A stretch of 64,000 nt of DNA from a virus. The position numbers and the translations under genes were made by a program. Positions within the stretch are counted from its first letter, which is position 1, and each line of letters begins with the position of its first letter. The stretch lies in the IMG/VR virus record IMGVR_UViG_3300034024_000020, positions 1 through 64,000 of that record, one strand, 5' to 3'. A model generated the notes under the pieces. That model was not told the origin of the DNA, did no database searches, and saw only the letters and a program-made list of their open reading frames with translations. This document shows positions 1-64,000 of this stretch, in pieces.

Positions 1-16
1 GCTAAGGTTTCTGGCC

Positions 17-31
17 GTTCCGGTTTTGTTC
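17..31. promoter_or_regulatory. Alphaproteobacterial LexA (SOS) box GTTC-N7-GTTC
   Basis: GTTC cggtttt GTTC matches the alphaproteobacterial LexA consensus exactly. Confidence 0.55.
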
Positions 32-240
32 CGGGGCGGCCGGACTTCCGGCCCCGCCGCCGCAGGCCGGGCCTCCCTAGAACTTAAATAGCACCACCTA
101 ATAACGCTGTCAAGCGAAAAGATTGCTTGACATAACTTTTTTCACCTAAGCAGAATATAGCACCTAGCGCCCGTTGCTCGCACTCGCTATTAAGATGGAG
201 CGGCGCACCCAGCCGCCACTAAACCAAAACGAGGTAAGTA

Positions 241-963
241 ATGGCAAAGAAAAAGTTTTTCCTAATCGCAGACACCGAAACAACTCAGACAGACAAGGTT
301 GCCGATATTGGCCTTGTTGTTTGCGATAAGCAGGGAAACATTCACCACGAAATCGGAATACTTGTCGGGGACTTCTTTTCCGACAGGGAAAACCACCCGC
401 TCTTTCATATTTACGGCGATAAGGGAGACATATTCAGTAAAGCAAGGCTTCCGGCCCGTTATCAGGCTTATGAGAACATGCTACAGGACGGAAGGCGCTA
501 TCTCGCCAGCGTCGGGGCAGTAAATCGCTGGCTTGCTAGGGCTAACGCCAAGTATCAGCCGGTTTTGACCGCCTATAACTTGGCTTTCGACAGGTCAAAA
601 TGCGCGAATAGTGGTATTGACTTGGATATGTTCGATCAAAGCTTCTGCCTCTGGCACGCTGCCGCTGAAAAGTGGGGACATACTAAGGCTTATAAGAACT
701 TTGTTCTGCAAAATCACTTTTTCGGGAACCGGACGGCTAAGGGTCATATGGGATACCAGACAAAGGCCGATTGCATGGCGAAATTCGTTCTTAACAATCC
801 CGGTTTGATTGACGAGCCGCATACGGCTTTGGAGGATGCTAGGGATTATGAGCGGCCTATTCTTGCGGCTTTGGTAAAGAATACTCCCGTCGCACAGTAT
901 ATGAACCCGAAAGCCTACAGCTATAGGGACTTTGTTGTTAGGGACCACTTCACGGCCATCTAA
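241..963 (+). CDS. DEDD/DnaQ-like 3'-5' exonuclease
   Basis: DTET (Exo I), AYNLAFD (Exo II), HTALEDA (Exo III); GAGG RBS. Confidence 0.85.
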   Translation: MAKKKFFLIADTETTQTDKVADIGLVVCDKQGNIHHEIGILVGDFFSDRENHPLFHIYGDKGDIFSKARLPARYQAYENMLQDGRRYLASVGAVNRWLARANAKYQPVLTAYNLAFDRSKCANSGIDLDMFDQSFCLWHAAAEKWGHTKAYKNFVLQNHFFGNRTAKGHMGYQTKADCMAKFVLNNPGLIDEPHTALEDARDYERPILAALVKNTPVAQYMNPKAYSYRDFVVRDHFTAI

Positions 964-986
964 TCGCAAAAAAGTGAAAAAAGTTG

Positions 987-1015
987 TTGACGGGGGCAAA
1001 AACCCTCCCTAAGAC
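987..1015 (+). promoter_or_regulatory. sigma70-type promoter upstream of A2-like gene
   Basis: TTGACG-17 nt-TAAGAC with upstream A-tracts. Confidence 0.55.
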
Positions 1016-1068
1016 AGAGGAACGGCGGGGGGCTCATCCCCCGCCGACAACCGACGAAGGAAAATAAA

Positions 1069-1437
1069 ATGGCGACTGCCAAAACTCCGAATTTCACTCC
1101 CGATCAGGAAGCCTCGATCCGGGCCGCTTCCGAAGCCGGTCCCCTCAATCTCGACGTTGCCACCCGCCTCGGCGCGGAGATGGGCAAGTCCTATCGCTCG
1201 ATCGTCGCGAAAATCACCCGCATGGGGCTTCCCTACCAGTCGAAGCAGCCGACGACCAAGACCGGCTCGCCGGTCACGTCGAAGTCGAAGCTTCGTGACG
1301 CCATCGCCGCAATCGTCGGCGGCAATCTGGACGGCCTCGAAAAGGCCCCCAAGCCGGTGCTTCAGCGCCTCGCGAATTTCGTGGAGGACGCGGCGGCGAC
1401 CCTCGATGACGGGGAGGACGAAGCCGAAGCGGCCTAG
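1069..1437 (+). CDS. T5 A2-like pre-early DNA-binding protein
   Basis: MxxAKT..F start and RSIVAKI...YQ motif resemble T5 A2; good RBS; GC-rich codon usage. Confidence 0.65.
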   Translation: MATAKTPNFTPDQEASIRAASEAGPLNLDVATRLGAEMGKSYRSIVAKITRMGLPYQSKQPTTKTGSPVTSKSKLRDAIAAIVGGNLDGLEKAPKPVLQRLANFVEDAAATLDDGEDEAEAA

Positions 1438-1744
1438 CCGCTAGGGGGCGGCGGCATGGGTTCCTTAACCCTCGCCCGATAGGGCAACCGCCGTCCCCGC
1501 ATTTTTCTCTTGACAAGCCGCTAGGTTGGCGGTAATCATAAGGAACAGAGTTTCGGCCTCGCTTCGGCGGGGTCGGAACTTCGTTCCGACCGCGATTTTT
1601 GAGCGCGCTACTCCCATTATGACAGGTATTTTTCTTTTGTCAACCCCATCTTTTCTCTTGCGTGAAAGATTTTTTGCTGTAGAAGAGAGTTATCGGAAGC
1701 GGAAAGGAAAGGAACAGCCGGAACGCCAAGAAAGAGAACGCGGG

Positions 1745-2240
1745 ATACAATGCAGGCATGGAAGTATGGCTTAGGCTTGATCAGATGTGTTAACCTGCTG
1801 CGGTTGAATGGTTACTCTATAGGGGCCTCACCCTGAATAAAGTTGATGTGCCGTTGGCGGTTAGCCAAGCGTTATAATCAAGAAACCTAGATGGGAGGGG
1901 GTGGCCACCCCCTCCCATTGAAACCCCGAGATTATTTTTGTTAGGTAATATCCCAAACCCCTTGTGGGTCAAGTCTTAGCCAAGAGCGAAGGTTGCAACT
2001 GCGGGAGAAAAGCCTAACTGGGTCAAGCGCCTCTGACCGAGAAAAACTAGCGTTAACAGTTCTTTTGTCCGGAGTTTAGCTAATTCCGGTGGTTTGCACG
2101 ATAGCCCTCGGTTAATATCCGCGTATGGGACAAAAAACCAGAAGTATAGACCTAGATAGTGTTCGCCTTCGGACTTGTTCCAAAAGGGACCTTACTAAAT
2201 GCTAGGCTAGGGGTGGCAAAGGTATGACCCACCCTACTTA
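1745..2240 (+). ncRNA. Putative structured non-coding RNA (~500 nt)
   Basis: No ORF of 60 aa or more spans it; many hairpins (atgggagggggtggccaccccctcccat, ggtca/tgacc, ttttgtcc/ggacaaaa, cctag/ctagg, gggtgg/ccaccc). Strand assumed. Confidence 0.5.
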
Positions 2241-2341
2241 ACACAGGTTAGTCACTTTTCCCTTGACGGACCAAACTAATTTCCCTACCCTAGAGAGACA
2301 GAAGGACCGCTGACTTGGATCGGCGGTCGGACTTCCGACCG

Positions 2342-2427
2342 GAACAAAACGTGATCAAACCAGGAACAGGGCCAGGACGAAAGCAGAACAAAACGAGAAC
2401 AAACCGGGAACAGAACAAAACGAGAAC
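2342..2427. repeat. 11-bp-phased GAAC tandem array (overlapping LexA-type GAAC-N7-GAAC boxes)
   Basis: GAAC/GATC/GGAC at 2342, 2353, 2364, 2375, 2386, 2397, 2408, plus a second-phase pair at 2413 and 2424. Confidence 0.75.
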
Positions 2428-2467
2428 GAGCATGATATGTTATATCATCGCGCTATGCGCCGACGTA

Positions 2468-2526
2468 AGTAGTACGTCAACAACTATTTTTACATGCACC
2501 CAGTAGTACGTCAACAACTATTTTTA
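2468..2526. repeat. Direct repeat agtagtacgtcaacaactattttta x2
   Basis: Two exact ~25-nt copies; each reads AAAAATAGTTGTTGACG on the minus strand, like the -35 half of the phage promoter. Confidence 0.8.
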
Positions 2527-2848
2527 GTAGTTGGTCAATTAAGGTTAAATTCAGCAAAGCTTAAAATTTTTGCTGATTTCGCGTCAAAAGCCGCTTACTT
2601 TAAGTTTAGCAGAGTTTTCAGCATTTGTCAAGACTTATTTTAGCTTATGTTGACTTGATTGCCCCCGTTTGCTTTAAAGTGATTTTCGATCCGCGCGGCG
2701 AGGCTTTGGATGGGCAAATTAGGCATATCTTGCGCTCATTTGAAAAATTGCACCGAAATTATTTCGCAGCAAACCCCTCCTCCACATTTTTACAACTACC
2801 GTTTTTGCTATTAAGTACTTAATCAACTAGTACTAGGTCAACTGAATT

Positions 2849-2883
2849 TAGTTCTTGACAATTTGACCCGCTTTTGCTAAGAT
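2849..2883 (+). promoter_or_regulatory. First copy of the recurrent phage early promoter (TAGTTCTTGAC-N17-TATAAT-GGG family)
   Basis: TTGAC starts at 2855, 3089, 5471, 8444, 11351, 13005, 14779, 15491, 15916, 17536, 18436, 20983, 22196, 24650, 25561, 28775, 31829, 34436, 35562, 37242, 38966, 40297, 42646, 45154, 46815, 49284, 53522, 56559; minus-strand copies near 5396 and 24605. Confidence 0.9.
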
Positions 2884-4163
2884 GAAGGCTAAGGAGAGAA
2901 AGATGAGTCATATTTATTCAGCCCCTAACTCAGCAGAAGTTCTAGAAGGCTTACTTTATCACATGAATGATTATGATGACGAAGTAAAAGCTGCTCTAAA
3001 GCTAATATCCGAGCGACATGATGTGCTAAGAGACTTGGCAAACTTCTGGCGTTATGGATACCCCCACGAGAGAGACTGAATTTAGTTCTTGACTTTGCAA
3101 CCCAAAGTCTCTAAGATGGGTCTTAAGAACGGGAGAATAGGCAATGCAGGACCGATATAACGAAATCTATGCAGTAGGAAAAGAGCTAGGCTATAAGGCT
3201 ATGACTGCGCTCGATCAGATGCTGGTTGACACGATGGACAAGAGTGGGCTTACCGATGATAACGATCGGGATGCTTTCACTGAAGGCTTCTGGAATGGAA
3301 TTATATAATGGAATTCGTTGGTAACGGACTTGTATTTTTGTTCTCATGTGTCCTAATCTTCATAACCGTTGTGTTATGGGGATCAGTTGGGATGTCTTTC
3401 GCAGATAGTAAAGGCTGGAACTTCACGCGAATTGTAGCTTTCGTGGTAACCGCTATTCCGGCCACCTTAGGTGGATGGCTTATCTATCTTATGGGATTTT
3501 AAAATGAGCAGACTTCCATTAGTTGTTGTATTCTTGGCAGCATCAATTCTGCTGTTTATTATTAGTATAAATCATAATTCTATGGATGCTAGGATATTTT
3601 CTGCTATTACTCTATTTGCTGCTTTGGTAGCGGCTTTTAAAAAGGATAAAGAATAATGGGACTTTTTGAACTAGATAATATTGATGAGGTTACTGATCTC
3701 ATCGACCTAATTGAAGCTCACGGCGACGACCGTAAGTTCGCAGACCTTTATGAGCGACTCTGCGAGTATCGCGACGATTATGAGGATATGTAAATGATTG
3801 GTGTAATTGTATTCTTTTTAAGCCTTTTCGCAGTCATCTATCTTGAGTGGAGACTGTGGGAATGGGACACGGAAAGGTATGGACCAGATACTGCTCTTAA
3901 TCAGGCGTTTTTCTGGACAGCTACACTTGCAATTCCAATAATTGCAGCAGTCAACTTTTTCTATATGATAAGTATGATTTATGGCAAGATTAACATCCAA
4001 TGATGGGCTTAATAGGAATTGTGATGATCGCTGCCGGGCTAGCTATGATAGTAGAGGATAGACATGCCTACTATAGCTACTAAATTCGCTGTCTTCCATA
4101 GCATGAGTGACGAAGACCTTAATAACAAACCAGAAAACGCCTTTATAGGGATTTGTAACGAAG

Positions 4164-4961
4164 ATGTGGCCACTTTCCTTAAAGCGCGCGGGCTTGAACG
4201 AGACGATGTTAGAATATTCTGGGAGTGCTAAAAGGCCTCTCCGAATTGACAAGCTATTTGGCTCTGACGTAATTGATCGCAAATATGATATTGAAACGCA
4301 GCGGACTACATATAGGCTAGCGGACGGGCGAAAGTATCATCGTTATTATGACGAAGATCATTTCTATCCAAGCACCCAGCCAGCGCGCTCCGCGCGCAAG
4401 ACCAGTGTTGTGACGAATCGCTGTCCAGGATGTGGTTATTCTCCTTGTGAGTATAATTGCTACTCATATTATGAGGAAAATGGAGTCGATCTTTATAAGA
4501 GCACCCTAGGCTTCGATCATCTTTGCTCCCTAGGTAAATGTCGAACCTGTCGTCGCAAACCAGAAAAATGCCAATGTGGAGCTTATGTGAGCTTTGAGCT
4601 TCAGCGTACTAAAGAACGCCTGAGAGAACATGCTCGACTTAAACAAGCTCAGCTAGAGGCTAAAGCTGAAGCAGATCATATCTGCAATTTACTAGAGCAA
4701 ATCCGTCATAAGACAATCTCCAGCACGCATGACTCCATTCTCGATGATTTCGACCGTCGCTGGCGTGCTGAAATTGAGAAGAAGAATATTGGGCGCGTTG
4801 TTCAAGCTATAGCGCTTGAAATAGCTCGTATCACTGCTCAATATAGAGAAGCTTCTGCCATTCACGCTATGAGGGAATTTGAAACTCAAGGTCGTTTCAT
4901 TCAAGCTGTCTATGGCAAATCGTCTCTAGAAACAGAAATTGACGCTATTCTAGCATCGTAG
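4164..4961 (+). CDS. Hypothetical Cys-rich protein (start uncertain)
   Basis: Long ORF with CPGCGYSPC and CRTC...CQC motifs; followed by a terminator. Confidence 0.6.
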   Translation: MWPLSLKRAGLNETMLEYSGSAKRPLRIDKLFGSDVIDRKYDIETQRTTYRLADGRKYHRYYDEDHFYPSTQPARSARKTSVVTNRCPGCGYSPCEYNCYSYYEENGVDLYKSTLGFDHLCSLGKCRTCRRKPEKCQCGAYVSFELQRTKERLREHARLKQAQLEAKAEADHICNLLEQIRHKTISSTHDSILDDFDRRWRAEIEKKNIGRVVQAIALEIARITAQYREASAIHAMREFETQGRFIQAVYGKSSLETEIDAILAS

Positions 4962-5000
4962 AAAAAGGCTCTAGTAGAAAACCTACTAGAGCCTATTTTC
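4961..5000. terminator. Bidirectional intrinsic terminator
   Basis: aaaaaggctctagtag-aaaac-ctactagagcctatttt. Confidence 0.75.
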
Positions 5001-5197
5001 ATTTCTCGACGCCGCGCGCCTCCACCTTTCTAGAATTTCGGATAAATTGGCCCCATCCGAGAACGGATTATCAATCCATCCTTAGTCCATTAAAAATGCA
5101 TTAGTAAGCATATAAGTAATGGTCTGCTTTAGCAGACGCAATGCGATGAGGAGATTAAAAATTGGGCGCTGCCTACTTCGTAGATTAGCTTCCAATT

Positions 5198-5361
5198 TAG
5201 ATTGGTTGTACGATTAAGTAGCTTCGGGGTCATCTACTAAATCATATCTCAGATCGAGGCCAGGGAGCCTCCCTTGAATTCCGGCTCCCTGGATCTCAAT
5301 TCGATTAAGATTTAAGGTGACCCAATCCACTTAATCTTCAATTGACATCCAATCTGTAACT
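5198..5361 (-). ncRNA. Rod-shaped putative ncRNA transcribed leftwards
   Basis: Minus-strand promoter (TTGACT 5396-5391, TATTAT 5373-5368) followed by nested inverted repeats agattgg/ccaatct, gattaagt/acttaatc, gggtca/tgaccc, ccagggagcc/ggctccctgg. Confidence 0.55.
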
Positions 5362-6381
5362 AGTTACATAATATCACACCTTTTCCCAAAAGTCAAGAAC
5401 TTTTTTCGTGAGGTATGGAAAAGGCTAGCTCGATTGCAGCTGATTATTTGAGCATTCGCTTCGATAGTTCTTGACATAATGCCCGTTTTCGCATATAATG
5501 GGAGCTTAAGGAGAGAGAAATGGCCTTTGAAAATGTTAACCTTAAGCGCACCATGCCAGCTGGGTTCGAAGAGCGTATTAGGGATATCATCAATGCTGTT
5601 CCGGGTATGGAAGCTGAAGAGCTTTTGGACCTATATTTTGAGCACGCTAGGAAAAATTACACGGATATGAAGCAGATTGTAATTAACTGCAAGCTTCTAG
5701 CCGAATTGAAGAACGAAATGATGGAGAGAATGTCGTGAGTGATCTAGCTGGTTGGAGTGAAACTATCAAGCGAATTGGTGAAGATAGTCGCCTAAAAGAA
5801 TTGGCTGACGCTGCACAATTTCGCGAAGATATGATCGACATGCTAGCTCATGATCGGGAACAGTCGGCAGATATTCTGCTTAATACTTATGTTTGGGCTA
5901 TCAACGGAAGCTACGGTATGAACCCTATGGCTAGAGCTAAAGCACAATATGCGGATGCTGTTAGAGCTATTATTCTCGAAAGGATGAATTGATGAAGGTT
6001 TGGGTTGAAGGACAAGAGTCTATCGCTCTGCATGAGGATATTATTCGCCTCAATCAGGAGAATATTGAGCTTCGTGATGAAGTCCGAAAGTGGCAGGAAA
6101 TCTCTATGAAGATGACGGAAATGGCTGAGCGATTGGCTAATCTTCTTCTAGACTCGGTGGAGGAAGCACATGAGCTTCGCTGATGAACTTAATGAGGCCC
6201 TAGATGAAGTGGCGGGACGAGCTTCCAAGAATAATAGCCGAAAACCACGCGAGGAGACTCGCCTTAGCCCCATTGAGAGCAAAGTGGGACGCAGAAGCTG
6301 AGTTCAAGCGTAATGCTAGACGTAAGCTTGCTTCGCGCTTGGCGGAGATTGAATTGTCTCCAGAAGAAAGAGTTTATTTGA

Positions 6382-6750
6382 ATGAGTATTTGTCATGATT
6401 TTATGTGGCGACTAAGACGTTTCCTTGGAGTTCCGATGAGCGAGAGCGAAGCTTTGACTTCGCTCGTTTGCTTGGATATTGTAACCAACTATCACGATTG
6501 GACCTTGGAAGATAGATGTTATGGGTGTGAAATTCGCCCTACTAATTGGAATTCAAAGCTTCCTCTAGTCAAGGCTCGTAAGGGTGACATATTTTACTGT
6601 GAATGTAAGATTGGAAACATTCCGATCACTTCAGGCCAATTTAGGCGTATCTTTAATCTTTACAAGAAGCAATATGACGTAATAGAAAGAAAAGCTTTAA
6701 GTAAAGAATTTGACAAGACTGTGGATTTCCTGCTAGAGAGGCGTAAATGA
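6382..6750 (+). CDS. Hypothetical protein
   Basis: ORF coupled to its neighbours in an early operon. Confidence 0.6.
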   Translation: MSICHDFMWRLRRFLGVPMSESEALTSLVCLDIVTNYHDWTLEDRCYGCEIRPTNWNSKLPLVKARKGDIFYCECKIGNIPITSGQFRRIFNLYKKQYDVIERKALSKEFDKTVDFLLERRK

Positions 6751-7334
6751 TTATTGAAATGTTCGTAATCAGCTGTTTTATGATGGCTATAGGTGGCAGT
6801 GCTATTGCTACCGCAAATGTGGGTCATGAGCCAAAGAAGACAGAGCAGCTCATCTTTACGCCGCCCAGCGGCGGTTCCGCTGTCAAGAAAAAGCCCGTAA
6901 AGTACAGCGAGAAAGACCTTCTCGTCGCGCTAGTCATTGACGAAATTCGCAAAAATCCAAATCAGTGGAAGAGCGAAGAAGTCCATAAGAATCAGTGGAG
7001 GGGCTCTTACTATGAGACTCTAGCTGATCGCACAAATAAGATTGTCGTTCGGAGAAATCATTGCTGGCACATTGGCAGTGATCACAAGGACGACTGTTGG
7101 ATCAACGAGGTTCGCATTACTGGTAAGGACTTCCTTGAAATTAAGGAGGTCTTCGATCAGAAGAACCTCCGTGACGAAGTTGAGAGGCTTTCTCAGCGTC
7201 GCATTTCAAGGGAGCTACAAAATGAGACGGTCAACAACACAACGCCGCTTCTTAGCTATGAGGGAAGCAGCCTTGATGAAATTGAACTCTATACTAGACA
7301 GGCACTCCAGCCTATTTACAACAGAAGAACTTGA
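6747..7334 (+). CDS. Hypothetical protein with N-terminal membrane anchor
   Basis: ATGA overlap, GAGG RBS, hydrophobic N-terminus. Confidence 0.65.
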   Translation: MIIEMFVISCFMMAIGGSAIATANVGHEPKKTEQLIFTPPSGGSAVKKKPVKYSEKDLLVALVIDEIRKNPNQWKSEEVHKNQWRGSYYETLADRTNKIVVRRNHCWHIGSDHKDDCWINEVRITGKDFLEIKEVFDQKNLRDEVERLSQRRISRELQNETVNNTTPLLSYEGSSLDEIELYTRQALQPIYNRRT

Positions 7335-7702
7335 GTTCCTGAAAGGACATTTGGTATGACTGTAAAACGTGTGTATCATATTACAGCTGGCCATCGTGAA
7401 TTAACTTACGATGGTAAATTCCTCAGGATTGACGATAAAGTCAGTTTTGGAAACGCTTGGATTGATCAATTCATTGATGGCATCAATGAATTGAGAGCAG
7501 CCAGACAGAAGGACGAAATACGTGGCAGCTAAAAGATCTTTAACGGAGAGTATTAACGGAACCACACTCTTCATTGACCACGAAACTGTTCGCATTTTTA
7601 ATGGTAGAGAAATTACTCTATCCCTATACGGTATACATGCGAAACAATTTATGAATTTCGTAATTGAGGCACAAGCCTTCATCGAGGCGGAAAGAATTAG
7701 AA

Positions 7703-8116
7703 ATGCCAATTAAGATGTATTGTATCTTCTCGGAAGAGTCGGTACGAGCTATGCAAGGTAATAGAGGTAAGATGTGTGCTCAGGCTGGGCATGCATTTCT
7801 ACATTCTTATTGGGATAATATGGATCGTTTTAGTGAGTTTAATCTCAAAGACGATCCTGATGTTATCGATCATGCTATGCGTGTTCGCCAAGACTATGAA
7901 TTTGGTGATGACGCTCGCAAGATCACCTTAATCACTCCAACAACTGACGATCTTCGTCGGCTAGTAGAGAAATATCGTCCTATTACTGGTGTCACTCTCG
8001 TGGAAGATTGTGGATATACCGTAGTTGAGCCCGGCACGATTACCTGTGCTGGTATTGGACCCCTTCGTGACGAAGACAAGGACGATGAACTTAGAAGCCT
8101 AAGGATTTTCACGTGA
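7703..8116 (+). CDS. Peptidyl-tRNA hydrolase, PTH2 family
   Basis: GKMCAQAGHA and EDCGYT...PGTITCAGIGP motifs. Confidence 0.85.
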   Translation: MPIKMYCIFSEESVRAMQGNRGKMCAQAGHAFLHSYWDNMDRFSEFNLKDDPDVIDHAMRVRQDYEFGDDARKITLITPTTDDLRRLVEKYRPITGVTLVEDCGYTVVEPGTITCAGIGPLRDEDKDDELRSLRIFT

Positions 8117-8492
8117 TTGTATCCACCCTTGAAGTAGATCTAGGAAACAATTATACAGCTAAATGGCGTTCCGACAGGAATATGGTTGAACTTCTAAATG
8201 GACAGCGATCCATCGTCCTAGTTGAAGAGCGCGATCTAGAGCGTATGATGGCTCTCTTTAACGAAGGTCGTGCACTAGAGGAAGTTAGGAAAAGGCTTAA
8301 AGCATGAACATTATGATACTAGCAAAAGGCACAACGGAGTCATTGTAAGGGACGACGCAGAAGAGCCTTATGTTTCAATCATCAAGACGGAAGATGGTAG
8401 ATATCTTTTAACTACTGAATGCCAGTATTCACTTAAATAGTTCTTGACTTTGCGACCCAATCTCGCTATACTGGGGCAACAAAGGGCGAGAT

Positions 8493-8774
8493 ATGTATTA
8501 CACTTTTCGGATCAAGCAGGAAAATCCATTCCAACGGGTGGAAGTTGCTAAGTGGGACGAACACGACTCACATCCGCTAGAGGTTTACGAGGTTCTTCCC
8601 GAGGGTAGGCCGGGACGAGGTATGTGCTCGTGCCCGGCTTACGTTGTTTGTAAGCATACAAAAGCAGTTCTAGAAGCTCGAAAAGATGGAAAGATCAAAG
8701 AGCTCTGGAATTGGTATTGGGACGAGAAATTGGGTTGGCAAAGGACAAAGGATATTCAATATGCTAGTGATTGA
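8493..8774 (+). CDS. SWIM-type zinc-finger protein
   Basis: CSCPAYVVCKH motif; follows the promoter at 8444. Confidence 0.65.
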   Translation: MYYTFRIKQENPFQRVEVAKWDEHDSHPLEVYEVLPEGRPGRGMCSCPAYVVCKHTKAVLEARKDGKIKELWNWYWDEKLGWQRTKDIQYASD

Positions 8775-9524
8775 TCCACCAAGTGGCTGGAAGTATGGGT
8801 TTCCTAAGCCTTATGACAATCCTAATAAGATAGAAGCTAATCTGTGGCTGGCTTTGAATGGCTATCCGCTAGACGAAGTTCGATATTGGGTTGAAGCTAG
8901 AGGCGGTGTGCCTTGCAGGTTTTGGGAGCACAGAGATGCAACTGACGTGTGAAGTTTGCAAAGAAAACGAAGCTATCGGTGTGGCATCTTCGTGCCTAGG
9001 CCCAATGTCTAACGCATATTGTAAGCGTTGTCTTGAACATCAAGCTGAGCCTCTGTGGATGTTTGAATGCACATTAGAGGAAGTTGGCGAAGAGGTTGCT
9101 GAGTGGGTCAAGCAGCTTACGACTTATATAGACGGTACCTATGTTACTTGGGATGAGTTTGCAAATGCTCGACGGAATGACGGTGGAGATACTATCTAAC
9201 GGTTTCATTGGCGGAGCAACGCTAGAAACTGACGGATACTATGTCCTAGTTATAAACAGAGAATTTGGTCCTTTCGAAGAGGATGAGTTACAGCTTATTG
9301 GAAATCCCTACCCGGAGATGGAAAATGGATAAGTGGTACCCTGGCAAGAAACCAGATAGATTCGAACTTCTAGAGATGGAAAATGCTAGACTTAAAGCAG
9401 AGTTGGCCAGGTGTCAAAAGAGACTTCTTGAATATAGCTGGCAGGTAAATCCAGATCGAAGCGGGGGTCAATTTGACTACCGTGATTATGAGCAACTAGA
9501 ACGTGGTAGACAAGGAATTTTTGG

Positions 9525-9881
9525 ATGAGTGGATTTGGTGGTTTCATTATGGGAGCCGGTGTTGTAATCTTTGTGGCGGCAATGTTGTCGGGTGGCGAAC
9601 CCGAAGCTAAGGCCGTTGATGGCAAACCTAAAGTCGTAACTGTTACAAAAGTGGTCGAGAAGAAGATTCCCTTCGACCGGGCTGGACGTTGTATGAGCCT
9701 ACAAGAAAAGGGCGAGGTTCAAGCTGTTGCCGCATATGAGGGTGATAGGAATAGTAGTCTAGTTACCTTTAAAATGTCTAATGGATTTACGCGAGTTTGT
9801 GAATTTAAAGGTACAGACTATAGGTCCAATCTTAAAGAGGGAATGGTTCTAGTTACTCGTGGAGGTGAAAGGATTCTCTAA
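9525..9881 (+). CDS. Hypothetical membrane-anchored protein
   Basis: N-terminal TM segment; coupled ORF. Confidence 0.6.
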   Translation: MSGFGGFIMGAGVVIFVAAMLSGGEPEAKAVDGKPKVVTVTKVVEKKIPFDRAGRCMSLQEKGEVQAVAAYEGDRNSSLVTFKMSNGFTRVCEFKGTDYRSNLKEGMVLVTRGGERIL

Positions 9882-10192
9882 TGAAAAAGGTTTATATCGT
9901 TCGAAAGAATGGAGACTTCACCGAGGGGCGGGGCCCTATGAATTATCATAGGACCTTCTCTAATGGTCCTGAAGCTGTACGATATGTTCAAGCGCAGGAG
10001 GGTATCTTCGGCAGCCCTCAGCATGTAGAGCTTGATAAATATGGCCATTATGCTTATGCTAATGGTTATAGCATTGATGAAGAGTTCGTTTACGAGTCTG
10101 CTGGTCAGGCTATTGATGAAGCTGAAGAGAAAGAGCGCGTAAAGGCTCTTAACAAACTAACTGCACGCGAAAGGAAGTTGCTAGGACTATGA
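9881..10192 (+). CDS. Hypothetical phage protein
   Basis: TAATG coupling; ends in an ALNKLT.RERKLLGL tail like the tail of the ORF ending at 11180. Confidence 0.65.
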   Translation: MKKVYIVRKNGDFTEGRGPMNYHRTFSNGPEAVRYVQAQEGIFGSPQHVELDKYGHYAYANGYSIDEEFVYESAGQAIDEAEEKERVKALNKLTARERKLLGL

Positions 10193-10470
10193 CACCAGAA
10201 CAAGAAAAACTGTATTACGAGGCTTTGCTAGAACTAGCTGACCGTTATGAAGCTATGATCGTTGACGAAGACGCTGAGGAAGACAATGATGACATTCTAG
10301 AATTTATTGATCTTTTCTACGAAAAGGCTCTACAGCGTTATCCTCTGCTTAAGCTTAATCGTTGGCTTGGATATATTCAAGGCGTTCTTATTGAGCGTGA
10401 ATTTACGACTGTTGAGGAAGAGCGTAACTTCACTCGTCCATTGTTCCGTCCTATTGATTTCGAGGGTTAA
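10189..10470 (+). CDS. Hypothetical phage protein
   Basis: KLNRWLGYIQG...EERNFTRPLF motif, recurrent in phage hypotheticals. Confidence 0.65.
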   Translation: MTPEQEKLYYEALLELADRYEAMIVDEDAEEDNDDILEFIDLFYEKALQRYPLLKLNRWLGYIQGVLIEREFTTVEEERNFTRPLFRPIDFEG

Positions 10471-10471
10471 A

Positions 10472-10921
10472 ATGCAGACCGAAAAAGAAATGCGAGAAGC
10501 TACTGTTCCTACTTTTAGTTCCGCTGAGGAACTCCAAAAGTATATTGATGGACTAGTAACCCAAGAGCATGATTATGGTACATGCGTCTATGCTATGTCC
10601 ATAGCAGCTACCGCTACCTTCAATTATGTGGCTAATGTTCTAGGAGTAACTGGTTTTCAGGCTAGCATGGCTGATTTGGACATTATCCGTCGAACTCGTC
10701 ATATGAAGGGTCCTTTCATGTTGCTCAAGGGTGAAGACCTTCTTTATCCTCAGTATGATCTTCATCAGAAGGTAGATGAATTTGAGGATGATTGTCGAGA
10801 CTGGCTTCGAGACGAGGCTAAACGAATGATTGCGGAGCAAGAAGATGGTGAAGATTGGCGAAAGGAATATCCGCCTCACCCCGACGTCATGCAGCGTTGG
10901 AAGGATCTTGCCAGTGAGTAA
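10472..10921 (+). CDS. Hypothetical phage protein
   Basis: ATG after GAGG; HDYGTCVYAM and LLYPQY motifs. Confidence 0.65.
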   Translation: MQTEKEMREATVPTFSSAEELQKYIDGLVTQEHDYGTCVYAMSIAATATFNYVANVLGVTGFQASMADLDIIRRTRHMKGPFMLLKGEDLLYPQYDLHQKVDEFEDDCRDWLRDEAKRMIAEQEDGEDWRKEYPPHPDVMQRWKDLASE

Positions 10922-11441
10922 CTTTGTAATTGTCATGCAGCCGGAGAAGCGTGGTCGTTTCGATCACTATGAGAATCATCCTAGATTGCATAGCTTCTCC
11001 ACTGAGTCTGAAGTTATCAAGTTCGTAGGAAACAACAAGAGCGATATGGCTCGCATGCTCATCTTCAATCTTGACAATAAGCTGCTACCTACAAACTTCC
11101 TTCAGTCATTTGAGGATAGGAAACGTATGGCTTTGTCAAAGCTAACCGATGAAGATCGAGTCATTCTAGGAGTTAGGTAATGGAACTATTGGTAACCATT
11201 GTCGGAGTTATATTAGCAATTGCTGGTGCTTATCTGACATTTGCTGTGGCAACTACCCCAGCTATTATTTTTGGAGTTATCTGCATGGTAGTAGGATTTG
11301 CCATGTCAGGATTCCTATTCTTAATGTTTGAGTTTGACTGAATTTAGTTCTTGACTCTTTCATTGAAACATCGTATAATGGGTTAATCAAGAGGGAAACA
11401 GCCTTCTTGAATTTTTGACGCATACAGGAAGGAATGCAAGA

Positions 11442-11762
11442 ATGGCTTATACAGATGGACAGATTACTGAGCTTAAGGCAATTGAAGGTCTTAATTTCGA
11501 CAAGGCTCAGACTTTTGCTGACAAACACGGACTAAAGGTACGTAGCGTTATTGCTAAGGCTCGTGCTCTCGATATTCCCTACCAGTCCAAGGTTCCTGGG
11601 CAGAAGAAGGCTTCAGCAGCTAATGTTCGTCGTAAGTCGGATATTGCTAAGGCGATTACCGAATTGCTCGATATTGTGGTTCCTTCTCTTGACAAGCTTA
11701 CGCTGAAGGACCTTGAGATTGTTGAGGCTCGCCTCGAAGAGCTTCTTATTAAGGAAGACTAA
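11442..11762 (+). CDS. A2/D5-like DNA-binding protein paralog
   Basis: RSVIAKAR...PYQSK motif shared with 1069-1437. Confidence 0.7.
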   Translation: MAYTDGQITELKAIEGLNFDKAQTFADKHGLKVRSVIAKARALDIPYQSKVPGQKKASAANVRRKSDIAKAITELLDIVVPSLDKLTLKDLEIVEARLEELLIKED

Positions 11763-11764
11763 AA

Positions 11765-12220
11765 TTTTCATACTCCCGTAAGGGGCGTTGGCGCTGGTTA
11801 GCTATCAGCTCGTGGATGAGTGGCGCTATAGCTCATCTAGTAAATAAGTGCAAGTATAGCTTGAGGCGGTTCGCGGCCGAGTACCCTCAAAATAGGCAGT
11901 ATGAAATAGGTGAATGAGGCTAAACTTTAGCTGCCACAAGAGGCGAGCTACGCTCTGCTAATTCTTGAGTATTGGCCCTAAATGGGATGCTATTAGTAGG
12001 AAACGAAAGTTCACCAATAGGCAAGGCGGCTTTAAAATGCCTTTGATAAACTCGGTGGTCTAGCCAGCCACCGATGCCTTATTAAGCTAATGCACGAAAA
12101 GGAACGACAATTCGGGATGATGACCCGTAAATCGTTCGCCTGTGGAGTTCATCGCCCACTGGGAAATCGCTCACTGGCTCAATTGGTGGCTGCGGAGCGG
12201 GTGCATTAGCCTAATAAGGT
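11765..12220 (+). ncRNA. Putative multi-domain structured ncRNA (~455 nt)
   Basis: ORF-free; closing helices tttcatact/agtatgaaa, ggtgaa/ttcacc, ccttatt..gctaatgcac/gtgcattagc..aataagg. Confidence 0.65.
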
Positions 12221-12232
12221 AAGGAGACTATC

Positions 12233-12523
12233 ATGAATTATGGAGCGTCAGACCATCCCAGTGGTGGTCATTACGAAACTCAGGCAGAACGTTTTGGAAC
12301 GGGTGGTGTAGGTACTGCTCGTAAACCTAAAGTTCTTGTGCAGCAAAGCTTCACTTTTGACGAAGACCAGATTAAACAAATTCTAGCGGAATATGTTTCT
12401 TCTAACTTCGGAGTTGTAGCTTCTGCCGCAGACGTCGATGGTGACTATAGCAGTGGTTATCACTATAACCAGTTTGACTCACAATCCCCCTATTGCAAAT
12501 TTACCGTTACGGTGACCAAATGA
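12233..12523 (+). CDS. Hypothetical protein
   Basis: AAGGAG RBS. Confidence 0.65.
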   Translation: MNYGASDHPSGGHYETQAERFGTGGVGTARKPKVLVQQSFTFDEDQIKQILAEYVSSNFGVVASAADVDGDYSSGYHYNQFDSQSPYCKFTVTVTK

Positions 12524-12996
12524 ATCTAACAGAATTTGTGCGTGAGTCCAACCGGATCGAGGGTATTCTTCGTGACCCTACTGATGCCGAAATTGCTGCT
12601 CACATAGAATTTGTCAACCTAGATCAACCAACAATATATGACGTGATTCGTCTAGTTTCTGTCGTTCAACCTGATGCCAGGTTGAGGGATAACATGTCTG
12701 TGCCCGGAGTACGTGTAGGAAATCACATTGCTCCACCCAGTGGAGCTGAAATTAGAGAGCAGCTAGAGCATATTCTACAAATGACGCATGTTGCATGGCG
12801 TAATAGAATGGCTGAGGGTTTTAAAACTAAGTGGATACCTTGGTATGTTCATTGCCAATACGAAACTCTCCATCCTTTTACTGACGGTAACGGGAGATCG
12901 GGTCGTGCATTGTGGTTGTGGTGTCATGGTGGTAGAGCTCCTTTAGGATTTCTTCATCAATTTTATTACGAGACCTTAGCAAACACCAGACTCTAA
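12520..12996 (+). CDS. Fic-domain protein
   Basis: Canonical HPFTDGNGRSGR motif. Confidence 0.9.
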   Translation: MNLTEFVRESNRIEGILRDPTDAEIAAHIEFVNLDQPTIYDVIRLVSVVQPDARLRDNMSVPGVRVGNHIAPPSGAEIREQLEHILQMTHVAWRNRMAEGFKTKWIPWYVHCQYETLHPFTDGNGRSGRALWLWCHGGRAPLGFLHQFYYETLANTRL

Positions 12997-13060
12997 AATA
13001 GTTCTTGACTCTGAGCCCGGTTTTGTGTATAATGGGTCTTCATTCAGCGGAGATTAACCT

Positions 13061-13396
13061 ATGGATCGCGAAGCCGAGCTTAGGAGATTGCTTGCAGTAG
13101 AGCGGGATCAAGTCTCTCTTATTGAGGTTGCTATCGTTAACTGGAGTTCCGACTCGATGAAGTCCGTAGTCATCGCTACGCCTCTTCGGGCAAGAGGTAT
13201 TGCTACAGCTACGTATTTTTCGGGCAAGGGCAAAAAGCAAATGGAGAAAGCTAAGAGGGACGATCCTGATTTCTTTCTTATCATTCGCGATGATGGTATG
13301 CAGTTGAAAGATGCTGTTTACGAAACCTTTACTCCTTTAACGGACGAGAATTACGTTCAAGAGGTATATGAAAAAGTGGTTGCTGATTGGTCATAG
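13061..13396 (+). CDS. Hypothetical protein
   Basis: Promoter at 13005 and GGAG RBS. Confidence 0.65.
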   Translation: MDREAELRRLLAVERDQVSLIEVAIVNWSSDSMKSVVIATPLRARGIATATYFSGKGKKQMEKAKRDDPDFFLIIRDDGMQLKDAVYETFTPLTDENYVQEVYEKVVADWS

Positions 13397-13523
13397 AACC
13401 AATCAGCCAGCTGAAACTAAAGAGTTCACACCTCGGCCTCAATGCTATTGCACAACATGAGATAACAGAGCAATTGCGGCGAGCGTGCGGACAACTAGAA
13501 GTAAGCATATTTGAAGGATTGAT

Positions 13524-13838
13524 ATGAGTTATACAGAGGAACTGACTAAATCAGTCATAGAAGAGTACGAAGCTGACCCGTCTAGGGAGACAGTTGATCG
13601 TATTGCCGAAAGAATTGGAAAGACAACAAGGTCGGTTATTGCTAAGCTTGCAGCAGCGGGAGTTTATCAAACCCCGCAGCGCACTACGAAAACTGGCGAA
13701 CCGATCGTCAAGAAAGAAACTCTAGTCGAAGAGATCGAAGGGTGGCTGGAAATAGAATGCCCCACCCTAGTTAAAACTGGTAAAGAAGATTTAAAACGCG
13801 TTCATAAAGTACTACAGGAGATTTTCGTTGACGCCTGA
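13524..13838 (+). CDS. A2/D5-like DNA-binding protein paralog
   Basis: RSVIAKL...YQ...TTKTGEP motif shared with 1069-1437. Confidence 0.75.
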   Translation: MSYTEELTKSVIEEYEADPSRETVDRIAERIGKTTRSVIAKLAAAGVYQTPQRTTKTGEPIVKKETLVEEIEGWLEIECPTLVKTGKEDLKRVHKVLQEIFVDA

Positions 13839-14832
13839 GGTAATTGCACTCATTGCAGAACTCGAGAATATCGGGGAAAACAGAGAGGCTGAACCAGACT
13901 TCCGAAACCGAGCAGCAGCGCGTAGAGCCGCGAAGCTGATAAAGGAACTTTATGCTCAGGAAAGCAGCTTGGATAGCCAAGCAACTTAAGGAAGATAGGG
14001 AAGACGTATATGACGTGCTTCTTGGAAATATAACCAAACCTAGGAGTTTAGTTGATGCTGTTGCGGCGTGCGAGTCTGAATACGATTCCCTTCTCACCAG
14101 AGGAACCGGACGGAAAGATAAAGTGGATTCAGGATCAACTGAAGCGGGACGGTTTTCATCTTACTAGTGTTTGTATCCGTAATATCCTCCAAGGAAGCTT
14201 GACTTTCATGGATGAGTATACTGTAGGGTATGTTCACGAACTTTCAGAGAAGTGGAATGTCCAGTGCAACTAGATGGGGTTCCAGTCGTAGAGTATGACA
14301 AAAGCATTTTGACTGTAGCAATGGCTATGATTAACGTCACTATGGAAACCAATCAGGTTGACGCTCGCGCTTTAGAAATTGTATTCGAAGAAGCAGTTAA
14401 AGAGGCTCGTGAACTTTTGAAGGAATGTGTTTATGGATGATATCGAGCGCATGATTGACGATAGAGATATCCTCGAAAACAGTGTGATCTTTTATGAAGA
14501 CCAACTTAGGCAACTTCGTCTTGATGGAGTTCCGGAAGATGACATTCGTATTGTGCATCTAGAAAAATGGATCCACGAAGATACGAATGAGGCTGATGCA
14601 CTGAGTAGGCTAATTGCCGAAAATGACTAAGTTTCGTATGAGCGGATCGTTTGCTATCGAAGTTGAAGCTGAGGATTCAGATGCAGCTTATGACATTATT
14701 CATGAGAAAGTTCTACAACACTTTTTCTGGGATAACGTGCATGACTTCGGCCCCGTTGAGGAAGACTGAATATAGTTCTTGACATTGGGCTCGATTTTTC
14801 GTATAATGGACTCTCAAGACGGGAGATAGTTT

Positions 14833-15289
14833 ATGAAAAAGGGTCAGATGTTAGGGAACATGATTGTTCTCGCTACAAACGCCCACGCTGGTCAGTTTGA
14901 TAAAAGGGGGCCAGCCTTACATCCTTCACTGTCTGAAGGTACTACATTATACTGGGTCCGATGATGAGGAAATCCAGTGTATTGCAGTCGGACACGATCT
15001 TCTAGAAGATACTGATGTTACAACTGATGATCTTTATGAAGCTGGGATGACAGATAGGGTTGTAAACGGCATCCTTCTTCTAACGAAGATGCCCGGACAA
15101 TCTCTAGCGAAGTACAAGGAAGGCGTTCTTGCAAATGCAGACGCTCGAAAGGTAAAGAAAGCCGATCTGAAGCACAATAGCGACATTCGTCGTCTTAAGG
15201 GTGTAACAGAAAAAGACATTGCACGTAACGGTCGTTACATGTAGTTTTACGCAGAAATTGAAGCAAAGGAAGCTGAAGAAAATGTTTGA
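14833..15289 (+). pseudogene. HD-domain (RelA/SpoT hydrolase-like) gene with a +1 frameshift and an in-frame TAG
   Basis: AHAGQFDK in one frame; GGQPYILH...HDLLEDT...KKADLKHN in the +1 frame (extra A in GATAAAAGGGGG at 14899-14910); TAG at 15242-15244 with open continuation to TGA at 15289. Confidence 0.7.
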
Positions 15290-16504
15290 AGAAATTATGG
15301 AATCCTTTAACGGTCCTGAAATTGAATATGAGGGCACATATACCCCTAGAGCTCCAATTGATGTGCAGATGGTAGCTGAAGCTCTTGAGCCCGGCTCTCC
15401 GGAAGATATCTCTAGCAATTCTCTTTACCTTGAAGCTGAAGAGGTCGAAGAAATCCGAGAGATCGCAGCCAGCTTCGCTTAAAATAGTTCTTGACATTGT
15501 CCTCGGTTTTTCATATAATGGGGGACAACGAAAGGAAAGCGGCATGACAGATCGAGAAGCGCTTGAATACGAAATTGAAGACGCTATGTTCGAACTTAGT
15601 GATGCTGAGAGTACTCTTTATCGTTTGGAAGACGAAGGTTTAGAGGGTACTGACGAGTTTGACGAAGCTGAGCGCGACGTTTATAATGCAGAAAATCATC
15701 TTGCTTATCTGCAAAGTTTGAGGTCTGAACATGACAGCGAGTGAGCAAGCACAGGAAATTGGAAGCCTGTTAGGTCATGACGCTGTTGTGGCTCTTAGAT
15801 TCTGGACTTTCTGTAGTGATATGGAAAAGTCAAGTGATCCTAGAGCTAGAGAGTTCCTTAAAGGTTTGGATCAAGTTTATAGAGTTCTGAAATTGATCAA
15901 AACTGAATAAAGTTCTTGACTTTGATCTCAGATTTTCGTATAATGGGTTATCAAAAGCGGATAGCGGGCAATTCACGGAGTTGTCGCAGTTCACCGACTT
16001 AGAGGCGCAGACTTAGTCGCTCTGCTTAATGAAAAGGACTATAAATCGCCTCCTTTATATCTCGGCTAAAGTCCTTAATTGTGAATAATAACCGAGATTA
16101 AGGGGTGCACTACTTAGGTGCTTAATGTGTCATAATGAGGATGTACGCCCCACTATAAATATGGTCTCGGACTGTAAAGGGAACGACGGAATATCAACCA
16201 TGTTCTGTCAATGTTCCAGCACTTTATGGAATGAGAGTAGATACCGCCAAGTTGGATGATGGAGAAGCCGCTGTTGCGAAGCCGTTATCGAGCCCATTGA
16301 CTTGGAAGGTCCCATATAGTTAGGGTGCAATGCGCTTAATGGTGTTTGCAAACCGCCTTAACTCTTTTTACCTGTGAAATACCCCACGGTCGCAAGCAGG
16401 TAGTTTATATCATATAATGTGTTATAATAATCTCGAGAGCACCAGCGGTTCCCAAGTCCGCCTAAGAAAAACCCGAGTGATCGGTACTGGTGCAAAAACC
16501 CTAA

Positions 16505-16575
16505 ACTATGTGATCCGTCGGACGGAACTCCCCTCTAAAGGGACATATAAACAGGTTCAACTCCTGTACATAGTC
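16505..16575 (+). tRNA. Embedded tRNA-like element, anticodon CTA (amber-suppressor type), no CCA
   Basis: actatgt/acatagt acceptor; tccg/cgga D-stem; tccc-CTCTAAA-ggga anticodon arm; acagg-TTCAACT-cctgt T-arm. Confidence 0.7.
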
Positions 16576-17484
16576 AAAGGGTGGGTGCACAGGAATGTGT
16601 ACGCAGATTGGACTAGAAGTCGCGAATCTGACCATATACTAAGACAAGGCAAATTCGCGAAGCCTCTACCACGCTAGAGGTATTAAAACATGGGTCTTCT
16701 TAGTACATAGTCTCGCGCGAGACAGAGGTGAGCGTAATTCCTCGTTCAAAAAGATCAGGGTTATGATCTGCCTCATTCGCGCAGAAATTGCGAGGCGCTT
16801 TAACCAGCGACCGCCAAAGAGGTCCGAGAAGTGACACATACGGTTATGAGCCGACTTAGTGCGGGACGTGGTTTGGCCACCACTATTAGCCCAAACGGAA
16901 TCGTGGAGGAACCCCGTATGCTACTGTCTATGGCTGAGTGCACTTGCCCATAGAAGTAGGGAAAAATGTCGCAGGTCCCAACGCCTGCCTCGGAAACAAT
17001 TTATGGGACCCTGAAAGGGGATAAGGTAATGCACAGTGACACTTGGTCAAAGCGGTTGCAAACGCCTCCAAGTCGGACAGGGTGATGCAATACTCACCGT
17101 TTGTGCCAGGGAACACCCGGGTTGCTATCAAACGCCGGACCTGAATTAGACAATTTTGATAGATTAGCCTAATCCCAAACTCTCGTTCTGCCGGTGTAAG
17201 AAGAACCGGAAATCTACCCTTGTAAGATCCAAAGGGCGGTGCTAGTTCTGACATAATTAGCCGCTGGGGTCCCAACCAGTGTAAGCGACGAAAGGACGCA
17301 AAGCGGTAAAGCGAGAGCTTGCAAAAAAGCTGCCGCAAATCTAGAAAGACGTTTCTAGTAATAGGGTGTGAAGTGAGCTAAGCTAGCAACATTCTTCACG
17401 CAGATATGTATACCAAGTGTGTCTAGAACCTTGGTGGATTGGAGCGAGGGGGGGCGACCAATCATTTCGGCAACGTAACGATCC

Positions 17485-17516
17485 GGGTGTGAAGTGCCAG
17501 CTTCACACCCTTTTTT
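17485..17516 (+). terminator. Intrinsic terminator
   Basis: gggtgtgaag-tgccag-cttcacaccc-tttttt. Confidence 0.85.
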
Positions 17517-17634
17517 GTGTTCGTTAAAAAAGTTGTTGACATTTGAGTGTTTTGGTGTTATTATAGAGACTGAATAAATCAGCCATATTCTAGTGCAGCT
17601 AATGTAGTGGGAACTGGCTAAGTCGGAGACCGCA

Positions 17635-17910
17635 ATGGCGCTTTTTATTGGTGGTCCAATGGATGGACAACGAGTTGAGGTAGAACCCTCACGCAATTAT
17701 ATACAAGTGGCAATAGAGAAGCCACTAAAAATTAAGGAAGAACATACTGTAGAAAGATTCTCTACTACAGTTGAGAGAGACCTCTTTACATACAAGGCAG
17801 AGATATTAGCTTGTCCAAACAAGCAATACACAGTTTTCATTCCTGACGACTATGATTGTCAGGATTTTATAGATCATTTAATTAGAGGGTATAGACCTAG
17901 TGCAAATTAA
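17635..17910 (+). CDS. Hypothetical protein
   Basis: FIGGPMDG N-terminal motif; GGAG RBS. Confidence 0.7.
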   Translation: MALFIGGPMDGQRVEVEPSRNYIQVAIEKPLKIKEEHTVERFSTTVERDLFTYKAEILACPNKQYTVFIPDDYDCQDFIDHLIRGYRPSAN

Positions 17911-18427
17911 ACCATTGATTCTTAACGAAAGAATCGAAAACGGTATAGAAGGTAAAGCGATTTTCAGTAGTGATTGTCACTACAGATATGTCCTAACTAG
18001 ATGTTGGGATGATTCTGCTTGGTTAAACATCATAATGCTCAATCCTTCCAACGGAGATGAGCGCATTTTAGAGACCACTACCAAAGGAGTCATGAAGCGG
18101 GCCCAAAAATGGGGCTATGGTGGAATGATGGTAGCTAACCTGTTTAATCTTATATCCACTGATCCTAAGGCACTAGCTAAATGTGATGATCCAGTAGGTG
18201 CCTCGGGTGATTGGGCTATTCAATACATGCTACAATGGGCTCGTAGAGATGATGAACCTATAGTCTGTGCTTGGGGTAATCATGGTAGTTTACTGGGAAG
18301 AGATAAGCAAGTATTAAAACTTCTAGAAGGTCATGAGCTCCAAGTTCTGGCCCTTAACGGGAATGGGATGCCACGTCACCCTCTTCATATGGCACATAAT
18401 ATTGAACCTAAGTCCTGGAATCCTTAA
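17900..18427 (+). CDS. DUF1643-family protein
   Basis: YRYVLTRCW, MLNPS, VCAWG, G.PRHPL motifs. Confidence 0.8.
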   Translation: MQIKPLILNERIENGIEGKAIFSSDCHYRYVLTRCWDDSAWLNIIMLNPSNGDERILETTTKGVMKRAQKWGYGGMMVANLFNLISTDPKALAKCDDPVGASGDWAIQYMLQWARRDDEPIVCAWGNHGSLLGRDKQVLKLLEGHELQVLALNGNGMPRHPLHMAHNIEPKSWNP

Positions 18428-18488
18428 TTTAGTTCTTGACACGCTAACCCAAAGACGGTATAATGGGACTCAAGATTAGGAGAATATC

Positions 18489-18893
18489 ATGTTGAATAAG
18501 GTTGGAGTTCTTGGCGAAATCACTGGCTTCTTCACTGAACGTGATAGTATTCGTGATTTCTTACAGAACCTTATTAAGAACATAGAGTATCCTCTCGACG
18601 AGCGCTGGGAAATCTTCCTAGCGGCTGGAAAGGATATTCTTGGTGTTGATATCTACGGTGATGGACACATTGATATTCTATCTCCTGATCTCACGCAGTA
18701 TGACCATTTTTACACTGAACGATACCAGACTCGAACTTACGAGGATATGTGGGAACAGATTCAGGAAAAGGTAGAAGACGCCAAGGTAGATCCTACTAGT
18801 GAATACTCTAAGGGCGCTGAACTTTGGGATGTGGATAAGTGGCGGGAAACCGTTCTAGAACATGGACATGCGGGATTTATTTATGACTGGTAA
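18489..18893 (+). CDS. Hypothetical protein
   Basis: Promoter at 18436; AGGAG RBS. Confidence 0.65.
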   Translation: MLNKVGVLGEITGFFTERDSIRDFLQNLIKNIEYPLDERWEIFLAAGKDILGVDIYGDGHIDILSPDLTQYDHFYTERYQTRTYEDMWEQIQEKVEDAKVDPTSEYSKGAELWDVDKWRETVLEHGHAGFIYDW

Positions 18894-19578
18894 GTTTCAA
18901 AGGCTTGATCTAAGCCATATCACAGGACGCGTGTTTGTCGTTGGCGATATCCACGGAGCCTTCAGCGCGCTTGAGGCTGAGCTGGAGAAGCGTGGCTTCG
19001 ATAGAGAGAAGGATGTTCTTCTTTCAGTCGGCGATCTAGTTGATCGTGGGCCGGAGAGTCATCGTGCTGTTGAGTTCCTAGACTACCCTTGGTTTCATGC
19101 AATTCAGGGCAACCATGAGGATATAGTCCTCAATATGGCTGGTACTGATATGCATAACCGTAATGGTGGGCGCTGGTGGAAGAAGCTAAAGTATTCACAC
19201 AACAAGCCTAATCACGTTCAGTTCCTTGTTCGGTTCAATAAGCTTCCGATAATTCTAGAGGTTCTACTTCCTTCCGGTCGACGTATTGGACTAGTCCACG
19301 CGGAGTACCCAGGTGATGATTGGGCTGATGCTGAGTATTATGCCAACAATCATTCGGAGCATTGTATGTGGGCGCGTATCCGTTATAAGGATGCGCGTGA
19401 CGAGCATGTTCATCGTCCACTAGATGGAGTTGAGCGAGTACCGCCTATTAAGGGCATTGACCATGTGTATTACGGACATACACCTTTAACGGAGGCTATT
19501 ACAGTTGGAAACCAAAGCTGGATTGACACCGGTGCCGTCTTTTCTGACGGTTTCTTTACCATCATCGAGGAAAAGTGA
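18883..19578 (+). CDS. Ser/Thr protein phosphatase (calcineurin-like metallophosphoesterase)
   Basis: GDIHG, GDLVDRG, GNHE, GHT, IDTG motifs. Confidence 0.9.
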   Translation: MTGKFQRLDLSHITGRVFVVGDIHGAFSALEAELEKRGFDREKDVLLSVGDLVDRGPESHRAVEFLDYPWFHAIQGNHEDIVLNMAGTDMHNRNGGRWWKKLKYSHNKPNHVQFLVRFNKLPIILEVLLPSGRRIGLVHAEYPGDDWADAEYYANNHSEHCMWARIRYKDARDEHVHRPLDGVERVPPIKGIDHVYYGHTPLTEAITVGNQSWIDTGAVFSDGFFTIIEEK

Positions 19579-22569
19579 AGTGATTGATGTAGAACTTAGC
19601 CGAGCAGAGCTAGAGCTTATCAAAGACCTAGCTAAAACTGCTATTCGACAGAGATTGTTTCCTGATAATTCTTTATATGAACTAGAGAAGTATATGGATC
19701 AGATGTTGGAAGAACTCGAGGATATGGAAGGTGAAAAAGTTGTTTGATTATTTTAACCGACTTCGCTGGGCACATGCCTATTTTGGTGCGGGAGAGGGTA
19801 AAGTCTCTCCGTTTGAAGCCCTTTATGTAATGGATTTGATTGATGCTGACACCTATCGACGTTTCGAGGGCCGTTAAACTTCCTGCTAAGTTTAAATACT
19901 ACAGGGAGGGAGTCCTCTATTATGAGACCGGACTTGGTGACGTTTTTGGCGTTCCCTTGGATGATCTCGGAAAAGCTACCGTAAATGCTGAGGAGAAAGG
20001 AATTCTTCTCATGCGATATATGAGACTACACAACGAGGCTATTAAAAATGCGAAATCTGATTGACAATGCGACTAACAACCCAGGTATGACTGTGCTATG
20101 TGTAGCACTGATCGTCCTTGCGATCTTCATTATCTATGCCAATTTCTTTGCTCCGCGCAGAGAGATTGAACTAGTACATGAACCCCGTTATGAAAAGTTC
20201 GGTAACTACGGAAACGGAGCCAACGAACAGGACGGTCGAATGCCTGCTGTAGGCGATGCTTTTAGCTCTAAGTAAAAGGAAATATAAATGCCATTTGTTA
20301 TTGTAGCCTTTCTAGCATTGATTGCTTACCCTGCGTATCTGCTTTATAATGAGATCGAGGAATTTCTAGAAGAGGAAAACATGAATTTTCGAGAATTTGT
20401 GGAGATGATGAAGCAGGATGCTCGATCTTAAGAATGTAATCTGGGAACTTAGGTGGTCTAAGGCAGGCAACCGTATTATCATCACAGAAATAGATAATGA
20501 AAATGTCTATTTTGAGGATATCTGTGATCGTGAAGATGTTGGCTGCCTAACCATTGATAAGTTCTGCAAAAACTATAAAGCAGTAGGAGAACTACAATGA
20601 AGGCACTATACGCTGTAAGCTATACTGAATACGAGCGAGGCTGGGGTCAACGCCCAGATGGAACCTCCTACCATAGGAGTGAGGAAGATGCCAAGGCGTT
20701 CACAAAACGTATTCACGGCGATAGAAGTGGTAGCGTGCCTGACGAGTATACTAATGCTGACGGTCCTCCACGTCTAGTAGAAGTTAGTGATGCATTATAC
20801 GATCATGTTCAGGTAGGCGGTAATTACTGGTCTACTATGAATAGTTTCACGCAAGCACGCAATTGGAGTGTGCTCAATCCGAAAGGTATGTAATGGCTGA
20901 TATTCTAGCAGTTGTGCTGACTATAGCTTTGCTTGGTAGCGGACTCTATTTCTATGTCTTTGACCGGCAGCCGAAATAGTTCTTGACTTTGTACCTGTTC
21001 TGCCCTATACTGGTCAGACAACGGGAGAGAATTATGGACCGCGAATTAGCTGAAAAGATTGCTTACGATTTGCTCGGCACTTGCCGCTCTCTAGCTGACA
21101 TTGCTCTCAATTATCACAATGTAGAAATTGATGATCTCTCTCATGAAGAAGAGGACCTTTTACATGATGTAGTTGACAACATTACATTCGAATGTATTGA
21201 ATGTGGTTGGTTTCAGGAGGCGGGCTACTGGAACACTGACGATACCGATAATGGTAATATTTGCCTAGACTGTAGGCCGATGGAGGATTAATGGACGACA
21301 ATGTAGAAGAGTATGATTTCGATGGGGATTGTGCTGTTGAATGCGAACCTTTGAGCGAGCGTCGTATGCTCATTATCAAAGTTCTACAAGGTGGAGATAT
21401 TCACGCTGAGGATAATGATGGGCAGATGATTATCGTTCGAGACGACGGAACCGTTAGTTCGTTCCTTCACGGAGATACCGATTGGGTTCAGGGGGAGTTG
21501 ACTGTCAATGGTGAAAACTATTGGGAGGGAACTGCTTGGGACGTTATCGGATATCATCTGGGTATGACTGACGGTGCCCAAATGGAGAGGGCCCGAGGTG
21601 GATCAACTCAGTAGAGACTTGCAGGTTGTATTTGGATTTTCCAAAGCAAATGCACTTTCAGCTGTATGGCTGTACAGAAGAGGAAAGTTAAGTCCGGAAG
21701 AGGATGATATGCTTTTCTATCTTGAGAAGAAGCCTTGGGATCAACCCATGTTTCGAAATAAGGATTTGCCCAATGTTAAACCGGGCATGGAAAGAGTCCT
21801 AGAGCATCTAAACTATAGGATAACAGAAGCGGGTGGAAACCCAGTATAAGAGGTACATAATTAATGCCAACATTTCTAATTGTCGTAGGAACTCTAGTTT
21901 TACTGATTGGTACAACTATCTTGAGGGGTATTACCCTTAGCGTATTGTGGGGTTGGTTTATCGTTCCGCTAGGTGTTGTTTCAATTGGCATCCCTGCTGC
22001 TATGGGTATCGCCATGTTGGTTGCCATGATGACATGGCAAGACGTGGTAACTCAGAAGCGAGAGCTAGGTGGGGCTTTCGGCGTTGCAATCGGACAATGC
22101 CTATTCGCACTACTAGCCGGGTATATTCTTACCCTGTTCATGTGAGGTTAATGAGGGTCTCGCTTCTAACGAAGCGGGGCCCTTTAATTTAGTTCTTGAC
22201 ATGTACCCCTCGGTCTGCTATAATGGGTTCATATCTGGAGATAAGTCCGATTTGCCCTATTAGGCCAGGTACATATAATGATAACAGTAACCATAAAGAA
22301 CCAAGGGGCTATTGAATTCGAAGACTTCGAGAACGCTATGGCGTTTGTAGAAGAGCATCCAGAGATGTATGCATTCGATGTTGAAAATTTATCACTATTT
22401 AGCGATGAACCCTTTGAGGGTTTGATTATAGCGGAAGAAGCCATCAAAGAAGTATTCCAGTGTGCTGGATGCAAGGTATGTGTAGGCTTCCATAGACGCT
22501 CTGATCAAAAAGAACTAAGAGTTAAATGTCCTAATTGTGAAGCAATCCATAATATAAAGGTTAAAGACG

Positions 22570-23112
22570 ATGCTAGAGCATCTAAAAGCTAGAGGAATGG
22601 ATGTAAGCCTGTATCCCCACATGGGTTATACAGAGGACGAAGTCACTTTCCCACTTTACAATTTTGGTGGGAAGCGTACCGGCTTACTTCGGTACAAACC
22701 AAGCGTCGGTAAGGATCGACGAAATGACCCGAAAAGCACGAGATATTATACCTTTATAGCAGATAAGGGGGAAATCGGAGTATTCGGACTTGAAAGCTTG
22801 GATTTTTCTAAGACAATCTATCTTGTAGGAGGCATGTTCAAAGCTTCTACTTTACATCGTCTTGGATTTGCAGCACTCCATGTTTCAGCGGTTTCTTATA
22901 AAGTGTTGAAACCCCAGTTACGCCTGCTCCGCAGGCCCTATCTGGCAATCGGAGACAATGACGATGAAGGTCGTCAATTCGTACGAAGATATGGAGGTTT
23001 CACAAGTCCTGTGGACGTTGATGAAATGTCTGATAGAGATGTTCTGGAAATGCTAAAGGCCGGGGATTACTCCCCGGCCTTTCTTATTTGTAGAAAAGAT
23101 GATTGCCAATAG
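22570..23112 (+). CDS. Toprim/primase-like protein
   Basis: FPLYN..G, GLESL and IGDNDDEG motifs. Confidence 0.6.
   Translation: MLEHLKARGMDVSLYPHMGYTEDEVTFPLYNFGGKRTGLLRYKPSVGKDRRNDPKSTRYYTFIADKGEIGVFGLESLDFSKTIYLVGGMFKASTLHRLGFAALHVSAVSYKVLKPQLRLLRRPYLAIGDNDDEGRQFVRRYGGFTSPVDVDEMSDRDVLEMLKAGDYSPAFLICRKDDCQ
23057..23082. terminator. Bidirectional terminator between convergent units
   Basis: aaaggccgggga-ttac-tccccggccttt. Confidence 0.7.
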
Positions 23113-23446
23113 AAGTAACAAATTTATGAGGCCATTTCACTCTAGCATGTTTTGCTTTGAAGTAAAGGGACCCTCTAGTAAGATCATAGCCTCTATTAGC
23201 TGCGGCCCTCATGGAATCTAACCATTGACTTCCGCCTCCAGTTCTGTATTTGAACTGTCCGCGTTGTCTAACGATTTCACAAGGACTCTTCTTCTGTTTT
23301 TTAGCTCGATTCATAATTACGTGTGCAACAGCTTGCTTACCAGCAAAACTTTCAGCACGGGCTTCTGCATAGATAGCCTGTGCCATGCAATGATTTTGTA
23401 TATCCAATAAAAAATGAAGGGGACCTTGCGGCCCCCTTCTCCTCAC
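23084..23446 (-). CDS. SleB/Hydrolase_2 cell-wall hydrolase (true start may be ~23407)
   Basis: CMAQAIYAEARAE, VAHVIMNR, QF, IGNHLFY motifs. Confidence 0.85.
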   Translation of the reverse strand: MRRRGPQGPLHFLLDIQNHCMAQAIYAEARAESFAGKQAVAHVIMNRAKKQKKSPCEIVRQRGQFKYRTGGGSQWLDSMRAAANRGYDLTRGSLYFKAKHARVKWPHKFVTSIGNHLFYK

Positions 23447-23628
23447 TTGCTTGCCATCTCGCGTCTATGGCGGGCTATAGCCGCTCTTTTCTTTCGTCGA
23501 CGCTTGTCACTAGGCTTTTCATAGAAGCGCTTCTCTTGTAGCGCTCGGAAGACTCCCTCTTCCATGAGCTTGCGCTTTAGTACGCGCATAGCCCTATCAA
23601 CATTGTTATTTCTAACCTCAACTCGCAT
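23443..23628 (-). CDS. rpsU: 30S ribosomal protein S21
   Basis: MRVEVRNNNVDRAMRVLKRK...FYEKPS.KRRR. Confidence 0.9.
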   Translation of the reverse strand: MRVEVRNNNVDRAMRVLKRKLMEEGVFRALQEKRFYEKPSDKRRRKKRAAIARHRREMASK

Positions 23629-24002
23629 TAGATTTTCTTTCCATTATCCTTGAGTCGGTTTTCAATTTTATGGTCTTCTCTAGTGATATTATAAGCACAC
23701 TTTTCTACAAGTGCATTTCCAATATCTAAACCATAACCTGCACAATAGTCCAGGATTCTGATTATAGCGTCCGCCATTTCCACAACTTCCATTGGATAAT
23801 GTGGTAATTTGTCGTCCGCTAGATTCTTCCTAACGCCTTCTAGGGCTTCGGAAACTTCTGAATGAATTAGAGCTATAGTCTCTCCCTTGTTTCTAACAAG
23901 TGGCTCACCTGTATGGATATCCGTCCACCACTTTTCGTTGTGGTGATGAATGGTTCCAGCTAATTCGTTCAATATGTCTGCAAATTCTTGCCTATAGTTC
24001 AT
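23628..24002 (-). CDS. MazG-like nucleotide pyrophosphohydrolase
   Basis: LIHSEVSEALEG...EMADAIIRILD. Confidence 0.8.
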   Translation of the reverse strand: MNYRQEFADILNELAGTIHHHNEKWWTDIHTGEPLVRNKGETIALIHSEVSEALEGVRKNLADDKLPHYPMEVVEMADAIIRILDYCAGYGLDIGNALVEKCAYNITREDHKIENRLKDNGKKI

Positions 24003-24574
24003 TTAACTCCCATCAGCATAAGCTGAAGTTGAGTCACGATCACACTAAGTTGATGATTGTACGTTTCCGTAGTTACATCAACTCCGTGATCGTGACAGAA
24101 TGTGGTAATTTGATCAGTAGCGAAATTCATCACGTCCTGATTCCGGCTCTCTTTAGTTTCCAGATGATCAGCTTCTTCGAAGTCATCAATAGGAAGTGCT
24201 ACAACGTTGCTCAACGTACAACCCTCAAATAAGGAGCGCGTCGGTTAGTATCGAAATCAAGATTAGCCTCCAAAGTGGCAACCTTCTTTCCCTCTAGCCG
24301 AGCTTCCAATTTATCAAAAAGTCTTTGAGTTGCGTCTCGTGGAGTCTTCGTACGAACGCTTCTACGCGTTCCATTCGAAATCTTCTTCGCTCTACGTTTC
24401 TTAGTACCCAAAGGTCCATCCTCTCTTTCTTAGATAGTATATTTGACTGTAAATCGCAGTCTCCGATCTACCCGGCAGTTTCTCTCGAAGTTCTGACAGG
24501 GGAACAATACCGTAATACTTCTTCAGAACGATGCGTTCCGCCAAAGACCACGGTCTTTTCTCATATTTCATGTC

Positions 24575-24615
24575 CCATTATACACAACATAGACCTCGAA
24601 GTCAAGAACTATTTT
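24575..24615 (-). promoter_or_regulatory. Minus-strand phage promoter driving the rpsU/MazG/SleB unit
   Basis: Reverse complement AAAATAGTTCTTGACT-N17-TATAATGGG. Confidence 0.8.
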
Positions 24616-24701
24616 AGGTTAGGGATGCAACCACAACTGAATAAATGTCTTGACTTGAACTACTGAACACGCTATAATGGGACTCAATAAGGGAGATTTG
24701 A

Positions 24702-25175
24702 ATGCCTAGTAATCCGATGGATTTTGTCCGTGATTTCCTCAATTATGTGGAGAAAGAGGGCGTCTACGATCATTTCGATAGAGACAGTCAGAAAATGGTG
24801 ACGTCTCCCGGTGTGCAAGTACTGATTAAAGATGCTAGGAGTTACTTACCTCCTAAGCTTAAGGGTAAGCAGGCTGCTACTCTTATGCGCGATCTGCCGG
24901 ATGAGATGCGTGAGAAGCTTATTGAAAAGAGTGACAGGGAGCGAGTCGTAGACTTGCGAACTGCGTTCGCCCGTAAGCAAGCCGAAAACGGTGGAGCTCG
25001 CGGAGTCCTGGAACGTCTAGTAGCTTCTGTAAATGAGGGCTTCGATCAGGAGGAGTTTGAGAAAATCCTTCGAGATGCTAAGGGCCTTGTTGCAGGGCCG
25101 GAGACTGTTTATAACAGCGCGGAGGAAGTTAATGAGTCAACAGACGCTCCTGAACAAACTACAGTCACTACGTAA
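24702..25175 (+). CDS. Hypothetical protein
   Basis: Promoter at 24650; GGGAG RBS. Confidence 0.65.
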   Translation: MPSNPMDFVRDFLNYVEKEGVYDHFDRDSQKMVTSPGVQVLIKDARSYLPPKLKGKQAATLMRDLPDEMREKLIEKSDRERVVDLRTAFARKQAENGGARGVLERLVASVNEGFDQEEFEKILRDAKGLVAGPETVYNSAEEVNESTDAPEQTTVTT

Positions 25176-25618
25176 TCTATCGTACATTATGGCGCTTCAT
25201 GCGGCTGATGTAAATGCGGGTGTAGGGGATCAGAAAGCTTTAACAAAAGCTATTGCAGATTTCCTTGAAAAAGAAAGAGAAATAATGAAACTCGAAGCAG
25301 ATATGAGGTACTATGCGTAAAACTATTGCACAACGACTCCAACTAGATAATTGTCGGAAGCTTCCGAACGATGCTACTGCACAGGAAATTGCAGATATGC
25401 ATAAGATTAAGTTGGGTAAGAAGGCTCGACTTAGGCAGCGCTACATCCCTGATCCAGAGCATATCTTTGCCAATATCTCGGTAAATCACCCAGATTATGG
25501 CATGACTCCTAGGGAGCATGCCGCAGCTAAGGCCGCTCGGGCCAACACTTAAAATAGTTCTTGACAGGGGGCTCAAAATCTTGTATTATGGGTCTTCAGA
25601 ACGGGAAAAGGATTAAAA

Positions 25619-25891
25619 ATGGAAGAGCAAGAAACTAACATTCTCAATCTTATCGCTGATATTCGCACTCTTGGCGATGATCTAGAAGAGCGTAGCGAAG
25701 AGCTGGCAAAGCTTGAAGGACAGGTTGAAGATACGAAGGAAGATGTAGAGCATCTTCGTGCTGAAATTCGTGCTAAGCGAGATCAGCTAGACGGAATTCT
25801 CGATGAGCTTATTCCTGACCGTCAGGAAGAGGACCGAGGTAGTGGTTACGGCAATTTTGACCTTGTAAGTCCGATTCGCAGTAACTATTAA
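25619..25891 (+). CDS. Coiled-coil hypothetical protein
   Basis: Heptad-rich ORF after promoter 25561. Confidence 0.65.
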   Translation: MEEQETNILNLIADIRTLGDDLEERSEELAKLEGQVEDTKEDVEHLRAEIRAKRDQLDGILDELIPDRQEEDRGSGYGNFDLVSPIRSNY

Positions 25892-25894
25892 GAT

Positions 25895-26222
25895 ATAGTC
25901 GTTGACGACTGTAGTAAAAGCCGGAGGATACGCGGGTTCAACTCCCGCCACCTCCACCAAAACAAGACCGCCTTTTGCGCAGAGGGTAGCTAGGTTGGCA
26001 GGGTGGCTCGCGCAGCTGTCCGACAGGTTCGAGTCCTGAGTGTCTTGTTTTGATGGGGGTGAACTGGGATCGACCGAGGGCGGAATAAGCAATCTGAGAC
26101 TATTGACTGGCAAAGTGCCATAAGTAAAGGCAAATGATAATGAGCCTATGGAGGAAATGGAGCTTCGCCTAGCGGCGTAAGCTCTCTCCGGGGACTGGCC
26201 CACCTGTCACAACAACGGGCCA
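25895..26222 (+). ncRNA. ssrA: Two-piece (circularly permuted) tmRNA
   Basis: Acceptor piece ends gcggg-ttcaact-cccgc-cacctcc-a-CCA (25959); coding piece starts GGGGGTG (26055) giving G3.U70; tag ANDNEPMEEMELRLAA* at 26130-26180. Confidence 0.9.
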
Positions 26223-26727
26223 ACAAGCCGCGAGGCATCATTAGAAGCAGGAGAAGCAATGTTAACAGTAAAAATACGTAATAAAGACGGAAATGAGAAT
26301 ATAATTGAAGCAACCAGCGTAGAATGGATCGAGAAGCCCACACAGGGTGAAGTAGGTCACATTATGCCTGGTGTTTTGGCACATCTGCCCAACGGAGGTT
26401 GTTCAGAATATTTGCTAGACGATAATCCCGGTATGACTATCTGGGTTATGAATAGAGCGGGTGCAACAGTTTCTAACTACATTTTTGGTGAGAGATAATG
26501 GGGCATTACTCTGACCTAATGGAAGAAGACGATCGACGACAAAGAGCAGCGGATGCGGAGCGTCGAGAACAGAAAGGGAACGAAGTCCTAAAAAGAACTA
26601 GAGTTCTATTTCATGGCGTAGGAATGCTAGACCGACATATTGATATGAAGGTCGCAGAATTAGAAGGCTTAATCCTTAGATATATCAGGGGTGGCTAATT
26701 TAACATGAAAGGCGGTGAAAACCATAT

Positions 26728-27330
26728 ATGGCCACCTCTGATAACGTACTAGACTATCATAGATATATGAAGCAATTTTTGCAGGAATATCCTGTGAGTT
26801 TTAAATCAGTAAGGCCTTCAGGCCCTGCTATTTCTATGATGCGTGATAATTGTGCAACAAGTGTAGAGCCTGTTTTTACAACAGTATATAAAAGACGGGT
26901 AGCAACTAACCCTTGTAGTGAACTAATTTTTGATTGGAGTGATATGAATAAAGAAATTGATAGGACCCCTCATAGTCGCCGTAACTATGAGAATGGAATA
27001 AGAGCTAACGGACAAGTGCGAGGCAGCATTCTAGGTCGTAGTTTAAGGGCGGATGTAGAGATTAACGACTACAACGTTCTAATTTCTATGGAACTACCCG
27101 GTGTAGAGCAGGAAAGAATTTCAGTTCGAAGAATTGATGACGTTTTGCGCGTAACCGTTCGTCCGGAAGATACAGAGACTGTTGATGTTTGCACTCAGCA
27201 GTATAACAGTAAGGTTATTGAATATATTCTCGACCCACTAGAAGTGGTAGAGCATATTGAGCTTGACCTAGGAGTTCTCACAATCGTCACCACACGTGGT
27301 ACGGATGTAGAGGATTATGAGATCGACTAA
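26728..27330 (+). CDS. Small heat-shock protein (Hsp20) with RNR-motif-like N-terminal extension; alternative start at 26944
   Basis: ADVEIND...ISMELPGV...LDLGVLTIV alpha-crystallin pattern. Confidence 0.7.
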   Translation: MATSDNVLDYHRYMKQFLQEYPVSFKSVRPSGPAISMMRDNCATSVEPVFTTVYKRRVATNPCSELIFDWSDMNKEIDRTPHSRRNYENGIRANGQVRGSILGRSLRADVEINDYNVLISMELPGVEQERISVRRIDDVLRVTVRPEDTETVDVCTQQYNSKVIEYILDPLEVVEHIELDLGVLTIVTTRGTDVEDYEID

Positions 27331-27926
27331 TGCCATTATGGTTACTAGGCTTCTGGGGTAAATGGGGTAGAAAATTGATGGTGGGGGCGGCTATTCTAGC
27401 CGTCCTCGCCGGTCTTGTTTTCGCTGTCCATCAAATAGGCTACCAGAAAGGTCATAACGAATCAAAAGTAGCTATAGCTAAATATGAAGCGGGTGTACAA
27501 AAGCTAAGAGCAGATTTAGCGGTTGAAAGAGGCAAAGTAGACACTAAAGTTGTTACTGAATACCTTACAAAGCGTGAAACAGAAACAGTTGTAGAATATC
27601 GCAACAGAGACGTAATTCGCAACGCTGTGGTTTCCCGTCCAGAAAATCTTAGTAAGGGATGGGTTTATGCCCATAACCAAGCTACTAAAGGTCAGATTGT
27701 AGAGTTTGATCTTGCTAAGATAGGTACTCCATCAATTGTAAGAGATGTTGATGCTCTAGATATTATTCAACAGAATTACGCTATCGCTCGTAGAAACAAA
27801 GCTAAGCTAGACGGACTTCAGTCATGGGTTCGAGAAACAGGAAAAGCATATGAACAGGTTAATCGTAATCGCACTTCTGGTAGCGACAGCAGCGTGCAAC
27901 AGCCCCGCAAAACTTCCCGCCCCTGA
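27330..27926 (+). CDS. Inner-membrane spanin (Rz-like)
   Basis: N-terminal TM, helical periplasmic part ending LDGLQSWVRE, overlapping lipoprotein gene. Confidence 0.7.
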   Translation: MPLWLLGFWGKWGRKLMVGAAILAVLAGLVFAVHQIGYQKGHNESKVAIAKYEAGVQKLRADLAVERGKVDTKVVTEYLTKRETETVVEYRNRDVIRNAVVSRPENLSKGWVYAHNQATKGQIVEFDLAKIGTPSIVRDVDALDIIQQNYAIARRNKAKLDGLQSWVRETGKAYEQVNRNRTSGSDSSVQQPRKTSRP

Positions 27927-28023
27927 ACTAGAGTGGCGTAATCCTCCTGAGCAGTTAATGACTCCAGGAGAGGACCTTAAACCAATAGAGGAGAAACCAA
28001 AGCCGAATGTCGGACGTAAATAA
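27850..28023 (+). CDS. Outer-membrane spanin lipoprotein (Rz1-like)
   Basis: MNRLIVIALLVATAAC lipobox; Pro-rich PPEQLMTP; overlaps the Rz-like gene in another frame. Confidence 0.75.
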   Translation: MNRLIVIALLVATAACNSPAKLPAPELEWRNPPEQLMTPGEDLKPIEEKPKPNVGRK

Positions 28024-28462
28024 AACTTTAGAAGAAAGAGGCGCTCGCTACGGCAGCTTCGAAGATCATGCAGTTATCTCTCAAGGTCTTTTAGATGCTA
28101 TCAGAAAACTTGCAGCTTGGGAAAAACTAGAGCCGGATATGCGCCAGGCCATTTCTACAATCTTCGATAAGATTGCTAGAATTATGAATGGCGATCCCTA
28201 TTACACAGATAACTGGCATGACATTCAAGGTTATGCGCGTCTAGTTGAAGCTAGATTGCTGAAAGCTGAAGAAGACCGAAAGGGAGTCCTTTTCGAAGAG
28301 CCAGCTGAAGCACCTGATGCGGGGTGGATTAAGCTACCAAAAGACCCGCCAAGAATCGAAATGACTATTCCTGAGAACTCTGAAGCTTTCAGAGAATGGG
28401 AAAGACGTCATAAAGGAGAAGTCGCTTCTTCAAGCGCCGTGACAAACGGCCTAACGGATTAA
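28007..28462 (+). CDS. Conserved phage protein (DUF6378-like)
   Basis: TLEERGARYG.F...KIARI.NGD...DNWHDIQGYA. Confidence 0.7.
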   Translation: MSDVNKTLEERGARYGSFEDHAVISQGLLDAIRKLAAWEKLEPDMRQAISTIFDKIARIMNGDPYYTDNWHDIQGYARLVEARLLKAEEDRKGVLFEEPAEAPDAGWIKLPKDPPRIEMTIPENSEAFREWERRHKGEVASSSAVTNGLTD

Positions 28463-28831
28463 AATGGCTGATAAAATTGTACGATTCAAGATGAGAGTCG
28501 TAGATAATGATAGAGACGAAGCAACGCTAGCTCGCGTAGTTATGAATAGTGTAACAGACACTACTACACCAAAGGATACGTCCGGGGTATATGTAGCGGG
28601 AGAGCCACAGAATGCTCTTCGTTTCAAGATTAAGAATCCAGAAGTTGCTGATCTATTTCATGTAGGGCAAGACTATTATGTCGACTTTACTGAAACTAAG
28701 CAGGAAGAAGGTAGTAATGACGACCCTGATTCAAATGTAGAGGGTACTACCAATTACTAAATTGAATTTAGTTCTTGACTCTGAACTAAAAACTTCGTAT
28801 AATGGGTCATAAGAAAAGGGAGTCTTTTCAC

Positions 28832-29935
28832 ATGTTACATGATGCAGATAAAAACAAAAAGCGTCCAGGTGCTGAGCCTGCGACGCTTTCTGTCGTTAAG
28901 AAATATGATCTACTAGTCTTTATTGGTAGATTTCAGCCTCTTCATAAGGGTCATCAGGCCGTTATTGATAAGGCACTAGAACTCTCTAAGAGGGTCTTGG
29001 TTATAGCCGGTTCTATGGGCAAGGCCCGTTCCACGCGCAATCCGTTTACGTTCGACGAGCGTAAACATATGATCAATAGCGTCTATCCCGATGTAATCGT
29101 CCGCGGAATTTCCGATAGTGCGTATAACGACACTATGTGGGTTAACAACGTTCAGAAGATCGTTAAGGAAGTCAGCCTAGAAGTTGCTAATCCTGACGGT
29201 TTTCACAATAATGGCATCGCCGATCTAAATATTGGACTTATTGGTCATGAAAAGGATCATACGTCTTATTATCTTAAATTGTTCCCCCAGTGGGGCAACG
29301 AAGGCGTTGCACATGTCAACCCAATGAATGCTACGGCAATTCGAAATCAATGGTTCGAAGAGCCCGATCATCAGCGTTGGCAATGGGACGTCATTCTAGA
29401 CGACAATATCACTCGTTATATTATGAGCTTTGATAGGGAAATTTATCAGAAGCTTCGCGAGGAATATTACTACCTTAAAGCATATATGGAGGAATGGGGT
29501 GAAGGTCCACATCTCACTGGCGATAGCTTGGTTGAGGTGGGTGGCAACATTCTTCTCATTATCCGTGGCCAAGAATATGGTCATGGCTTGTACGCACTTC
29601 CCGGGGGCTTTCTTAAAAAGTACGAAAAGTTTCTTGACGGAGCCCTGCGAGAGCTTAGAGAAGAGACCCGGCTTAAAGTACCAGCTCCTGTTCTTAAGGG
29701 TTCGATCAAAGGATCCATGGTCTTTGATGATCCTCATCGCTCTGAGCGGGGTAGGATCGTTACTGTATGCCAACACATCGTATTGGAAAATGAGCTTAAT
29801 CTTCCTGAGGTTCGTGGTAGCGACGATGCCGAATGGGCTGGTTTTAGGCTGATTTCGGATATTGGTACTGAACTTACGGAAGACATGTTCTTCGAAGACC
29901 ATTTTCACATTATCAGAAAGATGCTAGGAATTTAA
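28832..29935 (+). CDS. Bifunctional NMN adenylyltransferase / Nudix hydrolase (NadM-Nudix)
   Basis: FIGRFQPLHKGH, RNPFT..ER, Nudix box GG...ALRELREET, GSDDA. Confidence 0.92.
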   Translation: MLHDADKNKKRPGAEPATLSVVKKYDLLVFIGRFQPLHKGHQAVIDKALELSKRVLVIAGSMGKARSTRNPFTFDERKHMINSVYPDVIVRGISDSAYNDTMWVNNVQKIVKEVSLEVANPDGFHNNGIADLNIGLIGHEKDHTSYYLKLFPQWGNEGVAHVNPMNATAIRNQWFEEPDHQRWQWDVILDDNITRYIMSFDREIYQKLREEYYYLKAYMEEWGEGPHLTGDSLVEVGGNILLIIRGQEYGHGLYALPGGFLKKYEKFLDGALRELREETRLKVPAPVLKGSIKGSMVFDDPHRSERGRIVTVCQHIVLENELNLPEVRGSDDAEWAGFRLISDIGTELTEDMFFEDHFHIIRKMLGI

Positions 29936-30130
29936 TTTGGCTTTTTATGTAGACGGCGGAGTTTTTACTGATACTGATTGGCAAAAGATCGAGCCCGGTA
30001 CAGAAGAAGTTTACGGACCTTACAAAACTTACGAAGAAGCTCTAGCCAAATGGCGGGGCGCGATGGGATGGAAGATTGACACTTGCACTCATCGCTTGTT
30101 TATTAAACTAATGTAGAGGGAGTCTTTACA

Positions 30131-31504
30131 ATGAATCTTATTCTTGACACTGACAGCTATAAATTGAGTCACTTTGCAGGTTATCCTGCCGATGCAGAAA
30201 TCGTATATTCTTATGCGGAAAGTCGTGGCGGACGCTACGATGAACTAGTATTTCTAGGCCTTCAGGCTTTTCTTATGAAGTACTTGAGTGTGCCTATTAC
30301 TCAAGATAATATTGAAGAGGCTGAACTTTTTGCAAAAATGCATGGAGAGCCTTTTAATCGCGAGGGCTGGGAACATATTCTAAATGTTCACGACGGTTAT
30401 CTCCCGCTTCTTATTAAGGCCGTTCCCGAAGGAACTGTTATTCCGCCTCATCACATCATGGCCAGTGTAGAGAACACTGATCCTAAACTTCCGTGGCTAA
30501 CCTCTTACATTGAAACTGCGCTTATACGAATGTGGTATCCTATCACTGTTGCTAGCCGTATTCATAAGATGAAAAAGCGTATCAAGCCTTATTATGATCG
30601 CACCTCTGACGAGGGCTTCATGGGCTTTAGTATCCTTGACTTTAGCTCTCGTGGAGTTAGCTCTTTCGAAAGCAGTCAAATCGGTGGACTGGGTCATCTT
30701 GCTAGTTTTAGTGGCTCTGACAACATTCCTGCCGTCCTGTTTGCTCGTAAGTATTACGGAGCAGAAATGGCTGCGTTGAGCGTACCTGCTACCGAGCATA
30801 GCATTATGACCGCTTTCGGTCAGGATAATGAGCTTGAGTCCTTCAAATATCTGATTGAACATATGATGCCCTATGGTGGTATTCTTAGCGTAGTCAGTGA
30901 CACTTGGAATGTATATGAAGCTGCTCGCAAGTGGGCTAGTCTTGCAGGACATGTTAGAGCGAAGAAGGGAACTCTGGTAGTTCGCCCTGATAGTGGTGAT
31001 TTTAGGGAAGTCCTTCCTACTGTTCTTCGTATTCTTCATCAGGGTTTTGGTTACACTACCAATAAGAAGGGCTTCCATGTTCTTAACGACGTGAAGGTTC
31101 TTCAGGGCGATGGTATTACTGAAGACACGGCCCATATTCCTTTCGAGATTGCAGAGGACATGGGTATTAGTGCTGATAGTATCATGACTGGTAGCGGTGG
31201 TGGTCTTATGTCTCACGATATCGACAGGGATACTTCTAAGTTCGCTTTCAAGGCATCTCACGTTATTCGTAACGGCGTAGGCATGGATATTGCTAAGAAC
31301 CCAATCACTGATCCGGGTAAGCGTAGCAAGATGGGCAGGCTGGCTCTAGTGGGTGAGGATTTCGACCATTATGAAACTGTCAACATTGCTGATAGTATCA
31401 TGCACGAGATGTTCGATATTCTGGAACCAGTATATCTTAACGGAAAGATAGTAAGGTATCAAACTTTAGATGACATTAGACAGCGGCTCGAAGCTAGCCT
31501 TTAA
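30131..31504 (+). CDS. nadV: Nicotinamide phosphoribosyltransferase (NAMPT)
   Basis: DTDSYKLSH, SVPATEHS, SVVSDT, VVRPDSG, QGDG, K.PITDPGKRSK.G. Confidence 0.93.
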   Translation: MNLILDTDSYKLSHFAGYPADAEIVYSYAESRGGRYDELVFLGLQAFLMKYLSVPITQDNIEEAELFAKMHGEPFNREGWEHILNVHDGYLPLLIKAVPEGTVIPPHHIMASVENTDPKLPWLTSYIETALIRMWYPITVASRIHKMKKRIKPYYDRTSDEGFMGFSILDFSSRGVSSFESSQIGGLGHLASFSGSDNIPAVLFARKYYGAEMAALSVPATEHSIMTAFGQDNELESFKYLIEHMMPYGGILSVVSDTWNVYEAARKWASLAGHVRAKKGTLVVRPDSGDFREVLPTVLRILHQGFGYTTNKKGFHVLNDVKVLQGDGITEDTAHIPFEIAEDMGISADSIMTGSGGGLMSHDIDRDTSKFAFKASHVIRNGVGMDIAKNPITDPGKRSKMGRLALVGEDFDHYETVNIADSIMHEMFDILEPVYLNGKIVRYQTLDDIRQRLEASL

Positions 31505-31877
31505 ACCTGGTACAATTGTTAATCTATCAAATGGGGTCGGTGTTCGCATCGGCCCCAATTGGTGTGTTACCCATTTGCCTAACGGAAAAGAAGTACATGC
31601 ACACCCTACCGGAACAGCAGACTTTAAAGGGCTAGGTTATAATGACGAAGATACCTTAACAAGGGAGCATGATCTGTTGCATTCGAAACTTATGAATTGG
31701 TTGGGAGCTCCTTATAGTTATTCTCTAATGCAGGCAGCTGGTTGCAGTATTGATCCTAACATATCCGCTTATGAAGAAGACGCCGTATTAAAGCTTCATA
31801 TACTTATGAATGCGTTGAAAAATAATTCTTGACTTTTAGGTCTAGATAGGGTATATTAGAGAAGATCGGAGATTAAT

Positions 31878-32549
31878 GTGAACCTCTTTTACCTAGATGA
31901 AGACCTAGAAAAGTGTGCTCAATACCATATAGATTCTCATGTAGTCAAAATGCCTCTAGAAGCGGCACAACTTTTAACTACTACAGTATGGGTTGACAGA
32001 TTAATAGGATATGCACCAAGAAAGCTATCGGCAGAAGAACTCGCCGTAATAAAAGACTTTAAAGCAACTCAGCCCGCTATTGATGAGCGAACTTTTACAA
32101 GATTTCTGCCAACACATCCCAACCATCCTTGTGCTATCTGGACCAGAACCTCTCTAGCCAATTACGAATGGGTATTTGGCTATTGTGACGCTCTTAATAG
32201 TGAATGGCAATATAGGTACGACCACGATAATGATCACAAAGCATTTACCGCAGCACTTAGTCTTCCCGAACCGGCCCGTTTACCCAACAAGGGACTTACG
32301 GAGCGGCCCTTGTGTATGCCCGCAGACTGCTTTGACGACGATCCGATACACGCTTATCGACTTTATTATATGGTCGATAAGGCTGATTTTGCGGTTTGGA
32401 AGAAGAGACAATATCCGCCTTGGTGGGATCTAGATTTCGTAGAGTATTCCGGAAAAGATCCTCATCAATCTTACATAAATACAACAATGGCTCCTACCAA
32501 CAGGGGCAAACCTCACGGACAGGAGAGACTTTATTATGTGCGCAGTTAG
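31878..32549 (+). CDS. Pyrimidine-dimer glycosylase-like (Pyr_excise-related) protein
   Basis: MNLFYLD...H.D.HVVKM.LE.AQLL; THPNHPCAIW. Confidence 0.65.
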   Translation: MNLFYLDEDLEKCAQYHIDSHVVKMPLEAAQLLTTTVWVDRLIGYAPRKLSAEELAVIKDFKATQPAIDERTFTRFLPTHPNHPCAIWTRTSLANYEWVFGYCDALNSEWQYRYDHDNDHKAFTAALSLPEPARLPNKGLTERPLCMPADCFDDDPIHAYRLYYMVDKADFAVWKKRQYPPWWDLDFVEYSGKDPHQSYINTTMAPTNRGKPHGQERLYYVRS

Positions 32550-33213
32550 TATGATTGCAGACGACTGGACAAAGAGAAATAGACCAAGAATTGATCCCTT
32601 CATAGTTCCTTATCCTGCGCCGAGCCCGCCTAATTGGGATAATATTTTACCCATGCTACCTCAAGTGTCTAGGCAGGAATTTGATGATCTAAAGAAAGAA
32701 GTAGAAAAACTACGAGAAGACCTTATCAAAGCCAAGAAGCAGGACGAAGAGGACGGAAATCCGGATTGCGAGATGGAAGAGAAGATAGAGTTTCTCAGAA
32801 AGGTAGCCGACTTCGTCGGCGTGCCTTTGGAGGACATACTTCGTGCACAAAGCTAAAGCCATAGAATATCTGGACGAACGTATAAAACGCCTAGGTCGAG
32901 GTCTGAATTCAATTCGTCAGTTACAGGATCAAATTCTACCAGATGAACTTGAGAGCAAGCTCGATGAAGTAGAGCTACTTCTAAGAGGCTACATACATAA
33001 ATTAGAGGAAGACCTTAATGCGTCTTGATTGTCCTAGGGAAGATTGTCGTATTCAGAATAGGGGTACATCTTCTACTCTTATGGGATGGACTCCTACCTA
33101 TGATAAATATGGTAGGCAGCTAAATTCTAATCCAAATACAGTTAAAACTCACTTTCACTGCCTAACGTGCGGAGAAGCGTGGATTCGTAAAACTAAATCA
33201 GGAGTTACCACCA

Positions 33214-33879
33214 TTGAACGAATGTAAATTAGTAGCCTTAACTACTCCAAGAGTAGAAGGTGTAAATTCCGCAGAAGAGTTTATTGCTTATGCAGCTCGT
33301 GTAAGCAACCCTGCAAATCAGAACAATAGTGAAACAGCAGCAAAACTTGTTCGCTACCTTATGAAGAATAATCATTGGTCGCCGTTTGAAATGGTGTCAA
33401 TGACTCTTGAAATTCGTACCACTCGTGACATTGCCCGTCAGATTCTTCGCCATCGCTCTTTCTCCTTTCAGGAGTTTAGTCAGCGATATGCTGAAGCAAC
33501 GGAATTCGTCACTAGAGAGGCCAGACTTCAAGATACGAAGAATCGTCAGAATAGCATTGAAATTCGTGATGATAGTAGAGATATTGCGATCGTTCAAGAA
33601 TGGGAACAGAATCAGAAGAACATTCTAGAACTGGTCCAGCTTATTTACACCAATGCCCTCAAGAAGGGCGTTGCTAAAGAGCAAGCGCGCTCCATCCTCC
33701 CAGAAGGATGTACTGTTTCAACATTGTACATGGCTGGAACATTGCGTTCATGGATTCACTATTGTGGACTTCGTATGGCTAATGGGACTCAAAAAGAACA
33801 TATGGAAGTAGCAAAAAGTGCTTGGCAGATCATTGAAGCCGAATTTCCAAGCATAGCGGAGGCAGTACATGGACTCTAG
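33214..33879 (+). CDS. thyX: Flavin-dependent thymidylate synthase
   Basis: HWSPFEM and RHRSFSFQEFSQRY signature. Confidence 0.93.
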   Translation: MNECKLVALTTPRVEGVNSAEEFIAYAARVSNPANQNNSETAAKLVRYLMKNNHWSPFEMVSMTLEIRTTRDIARQILRHRSFSFQEFSQRYAEATEFVTREARLQDTKNRQNSIEIRDDSRDIAIVQEWEQNQKNILELVQLIYTNALKKGVAKEQARSILPEGCTVSTLYMAGTLRSWIHYCGLRMANGTQKEHMEVAKSAWQIIEAEFPSIAEAVHGL

Positions 33880-34492
33880 AATTGATTATGTAGTAGAAGA
33901 CTTAGCTTATGAAATGATGGCTAAGCTAGAAGCTGTGAACGATTATAAAGGAGACTCTTGGAAGTCGAAAGATTGGGAACAGACTTGGCGTCGAAAGATG
34001 CATTATCATTTCAAAAGCGGAAATTTGATCGACTTGGCTAACTATATAGCTTTCGGTCTGTATCATGGATGGGAATTATGAGAGCATCATTAAACATTAA
34101 CTTTCCTTTAAGAGGAGAGCAGAGTTATGGGGGTCAATACGTTTGGCCTGAAGTAACTCCACAAAAGTGGGAGGAGATCGTAGATCAACTCTCTAGAATA
34201 CGTTATTTGGACGGGATGAAGGTAGAATTTAAATGCAAGTAAGTTATAGAACAAGTGACGGAACCTACGGAAGAGGCACTGCAGGATTCATTGACCACGC
34301 CTTAATCTTTACAGAAGATAAGAGGCTAGATGAAATTGTACTTATCGGCGGTCAATCAGAAAAGGCGGTGAGTGCTAGCATATTGACATTCGTCGTGAGA
34401 AATGTAGAAGACTTCACCTATACAGAAAATAGTTCTTGACATTGAGCTCAATTTTGTGTAATATGGGTCTTCATTCGACAATGGAGGGCTAA

Positions 34493-35182
34493 GTGGCTCG
34501 AATTAAGAAGAAAGAACATGAAAAGCTTGACGATGAGAACATCGCTCAAGTTATTGCTCTTCTCGAAGCAACTAAACCCATAACGAAGAAGCAAGCTTAT
34601 GAGCGGCTAAATATTGCTGCTAATCCTAGCAGGCTTCAGAAAATTATTGATGATTACAAAGAACGTAAGGAACGTACAGAGAGGTTTCGCGCTGAGAAGC
34701 GAGGAACTCCTGCTACAGAACAAGAAATCCAAGAAGTAATTCGGGGTTATCTTGATGGAAGTCCTTTCAGTGAAATAGCTGATGGTCTGTATCGTCCTTC
34801 TTCTTTCGTAAAGAATATCATTGAAAAAGTAGGCGTACCGGCAAGAAACTCAGGTGATTATTTTCACCCTGATCTATTGCCAGAACAATGTGTTAGGGAA
34901 ACCTTTGAAGAAGGCCAAATTGTTTGGAGCTGTCGCTACCAAGCACTAGCGATCATCATCAAAGAAGTTCCTAGCAACTCGGAGTATAAAGTCTATCAGG
35001 TTTATATTATTGAACCAATAGAGGAGGTATCTCCTTACTTCCCACACCTTGACGGGTATGGGGGCCGCTACGCTGCACAGGCAGCGTTCGACTTGGGTAG
35101 CTTGGAACATCTTAAAGAACATGGAGTAGATGTTTACAAGCCTTTTAGAGCATATTTCCAGAATATGCTTAAAGGGAGGTAA
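34493..35182 (+). CDS. Conserved T5-like HTH-containing protein
   Basis: Promoter 34436; GGAGG RBS; YLDG...SEIA..LYR..SFVK HTH-like segment. Confidence 0.65.
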   Translation: MARIKKKEHEKLDDENIAQVIALLEATKPITKKQAYERLNIAANPSRLQKIIDDYKERKERTERFRAEKRGTPATEQEIQEVIRGYLDGSPFSEIADGLYRPSSFVKNIIEKVGVPARNSGDYFHPDLLPEQCVRETFEEGQIVWSCRYQALAIIIKEVPSNSEYKVYQVYIIEPIEEVSPYFPHLDGYGGRYAAQAAFDLGSLEHLKEHGVDVYKPFRAYFQNMLKGR

Positions 35183-35188
35183 CATGAA

Positions 35189-35554
35189 TTGCTGGTACAT
35201 GAGCACCTAATTATTCGCGCAGACGTGAACAACGGACCTCGGGATATAACTGAAATAAATCACTGGATGAAAAAGCTTATAGCTGATCTAGGTATGAAAG
35301 TGATGATGGGTCCGTACGCAGCTTACGCTGATATGGGAGGTAATCGTGGACTGACTGCTGCTGCAATTATTGAGACTAGTCATATAGTTTTACATTGCTG
35401 GGATGAATGTCAGCCTAACATGCTTCAGCTAGATGTATATTCATGCGCTCCTGTAGATAAAGATGTTGTACTAGAAGCCATTAGACAATTTGATCCTGTC
35501 AGCGTTGATTATAAGTTTCTCGATAGAGAGCATAAATTCATAGCATTGGTTTAA
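35189..35554 (+). CDS. speD: S-adenosylmethionine decarboxylase proenzyme
   Basis: IETSH autocleavage motif and LDVYSC. Confidence 0.8.
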   Translation: MLVHEHLIIRADVNNGPRDITEINHWMKKLIADLGMKVMMGPYAAYADMGGNRGLTAAAIIETSHIVLHCWDECQPNMLQLDVYSCAPVDKDVVLEAIRQFDPVSVDYKFLDREHKFIALV

Positions 35555-35613
35555 AAAGTTCTTGACTTCGAGCCCAAAATTTCATATAATGGATCATAAG
35601 AAACGGAGATAAA

Positions 35614-35778
35614 ATGAAGAATAAATTTGCACTTCTAGCGGCTGTATCACTTCTTGCTCTTTCTGCTTGCGATAGCGGAAAGCCAGAAGATTCGGCCACT
35701 AACTCAACTCAGACAGAATATTCCGATAACGGAACTACCACTGTCGAAACAAATACTGTTACTGAGAACACTCAGTAA
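35614..35778 (+). CDS. Small lipoprotein
   Basis: MKNKFALLAAVSLLALSAC lipobox; Thr-rich tail; own promoter at 35562. Confidence 0.7.
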   Translation: MKNKFALLAAVSLLALSACDSGKPEDSATNSTQTEYSDNGTTTVETNTVTENTQ

Positions 35779-36043
35779 CGTATTGGTGGAGCCCGATCTT
35801 ATGATCGGTCCTTGATCGTTTCCGGTCACCGTTAAACCGGGTTTTACTCAACGGAAGGAATTTTTATAATGGATCGTGTTAACGCTTTTGTAATCTCGAA
35901 CCCTTACCTCTCACTCGCCGTCACCTTCGTGCTCGGCGCTCTAATTTTCTAGGAGACACCATGAATAACCGAAACGTCTGGACTTTTTCGACATTTGGAC
36001 TAGTAGCCCTAATCGTAGTTGTCGCGCTCGTCTTCTAATTTAA

Positions 36044-36120
36044 TCCCCGTTGTGCTACCAGGTAAGGCAGCTAGGCTTTGACCCTAGTGTGTGTCAGTTC
36101 GAGTCTGACGCGGGGATCCA
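36044..36120 (+). tRNA. tRNA-Gln(TTG)
   Basis: Cloverleaf; loop ctTTGac; CCA. Confidence 0.85.
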
Positions 36121-36381
36121 TTTTTACAGAAAGAAATTTACATGGCAATGAACTTTTTCGGAACCCCTCCTAAACAGGAGAATCTAGCCGATATTTTGAG
36201 CGTTTTTGATACGGTCACTGCACGACTAGATACGTTCCAAGCTGAACAAGAGGGTGCAGCTGTTAGTGAGCGTGCTGAGATTGAGGCCCTTCAAGCTTCT
36301 CTTGCTGCTCGTACCGCTGAGATTGAGCGTGCTGCACGCGTCAGGGATAAGGTCACTGCCATTACGACCTAAACAATATAT

Positions 36382-36472
36382 GGAGCAGAGAAGCGGGGCG
36401 GCCCCCGTCTCCGTCTTGAAAACGGAAGGTACCAGGGATGGTATGGAGATCGACACTACCCCTGCTCCGCCA
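36382..36472 (+). tRNA. tRNA-Ser(TGA), atypical D and T arms
   Basis: ggagcag/ctgctcc; loop ctTGAaa; long variable arm; CCA. Confidence 0.75.
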
Positions 36473-36486
36473 TATAAGGAGATAAC

Positions 36487-36756
36487 ATGAGAAATTCAAT
36501 TCTAGCAGCAGTAGCTGCGGCTGTACTTGCAACTGGAGCAGCCGCTCCCGCTGAGGCACAGCGTGTAAGCGGAGAAGTCAGTATTCGTATTGGTGATCGA
36601 AACGATTATCAGTATAGAGATTATAGACGTTATCGTCGTTGTTACGCAAATGAAGTTCTTGTACGTGACGTCTATAGCGGACGACGTTATTGTATGAGCC
36701 AGCGCGAATATCATCGTTACCTTCGTAATCAGCGTCGCGATTACTACCGCTACTAA
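36487..36756 (+). CDS. Secreted Arg/Tyr-rich protein
   Basis: AAGGAG RBS; Ala-rich signal peptide with AEA cleavage site. Confidence 0.7.
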   Translation: MRNSILAAVAAAVLATGAAAPAEAQRVSGEVSIRIGDRNDYQYRDYRRYRRCYANEVLVRDVYSGRRYCMSQREYHRYLRNQRRDYYRY

Positions 36757-36762
36757 TTATAT

Positions 36763-36833
36763 GCCGGTCCTATGGTAGGCCTGCGGCTCTCATAAGGCTG
36801 CGTGGGGGAGATCGTTACTCCTGACCGGTACCA
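36763..36833 (+). tRNA. tRNA-Met/Ile2(CAT), short D arm
   Basis: gccggtc/gaccggt; loop ctCATaa; CCA. Confidence 0.7.
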
Positions 36834-36991
36834 AAATTTGGAGTTCCTATGGCTGAATTTTATTATGTGCAGTGGGGCGATCTTGCCGCACTTAAATCTG
36901 AAATAACAAGGCTCAAAGAAAGAGTGCAAAAGCTGGAATCCAGTGAATATGGCACCACTATGGAACTTGAAAGACTAAAATCAAAGCTTGT

Positions 36992-37067
36992 GGACGTGTA
37001 GCTCAGTTGGCAGAGCGCGGGACTCTTAATCCTTAGGTCGTGGGTTCGAACCCCACCTCGTCTACCA
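36992..37067 (+). tRNA. tRNA-Lys(CTT)
   Basis: Canonical cloverleaf; CCA. Confidence 0.9.
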
Positions 37068-37141
37068 TTTTATGGCAGGTCTCTTAGTAAGAGTCGCGAT
37101 GTATACTAGCAAATAGGTGAAAGTCCTATACCTAGCCCCAA

Positions 37142-37217
37142 GGACCGTTCGTATAATAGGCTAATAGCGGGATTCTTACTCCTTGCGATCCGGGTTCAAA
37201 TCCCGGGCGGTCCTCCA
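37142..37217 (+). tRNA. tRNA-Lys(CTT), U discriminator
   Basis: ggaccgt/gcggtcc; loop ttCTTac; CCA. Confidence 0.75.
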
Positions 37218-37611
37218 TTTTAGAATTCCCGAATTTAGTTCTTGACACGGAGCCCAAATCTTGATATAATGGGCATTCAAGACGCGGGGAATGACAATGT
37301 ATCCGATGACGCAAGACTACAACGGAGAGCGTTGGAGGTACAGCGGAGTTTTGAAGCAAGTAACTGGTAACAGACTAGTCACGTACCGTGACATGAAAAC
37401 GGATACAAAGTTCATCTGTTATCTAGAAGTTGACGGAAATCTCGTTGAATGGAGTCTAGCTGACGAAATTCTAAGACGTTTCGAAGAGGGAGAAATCAAC
37501 AAATGAGTAGTTGTAGAACAAGAGATATTCCTAGTGGTACTCAGACTGTAATCAGACCTATTCTTAGAGAAGATATTCCAGGTGGCTGAAGGAACACGAG
37601 ACTAAAATAAT

Positions 37612-37695
37612 GGACCGGGAACCTAATCCTGATTGGCTGAAAGGGCTGGGCTTTTAATCCAGTGGTTGGGGGTTCGAATCCTCCCCGGTTCTCCA
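37612..37695 (+). tRNA. tRNA-Lys(TTT), enlarged D loop
   Basis: Loop ctTTTaa; T loop ttcgaat; CCA. Confidence 0.8.
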
Positions 37696-37960
37696 TAATC
37701 CCGAAAGGGATGGTATGCTCCTGCCTAAGCGGAGTCGCATTACGGTCTTTCTGCGTTATGAAAGTATCGGGCCCTGACACCCGTTGGATGAAAGTCGGGG
37801 GCGCTAGAAGTGGACGGCATCTAGCGCACTATAGAGTTTTTATTGCCGTGTGGCCGAGAGCTAACCTACAAGGGACCCCTTATCCACCTAGTGATTGTTC
37901 AGATGATACGGAAAGATCGGCTTAAGCCGTGCTCTGTTGACTTCTCCTTCAGCGGCATAT

Positions 37961-38035
37961 CAGGGTGAGCGAAAATGGTAATCTGTCGAGGCTTGGACCC
38001 CGACGAACTCGGTTCGATTCCGAGCACCCTGACCA
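37961..38035 (+). tRNA. tRNA-Pro(TGG)
   Basis: cagggtg/caccctg; loop ctTGGac; CCA. Confidence 0.8.
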
Positions 38036-38093
38036 TTTACGGAACGCTGAAGGTTAGAATGTCGAGCTCTAGCAGGTGAAAACCTTTCCATTT

Positions 38094-38171
38094 CCGGGTG
38101 TAGCTCAGTCAGGTCAGAGCACTCGCTTTGGGAGCGAGGGGCCGCAGGTTCGAATCCTGCTACCCGGACCA
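38094..38171 (+). tRNA. tRNA-Pro(TGG)
   Basis: Canonical cloverleaf; CCA. Confidence 0.92.
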
Positions 38172-38365
38172 TTTATGTCGGTAGTTCCTCACAGGGGGAA
38201 CGTGTTCTAATGCTTGCTCAGCTTAGGAGCCGACGCCACTTTATCGGGCGGGTAGCGAAAGCGAGCCGTCCGACCAATTTATCGCAGTCGGGCACAGACC
38301 CCTATAGATCGCCGGTGAGGATACACTGCGTGACTGCGGCCAAGTTCACACAACAAGGAGAATAT

Positions 38366-38845
38366 ATGTTTAAGACACTATTTGCAGCTACTGCTGCCCT
38401 AGCATTAACTGCAACGCCAGCTCTGGCTCGTACCAACGACGCCTTTGTTGGACCACGCGTAGAAGCTAATGTCGGCTTTGCTGACGTTGGTAACGATGAT
38501 GTCAATTATGGTATCAGCGCAGGATTCGATGCGCCAGTCGCTGATCGAATTACTTTAGGTGTGGATGTGGATGGACAGAATATATTCGAGGGACATAGAA
38601 CCCTCGGTGTAGGAGCTCGTCTAGGTGCTGCTGTGAGTCCAAAGACTCTAGTTTTCGGCCGCGTCGGATATAGCCGAAGCGACCTTAACGATAATAGCTT
38701 AGACCTAGAGGGTCTGGCTGCTGGCGGTGGAGCACAGTTTGCTCTGACAAACAACGCTTACGTATCAACAGAATACCGTTACACTGATTTCAATCAGGGA
38801 CGTGGAGATCATGGGGTCCGAGTAGGACTTGGTTTGCGCTTCTAA
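38366..38845 (+). CDS. Outer-membrane beta-barrel protein (OmpA-like TM domain / small porin)
   Basis: Signal peptide (PALA); alternating beta strands; EYRYTDF; C-terminal GLGLRF. Confidence 0.85.
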   Translation: MFKTLFAATAALALTATPALARTNDAFVGPRVEANVGFADVGNDDVNYGISAGFDAPVADRITLGVDVDGQNIFEGHRTLGVGARLGAAVSPKTLVFGRVGYSRSDLNDNSLDLEGLAAGGGAQFALTNNAYVSTEYRYTDFNQGRGDHGVRVGLGLRF

Positions 38846-38871
38846 GGCGTAATCCTTGGCACCATGATGCA

Positions 38872-38906
38872 GCCCGGCCTGATTAAGTTCAGGCCGGGTT
38901 TTTTAT
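38872..38906 (+). terminator. Intrinsic terminator
   Basis: gcccggcctga-ttaagt-tcaggccgggt-tttttt. Confidence 0.8.
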
Positions 38907-39203
38907 TGGCTTTTGCCAAGGGAACTCTGCGTTCAAATTGCCTGATAGGTCTCAGAATTTAGTTCTTGACATGGAGGCCAAAAGTTGTTATAATGGGTCT
39001 CAATAAGCGGGAAGGCTCATAAAATGTTAGATCAAGTAGTCGAAGGTCTTAAGTCTTACCTCAAAGACCCTGCTAGTACTGACTATCAAAAGGGTTATCT
39101 GGCTGCTCTTATTGATCTTTATGCTCATCCTGGTAGGGTTGGAGCTTTATCTCCAGGTGAGTTTGTAGCTCTTCAACATCAGATACATTGATTATTTTCT
39201 TGT

Positions 39204-39290
39204 GCCTCCGTGGCGAAGTTGGTAGACGCGCTAGGTTTAGGTCCTAGTGGAAGAGATTCCGGGCAGGTTCGACCCCTGTCGGAGGTACCA
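39204..39290 (+). tRNA. tRNA-Leu(TAG)
   Basis: Type II cloverleaf; CCA. Confidence 0.9.
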
Positions 39291-39475
39291 GAAAGTAATC
39301 AGAAAGGCTAAAATGTATTACATTATGCGTGTTAATACTGATCCTCAAGGTGGCGGTGCTCATTTTGTTGGAGTAGCTGAAGTTAAGCACAATCTCAACG
39401 ATGCACGTGAATGGATAGAAGACAACACGAAAAGTTCGTGGGATGCTTTTGAGATTATGCAAAAGGTAGATTAAT

Positions 39476-39562
39476 GCCCCCTTGGTGAAGTTGGTAGACG
39501 CGACAGACTTAAAATCTGTTGGCCTTCGGGTCGGGCCGGTTCGATTCCGGCAGGGGGTACCA
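39476..39562 (+). tRNA. tRNA-Leu(TAA)
   Basis: Type II cloverleaf; CCA. Confidence 0.9.
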
Positions 39563-39568
39563 TTTAAT

Positions 39569-39653
39569 GGGTAGTTAAAGTCGTTTGGATACGGCAGCCT
39601 GACTGTAAATCAGGTCTGTAATGGGAGAGGTTCGAGTCCTCAACTACCCACCA
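39569..39653 (+). tRNA. tRNA-Tyr(GTA)
   Basis: Loop ctGTAaa; CCA. Confidence 0.85.
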
Positions 39654-40009
39654 TTTTAGGTATTGACCATGTCAGTAGTTCAGTTTTTCTTTGATCGCTT
39701 TCACAGAGCGATCCAGATGGATGGAGTTCACAGTTCTAGTCTAAGAAATCAGCTAGACGCTGATGAATGGATACAGGCATATAAGAATACCCTGAGTAAG
39801 AATCAGCTGGACAAATTCGACAAAGAATGGGCTAAGTGCGAAGAAGCGCTTAGACTAGCTCGAAGAAAGGCTGATTTTGGCAAGTAATGGCAGCGTGGAG
39901 TCGATAGGGACACGCGTGCGACCTCGTCAAGCACAAAGGGCTAGCGTTTGAGCCTTCACCCTGGACAAGTGAAGGGTAAGTTAGCGACGAGACGTTCCTC
40001 TCTTTAGGT

Positions 40010-40086
40010 GTGGCCGAGGCTGACTTGGTTGAGGCGCTGGTTTGTGGTACCAGAGATAGCGGGTTCGACCCCCGCCGGTCACCCCT
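40010..40086 (+). tRNA. tRNA-His(GTG)
   Basis: gtggccg/cggtcac; C discriminator; CCA not fully encoded. Confidence 0.8.
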
Positions 40087-40349
40087 AAGGAGAGCGCTAT
40101 GAGTTACTATGATTTCCCTCAAGGCCCTTCTTTAGAAGACCTTGAAAAGGCAGCTAACGCTATTAAAACGGCACGCTTAGAACAGAACTACGGCTGGGGC
40201 TTTTATGATTATATTCCAGAGCCAACCATTAGAGAGGCTTGGGATTACGTACAAAATCAGAAGTGGCCTGACAGGTAGGTTAGCTGAAAAAAGTTCTTGA
40301 CATGATGCCCATTTTTCGATATAATGGGACTTCAAGCGGCGAGGACAAC

Positions 40350-40622
40350 ATGGCGTTCTTTTACAACGAAAATGAACCCTTCACAGGCGGAGTTATTCCT
40401 TACCATAAGGTTAACGCTAACAGGTCCTATTTGAGGCACTATGAGAACAGTTTGTTCTTGCAGTTTATGCTCAATAATGGAACGATGGAAGAACGTCGTC
40501 AGGCTAGCAAGGAACTAGCGATCTGCGATCGCAAAATGTCTCGTATGGAAAAGCACGCCAACTTCATTTGGGATGCTGTTCTTCCCGAGATTGAAAAACT
40601 AAAGAAAAATTGGCACACTTAA
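40350..40622 (+). CDS. Hypothetical phage protein
   Basis: Promoter 40297; GAGG RBS. Confidence 0.65.
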   Translation: MAFFYNENEPFTGGVIPYHKVNANRSYLRHYENSLFLQFMLNNGTMEERRQASKELAICDRKMSRMEKHANFIWDAVLPEIEKLKKNWHT

Positions 40623-40624
40623 GT

Positions 40625-40698
40625 TCGCATTAGCCGAACAAGGTGGACGGAACTGACTGTTAATCAGTGCATGAGAGGTTCGATTCCTCTAATGCGAA
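40625..40698 (+). tRNA. tRNA-Asn(GTT)
   Basis: Loop ctGTTaa; no encoded CCA. Confidence 0.8.
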
Positions 40699-40714
40699 CT
40701 TAATTGTGCTATAA

Positions 40715-40788
40715 TGCCCCATCTTCTAATGGTAAGAAGCGTGGCTCTGAACCACTCAATGCACGTTCGACTCGGGCTGGGGCATCCA
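40715..40788 (+). tRNA. tRNA-Gln(CTG)
   Basis: tgcccca/tggggca; loop ctCTGaa; CCA. Confidence 0.85.
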
Positions 40789-40871
40789 TTTTCAACAGGT
40801 ACTCTTACTGGTGCGTCTGCAAAATTCACTGGTAAGGAAGGGAGCGGTGCAGACGTTCCCGAGAGTTTCAT

Positions 40872-40951
40872 GGCGCGGTCTTCTAACATAGGACTAGGAA
40901 CCCTGACTTTCAATCAGGCCAATGCGGGTTCGAATCCCGTCCGCGCTACCA
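40872..40951 (+). tRNA. tRNA-Glu(TTC)
   Basis: Loop ctTTCaa; CCA. Confidence 0.85.
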
Positions 40952-41025
40952 TTTCAGGAGAATTACAGTGGGCTTTATTCTTTTCCTTATAATTCTCTCA
41001 ATCCTCGTTCGAGGAAATCTTTAAT

Positions 41026-41100
41026 GCTAGTCTAGCTCAGTGGTAGAGCGCCTGCTCGACACGCAGGGGGCGCAGGGTTCAATTCCCTGGACTAGCACCA
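41026..41100 (+). tRNA. tRNA-Val(GAC)
   Basis: Canonical cloverleaf; CCA. Confidence 0.88.
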
Positions 41101-41101
41101 T

Positions 41102-41177
41102 GCTGGGTTAGCTTAGTGGTAAAGCGCAAGGTTGTGGACCTCCGTCTAGACAGGTTCGACTCCTGTATCTAGTTCCA
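41102..41177 (+). tRNA. tRNA-His(GTG), atypical
   Basis: Loop ttGTGga; weak anticodon stem; CCA. Confidence 0.65.
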
Positions 41178-41357
41178 TTTAGAAAGTACCAAATGAAAAA
41201 GCTTTATACTGGCGTTAACGGACGCAAAGTAGCGCTTGATCTAAGTAAGGTAGAAGCCATTCTGGACGAAGATGATGGTCGTGTAGACCTCTTTAGTTCA
41301 GCCGATTGGTATAAGATTTTAGCAGATTTCGACGAAGTCTATAAAGACTGGTCGCAA

Positions 41358-41434
41358 GCCCGATGAGATGGCTAGGTGAAGTCGCCTCTTTTACATGGAG
41401 GAAATGAGCGGTTCGAATCCGTTATCGGGTACCA
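41358..41434 (+). tRNA. tRNA-Val(TAC)
   Basis: gcccgat/atcgggt; loop ttTACat; CCA. Confidence 0.8.
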
Positions 41435-41439
41435 TTTTT

Positions 41440-41528
41440 GGAGTGTACAAGCAGCTGGGAGCTGTCTTCGCTTGGAAAGCGAAAGGTGCTTTAATTAGCA
41501 TCCGATTCGAATTCGGGGCGCTCCGCCA
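41440..41528 (+). tRNA. tRNA-Ser(GGA)
   Basis: Long variable arm; loop ttGGAaa; CCA. Confidence 0.8.
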
Positions 41529-41534
41529 TATTTT

Positions 41535-41611
41535 GTCGCTGTCGTCTAGTTGGTCTAGGACGCCAGGTTCTCAACCTGGAAACGGGAGTTCGAATCTCCT
41601 CAGCGGTACCA
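41535..41611 (+). tRNA. tRNA-Glu(CTC)
   Basis: Canonical cloverleaf; CCA. Confidence 0.9.
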
Positions 41612-41694
41612 CAGTTTCAGGATGACTGGCGTCCACCTTTTGTCTGGCCAGACGGGTGTAAAGTGGGTTCAATTCCCTGCCTGAGAGCAATAAT

Positions 41695-41772
41695 GCCGCG
41701 GAGGTGTAGCTGGAGCAAGCACATCGGCTTGAAACCCCGAAGGGTAGGGTTCGATTCCCTGTCGCGGCACCA
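41695..41772 (+). tRNA. tRNA-Phe(GAA)
   Basis: gccgcgg/tcgcggc; loop ttGAAac; CCA. Confidence 0.75.
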
Positions 41773-42191
41773 TTATTTAGCTAAGCATCCGACAAGTAGG
41801 TCAATGAAAATTGGGTGTTACGGGGTAGGAAGCTTGATGTTGACTTGAAAGCTACAATGCTCCGCTAAAGGATTATCAATGATTACTTCTTGTGATAAAT
41901 GCTGGTCCTTACCATGTACTTGCGGACATGATTATAAAGGATTAAGTGTAGCCCAAATTAGAGGATTAATCCTACAACTGGAAGCAAGATTGGGTCGAGC
42001 CGCTCTTGAGGATTACGATGAGAGGCAATCTTGGCGATGATTTGGACTATTCTTGTAACAATTTATGCGACGGGTTTTGTTTTTACAATCTATATAGTCG
42101 AGTGGCAATTCTACAGAAGCTTAGGTTTTAATTTAGCCAACATATTTATTACAGCTACAATTTGGCCACTCTTCCTAATTATAGCTCATAT

Positions 42192-42266
42192 GCTACCTTA
42201 GCTCAGTGGAAGAGCACTCCCTTGGTAAGGGAAAGGTCAAGAGTTCAATCCTCTTAGGTAGCACCA
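42192..42266 (+). tRNA. tRNA-Thr(GGT)
   Basis: Canonical cloverleaf; CCA. Confidence 0.9.
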
Positions 42267-42949
42267 TTAAAGAAAGCACAGATAGTGAAGACTAAACGGA
42301 ATAAGTTCAATATCGAGTGGCTTTATGCGAAACAAGTTTGGGATGCGTTGAAAAACGGACTCCCAGTACCTCCCGTACCTAACTACAGTGTATGGGAGAT
42401 TAATGAGAAAACCGGCAAGCAGAAGCTTATCAAAGAGCTTCCAATCGAGCCTATGAGGGTGACTTGCAATGGCAGAAGCTTTCCAGACTAGCTTAGAAGT
42501 CTGTCCCACCTGTAACTCCCTAATTACAGATGAGGAATTTGTAGTAAATTGGGGTGGTTGCGGGGCGTGCTTAGACGAAAGTTATGAGCAATATTTAGCA
42601 GAGAAGGGCTTTGTTGAAGAATATAGGCTCTTCTGAATTTAGTTCTTGACTTGGAACTGGATTTTTCATATAATGGCTTAATGAAAACGGCATTTTGCAT
42701 TAAATGTGGACATGAATACAACATAAAGCGTTTAGAGTTGGGATACAGAACCTGCTTAGATTGCGGTTCTCCAGTTTTTAGACCTCCTGTTGTTCCAGTC
42801 GCTAAATCGAATTACATTGTTGGTACGATGAGCGAATTGCGCGAGTCTTACAATCACAAAGGACATAAATAATGAATGATGATAGCATTGTTCTTTTGGC
42901 AGCCATTATAGCCATTGTTATAATGAGCTACTTCTTTAGTAGAGATTAA

Positions 42950-43025
42950 GCTTCGATAGCTCAGTAGGTAGAGCAGAGGACTGAAAATCCTCGTGTCGGC
43001 GGTTCGATCCCGTCTCGAAGCACCA
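42950..43025 (+). tRNA. tRNA-Phe(GAA)
   Basis: Canonical cloverleaf; CCA. Confidence 0.93.
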
Positions 43026-43026
43026 C

Positions 43027-43103
43027 GGGGCTGTGGTGATTATGGTAAACACATATGCTTGTCAAGCATACATAAGCGGGATCGTTACCCGTCAGCCTCG
43101 CCA
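43027..43103 (+). tRNA. tRNA-Asp(GTC)
   Basis: Loop ttGTCaa; atypical T loop atcgtta; CCA. Confidence 0.8.
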
Positions 43104-43271
43104 TTTAAAGACCCGACGATACCGGCTAGGCAAACCGGGACGCAACTTTACTCTTAAAAGAGTAATGATCAAGGCAGGGTTAAATAAGCTGCCCAACAAC
43201 GGCCGGAGTGTCCCGAAAGGGCGATGAGTCCGATTAAGTTACGGAGCGAGGTCGCACTCCATACAGTTTAA

Positions 43272-43347
43272 GCTTCCGAAGCATTGCTGGCGATGCAACC
43301 GCCTTGTAAGCGGACGATAGAGGGTTCGATTCCTTCCGGGAGCACCA
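43272..43347 (+). tRNA. tRNA-Thr(TGT)
   Basis: Loop ctTGTaa; CCA. Confidence 0.88.
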
Positions 43348-43703
43348 TTAATTGCTGATAGTTTAATAGGATGGTGAGATAGGGAGTCGACGCCTGATGT
43401 AGCCACGCAATAACTGGTAAGTTTTAGTTCGCGGCTAGAATACTGCCAGCCAAGGGCGAAAACAGTGTCCGCGGAGGGCGCAGATGTGGTAGAAATCCAC
43501 GAAGCAATACATTTAGAAAGATAAAGATGCAAGATTTAGGTCAGGTTATGAATAATTGGAACCCAAATCCAGTTCGTTTCGATCCTGAAAATATGGATTG
43601 GGGTTACTGGGATGAAACTTGGTCCTATTGGACCGGAGGTTATCAAACGGAAGCCGAAGCCAATAAAGCCTTGCAAGAATATTGCGAACACTATCTATAA
43701 TAA

Positions 43704-43783
43704 CGGCCGGTGGCGGAGCATGGCCCAACGCACGAGATTGCAACCCTCGAAAACCGCCGGTTCAAATCCGGCCCGGTCGTCCA
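43704..43783 (+). tRNA. tRNA-Cys(GCA)
   Basis: Loop ttGCAac; U73; CCA. Confidence 0.88.
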
Positions 43784-43964
43784 TTTTAGGAGTAATATGA
43801 AAACAGCGGGTTATATTATTTCTGCACTGAGTGTGTTTTTACTGGCAATAGCTGCTACTATTGGTCCAGACGCGGAACCATTTGAGATTTACCTTTGGGC
43901 AGGTGTTATAGCTTCCCTAGTGGGTATGTTTTTGAGATGGCTTTCATATAGATTTGTAGAATAA

Positions 43965-44040
43965 GGGGGATTAGCTCATCTGGGAGAGCGCCTGCTTTGC
44001 AAGCAGGAGGTGATCGGTTCGAGTCCGATATCCTCCACCA
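43965..44040 (+). tRNA. tRNA-Ala(TGC)
   Basis: Canonical; G3.U70; CCA. Confidence 0.93.
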
Positions 44041-44058
44041 TATAAAAGGAGTAAGTAA

Positions 44059-44349
44059 CTGAAAAAGGTAGGTTTTACCATTATGACCGCGAACGCTGAC
44101 CTTGAAAGAAAGGTTAAGCAAATCGACGCATTCCTTCTCAAGGGAGAAGAAGTACGCGTAAGCGTTGATGTTAAACGTGGTCAAGGTCGAATTTTCGGTG
44201 CTGCTCTTGACAAGCTGAACCTAATTACGGGGAAGCTTGAAAACGCAAAAGTTATTGCTAAACCGTCCCAAAAGGGTGCGGGTTATCAAACAGTTATACG
44301 GGCCGGTAGCTCAATTGGGAGAGCGCTTGACTTGCAATCAGGAAGATAG
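44059..44349 (+). CDS. Translation initiation factor IF3, C-terminal domain only; probable CTG start
   Basis: KKVGF.....ADLERKVKQIDAFLLKGEEVRVSV pattern of IF3-C; AAGGAG RBS 7 nt before the in-frame CTG at 44059. Confidence 0.7.
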   Translation: MKKVGFTIMTANADLERKVKQIDAFLLKGEEVRVSVDVKRGQGRIFGAALDKLNLITGKLENAKVIAKPSQKGAGYQTVIRAGSSIGRALDLQSGR

Positions 44350-44374
44350 GGTTCGACTCCCTCCGTGTCCACCA
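44300..44374 (+). tRNA. tRNA-Ala(TGC)
   Basis: Loop ctTGCaa; CCA; overlaps the IF3-C ORF end. Confidence 0.8.
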
Positions 44375-44550
44375 TTTTAGGGTTGTAATGAATGCTAGAA
44401 TATGATGATTACACTCTTCTTTTAGATTGTTATGAAGATATAGATGCTTTTTCTAGAGATGGTATGAGATATACTATGACTCCCAGTGAAATGTCATCTT
44501 TAATCGTCATGTTAGACATTCTAAAACCTCAATTAAAAGAATTGCATTAA

Positions 44551-44641
44551 GTGCGCGTGGCGAAAATTAAGGCAGACGCACTAGCTTGAGTAGCTAGCGG
44601 GATAGTATCTCATGAGGGTTCGAGCCCCTCCGTGCACACCA
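44551..44641 (+). tRNA. tRNA-Leu(GAG)
   Basis: Type II cloverleaf; CCA. Confidence 0.85.
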
Positions 44642-44764
44642 GAGGTAAATATGTATTACGATGAATATCCAGAAACAGAAGGTTGTTTGGGTTATGTAGC
44701 AGGCGCACTTATTGCTGCTGCCGTTATAGGTATCGTAGCACTTATCTTTATATCAATTTCTTGA

Positions 44765-44838
44765 TGCCGATTCTCCTAGTGGTAAGGATGCCGCCTGATT
44801 AGCGGTCTACGGGAGTTCGATTCTCCCATCGGCTACCA
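44765..44838 (+). tRNA. tRNA-Ile(GAT), atypical
   Basis: Loop ctGATta; CCA. Confidence 0.7.
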
Positions 44839-44973
44839 TTTCGACTGAAGACCTAAGGCAGGTCGCCACTGATCCGGAGATAGCTGGTTCGATTCCAGTC
44901 AGTCAAACGCAAACCCTACCCAAAGGGTAGCCGACAGGGTTGGAAGGATCGGCTCTAGTTTGCGATATTTTAT

Positions 44974-45047
44974 GCTCCTATAGCTCAATGGTAGAGCCCG
45001 CGGCCGATAACCGCTTGACGGAGGTTCGATTCCTTCTAGGAGTACCA
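44974..45047 (+). tRNA. tRNA-Ile(GAT)
   Basis: Canonical cloverleaf; CCA. Confidence 0.88.
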
Positions 45048-45048
45048 T

Positions 45049-45137
45049 GCCCTGCTGGCGGAACCCGGTAGACGCAGCGGTTTCAAACACCGTACCCCAA
45101 TTTGGGGCTGTGGGTTCGACTCCCACGCAGGGTACCA
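45049..45137 (+). tRNA. tRNA-Leu(CAA)
   Basis: Type II cloverleaf; CCA. Confidence 0.88.
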
Positions 45138-45698
45138 TAGCTTAAAATAGTTCTTGACTTTGAGTTCAAACTTTCATATAATGGGTCATAAGATGAAAAA
45201 CGGCACAATGCAAATTGCGGCAGAAGCGTTCGGATGAATTGATTCGAACTTTGAGAATTGCATTTGCTAAACTAGCAGGAATTAAATTGAATGACAAGTA
45301 GAGACTTTGCATATTGGCTACAGGGCTTATTCGAGTTGGCCGAGGTTAGGACACTGGATGCAAGGCAAACGGAGTTGATTAAACGGCATCTCCATATGGT
45401 ATTCATCCATGAAATTGATCCTAGCTTTCCAGACGAAGAGCAAGGCCCTTTAACCGCCGCGCATAACGGGGTTCGTCCCGGCGGCCTAATTGCGAAGTGC
45501 TTATATGACTTATAAAGATTTTGCAGCTTGGCTCGAAGGAGTCATTGATAGTAATCCGGAAGGATTAGACGCAGATAAGTTAAAGATTATTTCTGGAAAG
45601 ATTAAGACTTTGACTTTTCCAGGTGAACCAAAAAAGCAGCCGGGTGACGGTGCTTGGGTAAATCCTTATCCAAACGCAGTACGCTGCTAAGAGCATAT

Positions 45699-45773
45699 AT
45701 GGGTCAGGTCGATCGGGGATGACAGCAGCCTCCAAAACTGCCGAGCAGGGTTCGAGTCCCTGGACCCATGCCA
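45699..45773 (+). tRNA. tRNA-Trp(CCA)
   Basis: Loop ctCCAaa; G73; CCA. Confidence 0.85.
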
Positions 45774-45857
45774 TTTAAGGAAAAAATGGATCCAATTTCA
45801 ATTCTAGTCATCGTTCTAATTATTCTAGCGATTGTTTACTTCGCTAAGCGAGTTTGA

Positions 45858-45934
45858 TGCGGGGACAAGCCTTGGTAGGCTAGACTGTCTCATAAGCAGT
45901 TTCATTGTGAGTTCGATTCTCACCTCCGCCACCA
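45858..45934 (+). tRNA. tRNA-Met(CAT) with 1:72 mismatch
   Basis: Loop ctCATaa; CCA. Confidence 0.75.
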
Positions 45935-45951
45935 TTTCAAAAGGACTATCT

Positions 45952-46443
45952 ATGTTGGATCAAGCAATAAAAGCTATCAAGGCTTCCAGCCAAAGTAGCA
46001 GCGTCTACATTGGATGCGACTCTGTACGATTCAAGAAGAATGTCAACGGTCGTCAGCAAAGCTTTGCTCGATATGCAACCGTAGTCGTTCTTCACATGGA
46101 TAGCCTTCACGGTTGTCAGCTCTTCTACAAGGAAGATGTTCTGCCTGATTATGGTAAAAAGACTGAAAGTCTCTTTAACCGGCTCATGCAAGAGGCTACC
46201 TTCGCTATTGAAGTAGCTGGCGAAATCATTCCACATCTAGATGACCGACATCTAGAAATCCACCTTGACATTAACCCAAGTGAGGCTCACGCTTCCAATC
46301 AGGCGGCTAAAGCCGCAATCGGTTATGTTTTAGGTACAACTGAAATTAGACCTAAGATCAAGCCTGAAGCGTTTGCTGCGATGTTTGCAGCGGATCGGGT
46401 TTGTAACGGTAAGCTTAAGAACCAAGTCTTCAATCGAGGCTGA
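45952..46443 (+). CDS. RNase H-like YkuK family protein
   Basis: VYIGCDS, RLMQE, EIHLDIN, IKPEAFAA..AAD motifs. Confidence 0.8.
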   Translation: MLDQAIKAIKASSQSSSVYIGCDSVRFKKNVNGRQQSFARYATVVVLHMDSLHGCQLFYKEDVLPDYGKKTESLFNRLMQEATFAIEVAGEIIPHLDDRHLEIHLDINPSEAHASNQAAKAAIGYVLGTTEIRPKIKPEAFAAMFAADRVCNGKLKNQVFNRG

Positions 46444-46642
46444 GACCCACTAGCCGCCTGGGTTACTTGATTGGATAGGTATGCCGGGTGCTAAAGGCGG
46501 ATTGCCCGGCATTACCAGTTAGGAAATAATATGCTACGAATTATTGGTTACATTATCAGTGGTGAATGGATGACTAAGTTCAATAAACCAGGAGATGTGT
46601 ATCTTAGATCAGACGGAACATGGTCTGATAGATAAGCTTTTT

Positions 46643-46714
46643 GCCCCGGCTCACTGGAAGAGGCCCGACGCTACGAACGTTGGTGGGAAGGTTCGAGTCC
46701 TTTTCGGGGTACCA
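46643..46714 (+). tRNA. tRNA-Arg(ACG)
   Basis: Loop ctACGaa; CCA. Confidence 0.8.
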
Positions 46715-46721
46715 TAATCAC

Positions 46722-46803
46722 ACCCTTGTAGCCGGTTCAGGTTTCGACCCTGTTATCCGTAATGGAGCTGCAAATGTAGGTTCGACTCCTATCAAGGGTG
46801 CCA
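46722..46803 (+). tRNA. tRNA-like RNA, anticodon TCG (Arg), D arm absent, long variable region
   Basis: acccttg/caagggt-g-CCA; cagg-ttTCGac-cctg; normal T arm. Confidence 0.55.
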
Positions 46804-46849
46804 TAAAATAGTTCTTGACATTGTACTGAATTTTTCATATAATGGGATA

Positions 46850-47715
46850 TCAAAACGACGGAAATAACAAGTTTGGCCGTATGGGGTCATTAGGGTAAGG
46901 GTGGCGACACCCCCAAAGCAGGGAAGCTTACATACCTGCGCTCGCAAGAGTCCATCTATACAAGCCTACATCACGCCCGAAAGGGTGTCTTCGTGAAGAG
47001 CGGAGATAGTCGTGAAGTGAGGTTGAGGAAAGAATTCTGGTCGATGTCCCGCAAGGAAGGCAGGCTGGAGAAGAACGGGGTAGTAGCCGTCTCTCAGCAC
47101 ACTAAACTCGCGAACGATGATGGTAAATGGTAGTGCCATTGTTCGATGCTTAGCGGCAAAGGGCTTCGGTGCAATTCAAACGGTTGGTGGGAGTCACACC
47201 CACGTAGATCGTGAAGAATGATTGAGTAGGTTTAGCAGACCAAAAGATAGCATAGGCGTGTTGTATTTCGTAGATTAATAGTCTGCGAAGCGACAGAGGT
47301 AGCACGTCTTGGTAAGTTAATGCAATTTGTTCAATGGTAGAACATTAGTCTATGAAACTGAGAGTGTTGGTTCGATTCCAACATTGCAAGCTATAAAAAC
47401 GCAAAGACTACCTCGGTATACAGCGAAAGTCATCTAATGCCGGACTAAAGAATTCGGCCTAGGAAAGCTCGCAAGGCAGACCTAGTTCATGGTAGATCGC
47501 TCATAAATCTCTTAGCGGAGGTTGAACGGCTCGCAAGGTCGGTGGGAAGGAAATCGTGGAGTAGTTGTATATGTCACCGCAAAAGCTAGCGGTATATCAA
47601 ATGAGCGATGATGTTCATTAGTGGCAACCCTGCCTCTGGAAACCTGATTAAGCACCTCGCAAAAGGTCCGCGTACGGTCAGAAGATTGAACAATTAATAG
47701 GTGTATTCTCAGCCT
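46850..47715 (+). ncRNA. GOLLD-like large ncRNA (~865 nt)
   Basis: Own promoter (46815); ORF-free; many GCAA/GAAA-capped hairpins; GAGTAG..AAAG..GGCGTGTTGTATT segment and 3' end GGTGTATTCTCAGCCT recalled as GOLLD-like; lies inside a phage tRNA array. Confidence 0.75.
47321..47388 (+). tRNA. tRNA-like element embedded in the GOLLD-like RNA, anticodon ATG
   Basis: tgcaat/attgca; gttc/gaac D-stem; ttagt-ctATGaa-actga; gttgg-ttcgatt-ccaac; no CCA. Confidence 0.7.
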
Positions 47716-47733
47716 ATGTTTTAACGAGTTTTT

Positions 47734-47767
47734 ATGTCGCCCAGGTTCGGAAGAAAGCAAGCGGCAT
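47734..47767 (+). ncRNA. Minimal SRP RNA helix-8-like hairpin
   Basis: atgtcgc-c-CAGG-ttc-GGAA-gaa-AGCA-a-gcggcat. Confidence 0.6.
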
Positions 47768-47770
47768 CAA

Positions 47771-47842
47771 GCCCCCATCGAAGGAGCGACGTTTGGCCTT
47801 CTAAGCCGAAATGTGTGGGTTCGAGTCCCTCTGGGGGTTCCA
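47771..47842 (+). tRNA. tRNA-Arg(TCT)
   Basis: Loop ctTCTaa; CCA. Confidence 0.8.
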
Positions 47843-48054
47843 TTTAAGGAGATGTAAGTGAACCTAATTTCTTGGATAGTTTTAGGCGGTTATGTCTTTA
47901 TTGCAGCATGTGTTCTGGCAGCGCTTCGAGTGGGAGCAGCTAAGGAAGGCGTGAAGCTCAATTGGGTCTATTTGTTCATTGCAGCAATTTGGCCTTTGTG
48001 GATAGTATTTTACCTTTGGGTTCTAGTATATAGCTGGGCCAATAGAGATAGAAC

Positions 48055-48129
48055 GGTAGCGTAGCTTAAAGGCGAAGCCACCCGCTCATAACGGGCAGAG
48101 TGTGAGTTCGAGTCTCACCGCTACCACCA
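48055..48129 (+). tRNA. tRNA-Met(CAT)
   Basis: Canonical cloverleaf; CCA. Confidence 0.88.
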
Positions 48130-48507
48130 TAGAAAGGCCACCATGGGCGATTGGGCAGATAACGCTCTAGACAGGTTTTTAAGCGGACATTGGTCACCTT
48201 TTAATGGTGATACTAGAAAGCTTCGTCGAAGAGACCGGAAACGTCTCAAAGTAATTCAATGTCGCCATTGTGGTGCTAAACCACTGCGAATTGAAGAATT
48301 TGAGGAGAATGCTTGGCATTTAGCCGAGTACGACGAGAATAACGTTCTAACGCGGCATGTTTGTAAAATGAAGACCTTCAGAAATGTTTGACTTTCAGAT
48401 TAGAGCTGATAGGTGGCAGCCACCAGCCTGGCCCCTTTGGGGGTCACTAATCGTATTAATTGTGTTTACGGTCCTACACATATTTGGTCTCGTAGGATAA
48501 GATTAAT

Positions 48508-48595
48508 GGAGGGGTAACCTGATAGGATCAGGGCTCGCCTGCTACGCGAAGCGGAGTGAAATACCTCTGGGTTTCGATTACCCACCCTTCCTCCA
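48508..48595 (+). tRNA. tRNA-Ser(GCT), atypical
   Basis: Loop ctGCTac; long variable arm; CCA. Confidence 0.75.
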
Positions 48596-48747
48596 TACTA
48601 GGAGATAGATTATGTTTAAAACGTTTTTGGCATTTATTGCTGGCTTTGTTAAAGGCCGAAAGAGCAAGGAAACAAAGGTGGATGGGACGCGAACCAGCCC
48701 GAGATATACGGGTCCCCGTATCTAATCCACGAGCATTAAGATTAATT

Positions 48748-48822
48748 GCGTAAGTAGCTCAGGGGAAGAGCTTCTCGTTGCCAACGAGACGGTCGTGGGT
48801 TCGAATCCCATCTTACGCTCCA
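48748..48822 (+). tRNA. tRNA-Gly(GCC)
   Basis: Canonical; U73; CCA. Confidence 0.9.
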
Positions 48823-48952
48823 TTATTAGGTAGGGCACATCCCTTAAATCACCGATTTGAGTTCGGAAGCCTAAGGATGGGACAAATCTGGATTAGCGTT
48901 ATCACGGTGCACTTAGTGATTAAAACGGCAGATACCCCATCCATCAATAATT

Positions 48953-49035
48953 GCGGCTAGTTGCACATAGGGCGTGCGTTAGGTTTCCACCCTAATTCCA
49001 TCGAGAGCGGAGTTCGATTCTCCCTAGCCGCTCCA
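48953..49035 (+). tRNA. tRNA-Gly(TCC), enlarged variable region
   Basis: gcggctag/ctagccgc; loop ttTCCac; U73; CCA. Confidence 0.75.
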
Positions 49036-49191
49036 TTTTTGTCTCCGGTAACCATTCCGGTATGCAAGCCAATGCGGCTTCACCTCCGCATAAAATCGTA
49101 CAGTTGTCGAAGGTACAAGCCTAACCACAAAACGGTGGTCCTCATCGGGATAACGGCGCTCATAAAGGTACAACATACAGCTTCGGCTGCT

Positions 49192-49222
49192 AGCCCTCCA
49201 AGGAGACTTGGAGGGCTTTTTC
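49192..49222 (+). terminator. Terminator closing the tRNA region
   Basis: agccctccaag-gaga-cttggagggct-tttt. Confidence 0.85.
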
Positions 49223-49336
49223 TTTGCTGCGCCGATCCACCAAAAATACAGTTTCGTGTTACGTGTGGCGCTGAATATAGTTCTTGACATGTGACTTAGA
49301 AAGCCGTATAATGAGACTCAAGACGGGAGATTTCAC

Positions 49337-49654
49337 ATGTCAAAGCCAATTACACCAGCAGAAGTTGCAGAATATCAAGCTAAGATATTTCCCGCAGAAG
49401 TTTTTGATGCTTTTAATGAACTAATTGCAAAAGACTTTGTAAATGGTAGTTCTACGGTAAAGCAACCTGCAGTAAAAGCTCTAATCATAGAAAAGATTGC
49501 GGCTAATACCCCTGCAGGAGAAACTCCTAGGCCTTTTGAATATAAATGGCTTAATATCGAGGAAGTCTATCGCAAGGCTGGATGGAAGGTAGAATACGAT
49601 AAGCCAGGGTACAACGAAACCTATGATGCTTATTTTGTTTTTAGGAAGAAATAA
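49337..49654 (+). CDS. Conserved phage hypothetical protein
   Basis: WLNIE..YR.AGWKVEYDKPGYNE motif; promoter 49284. Confidence 0.7.
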   Translation: MSKPITPAEVAEYQAKIFPAEVFDAFNELIAKDFVNGSSTVKQPAVKALIIEKIAANTPAGETPRPFEYKWLNIEEVYRKAGWKVEYDKPGYNETYDAYFVFRKK

Positions 49655-50217
49655 TGCCCGAGAGATTTTTCGCCTCTGACCATCACTTTGGTCACGCTAA
49701 CATTCTAAACTTTACACGTGCCGACGAAGTAACGCCGGTACGTAGCTTTGCGTCTGTTGAGGAAATGGACGAGCACATGATCGAGCGTCATAATAGCGTC
49801 GTCGGTCCGAATGATCGCGTCTATTTTCTGGGCGATCTAGCAATCCCGAGACGTGGTCTTCAGCAAGTTAAGCGGCTGAATGGCAAAAAGCGCCTCATCA
49901 TGGGTAATCATGACGTCTTTAAGAACAAAGACTATTATGATTGCGGCATTGAGATACTAGGTGCGTTCAGAAAGTTTGACGACTTCGTCGTCACGCACAT
50001 TCCTGTACACTCCGATAGCATTTCTAAACGTTGGTTTAGGAACGTACACGGACACACCCACACTAACAATGTGCGGCTTCCTCGCGGAGTCGACGCTAGG
50101 ACGGGTGAAATTCTGTACAGCGATAAGGCTGATCCTCGCTATGTCTGCGTTTGCGTGGAGCAGCTAGATGACTACACTCCTATTCACATTGATGATCTAA
50201 GAAAGAGGTTTAAATGA
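49654..50217 (+). CDS. Metallophosphoesterase
   Basis: SDHHFGH, LGD, GNHD, THIP, HGHTH. Confidence 0.88.
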   Translation: MPERFFASDHHFGHANILNFTRADEVTPVRSFASVEEMDEHMIERHNSVVGPNDRVYFLGDLAIPRRGLQQVKRLNGKKRLIMGNHDVFKNKDYYDCGIEILGAFRKFDDFVVTHIPVHSDSISKRWFRNVHGHTHTNNVRLPRGVDARTGEILYSDKADPRYVCVCVEQLDDYTPIHIDDLRKRFK

Positions 50218-50552
50218 ATCAGCAAGAAGCAACTGCAACTATCGCCAATCTTCTAACTAGTGCTCGTACTTCTATCGAAACAGCACTAAGCATGGGACGG
50301 GAACATAATGTTCCGGTAGATCTTAATATAGTAGGTCTAGGCGGAGATGATATGTGGTACGTTTCTGAACAAGATTGGCTAGAGGGGCGACTTGAAGAGT
50401 TGAAGTATGATTATCCGGAAGAAACGGGTGAAGATTATGAAGCTGAAGTAAAGCGTATCAACGATGAACTTGCAGAAATTCGTTCTGCGGGTGGATTTGA
50501 CTCTTACGGATACAAACAAACGGGCTGGATGAGCTCCTCAACTAATTGTTAA
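50214..50552 (+). CDS. Hypothetical protein ending WxSSSxxC
   Basis: C-terminus GWMSSSTNC*. Confidence 0.7.
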   Translation: MNQQEATATIANLLTSARTSIETALSMGREHNVPVDLNIVGLGGDDMWYVSEQDWLEGRLEELKYDYPEETGEDYEAEVKRINDELAEIRSAGGFDSYGYKQTGWMSSSTNC

Positions 50553-50565
50553 GAAAGGAAATACA

Positions 50566-50805
50566 ATGAACAGTGATCTACAGCGAATCAAGACTCTCGA
50601 AGCCGAACTGGCTGCAATGCGAGTTCAGGGTAAGCAGAACGCTACCTCTCGCCTTGCCGAGCTTGTGAGGGAAATTAAGGAGAAGGTTGCAGAAGCTACA
50701 GAGCTTGCTAAGACTTTCGAGCTTCCTTTCTCTATGAACATGGAAAGCTATATGCCGGAAGATGCTGATTACGATTATTGGCAGTCTTCTTCTATGTATT
50801 GCTAA
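50566..50805 (+). CDS. Hypothetical protein ending WxSSSxxC
   Basis: C-terminus YWQSSSMYC*; AAGGA RBS. Confidence 0.7.
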   Translation: MNSDLQRIKTLEAELAAMRVQGKQNATSRLAELVREIKEKVAEATELAKTFELPFSMNMESYMPEDADYDYWQSSSMYC

Positions 50806-50817
50806 AAGGAATTAACT

Positions 50818-51738
50818 GTGCCGTATCTTGTTATTGGTAGTCATGCGCTTAATCGCATTCGTACAACTCGGGGACATGCTTGTCAGCAGCCGCGAGACAT
50901 GGACATTATTGCCGATTTCGATGCGGCACAGTCAGTTCTAAATGGGGCGGGTTGTCACATCCAGTATCCCATTAACGGTGGCAAAACTCTCTTTGGTAAG
51001 AACCCCAAGGGCGACATTTACGAGATTGAAATTGCCTGGCCGGGCTCAACTGGTGAAGAGCTTCTTAACTATTGGTTTACCAATAAAGAGACTGCATTTT
51101 ACCCTTCTCTTTATGCTTCTCTGAACGTGCTCTACGCTCTGAAAATGTCTCACCGCTATCTGCGCAATTCTCCTCATTTCCTCAAGACCATGAGGGATAT
51201 TAAGGAAATGCGCGCAATGGGCGCGACCATCCCAGATAACCTTCATTCTTGGTTCAAGCGTAGGGAAAAGGAAACGTATGACTATTCCCACCCGAATCTT
51301 AGCGTTAATTCTGGGGCTTTCTTCAGTGGCGACGGGGTACATTATGTCTATGATCATGACAGCCTCCATGAGGCTGTAGCGGTCTACGGATCGCCTGTTT
51401 ATAAGCTTTATCTTCGTGATGGAGCAGAAGTTCAGGTTGATAAAAATAAATGGCTTATGCTTAACGATATTGTTAAGCAGACTGCGGTTTATGAGGAAGC
51501 ATGTGTTCTTGCGCTAGAGCGGAGCATCATTCCTTATCCCGGTAAGTTGACTGAAGATCGAGCGTTTGAAGTTGCTTTAATCAAGGTTGCTTCTAGTATT
51601 ACTAGCGGCTGGTTCCGCCAATATGCTTGGGAGAATTTCGACGAAGTAATGAAACTTCACAAGCAGCTTCCTTCTTATGTAGATAGATTTACTAAAGCGC
51701 TTGAGAACGGTCAAGTTAAACATTTTGGAGAAAAATAA
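50818..51738 (+). CDS. Putative nucleotidyltransferase-fold phage protein
   Basis: IGS.AL...PRDMDII (GS...DxD) motif; YALKMSH; YDHD.LHEAV; TSGWFR. Confidence 0.6.
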   Translation: MPYLVIGSHALNRIRTTRGHACQQPRDMDIIADFDAAQSVLNGAGCHIQYPINGGKTLFGKNPKGDIYEIEIAWPGSTGEELLNYWFTNKETAFYPSLYASLNVLYALKMSHRYLRNSPHFLKTMRDIKEMRAMGATIPDNLHSWFKRREKETYDYSHPNLSVNSGAFFSGDGVHYVYDHDSLHEAVAVYGSPVYKLYLRDGAEVQVDKNKWLMLNDIVKQTAVYEEACVLALERSIIPYPGKLTEDRAFEVALIKVASSITSGWFRQYAWENFDEVMKLHKQLPSYVDRFTKALENGQVKHFGEK

Positions 51739-52240
51739 ATGCACGCAGTTTGGATAGCTTATATTATTTTTGTGTTATGTATGGCATTGTGGGGTTTCTA
51801 TAAGTGTAGTTCGACATTCTATAACTTTATCCATACTCTAAAGGGCGGGAAAGTTATTCTATGTGAAGGAATTTCGTCTGCCATCAAAGGCGATGTGTGG
51901 AAATCGGCTCTACTTAGAGGTCCTATGACGGGCAAGATCACCGCCTATCGTTACTCTGCTAGTAAGATAGGTGCTCTCGATCTCAAGAGTGATGGTACTG
52001 GAGATTATTGTGGAAAGTTTGTCTGGAAGGTCATTTAATGGCAGACAAATTCACATGGTCGGATGTAGACGTAATCTTAAGAAAATGCGCGGAAGTCGTC
52101 TTAGAGGGTCACAGATGGGTTAAATCCGGCTGTAGAGATAAAGGTCTAAGCGGTCCGTCCAATTTTAAGATTGCTTGCATTCAATTGAGGGAGCGTCTCG
52201 ATAAAGTTATCGAAGGCGAACCTAGCAACATAGGAATGAC

Positions 52241-53086
52241 ATGAAAGTAATTAAATCTGCTATAGACGAATCTGTTAACTTCGTTCAAGAGCGTGACGGG
52301 ATTTTGGAATCCCGTTACGTTCATAGACCTGGAGCAGACTATTTCGTCTGCTATCTTAGTTCACACACCGGATGTAACAAAGCCTGTCGCTTCTGTCATT
52401 TGACAGCGACGGGTCAAACTTATATGCGCGATGCTACCATCCAAGAGCTTGTCGCTCAAATGGTACCTGTTTTTGAACATAATGCTAAAACAGACAATAT
52501 TAGTGCAGTGAACATCAATTTCATGGCTAGAGGAGAGCCTTTAGCTAATATGACTTTGTTGAAGAATTGGCACGAATTTACTCTAGTTCTTCATGGTCTT
52601 TGTAAAGCTTATGGTCTAGAGTATAATATCAATATATCAACAATTATGCCAGAGGAAATGGAAGATGTCGATCTTGCTGATGTGTTTGGGTCAGAAGTCA
52701 CGTTATATTATAGCTTATACTCCCTCAAACCGAGATTTCGACGCAGATATATTCCTAAATCAATGGATCCTTACGCTGCCCTTCTTAAACTCAGAGATTG
52801 GCAGCAACGAACAGGCGGGCGAGTAGTAATTCACTTCGCTATGATCCAGGACGGTAATGATTGCTACGGTGATCATCACAACATGCTGGATTATCTACTA
52901 AAAATCGGACTGGATACTAGACTTAATCTTGTTCGGTACAACCCACCTGATCCTAAGAAAAGTAGAGAAGCTCCTAACTGGCTATCTTTATTCGAACTCT
53001 GGAAATTCGAATTTCCAGAATCTAAAATTGTATCACGCGTAGGCGAAGACGTTTATGCAAGTTGTGGGATGTTTGTAAATGGCTAA
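52241..53086 (+). CDS. RlmN/Cfr-like radical SAM RNA methyltransferase
   Basis: SSHTGCNKACRFC, FMARGEPLAN, NLVRYNP, GEDVYASCG. Confidence 0.8.
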   Translation: MKVIKSAIDESVNFVQERDGILESRYVHRPGADYFVCYLSSHTGCNKACRFCHLTATGQTYMRDATIQELVAQMVPVFEHNAKTDNISAVNINFMARGEPLANMTLLKNWHEFTLVLHGLCKAYGLEYNINISTIMPEEMEDVDLADVFGSEVTLYYSLYSLKPRFRRRYIPKSMDPYAALLKLRDWQQRTGGRVVIHFAMIQDGNDCYGDHHNMLDYLLKIGLDTRLNLVRYNPPDPKKSREAPNWLSLFELWKFEFPESKIVSRVGEDVYASCGMFVNG

Positions 53087-53489
53087 AGGTGCATTAGGAC
53101 ATGAAATTCTAAACGGGCTAGAGGGAGCTATAGCTCATGCTAAAAGACTACAAACTGAAGAGGAAGACGGCAAAAAGCCTGAAGCCACTGTAGGTGGTCC
53201 TGTTATTACCTATAAAATGAATTGTCCCGTGTGGCCGGGTTTAGGTAAGCTTTCCGAAGAAATGGGAGAGCTAGGAGTAGAATTTGGAAAGTTGATTGTC
53301 AACGGTGGAAACCCAAATTATTGGGATGACAGAGACTTATTGGACGGAATCCATAATGAAACCGCCGATGTTCTAGCTGCTGTAGCTTTTTTCATTGAAC
53401 AGAATCAGCTACTAGATGAAAATCGCATTACGGAACGAGCACAGAGAAAGCTAGAAAAATTCCGACACTGGCGAGACACCAAACAGTAA
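53079..53489 (+). CDS. MazG-like protein
   Basis: KLSEEMGEL...ETADVLAA. Confidence 0.65.
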   Translation: MAKGALGHEILNGLEGAIAHAKRLQTEEEDGKKPEATVGGPVITYKMNCPVWPGLGKLSEEMGELGVEFGKLIVNGGNPNYWDDRDLLDGIHNETADVLAAVAFFIEQNQLLDENRITERAQRKLEKFRHWRDTKQ

Positions 53490-53580
53490 AGCTATTTTCA
53501 CCGATAACGGAAAAATAGTTCTTGACATGTGCCCCCATTATGTGTATAATGGGTGTTCAATCAGCAAGGAGAATATAAAA

Positions 53581-53952
53581 TTGGCTTGGGACGATAACAA
53601 GAAGGCTTTGGCAGTAAAACTCTATCAGGAGAAAGAGCCTACGCCGGAGAACTCAATAGAAATCGTTAAAGAGATTGCCGACGAGATCGGTGAATCTGTT
53701 AACGGTGTTCGAATGATTCTCACGAAAGCAAATGTTTACATTAAGAAGGCGGATGCACCTAAGGCTGCTTCCGGCGCAAAGAGTAGTGGCTCGGGTGGAA
53801 CTCGAGTTAGTAAGGACGCTGCACATCAACAGCTAACCGCAGCAATCGAGGCTCACGGCCAGACTGCTGATAGCGAAATCATCTCTAAGATGACAGGTAA
53901 GGCAGCGTTGCACTTTGCAGCGATTCTTACTGCAATTCCCACAGCGGAATAA
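53581..53952 (+). CDS. T5 D3-like DNA-binding protein
   Basis: EIVKEIA...NGVRMILTKANVYIKK...SKDAAH...KMTGKAA; TTG start after AAGGAG. Confidence 0.75.
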   Translation: MAWDDNKKALAVKLYQEKEPTPENSIEIVKEIADEIGESVNGVRMILTKANVYIKKADAPKAASGAKSSGSGGTRVSKDAAHQQLTAAIEAHGQTADSEIISKMTGKAALHFAAILTAIPTAE

Positions 53953-54024
53953 AAATAAGGCGGCCCGACTAGTTTCGGGTCGCCTATTCCTGTTTAAGGT
54001 AAGCCAACCTGCTCAGGAGTAAAA

Positions 54025-54300
54025 GTGACTAAAGATGAGTTTATTAGTCGAGTAAGAGAGTTCGGTGATGCAATTATCACCTATAGAAGCCCGGAGTCTA
54101 AGAAGCTGAAGTACAATGTTTGTACTTTAGATTTTAACACTCCATATATCAAAAGCAAGCAGAATAGAGCTAAAGAGAGTGACGAAACTACTCTTCTTTT
54201 CTGCTGGGACGTAGATTCCTTTAGACTTCTGAGACATAGCAATGTAACTCGTGTTGAGCCACTTGCTAGTGCCTTGAAGGAAGGGTCTAATGTCAGATGA
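54025..54300 (+). CDS. Conserved T5-like hypothetical protein
   Basis: YNVCTLDFNTPYI, LFCWD.DSFR; position between the D3 and PC4 genes. Confidence 0.7.
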   Translation: MTKDEFISRVREFGDAIITYRSPESKKLKYNVCTLDFNTPYIKSKQNRAKESDETTLLFCWDVDSFRLLRHSNVTRVEPLASALKEGSNVR

Positions 54301-54610
54301 AGTATTTAGTAGAATAGTTCATCAGACTGATGATAAGCAAATAAGATTAACAATCAATGAATTCAGGGGTGTGGAATATATGCACCTCAGAGAATATTAT
54401 CAAGATTTTGAGGAAAATTGGTGCCCTTCTAAAAAGGGAGTAGCTATGCCTCTTGATCTGAATAACAGCAGAGAACTGTTTGCGGGATTAGTAGAAATTC
54501 TATCCCTAGCAGAGAGTAAAGACGTCATTTTAGAGCACTTTGAAGAGCTCATTAGGAACACTTATCCAGATGAAGAACTTTCTAGATTACGCGAGCAAAA
54601 AGTATCATGA
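54290..54610 (+). CDS. PC4-like ssDNA-binding protein
   Basis: LTINEFRG.EY.HLREYY...W.PSKKGVAMP. Confidence 0.8.
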   Translation: MSDEVFSRIVHQTDDKQIRLTINEFRGVEYMHLREYYQDFEENWCPSKKGVAMPLDLNNSRELFAGLVEILSLAESKDVILEHFEELIRNTYPDEELSRLREQKVS

Positions 54611-55505
54611 GGGTAACCCCATCATACCTGATGACGTGTTTGATCGTCTAGCAGAGACACATGGATATGAAGATGTGGGTCACAGCGTTCAACACGGTGT
54701 GGCTCACTACTTTCCGATGTGGTCACTCAAGAAGTGCTATGTTGGTGAGAAACCAATCGTCCTAGTTGGCGATACTATCGAAACCCCCAAACTCGACGGA
54801 GCTGCTATCTCTTTACTTTACGTAGAGGGACAATTAGTCATGGCCTTAACACGTGGAAACGGTAAACGCGGTGAGGACATAACAGATAAAATCAAATTAC
54901 TAGTAGAGTCTTTTATACCGACATACGAGCCTATAATTCAAATTATAGGTGAAATAGCTGCTAAAAAGACTATTCCTAATGCTAGGAATTATGCAGCTGG
55001 AGCTTTAAACCTCAAAGATATAGAAGAATTCAAAACCAGAGAAGTTACCTTTATTGCTTACGGTTTGCAAGTTTCTGAAAATAAATCTGGTTGTTCAGAA
55101 ACTTATGTACAAGATATGCAATCCCTTAGCAATATGGGTTTTAACACAGTTTTAGATGGAGAATGGAATGAATACCCGCAAGATGGCCGCGTTTATCGGC
55201 TCAATTCAAATCAAGCCTACGATAGGGCTGGTTATACTAGTTCTCACCCTCGCGGAGCCTTTGCTCTCAAAGTACGGCCACAAGGAGTTAGCACAACTCT
55301 CAAAGGAGTTGAATGGCAAGTTGGAAGGACTGGCACTGTTAATCCGGTAGCCATCTTAGAGCCTGTTAAAGTAGGGGACGCCATGGTAAGTCGTGCAACC
55401 CTACACAATATGAAGTATATTGAAGAGCTAGGCCTGGAGATAGGATGCGAAGTAGAGATTATTCGCTCGGGGGAAATCATACCTCGAGTTGTAAGGAGAT
55501 TATAA
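54570..55505 (+). CDS. NAD-dependent DNA ligase subunit A (adenylation + OB)
   Basis: PKLDG, TRGNG, WQVGRTG, RATLHN, RSGEIIP. Confidence 0.92.
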   Translation: MKNFLDYASKKYHEGNPIIPDDVFDRLAETHGYEDVGHSVQHGVAHYFPMWSLKKCYVGEKPIVLVGDTIETPKLDGAAISLLYVEGQLVMALTRGNGKRGEDITDKIKLLVESFIPTYEPIIQIIGEIAAKKTIPNARNYAAGALNLKDIEEFKTREVTFIAYGLQVSENKSGCSETYVQDMQSLSNMGFNTVLDGEWNEYPQDGRVYRLNSNQAYDRAGYTSSHPRGAFALKVRPQGVSTTLKGVEWQVGRTGTVNPVAILEPVKVGDAMVSRATLHNMKYIEELGLEIGCEVEIIRSGEIIPRVVRRL

Positions 55506-55955
55506 TGAGAGCAATTAGAGACAGATTTGTAGGCTTCTTCGGACCTAGAGAAACTGATATGCCGCTGAAGGTTCGTCAAGCAATGGACCGTTTAGATGTA
55601 TTAGCCACATGGCAAGAGCCAGATGCGGTTATAACTGTCAGAGCGGGAGATATTAACACCGTATTATCTTTCCTGAAGAAGATTGAAAGAAGCATATAAT
55701 GTATACCCATTTGCGAGAAATTTCAGGAAAAGCAGCTGATATTTATATCAATTTAGCTGGCATAAGCGATGATGAAGTAGCCATTGGACGAGACGATCTA
55801 ATGGAGCTTCTAGAATTAATTGCTGACGGAGCAGAGCAATCTGTAGAAATCGAGGAATTGAAATCTAAGATGGAAACCAGCGACGAAGAATTGAAGTCTC
55901 TGTATGAAGAGAACGAGGCTTTAAGACGTAAAGCTGACACGTTAAAGAGGGTATA

Positions 55956-56336
55956 ATGCACTTAACTATTTGGACTGCGACCGGATGCTCCTTTTGCGAA
56001 CCTATGAAGCGTATAGCAGAGGATGTAGCACGCACTATTGGTTGGGAATATAATTCGGTAAATCTAGATCAAAGTAATAGAGATCTTTTCAGAGAGTGGG
56101 GTATTACTGGAGTTCCCACTATAACTATTGTTGAAAATAGAGAAGAAGTTGCTCGTGTAACGGGTTCTATGACTCGACGTCAGTTGGAGACAGAAATTGA
56201 GCGGCATCTACAACGAGACGTATTTTCTGAACAACCCGGAGAAGAGCCAACTTCCAGCAGTTCTGTACTGCGTAATTCTGGTGAACAAGAAAACCCAGAA
56301 CAGGGAGTGCATCAAGATAGGGATTGCGCAGGGTAA
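55956..56336 (+). CDS. Thioredoxin-like protein
   Basis: CSFC and ITGVPT. Confidence 0.75.
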   Translation: MHLTIWTATGCSFCEPMKRIAEDVARTIGWEYNSVNLDQSNRDLFREWGITGVPTITIVENREEVARVTGSMTRRQLETEIERHLQRDVFSEQPGEEPTSSSSVLRNSGEQENPEQGVHQDRDCAG

Positions 56337-56562
56337 AAATTGGAAAGATGTAATTAAGAGGTCAGCAGGATTCAAAGGATACGAAATACGTATCCAGAAA
56401 GTTGTACCAGGACCTCTTGAGGAAATATATCATCTAGAACAATATCTGCACGAATTGTGGGCACATAAAAAATACAAATCTGCCTGGAAGTTTGGTGGTC
56501 ATACTGAGCTATTTGAGATTGACGCCGAAATCATTCGTAGCGTCCCAGAAAAAAGTTCTTGA
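56197..56562 (+). CDS. GIY-YIG-like small protein
   Basis: LYCV...IKIGI...EQYLH...FGGHTELF. Confidence 0.55.
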   Translation: MSGIYNETYFLNNPEKSQLPAVLYCVILVNKKTQNRECIKIGIAQGKNWKDVIKRSAGFKGYEIRIQKVVPGPLEEIYHLEQYLHELWAHKKYKSAWKFGGHTELFEIDAEIIRSVPEKSS

Positions 56563-56611
56563 CAATGACCCCAAAACCCGATATAATGGTTTCATCAAGA
56601 CGAGAGAAGCA

Positions 56612-57361
56612 ATGATCATCACACCTCCTACGAACTGTCCGAGTTGTGACTCAAATCTTATCTGGTCCAACGATACCCTCTATTGTGTAAATTCTGATTG
56701 CCCTGCTCAAGCGTCGAAGCAAGTTCAACACTTTGCCCAGACTCTTAAGATTAAGGGTTTAGGACCTTCCACAATTGAGAAACTCTTACTTCAGAACATA
56801 GAAGAAATCTATGAGATGGAACTAGAGTATATGACCTCTATGCTAGGGTCAGAAAAGCTGGCAATTAAGCTGTTTAATGAAATTGAAAGATCTAAACAAG
56901 AGCCGCTTAATACAGTCTTACCTGCATTTGGCATTTCGTTGATTGGAAAATCAGCGACTGACAAGCTTTCATCGGTAGTTTCGTCAATATTCGATATTGA
57001 CGAGAATGCTTGTAAGAAAGCGGGTCTGGGTCCTAAAGCTACTGAGAACTTAATGGATTGGATGGAAACTCAATTCGAAAGATATTGTGATCTTCCATTT
57101 AGCTATGAGTTTATCAGAAATTCCCCTTCTATGAAAAGCGTAGGCATAATCTGCATTACGGGCAAACTAAATAGTTTCAAAACTAAAGCAGAAGCTGCTG
57201 AAGCTTTGAAAAAGAAGGGTTTTACAGTAAAGGATAGTCTAACTAAAGATGTGACTATACTTGTAAATGAGAGCGGAAAAGAAACCGCTAAAACCATCAA
57301 GGCCGCCGAGAACGGCGTTCTTATCATCAACAACCTAAAAGAATATTTGGAGACTATATAA
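56612..57361 (+). CDS. NAD-dependent DNA ligase subunit B (Zn finger, HhH, BRCT)
   Basis: CPSC...CVNSDC, IKGLGP, ICITGKL. Confidence 0.9.
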   Translation: MIITPPTNCPSCDSNLIWSNDTLYCVNSDCPAQASKQVQHFAQTLKIKGLGPSTIEKLLLQNIEEIYEMELEYMTSMLGSEKLAIKLFNEIERSKQEPLNTVLPAFGISLIGKSATDKLSSVVSSIFDIDENACKKAGLGPKATENLMDWMETQFERYCDLPFSYEFIRNSPSMKSVGIICITGKLNSFKTKAEAAEALKKKGFTVKDSLTKDVTILVNESGKETAKTIKAAENGVLIINNLKEYLETI

Positions 57362-58101
57362 TGACACTTCCTAAGTGGACTGATGAGCGCACCGCTCAGC
57401 TTCGTGATCTCGTTGGCAGCGAGGAGCCCGTAACTAAGGCTACCGTAGACCGTGTAGCAGAGGAAATGGAGACTTCTAGCCGTTCCGTCGCTTCTAAGCT
57501 TCGTAAGCTTGGTGTCGAGGTAGAACTAGCATCGCAGGCGCCACGTGCGTTCAGCGACGAGCAGGCTGAAGAGCTAGCTCAGTTCGTCCGTGAAAATGAG
57601 GGTGAGCTTACTTATGCTCAGATCGCAGAGCAGTTTAACGGTGGTAGCTTCACCGCTAAGCAGATTCAGGGTAAGATCCTAAGCATGGAGCTTACTGATG
57701 CGGTTGCCCCAACTCCTAAGCCGGAGAGCACCAAGACCTACACCGATGAAGAGGAGGCTGAGGTCGTCCGTCTAATCGGTGAGAACGCTTTCGTCGAGGA
57801 TATCGCTAGTGCGCTAGATCGTACCGTTCCTTCTATCCGTGGTAAGGCTCTTAGCCTTCTTCGTGGTGGTCAGATCGCAGCGATGCCAAAGCAGCGTGAC
57901 GTTAAGGGTCAGGCACCTGACCAGTTCGAGGAGCTCGGAGATGTTTCAACTCTTACCGTTGAGCAGATCGCAGAGCGTCTTGGAAAGACCGAGCGCGGTG
58001 TAAAGACCATGCTAACCCGTCGCGGTGTAACCGCAGCGGACTACGACGGGGCAGCTCGTCGTGAGAAGGCTCAGGCAGCAGCCGCAGCAACCACTGCGTA
58101 A
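57361..58101 (+). CDS. T5 D5-like DNA-binding protein
   Basis: RSVASKLRK, QIQGKILSMEL, IRGKALSLLR, ERGVKTML.RRG..A.DYDGAA. Confidence 0.85.
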   Translation: MTLPKWTDERTAQLRDLVGSEEPVTKATVDRVAEEMETSSRSVASKLRKLGVEVELASQAPRAFSDEQAEELAQFVRENEGELTYAQIAEQFNGGSFTAKQIQGKILSMELTDAVAPTPKPESTKTYTDEEEAEVVRLIGENAFVEDIASALDRTVPSIRGKALSLLRGGQIAAMPKQRDVKGQAPDQFEELGDVSTLTVEQIAERLGKTERGVKTMLTRRGVTAADYDGAARREKAQAAAAATTA

Positions 58102-58327
58102 ACGCCTCCTTCTTGGAAAATGTAAGGGCGGGGAAACGGTAAACGTTTCCCTGCCCAATTTTGCTGGAGAAAGCAAATGATTAATTTATGGCGTGAGTTA
58201 TTCCGCATAGAAAACAATAATCTCGGTCTTCGTATAGAAGTGAAGATTACTCCTGAAATAACAGAGAGCTGGGAAGAGCTCGTAGAAGCCTGGAACGAGC
58301 TATTTAAGAAATAATATGGAGTAAATA

Positions 58328-59740
58328 GTGAACCTAGCTAGCGCACTTATAAAACAAGTATTGGAGCAAGAAGACTTTGATACTTGGTCAAATGTGCGTA
58401 AGCATTATCTGCCTAGTGAGTATCATCAACTATTTGACATAATCAGCAAACACACTGATTCCTATCACAAGCTACCAACGCTAGAGGAATTGAAGTTTGA
58501 AATACGTGATAACGCTACGCTCGAAAAGGTTTATGCACTAGAAACAGGTGAGGAGATAGAGGCTGAGCCCTTTCTTCTCTTAGACTACTTAAAAAATGAG
58601 TACACTCAAAAGGAGTTCTTATTTCAAGTAGATAGACTTATTGATAGGTCTTTAGCTTTTGAAACAGCCGAAGAGACCATCAAGTCTATTCAAGAGATTG
58701 CTATCGACCTTGAGAATAAGGTTGATATTACTGATCCTGCTGAAAACATGCAGAAGATCAGCTTATTTGAAAGTGACGAAGACCTAGGAGCTCGGGTAAC
58801 TCTAGGTCTTAATTCCGATTTCGATAGTCAGTATCCTATTGCGGTTACTGACTACATCATGCTTGGTGGGCCTAAGGGTGCTGGTAAGTCTATTACATGT
58901 AACAATGTAGGTAGGCACATAATCGAAGTCAAGCAGAAAGTAGCACTTTACTTCTCTATTGAGATGGAGGCGATTGAGGTATTGCAGCGTGATGCTGCTC
59001 TAGCCACAAAGATTCCTTTCAACAAGATTAGAAATAAGAACCTATCAGTAGTAGAATGGGAAAAGATCGTCGAGTACTGGGGTACTCGATTTAAGAATTC
59101 AGAAGGTCACGTAGCTGCTTACAAGCAGCATCATGATTTCAACAGATTCCACACAGCTATTTCCAAAGAAGAGCTGTCTGGTGCCTATCTTGATATCATC
59201 TATGATCCTAATCTAACCTTGACTCGTATTAGAAACGAGGTCCAGAAAAGATTGGCTCAAGGTGTCGAAATTGGCATCATTATTGTAGACTATATCAACC
59301 AGGTGAAACTGAATGACAACAGTAAAGTTGGTGATAAACAGTATGAGTGGAAAGAGCAGATCAACATCAGTACTGGTTTAAGACGTTTGGCACAGGAGCT
59401 AAGAATTCCTGTATTCAGTCCTTACCAAATGGATGCCGATGGAAAAGCAAGATTTGCTCGGGGTATCCTTGATGCGCCGACCGTCGTAATTAAGCTCATA
59501 AAGTTTCCGCAAGCGGACGCAATCATGGGCTTTGAAATTGAAAAGATGCGACACGCTCCTGATGAACTCGTAGTTATCTCTAGAATGGACTGGAATTGCT
59601 TACAGATCGGACCAGAGAATGGGGAATTACCCGAGCCTGAAGTAGAAGAGGATGAACATCCTAAAGCTACTTTTGGAAGGAAGAAGCAAAGTAGTAGCAA
59701 ACCAACTGGTGAAAGCATCTATGACGATCCACCCTTCTAG
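58328..59740 (+). CDS. DnaB-like replicative helicase
   Basis: Walker A GPKGAGKS, FSIEM, IVDY. Confidence 0.88.
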   Translation: MNLASALIKQVLEQEDFDTWSNVRKHYLPSEYHQLFDIISKHTDSYHKLPTLEELKFEIRDNATLEKVYALETGEEIEAEPFLLLDYLKNEYTQKEFLFQVDRLIDRSLAFETAEETIKSIQEIAIDLENKVDITDPAENMQKISLFESDEDLGARVTLGLNSDFDSQYPIAVTDYIMLGGPKGAGKSITCNNVGRHIIEVKQKVALYFSIEMEAIEVLQRDAALATKIPFNKIRNKNLSVVEWEKIVEYWGTRFKNSEGHVAAYKQHHDFNRFHTAISKEELSGAYLDIIYDPNLTLTRIRNEVQKRLAQGVEIGIIIVDYINQVKLNDNSKVGDKQYEWKEQINISTGLRRLAQELRIPVFSPYQMDADGKARFARGILDAPTVVIKLIKFPQADAIMGFEIEKMRHAPDELVVISRMDWNCLQIGPENGELPEPEVEEDEHPKATFGRKKQSSSKPTGESIYDDPPF

Positions 59741-59868
59741 TTTTGATAGGGGATACTACGCTGCGGGTGACGAAATAATGAACTGGCTCAATTCTTTGGA
59801 TAGTGGGGGCATGACAACTAAAGAATTGAGATCGGTTCTAAACGTGAAAATTTTGGAGATGACACCAT

Positions 59869-60702
59869 ATGCAAGTAGAAGATCTATTGAGTCGTCACAA
59901 GATTTCCTACACGCTGAGTGGTAAAGACTTAGTTACTTTATGCTTTAATCCAGATCATGATGATACTACTGCTGGTAGTTTCAGAATTGATAAAATCACA
60001 GGAGCAATGAACTGCTTCGCATGTGGATTTAAAGGCAGTGTATTTGCACACTTTGGCACGAAGGGCAACCCCCTTATGATAGCCAGGGAAAAGCTAAAAA
60101 GAAAGATTTCGGAGAAATTAGCAGAAAATGTCGGACTTGAAATCCCTAGAAACGCTGTTCCTTTCGCCAGAGAGTGGCGAGGAATATCGGCAGATACTTA
60201 TAGAAAGTTCGAAGCTTTTGAGCATAATGACTCGGACTTTATTGGCCGCGTCGTATTTCCCATCCGTTCGTTCTCCGGAAGAATTGCGGGGTTTAACGCA
60301 AGACATCTCACGCTTAATCAGCACCCTAAGTATCTTATATCCCCACCTAATGCGAAACTTCCGCTATTTCCAAAAGTAAAACCTGTAGAAGGTTCTATCG
60401 TGCTCGTAGAGGGCATGTTCGATATGCTCAACTTGCACGACAAAGGGCTAGACAACGCCGTATGTGCATTTGGAACTAGAAAAGTTACGAAAGACAAACT
60501 AAACCTATTAAAGGTACAAGGCGTTAGCAAGTTAGACATTGCGTTTGACCCTGACGAAGCTGGTACCGAAGCAGCCGCCGAAGTAAAAGAACTAGCAGAA
60601 CGTATGGAAATGTATGCTAGAGTTGTTACTTTAAAAGACCAAGATCCAGGTGACCTGACAGCCTCACAAGTGCTCAGATTAAAGGAGAAGTTATATGGCT
60701 AA
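59869..60702 (+). CDS. DNA primase
   Basis: C..H...CFAC Zn domain, VEGMFD, FDPDEAG Toprim. Confidence 0.88.
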   Translation: MQVEDLLSRHKISYTLSGKDLVTLCFNPDHDDTTAGSFRIDKITGAMNCFACGFKGSVFAHFGTKGNPLMIAREKLKRKISEKLAENVGLEIPRNAVPFAREWRGISADTYRKFEAFEHNDSDFIGRVVFPIRSFSGRIAGFNARHLTLNQHPKYLISPPNAKLPLFPKVKPVEGSIVLVEGMFDMLNLHDKGLDNAVCAFGTRKVTKDKLNLLKVQGVSKLDIAFDPDEAGTEAAAEVKELAERMEMYARVVTLKDQDPGDLTASQVLRLKEKLYG

Positions 60703-63052
60703 AGTAGCCTTAGTAGAGACCAAGCCGTCTCGTACTAACTTCAATGACGCGTTTGAAAGCGCATTTGAATTCGATAGATATCAATTATGCTCTAATCCGG
60801 CTATTAAGAAGCCGCTTAAAAAAGATGTTGATATTGACATCAATGTAGATGACTATGACTGGATCATCCTAGTAGGTGCTGATTCTTTCAAATATTTCAC
60901 GGGAAAGACATCTATATCTGATTTCTCTGGCAAGCCTGTCAACGAGAAATATATACCTATTATCAATCCTGCCATGCTAACTTTCAAGCCAGAAGCTGAG
61001 AGATTATGGCAGGAATCCAAGACTTCCCTAATTAGATACATAACCGGTAATGCAAAGGTAGTAAGTTATAACAGTGACAAAATCTACGGTATCACTGAGG
61101 AGCAGCAAGCCCTTGAATATATTCAAGCTGCGATACTCGCGCCCTCAAAATATGTCGCCCTCGACTCCGAAGCTTCCGCTCTATATGCGCGCGACGGTCA
61201 CGTTCTTGGGATTAGTCTTTGCTATGAGCGGGATCATGGCGTATACATTAGCGCCGACTGCATCACGCCAGAAGTAGAAGAGAAACTACAAGAGCTATTT
61301 AACAAGAAGATTGTAATCTTCCACAATGCTAAATTCGATATCGGATTCTTCTGGTATCATTTTGGGTGGCAGTTCCCTAGATTTGAAGATACTATGCTTC
61401 TGCATTATTGCATCGAAGAGAATCCAGGCAACCACGGATTGAAGCAGCTTGCTCTAAAGTACACAGTCTACGGGGACTACGAAGCTGGTTTAGAAGAGTT
61501 CAAGGCAGAATATTGCAAGAAGAATGGGGTTAAAAAGGATGACTTTACGTACGATCTTATTCCTTTTGATATCATGTTCCCTTATGCAGCAATCGACTCT
61601 ATTGTCACGTTCCTGCTCTTCTTAAAGCTGAAAGCAGCTGTTACGAAGAATCCAAAACTACATTGGGTATATGAGAATATTCTAATTCCAGGTAGTGATC
61701 TTCTTACTGAAATTCAAGATAACGGAGTACCATTTGATCGTAATCGCCTAGAAAAGGCGTCGATTATGATGCAGACCGATATTGATAATGCTGTAGCTCA
61801 GTTGTATGAGCACCCAGTAATTCGTGAATTTGAAGAAGCTCAAGGAAAGACTTTCAACCCGGGTAGCACGCAACAGCTGCGTAAGTTGCTATTTGATTTC
61901 GTTGGATTAACTCCAACAGGTAAAAAGACAGGCACAGGAGCAGCGTCAACGGACGCGGAAGTGCTAGAGGAATTGAGTGAATATAGTGAAATTCCTAAAC
62001 TCATCCTTAATATCCGAAAAAAGTCAAAAATTAAGAATACGTACCTTGACAAAATCATACCTCAGCTTGACGCTGACGGTCGTCTCCGTACTGGTTTTAA
62101 TCTTCATAGCACTACTAGCGGAAGGCTTTCATCCTCTGGCAAGCTCAACATGCAGCAGTTGCCAAGAGACAATCCTGCCGTAAAGGGTTGTATTAAAGCT
62201 CGTCCAGGATACAAGATTGTATCTATGGATTTGACCACCGCGGAGGTTTATGTAGCCGCGGTTCTCTCAGGCGATAAAAAGCTGCAAGAGGTTTTCAAGT
62301 CGGGACAGGATTTCCACTCTACTATTGCTAAAATGGTCTTTAAGCTAGATTGTAGGGTAGAGGATGTTAAGAAACTTTATCCTCATCTAAGACAAGGGGC
62401 TAAATCTACTACCTTCGGTATTCTTTATCAGGCTGGAGCTATTACAGTAGCTAATCAGATTAGGAAAGAATCTGGTGTTTATTGTAGTGTGTCTCAAGCA
62501 CAGAGATATATCGACGATTACTTCAAGGAATTCAAGCAGCTTCACAAGTGGATCGAAGCACAAAAGGACTTTATTGCAACCAACGGTTTCATTTATAGTC
62601 ATTTTGGTAGAAAGCGCAGACTTCCAAATGTTAAATCATCTGATAAGGGTATTAAGGCTCACACCATTCGATCTGGTGTTAACTTCCTAGTTCAGTCTCC
62701 TGCATCGGACATTAACTTGTTCGCAGCTATTGAAATGAGACACTTCATCAACAAGAATAAGATGAAAAGTCTCATATTCGCACTGGTTCACGACTCTATT
62801 CTAGCAGAGGTTCCGGAAGATGAAATTGATTTCTATACCGAAACTCTCCGAGGTTTCGTGCAGGCAGACCGCGGACTTTCAATCCCAGGTTATCCGATTG
62901 GATGTGACTTCGAAGTGGGAGATGACTACAGCTTTAATGCCAAACATGATGATTATCCAAATGAAACCAAATATCAGGTCTACGAACGAGGATGGGATTC
63001 TAAGCTGCCACAGCTAATGGATAGTTTAGTAAAGCTATGCAAGACGAATTAA
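60695..63052 (+). CDS. Family A DNA polymerase
   Basis: DSE/HNAKFD exonuclease motifs, SGRLSS, DLTTAE, RQGAKSTTFGILY, VHDS. Confidence 0.95.
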   Translation: MAKVALVETKPSRTNFNDAFESAFEFDRYQLCSNPAIKKPLKKDVDIDINVDDYDWIILVGADSFKYFTGKTSISDFSGKPVNEKYIPIINPAMLTFKPEAERLWQESKTSLIRYITGNAKVVSYNSDKIYGITEEQQALEYIQAAILAPSKYVALDSEASALYARDGHVLGISLCYERDHGVYISADCITPEVEEKLQELFNKKIVIFHNAKFDIGFFWYHFGWQFPRFEDTMLLHYCIEENPGNHGLKQLALKYTVYGDYEAGLEEFKAEYCKKNGVKKDDFTYDLIPFDIMFPYAAIDSIVTFLLFLKLKAAVTKNPKLHWVYENILIPGSDLLTEIQDNGVPFDRNRLEKASIMMQTDIDNAVAQLYEHPVIREFEEAQGKTFNPGSTQQLRKLLFDFVGLTPTGKKTGTGAASTDAEVLEELSEYSEIPKLILNIRKKSKIKNTYLDKIIPQLDADGRLRTGFNLHSTTSGRLSSSGKLNMQQLPRDNPAVKGCIKARPGYKIVSMDLTTAEVYVAAVLSGDKKLQEVFKSGQDFHSTIAKMVFKLDCRVEDVKKLYPHLRQGAKSTTFGILYQAGAITVANQIRKESGVYCSVSQAQRYIDDYFKEFKQLHKWIEAQKDFIATNGFIYSHFGRKRRLPNVKSSDKGIKAHTIRSGVNFLVQSPASDINLFAAIEMRHFINKNKMKSLIFALVHDSILAEVPEDEIDFYTETLRGFVQADRGLSIPGYPIGCDFEVGDDYSFNAKHDDYPNETKYQVYERGWDSKLPQLMDSLVKLCKTN

Positions 63053-63564
63053 GATGGCGGGAATATCGTAAAGAGTTCCCAATCAACACTGTTAAATCAT
63101 GGGGTCAGTCTCTTATGGAGGCTGCCCCATGGACATACACAGGGTGGTCAGGGGCAGCCAAAGAACCTCTTAGACATTGGACAGCATTTCTAGGACATCA
63201 CGAGCCTCTCGTAAATGAGATATGGACTGCCATTAATGAAACACTTAAGCATGATGGATTTTCTCTTTCACCATCTCGCATTATTGCTAATCTCTTTGCT
63301 CATGGGGATAGTTCTTGGCTTCATACTGATTCGCTACTTGGGTCTGATTGGACCGTTATTATATACTTGAACGATTTTTGGGATTTGAATTGGGGTGGCG
63401 AAACTGTTATTGTAGAGGATAACGAAATTGCACATTGTTGTGCTCCTACACCTGGTAAAGTATTTCTTTTCAAAAGTAATCTTCTGCATGGTCCTAGACC
63501 TGTATCCAGAGAGGCGCCTTATTCTAGATTGGGCTTGACATTTCAATGTGCTAGTAACTCGTAA
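63037..63564 (+). CDS. 2OG-Fe(II) oxygenase
   Basis: HTD, YLN..W...WGGET, H...P, R motifs. Confidence 0.85.
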   Translation: MQDELRWREYRKEFPINTVKSWGQSLMEAAPWTYTGWSGAAKEPLRHWTAFLGHHEPLVNEIWTAINETLKHDGFSLSPSRIIANLFAHGDSSWLHTDSLLGSDWTVIIYLNDFWDLNWGGETVIVEDNEIAHCCAPTPGKVFLFKSNLLHGPRPVSREAPYSRLGLTFQCASNS

Positions 63565-64000
63565 AGACCTTCATAAGATCAATTTTCCTATCTATGTACT
63601 ACCCTCTGATGATTGGTACATAACCGATGGAGTTTTGTTCGTCAACGAGAAGGTCCTAGATGAGAAGAACATGCCTGGAAAAACTCTAGGTGTAAGAAGA
63701 ATGCAATGTGGTCGCAAAGATTTGCTTCCACTTAATAAAGCTATTTTAAGCATTCCTGATATGATTCAGTGTAAGACGAAAGTCTTTGTGGATTATAAAG
63801 GAAAGCCTTTCATCTACGAAAAAACCTATCGTAGTAAATTAAAGTGCTATAGGATTAAAAAAGTAGAAGGAAAGGATTCTGCTTCTTTATTGTGGGTACA
63901 TGGGATATCTCATCCCTTTACATTAAAGAGGCCACCCTTTGGTGACCCAGAATATGTGCGGATTCTCCATTATGAGGGCGAGCCCTGGCTCATCTATGAC
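63548..64000 (+). CDS. T5-like conserved protein downstream of the polymerase (truncated by window end)
   Basis: Open frame from GTG: VLVTRKDLHKINFPIYVLP...VLDEKNMPGKTLGVRR. Confidence 0.65.
   Translation, partial: MLVTRKDLHKINFPIYVLPSDDWYITDGVLFVNEKVLDEKNMPGKTLGVRRMQCGRKDLLPLNKAILSIPDMIQCKTKVFVDYKGKPFIYEKTYRSKLKCYRIKKVEGKDSASLLWVHGISHPFTLKRPPFGDPEYVRILHYEGEPWLIYD

Follow-up and report, generated by a model that had tools for sequence, protein, structure and literature searches.

An uncultured phage carries an array of GAAC tetramers at exact 11-bp steps, placed at the inner edge of a GC-rich module that resembles the pre-early DNA of T5. We read this array, tentatively and at somewhat less than an even chance, as a set of docking sites for a host protein of the LexA type, which would form a nucleoprotein block at the boundary between pre-early and early DNA. 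The window, that is, the whole stretch of DNA that was analysed, comprised bases 1-64000 of a 115,703-bp IMG/VR virus record; positions given as genome positions refer to the whole record.

The array consists of two registers next to a palindrome, as follows.

2322-2340, no strand assigned: GC-rich palindrome or hairpin adjoining the array (stem GGTCGG, loop ACTT), of the same family as the palindromes of the isolated boxes described below.
2342-2411, plus strand: main register of the array, seven tetramers at exact 11-bp steps (five GAAC, one GATC and one GGAC).
2413-2427, plus strand: second register, a perfect GAAC-N7-GAAC box with GAAC at 2413 and 2424, shifted by 5 nt.

Read directly from position 2341, the 11-nt units are gGAACaaaacg, tGATCaaacca, gGAACagggcc, aGGACgaaagc, aGAACaaaacg, aGAACaaaccg and gGAACa. 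The exact GAAC tetramers of the main register start at 2342, 2364, 2386, 2397 and 2408, and those with one mismatch at 2353 (GATC) and 2375 (GGAC). Perfect GAAC-N7-GAAC boxes start at 2386, 2397 and 2413, and there are four further boxes with one mismatch. On the minus strand, the main register appears as GTTC-N7-GTTC boxes with T-rich spacers. The nine half-sites leave room for about four to five dimers, three of which would lie on one face of the DNA at 22-bp steps. Thus, the seven GAAC-like tetramers at 11-bp spacing and the additional GAAC-N7-GAAC pair reported in the first-pass annotation were correct in both coordinates and description.

The array is real and well beyond chance. Five exact GAAC per seven phased slots were found at the 11-bp step only, steps of 9, 10, 12 and 13 giving three or fewer, and the maximum among shuffled sequences was three exact GAAC (200 Markov shuffles of the whole genome and 20,000 that preserved the local A-rich composition). 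Further, the 64-kb window contains 8 perfect boxes compared with 2.07 expected, a number reached by 0 of 100 shuffles. Tandem Repeats Finder detected periods of 11, 16 and 22. The box at 2413-2427 is identical to that at 2386-2400, and the 16-nt duplication within the right half of the array (2386-2427) is recent; the left half is degenerate. Such a combination of a decayed left half and a recently duplicated right half is as in neutrally evolving tandem repeats. Two open frames of 47 and 63 aa across the array were rejected as repeat artefacts, being without a ribosome-binding site and not kept in the related locus L352. The GGAAC words were also considered as -35 boxes for ECF sigma factors and rejected, there being no partner -10 at the proper spacing. 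Searching cultured phages by blastn, with 1-6000 and with the array as queries, yielded no useful match; weak matches to HTVC120P and WyrdV1 were short A-rich alignments.

As the first-pass annotation had proposed, the phage is T5-like, judged from its DNA polymerase, which is ~45% identical to those of T5-like phages (Demerecviridae). The last 173 nt of the record (genome 115531-115703) repeat the first 173 (1-173), except for a flipped hairpin loop (ACTT/AAGT). Because of this end overlap, the assembly closes on itself and position 1 is arbitrary; the overlap with its flipped loop is probably the reason for the 'linear' call in IMG/VR. The structural genes and the terminase are on the minus strand up to ~108.4 kb (terL at genome 105630-106970). 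From there a module of ~9.5 kb extends across the junction to 2.43 kb; it carries small plus-strand genes and has a GC content of 53-58%, versus about 40-45% elsewhere. This module lies between the terminase and the early genes, accounts for ~8% of the genome, and contains a HAD phosphatase that resembles T5 dmp (E 9e-11; Pfam HAD). Besides the array, the following features lie at or near its inner end.

17-31, plus strand: isolated GTTC-N7-GTTC box belonging to a composite element; owing to the 173-nt overlap at the record end, it is one and the same as the box at genome 115547.
35-53, no strand assigned: palindrome of this composite element, whose loop is ACTT at this position and AAGT at the record end.
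241-963, plus strand: ORF1 (240 aa), from a very abundant uncultured family, used as the anchor for finding relatives.
1069-1437, plus strand: last protein gene before the array, from a multi-copy small-protein family with a full-length alignment to the T5 pre-early protein A2 (moderate support).
1440-2880, no strand assigned: ~1.4 kb without a credible protein gene, in which both strands have promoter-like and terminator-like sites and in which the array and the GC drop are found.
2468-2526, minus strand: two exact 25-nt repeats with leftward promoter-like hexamers aimed into the array.

The alignment of the A2-like family with T5 A2 had an hhalign E of 1.7e-4 and a probability of 50% over 105 columns, and further members of the family are encoded at 11490-11696 and 13527-13820 in the window. 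Because of its place, its relative size and its dmp-like and A2-like marker genes, the correspondence of the module to the terminal-repeat/pre-early DNA of T5 is well supported by synteny. The motifs DTETT ... HTALEDA of ORF1 were read as DEDDh exonuclease-like. The replication genes lie at 50-63 kb, including a DnaB-like helicase (58328-59740). All 35 tRNA genes of the window are in DNA predicted to enter after the module; such a confinement of tRNA genes to later DNA, beside a GC-rich pre-early module, fits a module composition tuned to a GC-rich host. A GOLLD RNA was detected within the tRNA region at 47251-47715 (Rfam, 156.9 bits; gathering score 150).

The GC content drops at ~2430, and the array lies exactly at the inner edge of the module, between rightward pre-early transcription and the leftward promoter-like sites. 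Beyond the drop, the zone has a GC content of 37-38% and contains promoter-like sites; a leftward terminator-like site is located at 2028-2012. The earlier suggestion that the array marks the boundary of first-step transfer therefore holds for its placement, which is well supported by synteny, and the two-step transfer itself is something we infer from the likeness of the module to T5. In the same untranslated stretch, the segment 1509-1600 contains a promoter-like site with a strong T-run hairpin (GGTCGGAAC ttc GTTCCGACC) within ~60 nt after it and is possibly a small RNA gene, and a perfect 28-bp palindrome is present at 1891-1918.

Since a terminal repeat of the T5 type would end at the change in base composition where the array lies, the array might be a packaging or boundary element at which terminase binds the edge of a long terminal repeat. 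Short-repeat arrays adjoin the terminal repeat of T7, and in three or four lineages of other viral contigs we found similar arrays that precede terS/terL by 100-900 nt. However, terL of this phage is ~11 kb from the array, across the module, and the other module boundary (~108.4-108.7 kb) has no such array. Further, the cultured phages with the closest TerL (~60% identical) to the contigs of the podovirus L020 family have no arrays upstream of terS. We consider a packaging role highly improbable.

Another function suggested by this position is that of iterons in a replication origin, with an AT-rich unwinding zone alongside and a host or phage initiator as the reader, as in P4 ori/crr or plasmids. 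The 11-bp repeats adjoin the 37-38% GC zone with its promoter-like sites, and DnaA boxes occupy the equivalent slot in the relative L193 (see below). In P4 ori/crr, the type I iterons are short GAACA-containing direct repeats in helical phase. However, the array does not contain the P4 octamer TGTTCACC, which has one chance match in the 64-kb window, and there is no initiator gene nearby, such as an alpha-type primase-helicase gene, the replication genes being at 50-63 kb. The DnaA box TTWTNCACA was not found in 1-3200. Further, an origin would not usually have additional boxes dispersed over other intergenic sites, as is the case here with four of them, and the T5 origins have been placed close to the middle of the genome (cited in bioRxiv 10.1101/866236). 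An origin is thus a doubtful explanation, to which we assign a small probability.

In the whole genome, we found five elements in which a GTTC-N7-GTTC box is combined with a GC-rich palindrome, all inside the GC-rich module. Isolated boxes with T-rich spacers occur at genome 110978, 111797, 112900 and 115547; the last is identical with the perfect box that had been noticed at 17-31, which is present in the GTTC-N7-GTTC orientation. A GC-rich 16-bp palindrome comes 6 nt after each isolated box, and beyond it lies a reverse and forward promoter-like pair (GTCAAG ... CTTGAC). The array is an inverted copy of this composite element, with the box part multiplied and placed 1 nt from the palindrome. 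When the five copies were aligned, the tetramers and the palindrome were conserved and the flanks had diverged; the palindrome arms showed compensatory changes (G:C, T:A, C:G), and the palindromes fold as modest hairpins. The ~9.5-kb module contains seven perfect boxes, compared with five (GAAC-N7-GAAC or GTTC-N7-GTTC) in the remaining 106 kb, and of these five, one alone has a spacer ending in (A/T)T.

Relative to the nearby transcription, every one of the five copies has its GTTC strand ahead of the hairpin. This order would fit an array that has no function of its own at the DNA level and arose by slippage expansion of a U-rich tract before a terminator-like hairpin, or that is part of a non-coding RNA transcribed from the leftward promoters. 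The recent duplication beside decayed units and the leftward terminator-like site at 2028-2012 agree with such an origin. However, the tetramers and the 11-bp phase are kept while the spacers vary, and a phased array recurs in the distant L352 with a different palindrome and different spacers; in addition, an Rfam search of 1-6000 matched no family. An explanation by slippage or RNA is, in our estimate, improbable, if slightly less so than an origin.

We then compared the boxes with known binding sites. ChIP-supported LexA boxes of Caulobacter consist of GTTC, a T-rich spacer mostly ending in (A/T)T, and GTTC (PMC12700426 S3A). The phage boxes match these SOS boxes, spacer included, and the assignment of an alphaproteobacterial LexA-type motif was thus upheld: all seven perfect module boxes fit GTTC-N5-WT-GTTC, as compared by eye with PMC12700426 S3A, and the phage box GTTCCGCTTTTGTTC is one spacer base apart from the published Caulobacter box GTTCCACTTTTGTTC. 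A scan of bacterial genomes located the triple phased pattern in an alphaproteobacterial MAG, where it precedes recA (Pfam RecA 1e-146) by 15 nt, and triple phased GAAC over a TTGACA promoter was found in ~10 genomes of Mesorhizobium, Aminobacter and Agrobacterium. Because of these cases, stacked 11-bp GAAC repeats appear to be a natural, though rare, form of SOS operator in Alphaproteobacteria. The array shares with alphaproteobacterial SOS boxes the direct-repeat half-sites, the 7-nt T-rich spacer ending in (A/T)T and the 11-bp stacking. It differs from them in lying off a promoter, in having nine half-sites rather than two or three, in belonging to a virulent-type phage and in the adjoining palindrome.

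Several findings count against the LexA reading. The boxes are not in an operator position; they precede hairpins, and the promoter-like hexamers lie 40-100 nt away. GAAC boxes are missing from most relatives. Further, triple boxes are rare in Alphaproteobacteria: 301 genomes gave 17 matches versus 13 for the reversed control, which is no clear excess, and the triple phased pattern also occurs in many other phyla, partly as coding repeats. As a separate observation, in L272 (4223-4290) and ~10 other Phyllobacteriaceae loci, a conserved TTGACA promoter is overlapped by three phased GAAC boxes and fronts a very short open frame of <30 codons whose first residues are hydrophobic, which looks like an SOS-controlled small membrane peptide.

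A permuted tmRNA is encoded at 25897-26180 in the window (RF04321, 69.7 bits), with the tag peptide ANDNEPMEEMELRLAA predicted by ARAGORN. We take tags of the ANDN type, and likewise -35 hexamers of the form CTTGAC, to indicate Alphaproteobacteria. Permuted tmRNAs are known as well from some Betaproteobacteria and Cyanobacteria, groups in which LexA does not recognise GTTC. Thus, the permuted tmRNA, the ANDN-type tag and the CTTGAC hexamers point to an alphaproteobacterial host, none of them being decisive. The GC-rich pre-early module is a further indirect sign, and the host is the weakest link in the LexA reading.

To find relatives we used ORF1, which has ~2000 homologues; 80 viral and 80 metagenomic loci were fetched. 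Homologues in metagenomes were 63-75% identical, and none above 33% identity was found in cultured phages. As a single query against viral contigs, ORF1 gave no match, and an alignment query found the relatives. Many of the contigs stop within 600 nt past ORF1, and two relatives' records that are classed as having direct terminal repeats carry ORF1 once. Only ~6 of the ~160 related loci have any GAAC box, and relatives identified by TerL had no boxes. Most ORF1 relatives lack both a GC-rich module and GAAC boxes, so the array is not shared across the family. In many of them, the equivalent untranslated stretch has other short-period arrays.

In L352 (GC 52%), GAAC occurs at 542, 553, 586, 597, 608 and 619, sharing one 11-bp register and surrounding a palindrome, and the GC drop is marked by homologous 25-mer leftward promoter repeats, as in the window. 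Conservation of the phase, which the first-pass annotation had named as a check on its proposal, was thus seen in this locus, against the small number of loci with any box. In L147, the shared anchor palindrome precedes a single GAAC-N7-GAAC box, and L136 and L148 each have a single box ~20 nt after a promoter -10. In L193, the anchor is followed by four phased TTATCCACA DnaA boxes between two A2-like genes; these boxes are set at 11- and 22-bp steps (6965-7120) and are followed by four inverted DnaA-like AGTGGAAAAC repeats. Such a DnaA-box cluster was found in L193 only, among 80 loci. Since L352 and L147 carry GAAC boxes and L193 carries DnaA boxes, one slot appears to hold the boxes of different host proteins in different members, and the DnaA boxes of L193 point to host proteins as the readers. 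Repeats of the type CAAGTGCAAA, related to AGTGGAAAAC of L193, were also seen in L177, L196 and L204.

The same neighbourhoods raise the question of a phage-encoded reader. An A2-like gene lies directly upstream of the array, and in relatives the untranslated zone is surrounded by three or four A2-like paralogues, including one encoded on the other strand, so that paralogues flank the box arrays. The T5 record annotates A2 as a DNA-binding protein needed for second-step transfer. Together with the confinement of the boxes to the pre-early module, this suggests that the array and the isolated boxes might be sites for a pre-early DNA-binding protein, A2-like or other, which would organise the pre-early DNA or insulate it; in that case the boxes would resemble LexA sites by coincidence or mimicry. 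However, the motif RS-I/V-VAK of the A2-like proteins, a putative recognition helix, is nearly invariant across phages with GAAC arrays, DnaA arrays or no arrays, and the DnaA boxes in the slot of L193 argue for host proteins. We regard a phage protein as an unlikely reader.

The pattern GAACAAA-N4-GAACAAA-N4-GAAC was present in at least 119 unrelated viral contigs with a GC content of 26-58%, and so another binder is possible. Four contigs of 112-126 kb that matched the pattern were examined as candidate relatives of this phage and rejected. No protein family that might be a common binder joins this phage with the neighbourhoods of the 119 other loci, the few matches being weak or functionally unrelated. 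This argues against a phage-encoded reader and favours, without proving, a host-encoded one.

A docking array for host LexA has a close parallel in the injection stop signal (iss) region of T5. In the T5 record, the repeat spans 1-10219, with the injection stop signal annotated over its final kilobase. The iss region, which lies in the untranslated Repeat Region 3 of the left terminal repeat, contains eight DnaA boxes, paired in inverted repeats, and a model in which a host protein binds there was put forward by Davison (bioRxiv 10.1101/866236). The zone described here and the iss region are both rich in repeats and palindromes and both lie at the inner end of the pre-early DNA, before the early genes. 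They also share phased boxes of a type bound by a host DNA-binding protein, and L193 has DnaA boxes in the same slot. In contrast to T5, this phage has no sequence similarity to T5 in this region, no DnaA boxes in 1-3200 and no A1 homologue that we could see, and its motif is of the LexA type.

We propose that the docking protein is most probably the LexA of the presumed alphaproteobacterial host, of the type that reads GTTC-N7-GTTC. LexA of the uninfected cell would load onto the first-entering DNA and, on the array, build a nucleoprotein block at the pre-early/early boundary. For transcription, and perhaps also for DNA transfer, the block may be an insulator or a roadblock, and cleavage of LexA would dissolve it. 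The other role suggested in the first-pass annotation, that of a sink titrating host LexA, is unlikely for one infecting genome with ~9 sites.

The stop in T5 transfer after 8% of the genome has a mechanism that has been open since the 1960s, and to our knowledge the only sequence-based proposal for it is that host DnaA binds the iss boxes. It is conceivable, although we give the idea little probability, that T5-like phages generally mark the end of the first-injected DNA with phased sites for an abundant host protein, that this protein is swapped with the host, and that infection releases the brake. DnaA boxes would serve in T5 and L193, and LexA-type boxes here and in L352. In the phage described here, the pre-early attack on host DNA would activate RecA, LexA would be cleaved and the boundary block would dissolve. 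With phased DnaA boxes or phased LexA-type boxes in the same slot, docking of a host protein at this position becomes a testable general rule.

The array would also extend the list of host regulators co-opted by virulent phages. Sites for LexA are co-opted in GIL01, CTX and 186, and sites for Spo0A in phi29. CtrA sites are likewise used by alphaproteobacterial phages (PMC9437464). Common to these phages and the one described here is a genome with multiple sites for a host global regulator, predicted in the present case. In the other phages, the sites are at promoters and act in lysis-lysogeny decisions or lytic deferment, whereas here they form a promoter-distal phased array at a module boundary. 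Among the other phage loci, L123 (Pelagibacter phage HTVC120P), a T7-like pelagiphage, has dense repeats of the GTTGCCTGG type at 430-640, near the genome end.

Follow-up and report, generated by a model that had tools for sequence, protein, structure and literature searches.

A stretch of about 1.55 kb in the genome of an uncultured T5-like phage is a real, new, fast-changing, and modular non-coding RNA unit. It lies among the early genes, ~20 kb away from the tRNA island, within the 64,000-nucleotide window that we analyzed (positions 1 to 64,000 of the IMG/VR record IMGVR_UViG_3300034024_000020, to which all coordinates refer). We think it moderately probable that one early non-coding transcript (predicted length ~1,565 nt) would form a chain of separately folding modules, not one conserved giant fold. 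A three-way junction, a tRNA-like cloverleaf, and a 136-nt domain in common with one related phage are the best defined of its parts.

The transcription unit and its coding status

As read from its sequence, the stretch forms a non-coding transcription unit bracketed by a promoter and a terminator of its own, and a transcript is predicted from it. Both the promoter and the strong terminator that an initial annotation had named are present (Table 1): a sigma-70 promoter upstream and an intrinsic terminator downstream, on the same strand, as in a self-contained bacterial-type unit. Promoter and terminator scans find no internal terminator and no phage-type promoter between them. The start region ATCAAAAGCGG, 3' of the promoter, is common to other early promoters of the phage, and six similar promoter stretches occur elsewhere in its genome. 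The same layout of promoter and terminator is seen in the counterpart unit of a related phage, G001.

The earlier claim that this interval holds no credible protein gene stands. Whichever stop codons are reassigned, no open frame exceeds 100 codons on the plus strand or 150 on the minus strand. Scored for coding by codon usage, 21/21 windows (15825-17550, both strands) fall below zero, whereas the flanks are mostly above zero. None of the ORFs inside the unit has a Pfam or PHROG match. The accompanying description of the genome as “wall-to-wall coding” was overstated; several other long gene-free stretches exist. The same annotation had recognized no RNA family, and a search of the unit with Rfam 15 likewise returned nothing at gathering score or at E<=10.

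Table 1. Predicted features of the non-coding unit, in window coordinates
Feature	Position	Strand	Details
Early promoter, sigma-70 phage-type	15916..15944	+	TTGACT-17 nt-TATAAT; promoter scan, 11/12 matches
Hairpin-rich 5' region	15951..16403	+	No homolog, no coding signal; e.g. hairpins 16059-16098 and 16102-16151
AT-rich patch	16404..16431	+	Extended -10-like TGtTATAAT at 16420-16428; read from sequence
Three-way junction	16439..16493	+	Outer stem GCACCAG/CTGGTGC, hairpin GCGG-UUCCCAAGU-CCGC, A-rich joiner, GUGA-capped hairpin
Stalk bearing tRNA-like cloverleaf	16497..16582	+	5 bp, ACCCT/AGGGT; cloverleaf 16505-16575; ARAGORN
Domain common to phage G001	16801..16936	+	Local alignment; covarying helices
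Hairpin GCAGG-UCCCAACG-CCUGC	16971..16988	+	One of three hairpins with UCCCAA loop
Hairpin CUGG-GGUCCCAA-CCAG	17264..17279	+	9-mer GGUCCCAAC in common with hairpin at 16971
Exact copy of terminator stem 5' strand, GGGTGTGAAGTG	17364..17375	+	Own partial partner CTTCAC at 17393
Intrinsic terminator GGGTGTGAAGTG-CCAG-CTTCACACCC, then TTTTTTGTGT	17485..17516	+	11-bp stem 17485-17510 and T run

Folded modules and the counterpart in a related phage

Parts of the unit are, judging by the comparisons given below for the junction and the 136-nt domain, selected folds. Every helix named beforehand was found in its place. Local perfect stems of at least 7 bp number 15 against 6.8±2.9 in shuffles (0/100 reach 15), and two coding controls have no such excess. 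GNRA-type loops had been pointed out as well; five GNRA-capped hairpins are present where 1.4 are expected (P ~0.003), an enrichment found in the phage's own GOLLD RNA but not in the coding controls. Folding energy, on the other hand, is no better than in the coding controls: the z-score is -4.7 for 16432-17420, only -1.5 for the 5' region (15950-16420), and -3.1 for the opposite strand, versus -3.0 and -5.0 for the two controls. At lengths of 5 bp and 6 bp, respectively, the putative pairing between the 5' and 3' ends and the putative loop pseudoknot could have come about by chance.

The three-way junction has a paralog in the same genome at 113344-113403 (~113.3 kb), in front of which no promoter was found. 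Between the two copies 13/13 pairs are kept, five of them through changes in both partners, with no change in the loops; the comparison indicates that the junction is kept by selection. Both copies resemble the type-P3 twister ribozyme (RF03154), with the outer stem as P3, a P4 hairpin with loop GUUC-CAAGUC, an A-rich joiner, P2, and an AC pairing with the loop (T2). Outside the missing part, both copies match every upper-case consensus letter of RF03154. P4 with its conserved loop L4, P2, P3, and the T2 partner are present, their stems covarying between the copies. In both copies a 5-nt loop stands in place of the 25-26 nt that would hold P1, internal loop L1, the scissile U-A within it, and the partner strand of the T1 pseudoknot. 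At 16438-16494 the RF03154 model reaches 18.9 bits (E 1.6), and at the paralog 23.3 bits (E 0.076), both below the gathering score of 39.9. Judged by the defining features of twisters set out in PMC5408937, the junction is predicted not to be a self-cleaving twister. A strict junction pattern had no match in IMG/VR, and a junction covariance model run on 30 related records found the junction in this phage only.

Next to the junction is the tRNA-like module whose embedding in the unit had been claimed, and which ARAGORN does call. The cloverleaf is 71 nt long, lacks CCA, and has an anticodon loop CUCUAAA (CUA), an anticodon stem of 4 bp, a canonical T loop UUCAACU, and G as nucleotide 8. The Rfam tRNA model (RF00005; threshold 29 bits) does not hit it, and tRNA-Sec reaches 20.8 bits versus 47. 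Encoded CCA is found in 32/36 tRNAs of the phage genome and is lacking in the cloverleaf and in the tRNA inside this phage's GOLLD. Taking both units together, the tRNA-like modules of this phage and of G001 lack CCA, whereas almost every tRNA gene in the two phages encodes it. The possibility of an amber tRNA serving in-frame TAG codons was considered and rejected; the best candidate, at 67011, corresponds to two separate genes in relatives. A permuted tmRNA (RF04321) within the unit was also rejected: there is no Rfam match, and the ARAGORN call, made only at the 80% threshold, is an artefact that came with absurd intron-bearing tRNAs at the same low threshold. The genuine tmRNA of the phage is at 25897-26180.

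The 136-nt domain is what the unit has in common with G001. Smith-Waterman local alignment of the two units scores 63 against 32.8±2.7 in shuffles, and the domain ranks first in a comparison of 344 genome chunks. It starts with AGCGACC-G-CCA, which resembles a tRNA 3' end (16808-16818) without a T arm. Its helices (P2 16837-16843/16914-16920; P4 16863-16865/16890-92; P5 16868-16872/16879-16883) have 95% of cells paired and four pairs changed on both sides, versus 40-54% for slid controls; as with the junction, these covariation statistics are thin because each count comes from two sequences only. A pseudoknot, P1, could form between two motifs that do not vary, UCCGAGAAGUG (16823) and AAUCGUGGAG (16899). 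Indels between the two phages within the domain are not multiples of three, so any reading frame is broken. The alignment points to a helical domain that is kept by selection.

Around this domain, the G001 unit is syntenic, gene-free, and 1.86 kb long, has a promoter of the same type and a terminator of 13 bp, and is flanked by homologs of the same genes. Beyond 136 of ~1570 nt its similarity to our unit is at chance level, and ~1.3 kb of our unit is without any homolog. The G001 unit carries four or five tRNA-like pieces, several of them degenerate, versus one in this phage, and has no stem or GNRA enrichment. One tRNA-like cloverleaf there has a TATAAT ~8 nt ahead of its 5' strand. Among the genes common to this phage and G001 and missing from G002, no candidate protein partner was found.

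The unit of this phage contains TCCCAA four times, versus ~0.4 expected. The duplicate of GGGTGTGAAGTG that had been proposed as a terminator switch does exist in two places; the upstream copy has no counterpart in G001, and the switch idea rests on a duplication limited to this genome. A 10-mer, AATCGTGGAG, common to the unit and to GOLLD (at 47553) was judged a coincidence; it is missing from the GOLLD of another phage, L193.

Comparison with other large RNAs

The unit is like GOLLD in being a large, phage-encoded, tRNA-associated non-coding RNA; according to the literature, GOLLD is found beside tRNA islands and in some cases carries tRNAs within the linker (bioRxiv 10.1101/2024.12.08.627333). 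The resemblance to this phage's own GOLLD goes further, both having an embedded CCA-less tRNA or tRNA-like module and an enrichment of GNRA-capped hairpins. That GOLLD (RF02032, ~46913-47715) scores 156.9 bits and the one in L193 210.8 bits (threshold 150 bits, conserved 3' domain), whereas the GOLLD model has no match over 15800-17700 even at E<=10. The two GOLLD RNAs align end to end over ~800 nt (score 155 vs 30±4), L193 being a more distant phage than G001, and GOLLD and tmRNA of these phages align along their length. Unlike GOLLD, which is conserved over its whole length in the clade, the unit has 136 nt in common with a single counterpart.

In size the unit falls in the range of ROOL, OLE, HEARO, raiA, group I/II introns, and RNase P RNA, and with ROOL it also has a phage and tRNA-island context in common (bioRxiv 10.1101/2024.12.08.627333). 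The models of all of these (Rfam 15) gave no match to it, whether at gathering score or at E<=10.

Smaller RNAs offer a different comparison. The T4 species 1 and 2 RNAs and the T5 tRNA region exemplify small stable RNAs that are co-transcribed with tRNAs in phage tRNA clusters, on one precursor with tRNA-shaped elements, and are freed by host tRNA-processing enzymes; their function is unknown. RNAs of the T4 species 1/2 type are short (~120-140 nt) and lie inside the main tRNA cluster, whereas the unit is 1.55 kb, stands apart from the island, and has a CCA-less module. Long non-coding RNAs with tRNA-like punctuation are known from MALAT1/mascRNA and mitochondrial transcripts, which are eukaryotic or organellar. 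By analogy, a CCA-less cloverleaf in a long non-coding transcript might be a cutting signal for RNase P/RNase Z. As for GOLLD and ROOL, they are known to exist and, to our knowledge, nobody knows their role.

Homologs of the unit were sought with BLAST, nhmmer, and several other approaches, and beyond the 136 nt in G001 no members of the class suggested by the initial annotation turned up in the databases searched. The unit is absent from three relatives (G002, G003, and L195). Neither it nor the G001 unit had a blastn match among GenBank phages, and nhmmer with the unit found nothing in 1.16 Mb of related loci together with G001, G002, G003, L193, and L195; please note that nhmmer overlooked even the 136-nt island, which Smith-Waterman alignment recovered. 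Searches of IMG/VR with the neighboring genes (the DUF1643 gene and a 119-aa gene) revealed no relatives, and translated-pattern searches gave nothing for the minus-strand 136-aa frame in IMG/VR or for the plus-strand 86-aa frame in metagenomes. Scans with the two invariant island motifs (IMG/VR, JGI metagenomes, GTDB genomes) returned G001 itself and random coding hits only, and an island covariance model found the domain in this phage and G001 only among 30 related records. A gene-free unit in L193 was examined as a third instance and rejected; it is an ordinary GOLLD plus three tRNAs.

Weighing the readings

It is conceivable, if unlikely, that the stretch encodes two or more RNAs, one of ~450 nt ending near 16400 and one of ~1.08 kb starting from the extended -10 at the junction. 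The AT-rich patch, at which the initial annotation thought the unit might be split, could serve for internal initiation, as a linker, or as a site for nucleases. The extended -10 has the junction ~10 nt downstream, the TATAAT in G001 is similarly placed before a tRNA-like cloverleaf, and the 5' part folds worse than the 3' part. However, the promoter match at the patch is weak (9/12 in the promoter scan), with neither a -35 of the phage type upstream nor a phage-type start region; the terminator scan found no convincing terminator 5' of the patch, and the second copy of the junction does without a promoter.

The proposal of a single giant ornate RNA, founding a new class beside GOLLD and ROOL, is unproven and in our judgment rather doubtful. 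Such an RNA would have a global architecture of 5' domain, tRNA-like linker, and 3' domain, with multimers possible. One promoter and one terminator with none of the phage type in between, a CCA-less module on a stalk as in the same phage's GOLLD, and a GOLLD-like enrichment of GNRA loops and stems all fit it, as would the repeated UCCCAA loops if they make tertiary or intermolecular contacts. The giant-class reading is nevertheless unsupported, because the sole counterpart can be aligned over 136 nt, the rest being at chance level, whereas GOLLD aligns over ~800 nt at greater distance. In addition, the unit's folding energy is ordinary, and the searches run on IMG/VR, JGI metagenomes, GTDB genomes, and GenBank phages found no further members.

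Still less probable is a decaying remnant of a tRNA/RNA island, transcribed, mostly free of selection, and retaining fragments such as the 136 nt. The degenerate tRNA-like pieces in G001, the tRNA 3'-end-like AGCGACC-G-CCA without T arm in this phage, the loss of resemblance elsewhere to chance level, and the absence from three relatives are what such decay might leave. Yet phages lose unused DNA fast, and in both phages the promoter is still near consensus and the terminator still strong; the enrichment of stems and GNRA loops in this phage's unit and the two junction copies with their compensatory changes also speak against decay.

As a long shot, we mention that this could be the first giant modular phage RNA made of ribozyme- and tRNA-derived parts without their original chemistry (a twister core without cleavage loop, stop-anticodon tRNA mimics without CCA). 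The whole RNA would then act early in infection as a multi-headed decoy or scaffold that engages host factors of tRNA binding, termination, or defense, with the UCCCAA loops making tertiary or intermolecular contacts. Hidden small protein genes can be dismissed with near certainty: ORFs of 86 aa (plus strand, 16417-16677), 44 aa (16125-16259), and 136 aa (minus strand, 16928-17338) do exist, but coding scores fall below zero throughout on both strands, none of the ORFs has a Pfam/PHROG match, searches turned up no relatives of the 136-aa frame in IMG/VR or of the 86-aa frame in metagenomes, and the domain indels against G001 break any frame.

Under the preferred reading, a chain of separately folding modules, host RNA polymerase would transcribe the unit early in infection. 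The unit would belong to a set of fast-shuffling RNA accessories, cargo of the same kind as the tRNA island, GOLLD, and tmRNA, whose modules presumably come and go among closely related phages. The tRNA-shaped modules might be read by RNase P and RNase Z, tRNA enzymes of the host, which would either process the long transcript into stable fragments, as tRNA punctuation, or be sequestered on it. The RNA may be cut or may stay whole, as GOLLD does with its linker tRNA; the fragments, or else the intact RNA, may then act as early mimics or decoys for host tRNA-binding factors. If the unit is functional, this route from reading by tRNA enzymes through processing or sequestration to decoy would be its most likely mode, and we regard it as roughly an even call.

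A large size, the presence of helices, and framing by a promoter and a terminator are not enough to establish a giant RNA family, and this caution applies here. What the unit does provide is three small, testable objects: a twister-like junction in two copies without a cleavage site, a CCA-less tRNA mimic with a stop anticodon (CUA) that has an ochre-type counterpart in the sister phage, and a 136-nt domain that is possibly pseudoknotted. If the tRNA- and ribozyme-shaped parts are cutting signals or decoys, they would connect the RNA islands of phages with tRNA processing in the host or with defenses that target tRNAs.

The transcription unit and its phage

The source is a complete IMG/VR virus record of 115.7 kb, and the window covers its first 64 kb. 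The phage (G0) encodes a family-A DNA polymerase with 45-47% identity to those of T5-like phages (Demerecviridae), together with DnaB and NAD-salvage enzymes. Its RNA genes comprise about 36 tRNAs, a permuted tmRNA (25897-26180) and a GOLLD RNA, and many near-consensus sigma-70 promoters drive its early region. Further long stretches without an ORF of ≥90 aa lie near the left genome end (1445-4163 and 4962-6381); in G003, a related 54-kb fragment, a comparable gap of 1.76 kb is seen close to the matching end.

The initial annotation had proposed a giant RNA at 15950-17516 (+ strand), and most of its description is borne out: the promoter (TTGACT-17-TATAAT, 15916-15944), the terminator (17485-17510 plus a T run), every helix that it named, and a 12-nt duplicate of the terminator 5' strand. 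It was also right that a protein gene is absent. Open frames reach at most 100 codons (+ strand) or 150 codons (- strand) under any stop reassignment, and searches with the ORFs inside the unit against Pfam and PHROG gave no match. Long genes of G0 served to train a codon-usage log-odds score, which is negative on both strands in 21 of 21 windows across 15825-17550 and mostly positive in the flanks. From its sequence, we read the locus as a true non-coding transcription unit. No described family matches it: Rfam 15 gave nothing at gathering score, and the sole matches at E≤10 were tRNA-Sec-like (16504-16575, 20.8 bits) and twister-P3 (16438-16494).

The terminator 5' strand is copied 121 nt upstream (17364-17398), where it has a 6-bp partner only. 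This copy, which has no counterpart in the related phage G001, could in principle compete for the 3' strand of the terminator.

By folding energy, the unit is not more structured than chance. Its z values (-1.5 for 15950-16420, -4.7 for 16432-17420) compare with -3.1 for the reverse strand and -3.0 and -5.0 for two equal-length coding stretches, and 200-nt folding windows agree. By stem and GNRA counts it is: there are 15 local perfect stems of ≥7 bp versus 6.8±2.9 in dinucleotide shuffles, and five GNRA-capped hairpins versus 1.4 expected (four versus 0.85 in the phage's own GOLLD), with neither count in excess in the coding controls. TCCCAA occurs four times (~0.4 expected), three of them in hairpin loops.

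Relatives and the sister unit

Polymerase-based and neighbour-based searches provided five related records (G001, G002, G003, L193 and L195), of which G001 and G002 are complete, with about 70% polymerase identity. Neither blastn nor nhmmer found similarity to the unit in any of the five. By gene order, the unit is expected to follow the homologs of 13524-13838 and 13952-14167 and to precede that of 20597-20893. There, a promoter (TTGACT-17-TATAAT) in G001 is followed by 1.86 kb, of which ~1.5 kb is free of + strand ORFs of ≥45 aa; this stretch closes with a 13-bp terminator, and another promoter follows immediately. The promoter/gene-free/terminator layout thus recurs. At the same place G002, G003 and L195 carry ordinary small genes and no unit. 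L193 initially resembled a third case but was set aside, since its stretch proved to be a GOLLD (210.8 bits) plus three tRNAs that end in CCA. An HD phosphohydrolase gene (14864-15244) adjoins the unit in G0, is placed likewise in G003, and lies inside the tRNA island in G001 and G002, so the region has been rearranged between close relatives.

Candidate modules

Smith-Waterman alignment of the two units returned one shared island of 136 nt (16801-16936; L179 1485-1609), scoring 63 versus 32.8±2.7 for shuffles. It was the best match of the unit among 344 chunks of six related records; outside it, similarity is at chance level. The island is not coding, because its indels are of 1, 2 and 5 nt. 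It starts with AGCGACC-G-CCA in G0 and ACGCACC-A-CCA in G001, where it serves as 3' strand in a tRNA-like cloverleaf of 148 nt whose T arm has GGGTTCGATTCCC. Next come the invariant motifs UCCGAGAAGUG and AAUCGUGGAG, which can pair with each other (P1), and then helices P2, P4 and P5, whose sequences differ while pairing is kept. With the alignment fitted to the model, pairing holds in 95% of cells and four pairs have both bases replaced, versus 40-54% and 0-1, respectively, in slid controls. By eye, P2 of G001 is offset by two columns (AGUAAGA/UGUUACU vs CAUACGG/CCGUAUG), and shifting it would raise the number of compensatory changes. Because P1 crosses P2, the island may be an H-type pseudoknot. 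With two sequences, this covariation is suggestive rather than proof.

A second module is a three-way junction (16439-16493). Genome-wide alignment paired 16448-16502 with 113358-113407 (score 51), and the two copies share the fold: 13 of 13 pairs are kept, five of them with both bases replaced, and the loops do not vary (slid controls, 19-46%). The second copy heads another gene-free, helix-rich stretch of ~310 nt. No further copy was found among 30 related records, and a strict junction pattern found none in IMG/VR. Both copies match the conserved letters of a type-P3 twister in P3, P4/L4, the joiner, P2 and the T2 partner, but score below the gathering score of 39.9 bits (18.9 in the unit, 23.3 in the paralog). 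In both, 5 nt replace the 25-26 positions with P1, L1, the T1 partner and the scissile U-A, which a review lists as essential (PMC5408937); the junction thus appears to be a twister look-alike and not a self-cleaving one.

Locations of tRNA-like and junction features (L179, stretch of G001 holding the sister unit; L204, stretch of G0 near 113.3 kb)
Feature	Location	Description
tRNA-like module	16505-16575	7-bp acceptor stem, short D arm, 4-bp anticodon stem, canonical T arm
Second junction copy	113344-113403 (L204:545-604)	outside window; directly after stop codon
Sister unit	L179:436-2300 (G001 39735-41599)	several tRNA-like pieces
Ochre-type tRNA-like module (UUA)	L179 754-826	G001 unit
Acceptor + T-arm mini-element	L179 about 930-1010	G001 unit
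tRNA-Ile(UAU)	L179 1159-1227	G001 unit; 34 bits
148-nt cloverleaf	L179 1350-1497	G001 unit; ends in ACCA

The tRNA-like module of the G0 unit stands on a 5-bp stalk and has the anticodon loop CUCUAAA; genes needing amber read-through were looked for and none was found. CCA is missing from this module, from those of the G001 unit (anticodons UUA and UAU) and from the tRNA inside GOLLD (47320-47391), and is encoded by 32 of 36 tRNAs in G0 and 28 of 32 in G001. This lack of CCA distinguishes the embedded modules from functional tRNA genes and is the best point in favor of the proposed analogy with GOLLD. The G001 unit also holds three copies (524, 1288, 1502) of the 8-mer TCCGAGAA, versus 0.03 expected.

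One giant RNA or modular cargo

The main argument against reading the unit as one conserved giant RNA is that it cannot be aligned along its length. GOLLD of G0 and L193 aligns over ~800 nt (471/730 aligned positions identical; score 155 vs 30±4), L193 being the more distant by a shared neighbour protein (58% vs 75%), and tmRNA alignment between G0 and G001 scores 78 versus 22.5. A conserved large RNA of this clade therefore stays alignable, unlike the unit. GOLLD in the window spans 46913-47715, ~340 nt further upstream than its Rfam match (47251-47715), and this 5' part aligns with the L193 GOLLD. The 14-mer CGGAGTAATTAACC occurs both in the G001 unit, within its 3' part (L179:2184), and in an inter-tRNA spacer that lies downstream of GOLLD in L193 (L193:10063).

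At least three modules of the unit look selected, judging by sequence comparison. The reading that fits the unit best is a modular RNA cargo of the early region that changes quickly, rather than a single conserved giant fold. Those of its parts that are shaped like tRNAs or ribozymes may act as processing signals or as mimics directed at host tRNA-binding factors.

Follow-up and report, generated by a model that had tools for sequence, protein, structure and literature searches.

A 1.55-kb non-coding RNA and its tRNA-like module

The window – the 64,000 nucleotides analyzed here, positions 1 to 64,000 of IMG/VR record IMGVR_UViG_3300034024_000020 – belongs to a complete T5-like phage genome of 115.7 kb, whose DNA polymerase is 45-47% identical to that of T5 and which falls in the same virus family (Demerecviridae-like). 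One part of the window is occupied by a long non-coding transcription unit that carries an internal tRNA-like module (Table 1). The promoter is a member of the phage's recurring consensus (AGTTCTTGAC..TATAATGGG), which is present at at least 17 other sites on the + strand, and the terminator is rated strong. A sequence-only reading had placed the module within a giant RNA, and this embedding is confirmed by the promoter, the terminator, and the lack of any PHROG-matching ORF between them. The module begins 560 nt into the RNA and lies in its most strongly structured part, with folding z-scores of -4 to -5.7 in the structured core around it.

Table 1. Coordinates of the features at the locus, numbered from the first base of the window
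Feature	Position	Strand	Basis or details
Promoter of the giant RNA	15916..15944	+	TTGACT-17-TATAAT; 11/12 consensus positions matched
Non-coding transcript, ~1.55 kb, host of the tRNA-like module	15945..17516	+	ORF-free; promoter and terminator
Three-way motif 5′ of the module, twister-P3-like without cleavage strand	16439..16494	+	Rfam
Outer helix, 5′ strand ACCCU	16498..16502	+	Paired with 16578-16582 in MFE folds of the local region and of the whole transcript
tRNA-like module, 71 nt, anticodon CUA, no CCA	16505..16575	+	ARAGORN
Anticodon loop CUCUAAA (anticodon 16535-16537)	16533..16539	+	Sequence and ARAGORN
T arm ACAGG-UUCAACU-CCUGU, canonical U54 U55 C56 A58	16551..16567	+	Sequence and fold
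Outer helix, 3′ strand AGGGU	16578..16582	+	Paired with 16498-16502 in MFE folds of the local region and of the whole transcript
Intrinsic terminator of the giant RNA	17485..17516	+	Stem of 11 bp with 6 GC pairs, then T run

Marine T5-like phages are the setting of this unclassified RNA. No Rfam family matches it at E≤10 beyond three weak matches that are partial or at chance level: tRNA-Sec on the module, twister-P3 just 5′ of it, and CTV_rep_sig. Identity with GOLLD or ROOL was rejected, as neither gives a match at 13000-20000 even at E≤10, and BLAST against the GOLLD RNA encoded elsewhere in the window reveals no similarity. HDV-like and hammerhead motifs were not found downstream of the module, either at E≤10 in Rfam within 13000-20000 or by eye. 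DNA similarity searches with a 2-kb region returned nothing from INPHARED phages and nothing significant from five related IMG/VR records, and the neighboring protein (17900-18427) is without a close relative in IMG/VR.

The three-way motif beside the module scores 18.9 bits against twister-P3 (RF03154; E 5.8, threshold 39.9 bits). It contains P3, P4, the L4 loop and the 'AC' of that model, with the 26-nt P1/cleavage segment reduced to a 5-nt stretch (a GNRA-capped hairpin). At genome positions 113350-113399 there is a second copy in which the loops are identical and each of the three helices carries compensatory changes; a strict-pattern search did not find the motif in the other loci compared or in genome contigs. 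A twister of type P3 would have a P1 helix, an internal loop with the scissile dinucleotide and the partner of the T2 pseudoknot. The resemblance to twister is real, yet without P1 and a cleavage strand we do not consider the motif a twister ribozyme.

ARAGORN predicts a single gene whose ends coincide exactly with those of the module, with cta at position 31, and calls nothing in 6.9 Mb of sequence generated by shuffling the genome 60 times with its dinucleotides preserved. Together with the match to a phage-tRNA model described below, the lack of calls in shuffled sequence indicates that the cloverleaf is not a chance occurrence. The acceptor stem (ACUAUGU/ACAUAGU) forms seven perfect pairs and is joined to the D stem by GA; the D arm is UCCG(U)-CGG-(A)CGGA, the anticodon arm CUCCC-CUCUAAA-GGGAC, the variable region AUAUAA and the discriminator C. 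Because the bases after the discriminator are AAAGGG, no CCA is encoded. Watson-Crick pairs make up 21 of the 22 in the stems, the exception being the outermost anticodon-stem pair (C27-C43). Among the core nucleotides of tRNA, the T arm, the GG of the D loop and U33 are present, the last accompanied by A37 and A38 in the anticodon loop, whereas position 8 is G rather than U and position 14 is U rather than A. Cloverleaf and outer helix appear in both the MFE and the centroid folds of 16430-16600, and the same helices are retained when the whole 15945-17516 transcript is folded. The CUA cloverleaf lacking CCA, its canonical T loop and the outer helix on which it is mounted were all correctly recognized from sequence. 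Its description as complete is to be qualified in view of the C-C mismatch, G8, U14, the D loop of only 3-5 nt and a sub-threshold Rfam score.

The module as a tRNA and the genetic code of the phage

Taking the Rfam tRNA models (RF00005, clan CL00001; gathering threshold 29 bits) as the criterion for a canonical tRNA, the best clan score of the module is 20.8 bits with tRNA-Sec (E 1.8), which is below threshold, and RF00005 itself is not listed at E≤10. The array tRNAs of the phage score 31-69 bits, and those of the phage and three relatives together 29-69 bits. A covariance model trained on the phage's own 24 class-I tRNAs (model R1) matches the module over its full length with 23.7 bits (E 3e-4), with the training tRNAs at 45-73 bits; the same model gives other sub-threshold pseudo-tRNA matches in the tRNA array. 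By both sets of scores the module is the lowest-quality tRNA in the genome, and it lacks the CCA that is encoded by about 32 of the 35 other ARAGORN tRNA calls. Duplication from an array tRNA was considered and rejected, as the top identity of 0.64 is at background.

In tRNA-Pyl the anticodon stem has 6 bp and the variable loop 3 nt, a single base separates the acceptor stem from the D stem, and the T loop departs from the canonical form. The anticodon stem of the module has at most five pairs, of which one is mismatched; its variable region is 6 nt long, its linker is GA and its T loop is the canonical UUCAACU. The complete phage genome has no match to the PylS synthetase (TIGR02367). We therefore reject the tRNA-Pyl assignment, in line with the remark from sequence that pyl genes are not visible in the window. 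The phage also encodes no CCA-adding enzyme (PF01743).

The phage uses the standard genetic code. Stop-codon recoding is ruled out by ORF lengths under reassignment of TAG, TGA or TAA and by a tblastn scan across stops against three relatives, and late genes, including long ones, are intact under table 11. TAG terminates 28 of the 177 phage genes (16%, compared with 11-14% in relatives), so that the gene ends reveal no TAG avoidance relative to the relatives, and backup stops following TAG are not enriched in the genome. The only in-frame stop that tblastn against three relatives located inside a conserved phage gene is a TAG at 15242-15244, in an HD hydrolase gene 1.3 kb upstream of the module. 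Relatives carry L, I, V or Q at this position, and homology resumes in frame for 14 codons past it. The reading frame is also broken at 14899-14910, which suggests a pseudogene or else a fault in the assembly. HD-gene neighborhoods at 80 viral loci contain no related RNA.

Related RNAs and comparable systems

The 1.55-kb RNA has patchy similarity to RNAs of three relatives, and only four related RNAs were found in all. It is a mosaic, diverging from its closest relative within about 55 nt, and is absent from the same locus in two further genomes (G002 and G003). A pattern search with the 5′ motif recovered one viral and one metagenomic relative; scans with AGAGNTCCGAGAAGTG, GCGGTTCCCAAGTCCGCC and a T-arm pattern gave only chance matches or unrelated tRNAs. 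The anticodon loops of the related modules differ. That of L203 is CUCUUAA (Lys CUU), one substitution at position 36 away from CUCUAAA, in a module that scores 45 bits in Rfam. The syntenic RNA of the complete relative G001 has a module with the loop AUUUAAA (anticodon UUA) and a second tRNA-like module with C33 and UAU, and the module of L128 has an 8-nt loop, CUCUUAAA. Nonsense anticodons are thus found in two of four or five related modules, CUA in the window and UUA in G001. Conservation of the anticodon, expected of an amber suppressor, is therefore not observed – CUU, UUA, UAU following C33, and an 8-nt loop occur instead – so that the check on homologs named in the sequence-only reading points against a suppressor. 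It is weakened, however, because the pairwise identities of these modules to the one in the window (0.61-0.67) are no higher than the background for unrelated tRNAs and do not demonstrate orthology.

Modules of this kind have precedents in two large phage RNAs. The GOLLD RNA of the window (RF02032; 47251-47715, 156.9 bits) contains a tRNA(AUG) at 47320-47391 that scores 47.5 bits with R1; no GOLLD is found at gathering score in the relatives. In both cases a tRNA-shaped insert lies within a giant non-coding RNA that is transcribed from a promoter, in a phage rich in tRNAs, and both inserts lack CCA and have an unusual anticodon, although the module described here is far more degenerate (23.7 versus 47.5 bits). 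Embedding of tRNAs in the GOLLD linker has been reported (bioRxiv 10.1101/2024.12.08.627333; PMC12990946), and 'inhibited storage' has been proposed for them (PMC12990946).

The RNAX of phage T5 is the misc_RNA at 40848-41566 of AY543070, a 'stable RNA with unknown functions', and likewise comes from a T5-like phage, has its own promoter and holds a tRNA-like module (35 bits, ARAGORN anticodon ACU). In six T5-like phages the acceptor strands of this module are conserved in sequence and its T stem covaries, and its anticodon arm changes in both sequence and length. Annotations label it Ser, 'OTHER', Pro or SeC(tca), so that, as in the window, the arm sometimes presents a stop anticodon (SeC(tca) in phage KKP_3822). 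RNAX differs in being 719 nt long, in the place of its module, which lies about 60 nt in from the 5′ end rather than 560 nt into a 1.55-kb RNA, and in having a true tRNA-Arg abutting its 3′ end; blastn of T5 rnaX against the window RNA at word size 6 finds nothing but a T-arm word.

The amber suppressors of stop-codon-recoded phages are also phage-encoded, with CUA anticodons and A37 A38. As described in PMC10879173, these tRNAs are canonical and their genomes have many in-frame TAG codons. The module in the window, unlike these, fails the tRNA models, has no CCA, and is accompanied by one in-frame TAG, in a frameshifted gene. A class-II tRNA(CUA) at L262:2454-2544, with G1-C72 and an encoded CCA, provides a contrasting case. 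Long non-coding RNAs can also carry a tRNA-like end-processing module that would be recognized by RNase P/Z, as in the mascRNA of MALAT1. This resembles the arrangement here in placing a tRNA-shaped, non-decoding module in a long structured RNA, and its mechanism could apply by analogy; it is, however, eukaryotic and 3′-terminal, whereas the module in the window is internal and its cleavage is a prediction.

Interpretation of the module

Among the three functions suggested by the sequence-only reading – conditional suppressor, processing signal and decoy – the processing-signal or structural one fits best, with recognition and cleavage by RNase P/Z presumed. We suggest, with roughly even confidence for and against, that the module is a tRNA-derived, non-decoding handle for processing or docking within a large phage RNA, in which CUA is incidental. 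The parts that are read by shape – the perfect 7-bp acceptor stem, the canonical T arm and a D loop whose GG allows the elbow to form – would have been retained as those that proteins and RNase P recognize, as the decoding core drifted. Cleavage by host RNase P at 16504/16505 and by a 3′ tRNA nuclease near 16575 would either divide the 1.55-kb transcript or leave a tRNA-like body held by the outer helix. The module is presumably not aminoacylated, and CUA would be an incidental state, one substitution from the Lys-type CUU loop, with suppressor function not under selection. Consistent with such a handle are the weakest tRNA scores in the genome, the departures at G8, U14, C27-C43 and the short D loop, the lack of CCA here and in the GOLLD tRNA(AUG), the absence of a suppression footprint in the genome (standard code, intact long late genes, no TAG avoidance, no enrichment of backup stops after TAG), and the other loops of the related RNAs. 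The retention of acceptor and T arms in T5 RNAX while the anticodon arm varies argues for it too, as do the published GOLLD-linker tRNAs (bioRxiv 10.1101/2024.12.08.627333; PMC12990946). Several observations fit it less well. Both nonsense-anticodon modules have A37 A38, a context that favors suppression, and their excess over random is roughly p 0.01-0.1, depending on the model. All four stems retain near-perfect pairing, more than would long survive in a neutral relic, and the sole in-frame stop in a conserved gene is a TAG with homology beyond it. The comparison draws on only four related RNAs, with module identities at background, and the RNase P cut is one that we infer, at a site where pairing of leader and trailer in the outer helix makes a non-ideal substrate.

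It is unlikely that the module is simply a neutral relic. On this view a tRNA gene of the phage, probably of Lys type, was caught in a fast-evolving non-coding tract and is now transcribed without a function of its own. The degenerate core, the low score, the further pseudo-tRNA matches in the array, the mosaic surrounding RNA and its absence from G002 and G003 would all be expected of one, but not the 21 Watson-Crick pairs of 22, the canonical T loop, the position in the most strongly structured region of the transcript, or the recurrence of embedded modules in GOLLD and in T5 RNAX with its covarying T stem. We regard as distinctly improbable a stored, excisable amber suppressor, in which the giant RNA would keep an immature tRNA(CUA) that promotes read-through once released. 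Its maturation would need RNase P/Z and the host CCA-adding enzyme; LysRS or GlnRS, both of which recognize U35, might charge it, and it would then read UAG, as in the HD hydrolase gene or at host stop codons. The CUCUAAA loop with U33, A37 and A38, the intact acceptor stem and T arm, the GG of the D loop, the UUA module in the syntenic RNA of G001, the in-frame TAG that relatives replace with L, I, V or Q, and the 'inhibited storage' precedent (PMC12990946) all speak for it. Against it are the standard code without TAG avoidance, the frame break that gives the HD gene the likely appearance of a pseudogene or assembly error, the unconserved loop, and G8/U14, the C-C mismatch, the sub-threshold score and the missing CCA and phage CCA-adding enzyme. 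Moreover, if the UUA module of G001 acted as an ochre suppressor, the 55% of genes in that genome terminated by TAA would be subject to read-through, with no visible compensation. The conditional suppressor proposed earlier is thus unsupported, given the standard code, TAG usage of 16% against 11-14%, and a module that is the poorest tRNA of the genome and lacks CCA.

Still less probable is a broader form of this idea, in which an RNA family of T5-like phages stores latent suppressors (CUA here, UUA in the sister), locked by the outer helix, without CCA and conditionally released; were it true, such storage would amount to timed stop read-through, for instance of the HD hydrolase TAG or of host stops. 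A decoy role is similarly remote. Held out on a scaffold, an anticodon stem-loop resembling that of tRNA-Lys would absorb a host tRNA-targeting defense nuclease or another tRNA-binding factor, and the loops CUCUUAA, CUCUUAAA, CUCUAAA and AUUUAAA are all Lys-type or one step removed. Anticodon nucleases are known to attack tRNA-Lys, and T5 counters one anticodon-nuclease system with a tRNA of its own. However, nothing links the module to a defense system, the loop is not conserved, and with position 36 altered it would probably no longer be recognized by a nuclease specific for tRNA-Lys.

GOLLD, ROOL and T5 RNAX are giant phage RNAs whose functions are not known, and among the few clues that recur are the tRNA-shaped pieces embedded in them. 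The non-decoding handle favored here extends this theme to an unclassified 1.55-kb RNA of marine T5-like phages. By analogy with RNAX, it seems likely that in the window too the acceptor/T-arm half has been kept while the anticodon arm drifts; because of such drift, modules of this kind with stop-reading anticodons should not be entered in annotations as tRNAs for suppression or pyrrolysine, a caution that bears on automated recoding calls in viromes. Should the suppressor reading nevertheless prove true, it would represent a new mode of gating suppression.

The giant RNA and its tRNA-like module

The virus record is 115.7 kb long and complete by CheckV, the window being its first 64 kb. The phage has a DNA polymerase with 45–47% identity to those of T5-like phages, together with a T5-style early gene set, ~35 tRNAs, a permuted tmRNA, and a GOLLD RNA. 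Its ~1.55-kb giant RNA is an ORF-free promoter-to-terminator unit, within which the small ORFs have no family matches, and the module lies inside it as the sequence-only reading had proposed. The promoter consensus (AGTTCTTGAC-N17-TATAATGGG) is common to promoters of genes, tRNA blocks, and the giant RNA, and is found at at least 17 sites in the window (e.g. 14765, 28759, 35555, 45141, and 46805). Segment 16350–16800 has folding z-scores of -4 to -5.7 relative to shuffles, and an Rfam search of the giant RNA at E<=10 returns nothing but three chance-level or partial matches (tRNA-Sec, twister-P3, and CTV_rep_sig).

ARAGORN reports 37 RNA genes in the window. One of them, with cta as its anticodon, is isolated from the tRNA array (36–49 kb), which lies 19.5 kb farther downstream, and coincides exactly with the cloverleaf described from sequence. 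Both the cloverleaf and its outer helix are present in the MFE and centroid folds of 16430–16600 and are retained in the whole-transcript fold, and the 3′ flank bears out the reported lack of CCA. ARAGORN makes no calls in 6.9 Mb of dinucleotide-shuffled genome, and a phage-specific covariance model, trained on 24 tRNAs of this phage, aligns over the full length of the module (23.7 bits, E 3e-4); the module is far beyond chance expectation.

Features of the giant RNA, its module, and other RNA elements in the window
Feature	Position	Description	Source
Weak snoZ165 match	14646-14736	upstream of giant-RNA unit	Rfam
Promoter of giant RNA	15916-15944	phage's much-repeated consensus	
Giant RNA	15945-17516 (+)	hosts the module	
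CTV_rep_sig match	16175-16216	11.7 bits	Rfam
Twister-P3 match	16439-16494	just upstream of module; 18.9 bits	Rfam
Outer helix	16498-16502/16578-16582	ACCCU/AGGGU	
Module	16505-16575 (+)	anticodon CUA	ARAGORN
tRNA-Sec match	on module	20.8 bits	Rfam
Acceptor stem		ACUAUGU/ACAUAGU, 7 bp, perfect	read from sequence
Acceptor-D linker		two bases, GA	read from sequence
D arm		short, GG inside loop	read from sequence
Anticodon arm		CUCCC-CUCUAAA-GGGAC; outermost pair a C-C mismatch	read from sequence
Variable region		6 nt	read from sequence
T arm		ACAGG-UUCAACU-CCUGU, canonical	read from sequence
3′ end		discriminator C, then AAAGGG instead of CCA	read from sequence
Terminator of giant RNA	17485-17516	strong	
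GOLLD RNA	47251-47715	full-length; 156.9 bits	
tRNA-like element in GOLLD	47320-47391	well formed; anticodon AUG	

The twister-P3-like match is a real structured three-way motif: a second copy, at 113350–113399 of the same genome and outside the window, has compensatory changes in all three helices (including GCACCA/UGGUGC to GGGCCG/CGGCCC and CCGA/UCGG to GCGA/UCGC), while its loops (UUCCCAAGU, GUGA, and UAC) match those of the first copy exactly. As the motif has neither a twister P1 nor a scissile site (cleavage strand), we do not class it as a ribozyme. A strict pattern finds it neither at the other loci examined nor in genome_contigs.

Comparison with decoding tRNAs and the question of amber suppression

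The module is readily discernible from the tRNAs of the array, which score 31–69 bits against Rfam tRNA and 45–73 bits against the phage-specific model, compared with no more than 20.8 and 23.7 bits for the module; array tRNAs of three related phages are likewise all above threshold. Its core has G8 and U14 in place of U8 and A14, its D loop is 3–5 nt, and one anticodon-stem pair is mismatched. CCA is encoded in ~32 of the 35 other ARAGORN calls, mostly with a T run following, and the phage encodes neither a CCA-adding enzyme nor PylS, in agreement with the sequence-only reading, which saw no pyl genes in the window. The GOLLD-embedded tRNA similarly lacks CCA; its anticodon is unusual, and its first pair seems to be an A1-A72 mismatch. 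The tRNA arrays of the three related phages yielded no GOLLD. Four sub-threshold tRNA-like matches within the array (36763–36830, 44551–44638, 44841–44907, and 46722–46800; 21–27 bits with the phage tRNA model, no ARAGORN call) may be pseudo-tRNAs. Elsewhere, in a short gap between genes, an unrelated phage contig has a class-II tRNA(CUA) with G1-C72 and a genome-encoded CCA (L262:2454-2544), which has the appearance of a plausible phage amber suppressor.

The genome provides no evidence that the phage requires an amber suppressor. Reassignment of TAG gives no greater gain in ORF length than reassignment of TGA or TAA, and all of the extensions come from TAGs at ORF edges; long genes of the late region (75–108 kb) are intact under table 11. 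TAG terminates 28 of 177 genes (16%), versus 11–14% in three relatives, with no enrichment of backup stops after TAG. Stop-spanning tblastn with the relatives' proteins identified one internal in-frame stop in conserved genes, a TAG at 15242–15244 in an HD/ppGpp-hydrolase-like gene (14864–15289), where relatives have CTG, ATT, GTT, or CAA (L/I/V/Q) and beyond which 14 further codons remain homologous in frame. The same gene has a one-base frame break within an A/G run at 14899–14910; the simplest view is that the gene decayed recently or was misassembled. The coincidence with a CUA module deserves mention but is weak.

Related RNAs and T5 RNAX

No DNA sequence in INPHARED matches the giant RNA, and only four related RNAs were found. 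Searches with the DNA polymerase and with a conserved protein encoded nearby led to three long relatives. The related 115-kb genome G001 has a syntenic, promoter-driven, ~2-kb ORF-free tract sharing a 119-nt block with window positions 16818–16936 (65% identity, E 1e-6). One tRNA-like module in this tract displays the loop AUUUAAA, giving anticodon UUA, and another combines UAU with C33; additional T arms are present too, and the tract looks like a chain of such modules. Across L078:1735-3650, which holds this RNA, five T-loop motifs fall within 1 kb, and the UUA and UAU modules are the two that ARAGORN calls. The 5′ hairpin and one 3′ block of the window RNA recur in an 83-kb contig (L128), where a tRNA-like arrangement, parsed by hand, has an 8-nt loop, CUCUUAAA (15.8 bits). 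Searching metagenomes for the 5′ motif recovered L203. It matches the window RNA at 88% identity over its first 100 nt, with alignment lost beyond ~55 nt, and carries a module that is a good tRNA-Lys(CUU), its loop being CUCUUAA (45 bits, Rfam). Two further relatives, G002 and G003, lack the RNA at the syntenic locus.

The loops AUUUAAA, CUCUUAAA, and CUCUUAA, and the CUCUAAA of the window, are all Lys-type or one step away, and are not conserved. The variation in anticodon, which was to be checked among homologs, is thus evident among the related RNAs, but pairwise module identities (0.61–0.67) reach only the level of unrelated tRNAs (background 95th percentile 0.67), and the modules are therefore counterparts by context, their orthology being unproven.

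The T5 rnaX locus (40848–41566) is annotated in the T5 record as a 'stable RNA with unknown functions', and has its own promoter and an adjoining tRNA-Arg. A module ~60 nt from its 5′ end (L291:3932-4005, minus strand; T5 record ~41431–41504) scores 35 bits with the phage-tRNA model, and ARAGORN assigns it anticodon ACU (Ser). Conservation of this region extends to 509 T5-like records, where it is variously annotated as tRNA-Ser, tRNA-OTHER, tRNA-Pro, and tRNA-SeC(tca). In six aligned T5-likes, T5 included, the acceptor strands are near-identical, although fully paired in T5 only, with U-U and G-A mismatches in the other five; the T stem shows covariation (GUAGG/CCUAC, GCAGG/CCUGC, GUGGG/CCCAC), both sequence and length differ in the anticodon arm, and three modules, including that of T5, are called as tRNAs by ARAGORN. 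This virus family thus keeps the acceptor strands and a covarying T stem while leaving the anticodon free, occasionally as a stop anticodon. RNAX and the window RNA share no sequence similarity, and the relationship is therefore one of analogy, not membership.

In another T5-like lineage (L136:7600-8730; also L137, L138, L168, L169, L190, and L195) an ORF-poor tract of ~1.1 kb contains a lone tRNA-Glu(UUC) with CCA. It adjoins a hammerhead type-III-like motif at 8225–8276 (23.5 bits, E 0.03); the 3′ acceptor strand of the tRNA also serves in stem III of this motif.

Possible roles of the module

We give about an even chance to the module being tRNA-shaped but non-decoding, because of its shape, embedding, missing CCA, and degenerate core, the lack of a suppression footprint, and the variable loops of its counterparts. 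That it is instead a neutral relic is unlikely. Storage of an amber suppressor is a doubtful account: nonsense anticodons in two of the four or five modules keep the idea alive at a low level, set against a genome with no trace of suppression. A decoy for tRNA-binding factors is improbable. The sequence-only reading, which had offered a suppressor, a processing signal, or a decoy, is therefore upheld in part, with its suppressor option disfavoured by the genome and the degenerate core.

If the module is non-decoding, the retained acceptor/T-arm half and elbow could be read by RNase P, with cleavage at 16504/16505, and the same half by a 3′ tRNA nuclease; such cuts would divide up the transcript, or else a tRNA-like body would remain tethered to it. 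The elbow may instead act as a docking surface.

The window RNA resembles T5 RNAX in having its own promoter and a tRNA-like module inside, and resembles GOLLD – whose linker holds tRNAs, possibly exposed or stored (bioRxiv 10.1101/2024.12.08.627333; PMC12990946) – in carrying a tRNA-shaped insert. The module thus belongs to an already known kind, tRNA-like elements inserted into giant phage RNAs.

Follow-up and report, generated by a model that had tools for sequence, protein, structure and literature searches.

The tRNA array of an uncultured T5-like phage raises the question of what is encoded by short elements that lie in line with tRNA genes, end like them in a discriminator base and CCA, and carry no anticodon. 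The window analysed here, a stretch of 64,000 nucleotides, derives from the complete 115.7-kb genome of this phage, which comes from a biocrust metagenome. We propose that four such elements, termed units 1-4, occupy tRNA slots as genes for small RNAs that do not decode codons and that may serve as acceptor-end mimics, a reading to which we assign a probability of about 0.5. The preliminary description of the locus had listed five CCA-ended elements; four were recovered, at the coordinates given below, whereas the fifth (46478-46517) is unsupported. Its account of the elements as anticodon-less, and as placed and punctuated like tRNAs, likewise holds for four of the five, as judged by folds, flush tiling and spacers.

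Genomic setting and punctuation

The units lie in a 13-kb RNA island (36.0-49.1 kb) that comprises more than 40 tRNA genes and a GOLLD RNA, with small ORFs in between. CCA is encoded in 40 of the 43 tRNAs of the phage, and no CCA-adding enzyme was found in its genome. Many of the array tRNAs are followed, within a few nucleotides on the 3′ side, by an RBS and a small ORF, such that punctuation of mRNAs by tRNA-type elements appears to be a local rule.

Unit 1 fills exactly the space separating two tRNA-Lys genes (36992-37067 and 37142-37217), with spacers of TTTTAT on its 5′ side and A on its 3′ side. Units 2, 3 and 4 are consecutive, as had been described, and tile the DNA flush behind a canonical tRNA-Pro(UGG) gene (38094-38171, + strand), which lies directly 5′ of the unit 2 leader; a divergent tRNA-Pro(UGG) gene (37961-38035, + strand) is the further upstream neighbour. 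The units adjoin duplicated isoacceptors, i.e. two tRNA-Lys(CUU) and two tRNA-Pro(UGG). A doubtful 50-nt unit (38041-38090, + strand) is located between the two tRNA-Pro genes; the CC of its CCA is paired in its best fold, which makes it a merely possible member of the set. Units 2-4 are bracketed by a promoter and a terminator, in an operon of ~1.7 kb. The predicted promoter (37242..37270, + strand) matches the consensus TTGACA-17-TATAAT at 12/12 positions, with a TG extension, and the predicted intrinsic terminator (38871..38900, + strand; 12-bp stem and T run) ends the operon 3′ of a gene for a 159-aa outer-membrane β-barrel protein (38366..38845, + strand; Pfam OMP_b-brl; RBS AAGGAG), which would be co-transcribed with units 2-4.

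The spacers in the units' surroundings, being either of 1 nt or of 5-6 U-rich nt, correspond to those between true tRNAs of the array. The 5′ spacers of units 2, 3 and 4 are TTTAT (the 5 nt after tRNA-Pro), CTTTAT and ATTTAT, respectively, so that a TTTAT leader precedes every unit (unit 1, 37069-37073; unit 2, 38172..38176; unit 3, 38240-38244; unit 4, 38278-38282; all + strand). Within the array this leader is present only at the junctions 5′ of units 1-4, and no true tRNA here has one; the genome's + strand contains the pattern CCA-N(0-1)-TTTAT five times, and these junctions account for four of the occurrences. U is at position -1 in 4/4 units, and the occurrence of the same leader with U at -1 only before units 1-4 argues for selection on excision. 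The 3′ end of unit 4 lies 23 nt before the start codon of the outer-membrane protein gene, its 3′ flank being devoid of a U-rich spacer.

Structures of the four units

Common to the predicted folds of units 1-4 are a terminal stem of 6-7 bp, one discriminator base and CCA, with no anticodon. Unit 1 (67 nt; 37074..37140, + strand) has a 7-bp terminal stem, GGC-AGGU/ACCU-A-GCC, with a single bulged A, followed by a 5′ hairpin, 19 unpaired nt at the place of the anticodon arm, and a T-arm-like hairpin (5 bp with a 7-nt loop, UGAAAGU) that is stacked on the 3′ strand of the terminal stem before the C-CCA end. Unit 2 (62 nt; 38177..38238, + strand; z = -2.45) is Y-shaped, with a 6-bp stem, GUCGGU/GCCGAC, one 7-bp hairpin, one bulged 9-bp hairpin stacked on the 3′ strand, and a G-CCA end. 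Unit 3 (38245..38276, + strand; z = -2.99), which was also picked up by a strict 7-bp scan, is a 32-nt minihelix with the ends CGGGCGG...CCGUCCG-A-CCA, in which 7 bp, a 3x3 internal loop (GUA/GAG) and 2 bp make up 12 stacked layers in total, closed by a GAAA loop. Unit 4 (60 nt; 38283..38342, + strand) combines a fully paired 7-bp stem, CGCAGUC/GACUGCG, with a weakly structured interior and a G-CCA end; since ACUGCG is present twice in its sequence, an alternative pairing could compete. Units 2-4 kept their individual folds when all 197 nt were folded together; inside units 1 and 4, folding is no better than in shuffled sequences (z = -0.6 and -0.9).

Neither Rfam RF00005 (E up to 10, lax filters, 74- and 179-nt queries) nor ARAGORN found a tRNA at units 1-4; Rfam gave insignificant matches only (IRES_HCV, pemK), and no paralogue of any unit was found within the phage genome. 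The ends of the units have at most 15/24 positions in common with those of resident tRNAs, implying that the units are not recent deletion copies of them. The units are probably tRNA-derived, as suggested by the 7+5-bp acceptor/T-arm stack of unit 1 and by the proline-type end of unit 3 beside two tRNA-Pro genes. The Pro-like character ascribed to the 32-mer in the preliminary description is borne out, in that it has C1:G72 and A73, as do both of the adjoining phage tRNA-Pro genes. The acceptor elements of Escherichia coli ProRS are G72 and A73; the anticodon elements G35 and G36 are missing in unit 3, making its charging by ProRS doubtful. The acceptor combinations of the other units are G1:C72/C73 (unit 1), G1:C72-U2:A71/G73 (unit 2) and C1:G72/G73 (unit 4).

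We excluded the region 46478-46517 (+ strand) from the set. Between its 8-bp stem and the CCA lies UA, or else the CC pairs with the 5′ GG; it is distant from any tRNA and lacks the common punctuation; and a soil relative has 86 other bases in place of the block in which it lies (46428-46641). The region 48829-48943 was likewise rejected, because its CC is paired and its block is skipped in the soil relative.

Conservation and relatives

A blastn comparison of the segment 36900-38400 with 50,697 phage records matched only the tRNA parts and returned no orthologue of any unit, nor was one found in the arrays of three relatives; in two relatives, the orthologous tRNA-Lys is not preceded by unit 1. 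Searching IMG/VR for exact copies of unit 3 gave 0 matches, and a degenerate unit-3 pattern had one match in GTDB genomes, in GC-rich coding DNA with no tRNA near, which we take to be chance. Among the sequencing runs searched for the DNA of the phage, no RNA run contained it, and one DNA run that did is probably its source sample. The soil relative is present in three soil sequencing runs and covers 44.1-48.8 kb of the array, not 37-38.4 kb. Relatives at ~70% DNA-polymerase identity have their own slot fillers, which are not homologous to units 1-4. One of these, 57 nt long and CCA-ended, fits flush between tRNA-Gly and tRNA-Met and has no tRNA match; another, of 64 nt, is common to two relatives, between which its inner helix differs at three pairs, with 3/3 compensated. 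In a 24-kb part of the tRNA region of Xanthomonas phage XacN1, no clear minihelix adjoining a tRNA was found.

The neighbouring proteins were also used to look for related loci. Homologues of the outer-membrane protein are of 155-165 aa, the cellular ones being from Sphingomonas, and the best (P0001) is 92% identical and is located on a 22.6-kb Logan contig; loci with related outer-membrane proteins in IMG/VR and JGI metagenomes are at most 45% identical and have different surroundings. Loci with relatives of a 229-aa protein are at most 48% identical, and only one of them (L009) has an array, which is differently arranged. For an RNaseH-like protein and a 71-aa ORF, no relatives were found in IMG/VR.

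Comparison with known stable RNAs and minihelices

The earlier statement that such elements are undescribed as a set is overstated, because T5 has stable non-tRNA RNAs among its tRNA genes and T4 has rnaC and rnaD. We place units 1-4 with T5 RNAs I, III and 1-3 and T4 species 1 and 2, with which they have no sequence homology; blastn-short of the units against the T5 and T4 RNAs returned 8-nt chance matches only. The T5 RNAs (NC_005859 misc_RNA: RNA I, RNA III, RNA IV and tRNA-like RNAs 1, 2 and 3), which are annotated as 'stable RNA with unknown functions', belong to a phage of the same family type and, like the units, are encoded on the same strand as the tRNAs, abutting these and one another. 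Three of them (rna1, rnaI and rnaIII) stand in a row beside tRNA-His, as units 2-4 do behind tRNA-Pro, and in RNA I the terminal stem GGCUC/GAGCC leads into G-CCA. The T5 RNAs are longer (73-172 nt versus 32-67 nt) and have been observed as RNA species, whereas the units are predicted. T4 rnaC and rnaD (species 1 and 2) are small stable RNAs with tRNA-like parts at the end of a tRNA cluster, rnaD running into ...GCACC-A and rnaC containing a T-arm; unlike the units, they are of 119-139 nt and are from an unrelated phage family. Full-text searches of the open literature turned up nothing published on CCA-ended minihelices encoded by phages, nor on the stable RNAs of T5.

A tRNA and the units have in common an acceptor-like stem, a discriminator base, an encoded CCA and a position in the array, the units being without an anticodon arm. 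They also resemble synthetic acceptor/T-arm minihelices and microhelices, which are model substrates of RNase P, the CCA-adding enzyme, some synthetases, EF-Tu and the toxin FaRel2. Unit 3 is of the same design (~12 layers, small loop, discriminator, CCA), although a GAAA tetraloop and an internal loop replace the T-arm, and unit 1 likewise has a 7+5 bp stack with a 7-nt loop. The synthetic minihelices are laboratory constructs, whereas the units are encoded.

Proposed processing and possible roles

It is likely that the units are processed from tRNA operon transcripts into acceptor-end RNAs. Bacterial RNase P cleaves hairpin-NCCA model substrates, needing only a helix and a single-stranded NCCA and preferring U at -1. 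As far as can be judged from their sequences, the units have the features of its minimal substrates (~12 stacked pairs, RCCA and U at -1), with N73 being C in unit 1 and G, A and G in units 2, 3 and 4, respectively; stacks of ~12 layers can be counted in the predicted folds. The units would be transcribed together with tRNAs from consensus promoters, host RNase P would cut their 5′ ends, and RNase E and exonucleases would trim the U-rich spacer to the encoded CCA, giving RNAs of 32-67 nt with an acceptor end as their sole tRNA feature.

The released units may act as acceptor-end mimics, a step that we propose only tentatively. Such mimics would compete for proteins that read just the acceptor stem and CCA, e.g. 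defence toxins with tRNA 3′-end-modifying activity. The CCA-modifying toxin FaRel2 reads only these elements, with synthetic minihelices being efficient substrates (bioRxiv 10.1101/2024.07.05.602228). A more specific and rather unlikely proposal is that the units form a panel of natural minihelix decoys, each with a different combination of acceptor stem and discriminator, that would soak up host defence enzymes for which the acceptor stem and CCA are all that is read (e.g. toxSAS pyrophosphokinases, GNAT acetyltransferases and MenT-type nucleotidyltransferases), or that they are charged anticodon-free amino-acid carriers. A decoy role would require a high copy number.

Alternative explanations

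A stem followed by N and CCA is in itself common (~90 per strand per 115 kb), and the random origin of such elements in spacer DNA fits 46478-46517 and perhaps 38041-38090. For units 1-4, however, it is very improbable given their flush tiling and common leader: the chance of such a unit starting ≤7 nt from a given CCA is 0.002-0.007, which, for three in a row behind one of ~45 tRNAs, implies a chain probability of ~1e-6. The placement of unit 4 shortly before a start codon, its 3′ flank and the local use of tRNA-type mRNA punctuation are consistent with units 2-4, or at least unit 4, being leader or processing elements of the outer-membrane protein mRNA, with an RNase P cut separating the mRNA from the tRNAs and a 5′-terminal hairpin stabilising it. 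Yet three units are present where one cut would be sufficient, a stabilising hairpin has no need of a free NCCA tail, and there is no ORF behind unit 1, so we regard this explanation as quite improbable.

A more serious alternative, though one less probable than our main reading, is that the units are functionless relics of tRNA genes, arising by duplication and internal deletion, in which only the RNase P features (terminal stem, NCCA and leader) are selected, since a cut at the 5′ end of the next unit would free the 3′ end of the preceding tRNA in a packed transcript. The adjoining duplicated tRNA-Lys and tRNA-Pro genes, the Pro-type end of unit 3, the T-arm-like hairpin of unit 1 and the heterogeneous, poorly structured unit interiors all fit such an origin, as does the lack of orthologues in relatives with their non-homologous slot fillers, which suggests fast turnover; T5 also carries one tRNA gene flagged as a pseudogene. 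Unit 2 alone, however, suffices to free tRNA-Pro, so units 3 and 4 could decay, but their stems are 7/7 paired. Moreover, a TTTAT leader absent from the true tRNAs here is unexpected in four unrelated relics, unit 3, with its 12 layers and GNRA loop, forms a compact hairpin rather than a ragged remnant, and no unit is close to a resident tRNA.

Implications

Annotations of stable non-tRNA RNAs in the tRNA clusters of T4 and T5 date back decades, yet no function has been assigned to these RNAs. The units represent the smallest version of that kind, in which an NCCA-ended, acceptor-like helix can be as short as 32 nt; so reduced a form suggests that what counts is the acceptor end, together with how it is processed. 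As relics, the units would show how processing constraints shape gene decay in polycistronic tRNA arrays. Should they instead act in trans as mimics, nature would have its own equivalents of the minihelices synthesised for tRNA biochemistry, and a novel form of phage counter-measure would be at work in the conflict over the 3′ end of tRNA.

Host and RNA island of the phage

The window is the leading 64-kb part of one virus record, 115,703 bp long and rated complete. The family-A DNA polymerase of the phage is about 45% identical to T5-like phage polymerases, and a biocrust metagenome is the only near-full match to its DNA among sequencing data sets. Because the cellular homologues of its outer-membrane protein are from Sphingomonas and it carries a permuted tmRNA (25866-26271), these sequence comparisons point to an alphaproteobacterial host.

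The RNA island (36.0-49.1 kb), in which everything lies on the + strand, comprises tRNAs, a GOLLD RNA and many small ORFs. ARAGORN identifies 35 tRNAs there, and Rfam or a stem scan adds divergent ones at 36763-36833, 37612-37695, 37961-38035, 44551-44641, 46722-46803 and 48508-48595; these six and 36382-36472 are tRNA-like, CCA-ended genes missed by ARAGORN, with odd D or T arms (e.g. the T loop ATCGTTA). Several reach the Rfam score for tRNA, and the anticodons, assigned by eye, are UGA, CAU, UUU, UGG, GAG and GCU. CCA is encoded in about 40 of 43 tRNAs, and the phage lacks a CCA-adding enzyme; typically TTTA or TTTT follows the CCA of array tRNAs, and T usually precedes their first base.

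The GOLLD RNA (47251-47715, + strand), whose Rfam match of 156.9 bits exceeds the gathering score, holds a tRNA-like insert at 47320-47391, in place of which a related phage from soil sequencing runs has 78 other bases. Another possible tRNA-like remnant is the 83-nt gap at 41612-41694, which lacks CCA but contains a GGGTTCAATTCCC hairpin resembling a T-arm, flanked by complementary sequences (TCAGG/CCTGA). A weak Rfam match to the bacterial SRP RNA apex (47734-47767; 24.9 bits, E 0.16) has tRNA-Arg directly downstream, and distant from the main array ARAGORN predicts a tRNA with a CUA anticodon (16505-16575).

Placement of the CCA-ended units

The preliminary description had listed five CCA-ended elements spaced like tRNA genes, and the described sequences are present at all five sites. 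The observation is real for four, units 1-4 (37074-37140, 38177-38238, 38245-38276 and 38283-38342, all on the + strand), which have tRNA-like placement and spacers and a common leader. The fifth, the hairpin at 46478-46517, falls outside this set; two bases separate its 8-bp stem from CCA, or else the CC is paired with the 5' GG, its nearest tRNAs are 544 nt and 124 nt away, and its enclosing block (46428-46641) is swapped for 86 other bases in the related soil phage. Two further candidates, 38041-38090 and 48829-48943, are doubtful, the CC of CCA being paired in the best fold of each.

The combination of stem, any base and CCA is not rare per se: a scan for 7-bp stems spanning 25-100 nt returns about 90 per strand of the genome, and the about 8 non-tRNA matches within the array are in line with this background. 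It is the placement of units 1-4 that is non-random. Downstream of a tRNA-Pro (38094-38171) the order is TTTAT, unit 2, CTTTAT, unit 3, ATTTAT and unit 4, and unit 1 occupies the 74 nt that separate two tRNA-Lys genes, flanked by the spacers TTTTAT and A. True tRNA pairs in the array have spacers of the same two lengths, 1 nt or 5-6 U-rich nt, in agreement with the spacing originally proposed. Outside the array, the probability of a unit starting in a given 7-nt window is 0.002 (7 bp) to 0.007 (6 bp); the expected number of three-unit chains downstream of any of about 45 tRNAs is accordingly about 1e-6. The string CCA-N(0-1)-TTTAT has five + strand matches genome-wide, four of these being the junctions that precede units 1-4, and none of the phage's true tRNAs carries this leader.

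Anatomy and operon context

Unit 1 (67 nt) has a tRNA-like 7+5 stack, built from a 7-bp stem interrupted by a single bulge and a hairpin of 5 bp capped by a 7-nt loop; it also has a 5' hairpin and, at the anticodon-arm position, 19 unpaired nucleotides. Unit 2 (62 nt, z = -2.45) is a three-way junction with a 6-bp terminal stem, the 3' strand of which is extended by the second hairpin, like the T-arm in tRNA. Unit 3 (32 nt, z = -3.0) has a 7-bp stem with C1:G72 and an A-CCA end; above the stem come a symmetric internal loop (GUA/GAG), two further pairs, both G-C, and a GAAA tetraloop, 12 stacked layers in all. The G-C-closed GUA/GAG loop (38252-38265) may resemble the bacterial 5S rRNA loop E submotif bound by ribosomal protein L25. 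Unit 4 (60 nt) has a perfect 7-bp stem and a poorly defined interior, with a duplicated hexamer, ACUGCG, that makes competing pairing possible. Folding the full 197-nt stretch leaves the structures of units 2-4 unchanged. With lax filters on short queries, the Rfam tRNA model fits none of the four at E values up to 10; none has a paralogue in the phage genome, and none looks like a resident tRNA recently copied and shortened by deletion, with no more than 15 of 24 end positions in common.

Units 2-4 lie between a perfect consensus promoter (37242-37270) and a strong terminator (38871-38900), in the order 71-aa ORF, tRNA-Lys(UUU), 265-nt ORF-free stretch, two tRNA-Pro, units 2-4 and a gene, with its own RBS, for a 159-aa outer-membrane beta-barrel protein. 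The helix-rich ORF-free stretch (37696-37960), flanked by tRNA-Lys(UUU) and tRNA-Pro genes that are both divergent, has no Rfam match. Five perfect TTGACA-17-TATAAT promoters occur within 13.6 kb (at 37242, 38966, 40297, 46815 and 49284), several with the common upstream context TAGTTCTTGAC. Since many array tRNAs have an RBS and small ORF no more than a few bases downstream, the array units also punctuate mRNAs.

Proposed processing and possible function

Bacterial RNase P cleaves hairpins with a single-stranded RCCA tail, with U preferred at -1, and RNase E with 3' exonucleases shortens A/U-rich trailers as far as an encoded CCA. The substrate features for both steps are present in all four units; RNase P would cut them at the 5' end, and RNase E and 3' exonucleases would trim their A/U-rich trailers to the encoded CCA. 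On the basis of this established knowledge, units 1-4 are probably excised as discrete RNAs (probability about 0.75). The leader common to four unrelated sequences suggests that efficient cleavage of substrates without a tRNA elbow has been selected for.

A trans-acting function of the released RNAs is a more tentative proposal. The decoy role put forward in the preliminary description is plausible from sequence, and acceptor-end mimicry is favoured by the acceptor end being the sole tRNA feature kept; that the four acceptor ends all differ from one another also counts for it. The peptidyl-tRNA hydrolase of the PTH2 family that the phage encodes (7664-8116; 48 bits, exceeding the cut-off) would suit a virus to which the tRNA 3' end matters. 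Toxins modifying tRNA 3' ends read the acceptor stem and CCA alone and accept synthetic minihelices (bioRxiv 10.1101/2024.07.05.602228), likewise in favour of mimicry. The main rival, that units 1-4 are pure tRNA relics whose stem and CCA are retained solely as signals for processing, would account for their position beside duplicated Lys and Pro isoacceptors, for their heterogeneous interiors and for the lack of orthologues among phage records, IMG/VR and JGI metagenome loci. It does not, however, explain the common leader, and the stems of units 3 and 4 are perfect although neither is required to free any tRNA, unit 3 moreover being a compact GNRA-capped hairpin; we regard pure relics as only slightly less likely than a trans-acting function.

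Precedent and evolution

Although the preliminary description considered these RNAs undescribed as a set, the tRNA regions of T5 and T4 carry comparable stable RNAs. Eight misc_RNAs in the tRNA region of the T5 RefSeq record are annotated as RNAs of unknown function, either stable or tRNA-like, and a run of three (rna1, rnaI and rnaIII) adjoins tRNA-His. In the 107-nt RNA I the terminal stem GGCUC/GAGCC leads into G-CCA, and rna3 has an ACCA end. In T4, rnaC and rnaD lie at the end of the tRNA cluster. Units 1-4 have no sequence similarity to the T5 and T4 RNAs, and no description of encoded minihelices in phage arrays was found in the openly accessible literature. Given the precedent, units 1-4 are a smaller variant of this long-known, still unexplained kind; the kind is known, and its minimal form is new.

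Arrays of 22-32 tRNAs occur in three IMG/VR records whose DNA polymerases share 69-71% identity with that of the phage, and sequences like units 1-4 are absent from these arrays; in two of the three, the second tRNA-Lys(CUU) has an orthologue without unit 1 before it. These arrays have slot fillers of their own, unlike units 1-4. In G002, the relative with 71% polymerase identity, a 57-nt unit without an Rfam tRNA match (L123:14953-15009, - strand; 6-bp stem, U-CCA) lies 1 nt behind tRNA-Gly(UCC) and 7 nt before tRNA-Met. A CCA-ended non-tRNA unit of 64 nt, located upstream of tRNA-Val, is common to G002 and a second relative, G001 (L123:8620-8683 and L122:10325-10388, both - strand). Its inner 6-bp helix is CTAAAG/CTTTAG in one copy and CAAGGG/CCCTTG in the other, three pairs differing and all being compensated; its terminal stem is weaker in the L123 copy. 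Sequence comparison thus indicates that slot fillers recur as a kind in this lineage, that individual members apparently turn over fast, and that at least one, the 64-nt unit, is under structural selection.

Follow-up and report, generated by a model that had tools for sequence, protein, structure and literature searches.

A minimised SRP RNA apex in the tRNA/GOLLD operon of a T5-like phage, a candidate decoy or modulator of host SRP proteins

A 34-nt hairpin found in the genome of an uncultivated T5-like phage reproduces the apex of the bacterial SRP RNA on a plain stem and is an SRP-RNA-derived mini-hairpin belonging to a class that recurs in phages. SRP RNA is a universal housekeeping RNA with which bacteria deliver their membrane proteins. 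The function that we favour for the hairpin, with a probability of about one in two and on the basis of sequence comparisons, is that of a minimised SRP RNA apex, processed into a mini-RNA, which would serve as a decoy or modulator of the host Ffh and/or FtsY.

The stretch of DNA analysed (hereafter referred to as the window) comprises the first 64 kb of the IMG/VR virus record IMGVR_UViG_3300034024_000020, a 115.7-kb genome rated complete by CheckV. The family-A DNA polymerase of the phage is ~45% identical to the polymerases of T5-like phages, and its RNA cargo includes about 35 tRNAs and a permuted tmRNA. The latter (25866-26271) carries the tag ANDNEPMEEMELRLAA and is of the alphaproteobacterial style, while a tRNA with a CTA (amber) anticodon is located at 16505-16575, far from the main tRNA array.

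The hairpin occupies positions 47734-47767 on the plus strand (ATGTCGC-C-CAGG-TTC-GGAA-GAA-AGCA-A-GCGGCAT) and is made up of the following parts, with the basis of each assignment given in brackets.

47734..47740, plus strand: 5' strand of the basal stem, AUGUCGC (sequence, fold)
47741..47745, plus strand: C of the C/A closing mismatch and 5' strand of the symmetric loop, CAGG (sequence, RF00169 alignment)
47746..47755, plus strand: apical 3-bp stem UUC/GAA with the GGAA tetraloop at 47749-47752 (sequence, RF00169 alignment, fold)
47756..47760, plus strand: 3' strand of the symmetric loop, AGCA, and A of the C/A mismatch (sequence, RF00169 alignment)
47761..47767, plus strand: 3' strand of the basal stem, GCGGCAU (sequence, fold)

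The basal stem consists of seven pairs (A-U, U-A, G-C, U.G, C-G, G-C and C-G), above which are placed the C/A mismatch, a 4x4 symmetric loop formed by CAGG and AGCA (5x5 when the mismatch is counted with it), the 3-bp UUC/GAA stem and the GGAA cap. Both the minimum free energy and the centroid predictions give this fold, for the element alone as well as in a 156-nt context that includes the tRNA. The arrangement described in the initial annotation, CAGG-UUC-GGAA-GAA-AGCA on a 7-bp stem, is thus borne out by the sequence and the fold. The folding energy of -10.6 kcal/mol is unremarkable in comparison with shuffled sequences (z -0.55), a stability figure limited by the nearest-neighbour rules, which give no credit to the non-canonical pairs of the symmetric loop.

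A scan with the Rfam model for the bacterial small SRP RNA (Bacteria_small_SRP, RF00169), as had been suggested with the initial annotation, gave a local match at 47738-47763 covering model positions 34-59 of 97, with a score of 24.9 bits as against the gathering cut-off of 40 bits. The E-value of the match was 0.003 for the 251 nt searched and 3.2e-4 for the whole 115.7-kb genome, in which the hairpin is the sole match. Both strands of the symmetric loop and all the loop nucleotides of the hairpin correspond to the RF00169 consensus, and the GNRA tetraloop (GGAA) stands atop a 3-bp apical stem as in the family. The asymmetric internal loop located 3-4 bp below the symmetric loop is absent and a continuous 7-bp stem is found instead; the long helix 5, which carries the 5'/3' distal end, is also absent, the match being confined to the model positions given above and the tRNA starting 3 nt past the stem. 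The continuous stem and the partial model coverage agree with the earlier remark that the asymmetric loop and the distal helix are missing. As these two elements are absent, identity with a full SRP RNA is excluded, and since the hairpin, in addition to lacking them, does not reach the family cut-off, it is placed outside RF00169.

The apex itself is that of natural SRP RNAs. An 18-mer spanning it, CAGGTTCGGAAGAAAGCA, is shared without change by genuine SRP RNAs from over 120 GTDB species, all of which carry it in the asymmetric-loop context gAAyyC.../...GUAa, so that the plain stem beneath the loop is what distinguishes the window hairpin from them. Natural SRP RNAs include examples of the UUC/GAA stem and of the C/A closing, and the interpretation of UUC/GAA as a compensatory variant is confirmed by the occurrence of the same 18-mer in these species. 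Inference of the host from the apex sequence was rejected, the 18-mer being too widespread to be informative. The hairpin shares CAGG/AGCA, the apical stem of 3 bp and the GGAA tetraloop in identical form with the bacterial 4.5S RNA (ffs, RF00169), but measures 34 nt rather than ~100 nt, is devoid of the asymmetric loop, helix 5 and the distal GTPase-activating site, and has its gene in the tRNA/GOLLD operon of a lytic-type phage. The covariance-model match and the identity with the natural apex, together with the recurrence in phages described below, support the earlier proposal that the hairpin is a minimal version of SRP RNA helix 8, either a mimic or a derivative; the sequestering or rewiring of Ffh/FtsY proposed alongside it is a putative function.

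The hairpin is embedded in a unit rich in RNA genes, the features of which are listed below.

46815..46843, plus strand: promoter-like TTGACA-17-TATAAT with 12/12 positions of the sigma-70 consensus, probable start of the GOLLD/tRNA unit
47251..47715, plus strand: GOLLD RNA (RF02032), conserved 3' part as in the Rfam model (156.9 bits, cut-off 150)
47320-47391, plus strand: tRNA-His embedded in GOLLD (tRNA calls)
47716..47733, plus strand: A/U-rich unpaired spacer from the GOLLD 3' end to the hairpin (sequence, fold)
47768..47770, plus strand: CAA linker from the hairpin to tRNA-Arg, which would form the 3' tail of the hairpin after the expected RNase P cut
47771..47842, plus strand: tRNA-Arg, anticodon TCT, CCA encoded (tRNA calls)
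47858..48064, plus strand: co-transcribed ORF of 68 aa, hydrophobic, with AAGGAG upstream
49192..49217, plus strand: strong terminator-like hairpin of 11 bp with a T run, probable end of the unit

The 5' variable part of GOLLD probably starts near 46850, and the unit from promoter to terminator thus holds GOLLD with tRNA-His, the hairpin, tRNA-Arg, the 68-aa ORF, tRNA-Met, further small ORFs and two tRNA-Gly. As a perfect promoter and a terminator bracket this unit, the hairpin is very probably transcribed. Its location by itself between GOLLD and tRNA-Arg, which had been noted previously, holds, with GOLLD ending at 47715 and tRNA-Arg starting at 47771. Reading of 47734-47847 as a 37-aa ORF was rejected, as the frame crosses the tRNA-Arg gene. 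A second perfect 12/12 sigma-70 promoter (TTGACA-17-TATAAT) is located at 49284-49312 and flanks, together with that at 46815-46843, the terminator at 49192-49217; the two perfect promoters suggest strong RNA operons driven by the host RNA polymerase. The tRNA-His embedded in GOLLD was called with the anticodon ATG, the usual one being GTG, and other tRNA-His(gtg) genes are present in the array. No SRP54-type GTPase (Ffh or FtsY) is encoded by the phage, and any protein partner of the hairpin would therefore be derived from the host.

The hairpin is not a part of GOLLD, since the SRP-like motif was found in none of the 119 loci with a GOLLD-type 3' end and the most similar GOLLDs (L258 and L348) are without it; the possibility that it represents a regular 3' appendage of GOLLD was rejected on the same grounds. 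The niche common to the mini hairpins is the tRNA island. In five other loci (L348, L342, L251, L286 and L351), downstream of GGTGTAATCTCAGCC, the GOLLD 3' end gives way to a hairpin domain of conserved appearance, beyond which lies a tRNA; the hairpin domain occupies the same position as the SRP-like hairpin here. Two huge-phage contigs carry an SRP RNA ~470 nt upstream of a same-strand GOLLD, amid tRNAs (L031:10491-11427 on the minus strand of a 372-kb contig, and L119:4390-5348 on the minus strand of a 229-kb contig). These SRP RNAs are full-length and of the Bacteroidia type (42.3 and 47.2 bits, respectively), and a shared origin with them is not supported, as the window GOLLD is nearer to those of L258 and L348.

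Searches among the relatives of the phage indicate that the hairpin is a lineage-specific element. Megablast and blastn searches of the region gave no match among GenBank phages, relatives identified from the flanking phosphoesterase are distant (at most 52% identity) and without the SRP-like motif, and no other copy of the exact hairpin 24-mer was found in metagenome contigs. The closest complete genomes as judged by the DNA polymerase, G001 and G002 (~70% polymerase identity), have neither the hairpin nor GOLLD, and no RF00169 match was obtained in the clade, examined as these two complete relatives and 43 fragments. Conservation in relatives, proposed earlier as a check, is thus negative within the clade and positive in a weaker form, in that phages unrelated to this one carry similar hairpins; as the clade relatives lack the hairpin, purifying selection within the lineage is not demonstrable. 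The order of tRNA-Arg, small hydrophobic ORF and tRNA-Met is kept in G001, in which a second tRNA-Arg directly upstream stands at the place taken here by GOLLD and the hairpin. As a small hydrophobic ORF follows tRNA-Arg both here (68 aa) and in G001 (L524, from about 1545), at 70% polymerase identity, a conserved small membrane-protein gene is present inside the tRNA island. At L524:1452-1530 in G001, 2 nt past tRNA-Arg(cct), is a tRNA-like sequence with the anticodon loop CUUCUAA and a normal T arm, which is not called by ARAGORN and matches the 3' half of the window tRNA-Arg(tct).

Recurrence was examined by a complete scan of IMG/VR with the pattern CCAGGNNCGGAAGNNAGCAA, which gave 25 loci, with both apex pairs formed in 19 of them as against a chance expectation of ~3.5. 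Of these 19, thirteen resemble full SRP RNAs; six of the thirteen are located in the tRNA arrays of 94-372-kb phage contigs and the rest at prophage/host borders. The remaining six (L021/L032, L101, L478, L490 and L491) are hairpins without the asymmetric loop, and are counted as five lineages, L021 and L032 being near-identical. Their uninterrupted stems measure 4-16 bp, they lie 7-59 nt from a same-strand tRNA, and each is the sole RF00169 match in its record (22.6-28.8 bits); no SRP54-type gene over the cut-off was found in the five other mini-bearing records. Across five hairpins without the asymmetric loop, the stems show strong covariation, with 96% of the cells paired, double changes at nine of ten pairs and a score reached by none of 500 shuffles, although the test is partly circular since the search pattern prescribed the loops and the sequences were then chosen for their stems. 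The window hairpin shares the provisional features of this class, namely the SRP symmetric loop and GGAA on an uninterrupted stem with a C/A closing, a position 3 nt upstream of a same-strand tRNA-Arg, and a genome with neither an SRP54-type GTPase nor a second, full-length SRP RNA.

Longer forms were also observed. A parallel scan for U.G-closed motifs gave no form without the asymmetric loop among its 21 paired matches, and identified two shortened RNAs, L504 and L507, which keep that loop and are located in tRNA arrays, the latter measuring 45 nt (43.2 bits) in a 350-kb genome with terminal repeats. In these scans, minis without the asymmetric loop thus occurred solely with the C/A-closed motifs, in which they make up 6/19 paired loci (five lineages) in addition to the window. 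Full-length SRP RNAs above the cut-off are present in the tRNA arrays of L010/L053, L056, L094, L031 and L119, and the shortened and full-length RNAs together occur in the tRNA arrays of 94-497-kb phage contigs, so that phages hold a graded series of SRP RNA forms from full-length down to minimal. Like the other SRP-RNA-like genes in the tRNA arrays of large phages, the window hairpin is on the same strand as the flanking tRNAs, in a phage without Ffh or FtsY, and with L021/L032, L101, L478, L490 and L491 it shares the continuous stem and the C/A closing. It differs in being the shortest seen here and the sole one adjoining a GOLLD 3' end, and in belonging to a 116-kb T5-like phage and not to a jumbo phage; L504 and L507 differ from it in keeping the asymmetric loop, and L031, L119, L010 and L094 in being full-length. 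A tRNA-Arg follows directly after three of the eight short SRP-like hairpins (the window, 47771, tct; L476:1553/G009, ccg; L504, ccg, about 17 nt downstream of the motif), a recurrence that may be a coincidence. Since similar stubs accompany clustered tRNA genes in several large phages that are unrelated, the hairpin is probably a real RNA that engages host SRP proteins.

The known contacts of the SRP RNA give the basis for a proposed mode of action. The symmetric loop forms the SRP54 surface and has invariant A-C and G pairs, and the asymmetric loop also contacts SRP54 (PMC4605306). In the early complex the tetraloop is bound to the NG domain of the receptor, and it accelerates SRP-receptor assembly, while the distal end triggers GTP hydrolysis (PMC4737761). 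The hairpin would thus be a phage-encoded minimised copy of the domain IV apex of the SRP (4.5S) RNA on a plain 7-bp stem. Transcribed together with GOLLD and the tRNAs from the consensus promoter, it would probably be freed as an RNA of ~35-55 nt by RNase P cleavage of the tRNA-Arg located 3 nt downstream. With the symmetric loop it would retain the SRP54/Ffh M-domain surface and with GGAA the FtsY contact, and the mini-RNA may engage host Ffh and/or FtsY yet be unable to complete the cycle, as the Ffh-FtsY GTPase dimer would have no docking place from which to trigger hydrolysis without the helix-5 distal site. The affinity for Ffh is probably weaker, given that the asymmetric loop is missing. 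The absence of the distal GTPase site and of the asymmetric loop makes it more likely, as judged from the sequence, that the hairpin competes with or perturbs the host SRP rather than replacing the 4.5S RNA; its processing, its binding and the direction of its effect are all inferred. Synthetic hairpins provide a proof of principle for a decoy. PNA-tet and moRNA-tet, which like the phage hairpin are short GGAA hairpins on few pairs, bind FtsY-NG, compete with the 4.5S RNA and inhibit SRP-FtsY assembly in vitro (PMC11404819). Unlike the phage hairpin, which is natural and carries an Ffh-type loop, they are man-made, without the symmetric loop and specific to FtsY.

Other explanations of the hairpin were weighed against this role. 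It is unlikely, though conceivable, that the mini-RNA forms with host Ffh a working or partly working SRP and thereby sustains the targeting of phage membrane proteins after the shut-off of host transcription, in the way that phage tRNAs replenish the host pool. The surroundings of about 35 tRNAs and a tmRNA are a translation-support cargo, and the full-length SRP RNAs of other large phages fit supply better than sabotage. The host 4.5S RNA, however, is a stable RNA, which makes the need for such a supplement less obvious. At the level of the structure, the tetraloop that accelerates assembly is intact, but the distal site that triggers GTP hydrolysis is absent (PMC4737761), as is the asymmetric loop. 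The tRNAs and tmRNAs of T5-like and jumbo phages are similarly host-type housekeeping RNAs, which lie together with the hairpin and probably share its transcription and processing; they are complete functional copies, whereas the hairpin is a fragment of its cellular counterpart.

A comparably improbable explanation regards the hairpin as an evolutionary relic, a decayed and now functionless piece of an ffs gene that was formerly complete and either phage-borne or captured from a host. The graded forms in phages, the score below the family cut-off and the nearest relatives without the hairpin are in keeping with decay. All the loop nucleotides are nevertheless intact, a perfect helix and not random sequence stands in place of the asymmetric-loop region, five or more other phage lineages show the continuous stem as well, and the hairpin lies within a strongly promoted RNA operon.

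A role in cis is distinctly less probable. Here the hairpin would bring SRP or Ffh onto the polycistronic transcript, so that, for instance, the 68-aa ORF is translated at the membrane, or would act as a leader for the processing of tRNA-Arg. This would account for its position 3 nt before tRNA-Arg and ~90 nt before a hydrophobic ORF with a good ribosome-binding site, and the recurrence of tRNA-Arg directly after three of eight mini forms points the same way. On the other hand, G001 has the tRNA-Arg and the small ORF without the hairpin, tRNA processing would part the hairpin from the ORF, and the other minis are without such downstream ORFs.

A chance likeness in a generic spacer, stability or processing hairpin is very unlikely. 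The folding energy is no better than that of shuffled sequences and other phages frequently carry a hairpin in the interval from the GOLLD 3' end to the following tRNA, both of which a generic hairpin would explain. The window contains a single copy of the exact 14-base core, CAGGNNCGGAAGNNAGCA, and by our own estimate this core, combined with the two apex pairs and a stem of 7 bp, is expected ~1e-7 times per genome by chance. At E<=0.01, RF00169 matched none of 85 other phage records (45 of the same phage clade and 40 GOLLD-motif phage records) and a relaxed motif gave no match in 1.93 Mb of other phage loci, to which the absence of the motif from the GOLLD-3'-end loci is added. Least probable of all is a remnant of an attachment site, carried by a temperate phage that integrates into ffs, for although an attB within ffs has been described (PMC12540744) and SRP RNAs occur at prophage/host borders with an adjoining opposite-strand tRNA-Ser (L046, L485 and L488), the T5-like genome is judged complete with the hairpin internal to it, inside an RNA operon, and the hairpin corresponds to the SRP RNA apex whereas att sites normally duplicate the 3' end.

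Our literature search found no published phage-encoded SRP RNA or fragment, the sole link to phages being integration into ffs (PMC12540744). On a wider scale, it is possible, but as yet tentative, that minimal SRP-RNA decoys constitute a family distributed among large and T5-like phages. Matured by the tRNA machinery, such decoys would trap host Ffh and/or FtsY away from the distal site, and during infection they would slow or divert co-translational membrane targeting in the host. Such a family, if true, would mean that viruses attack the bacterial SRP pathway by means of RNA. A natural 34-nt hairpin with only the Ffh-binding-type loop and the FtsY-contact tetraloop is a ready separation-of-function molecule. 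If the hairpin binds, it would show the minimal RNA needed to engage the SRP proteins and would suggest that phage takeover has the SRP pathway among its targets.
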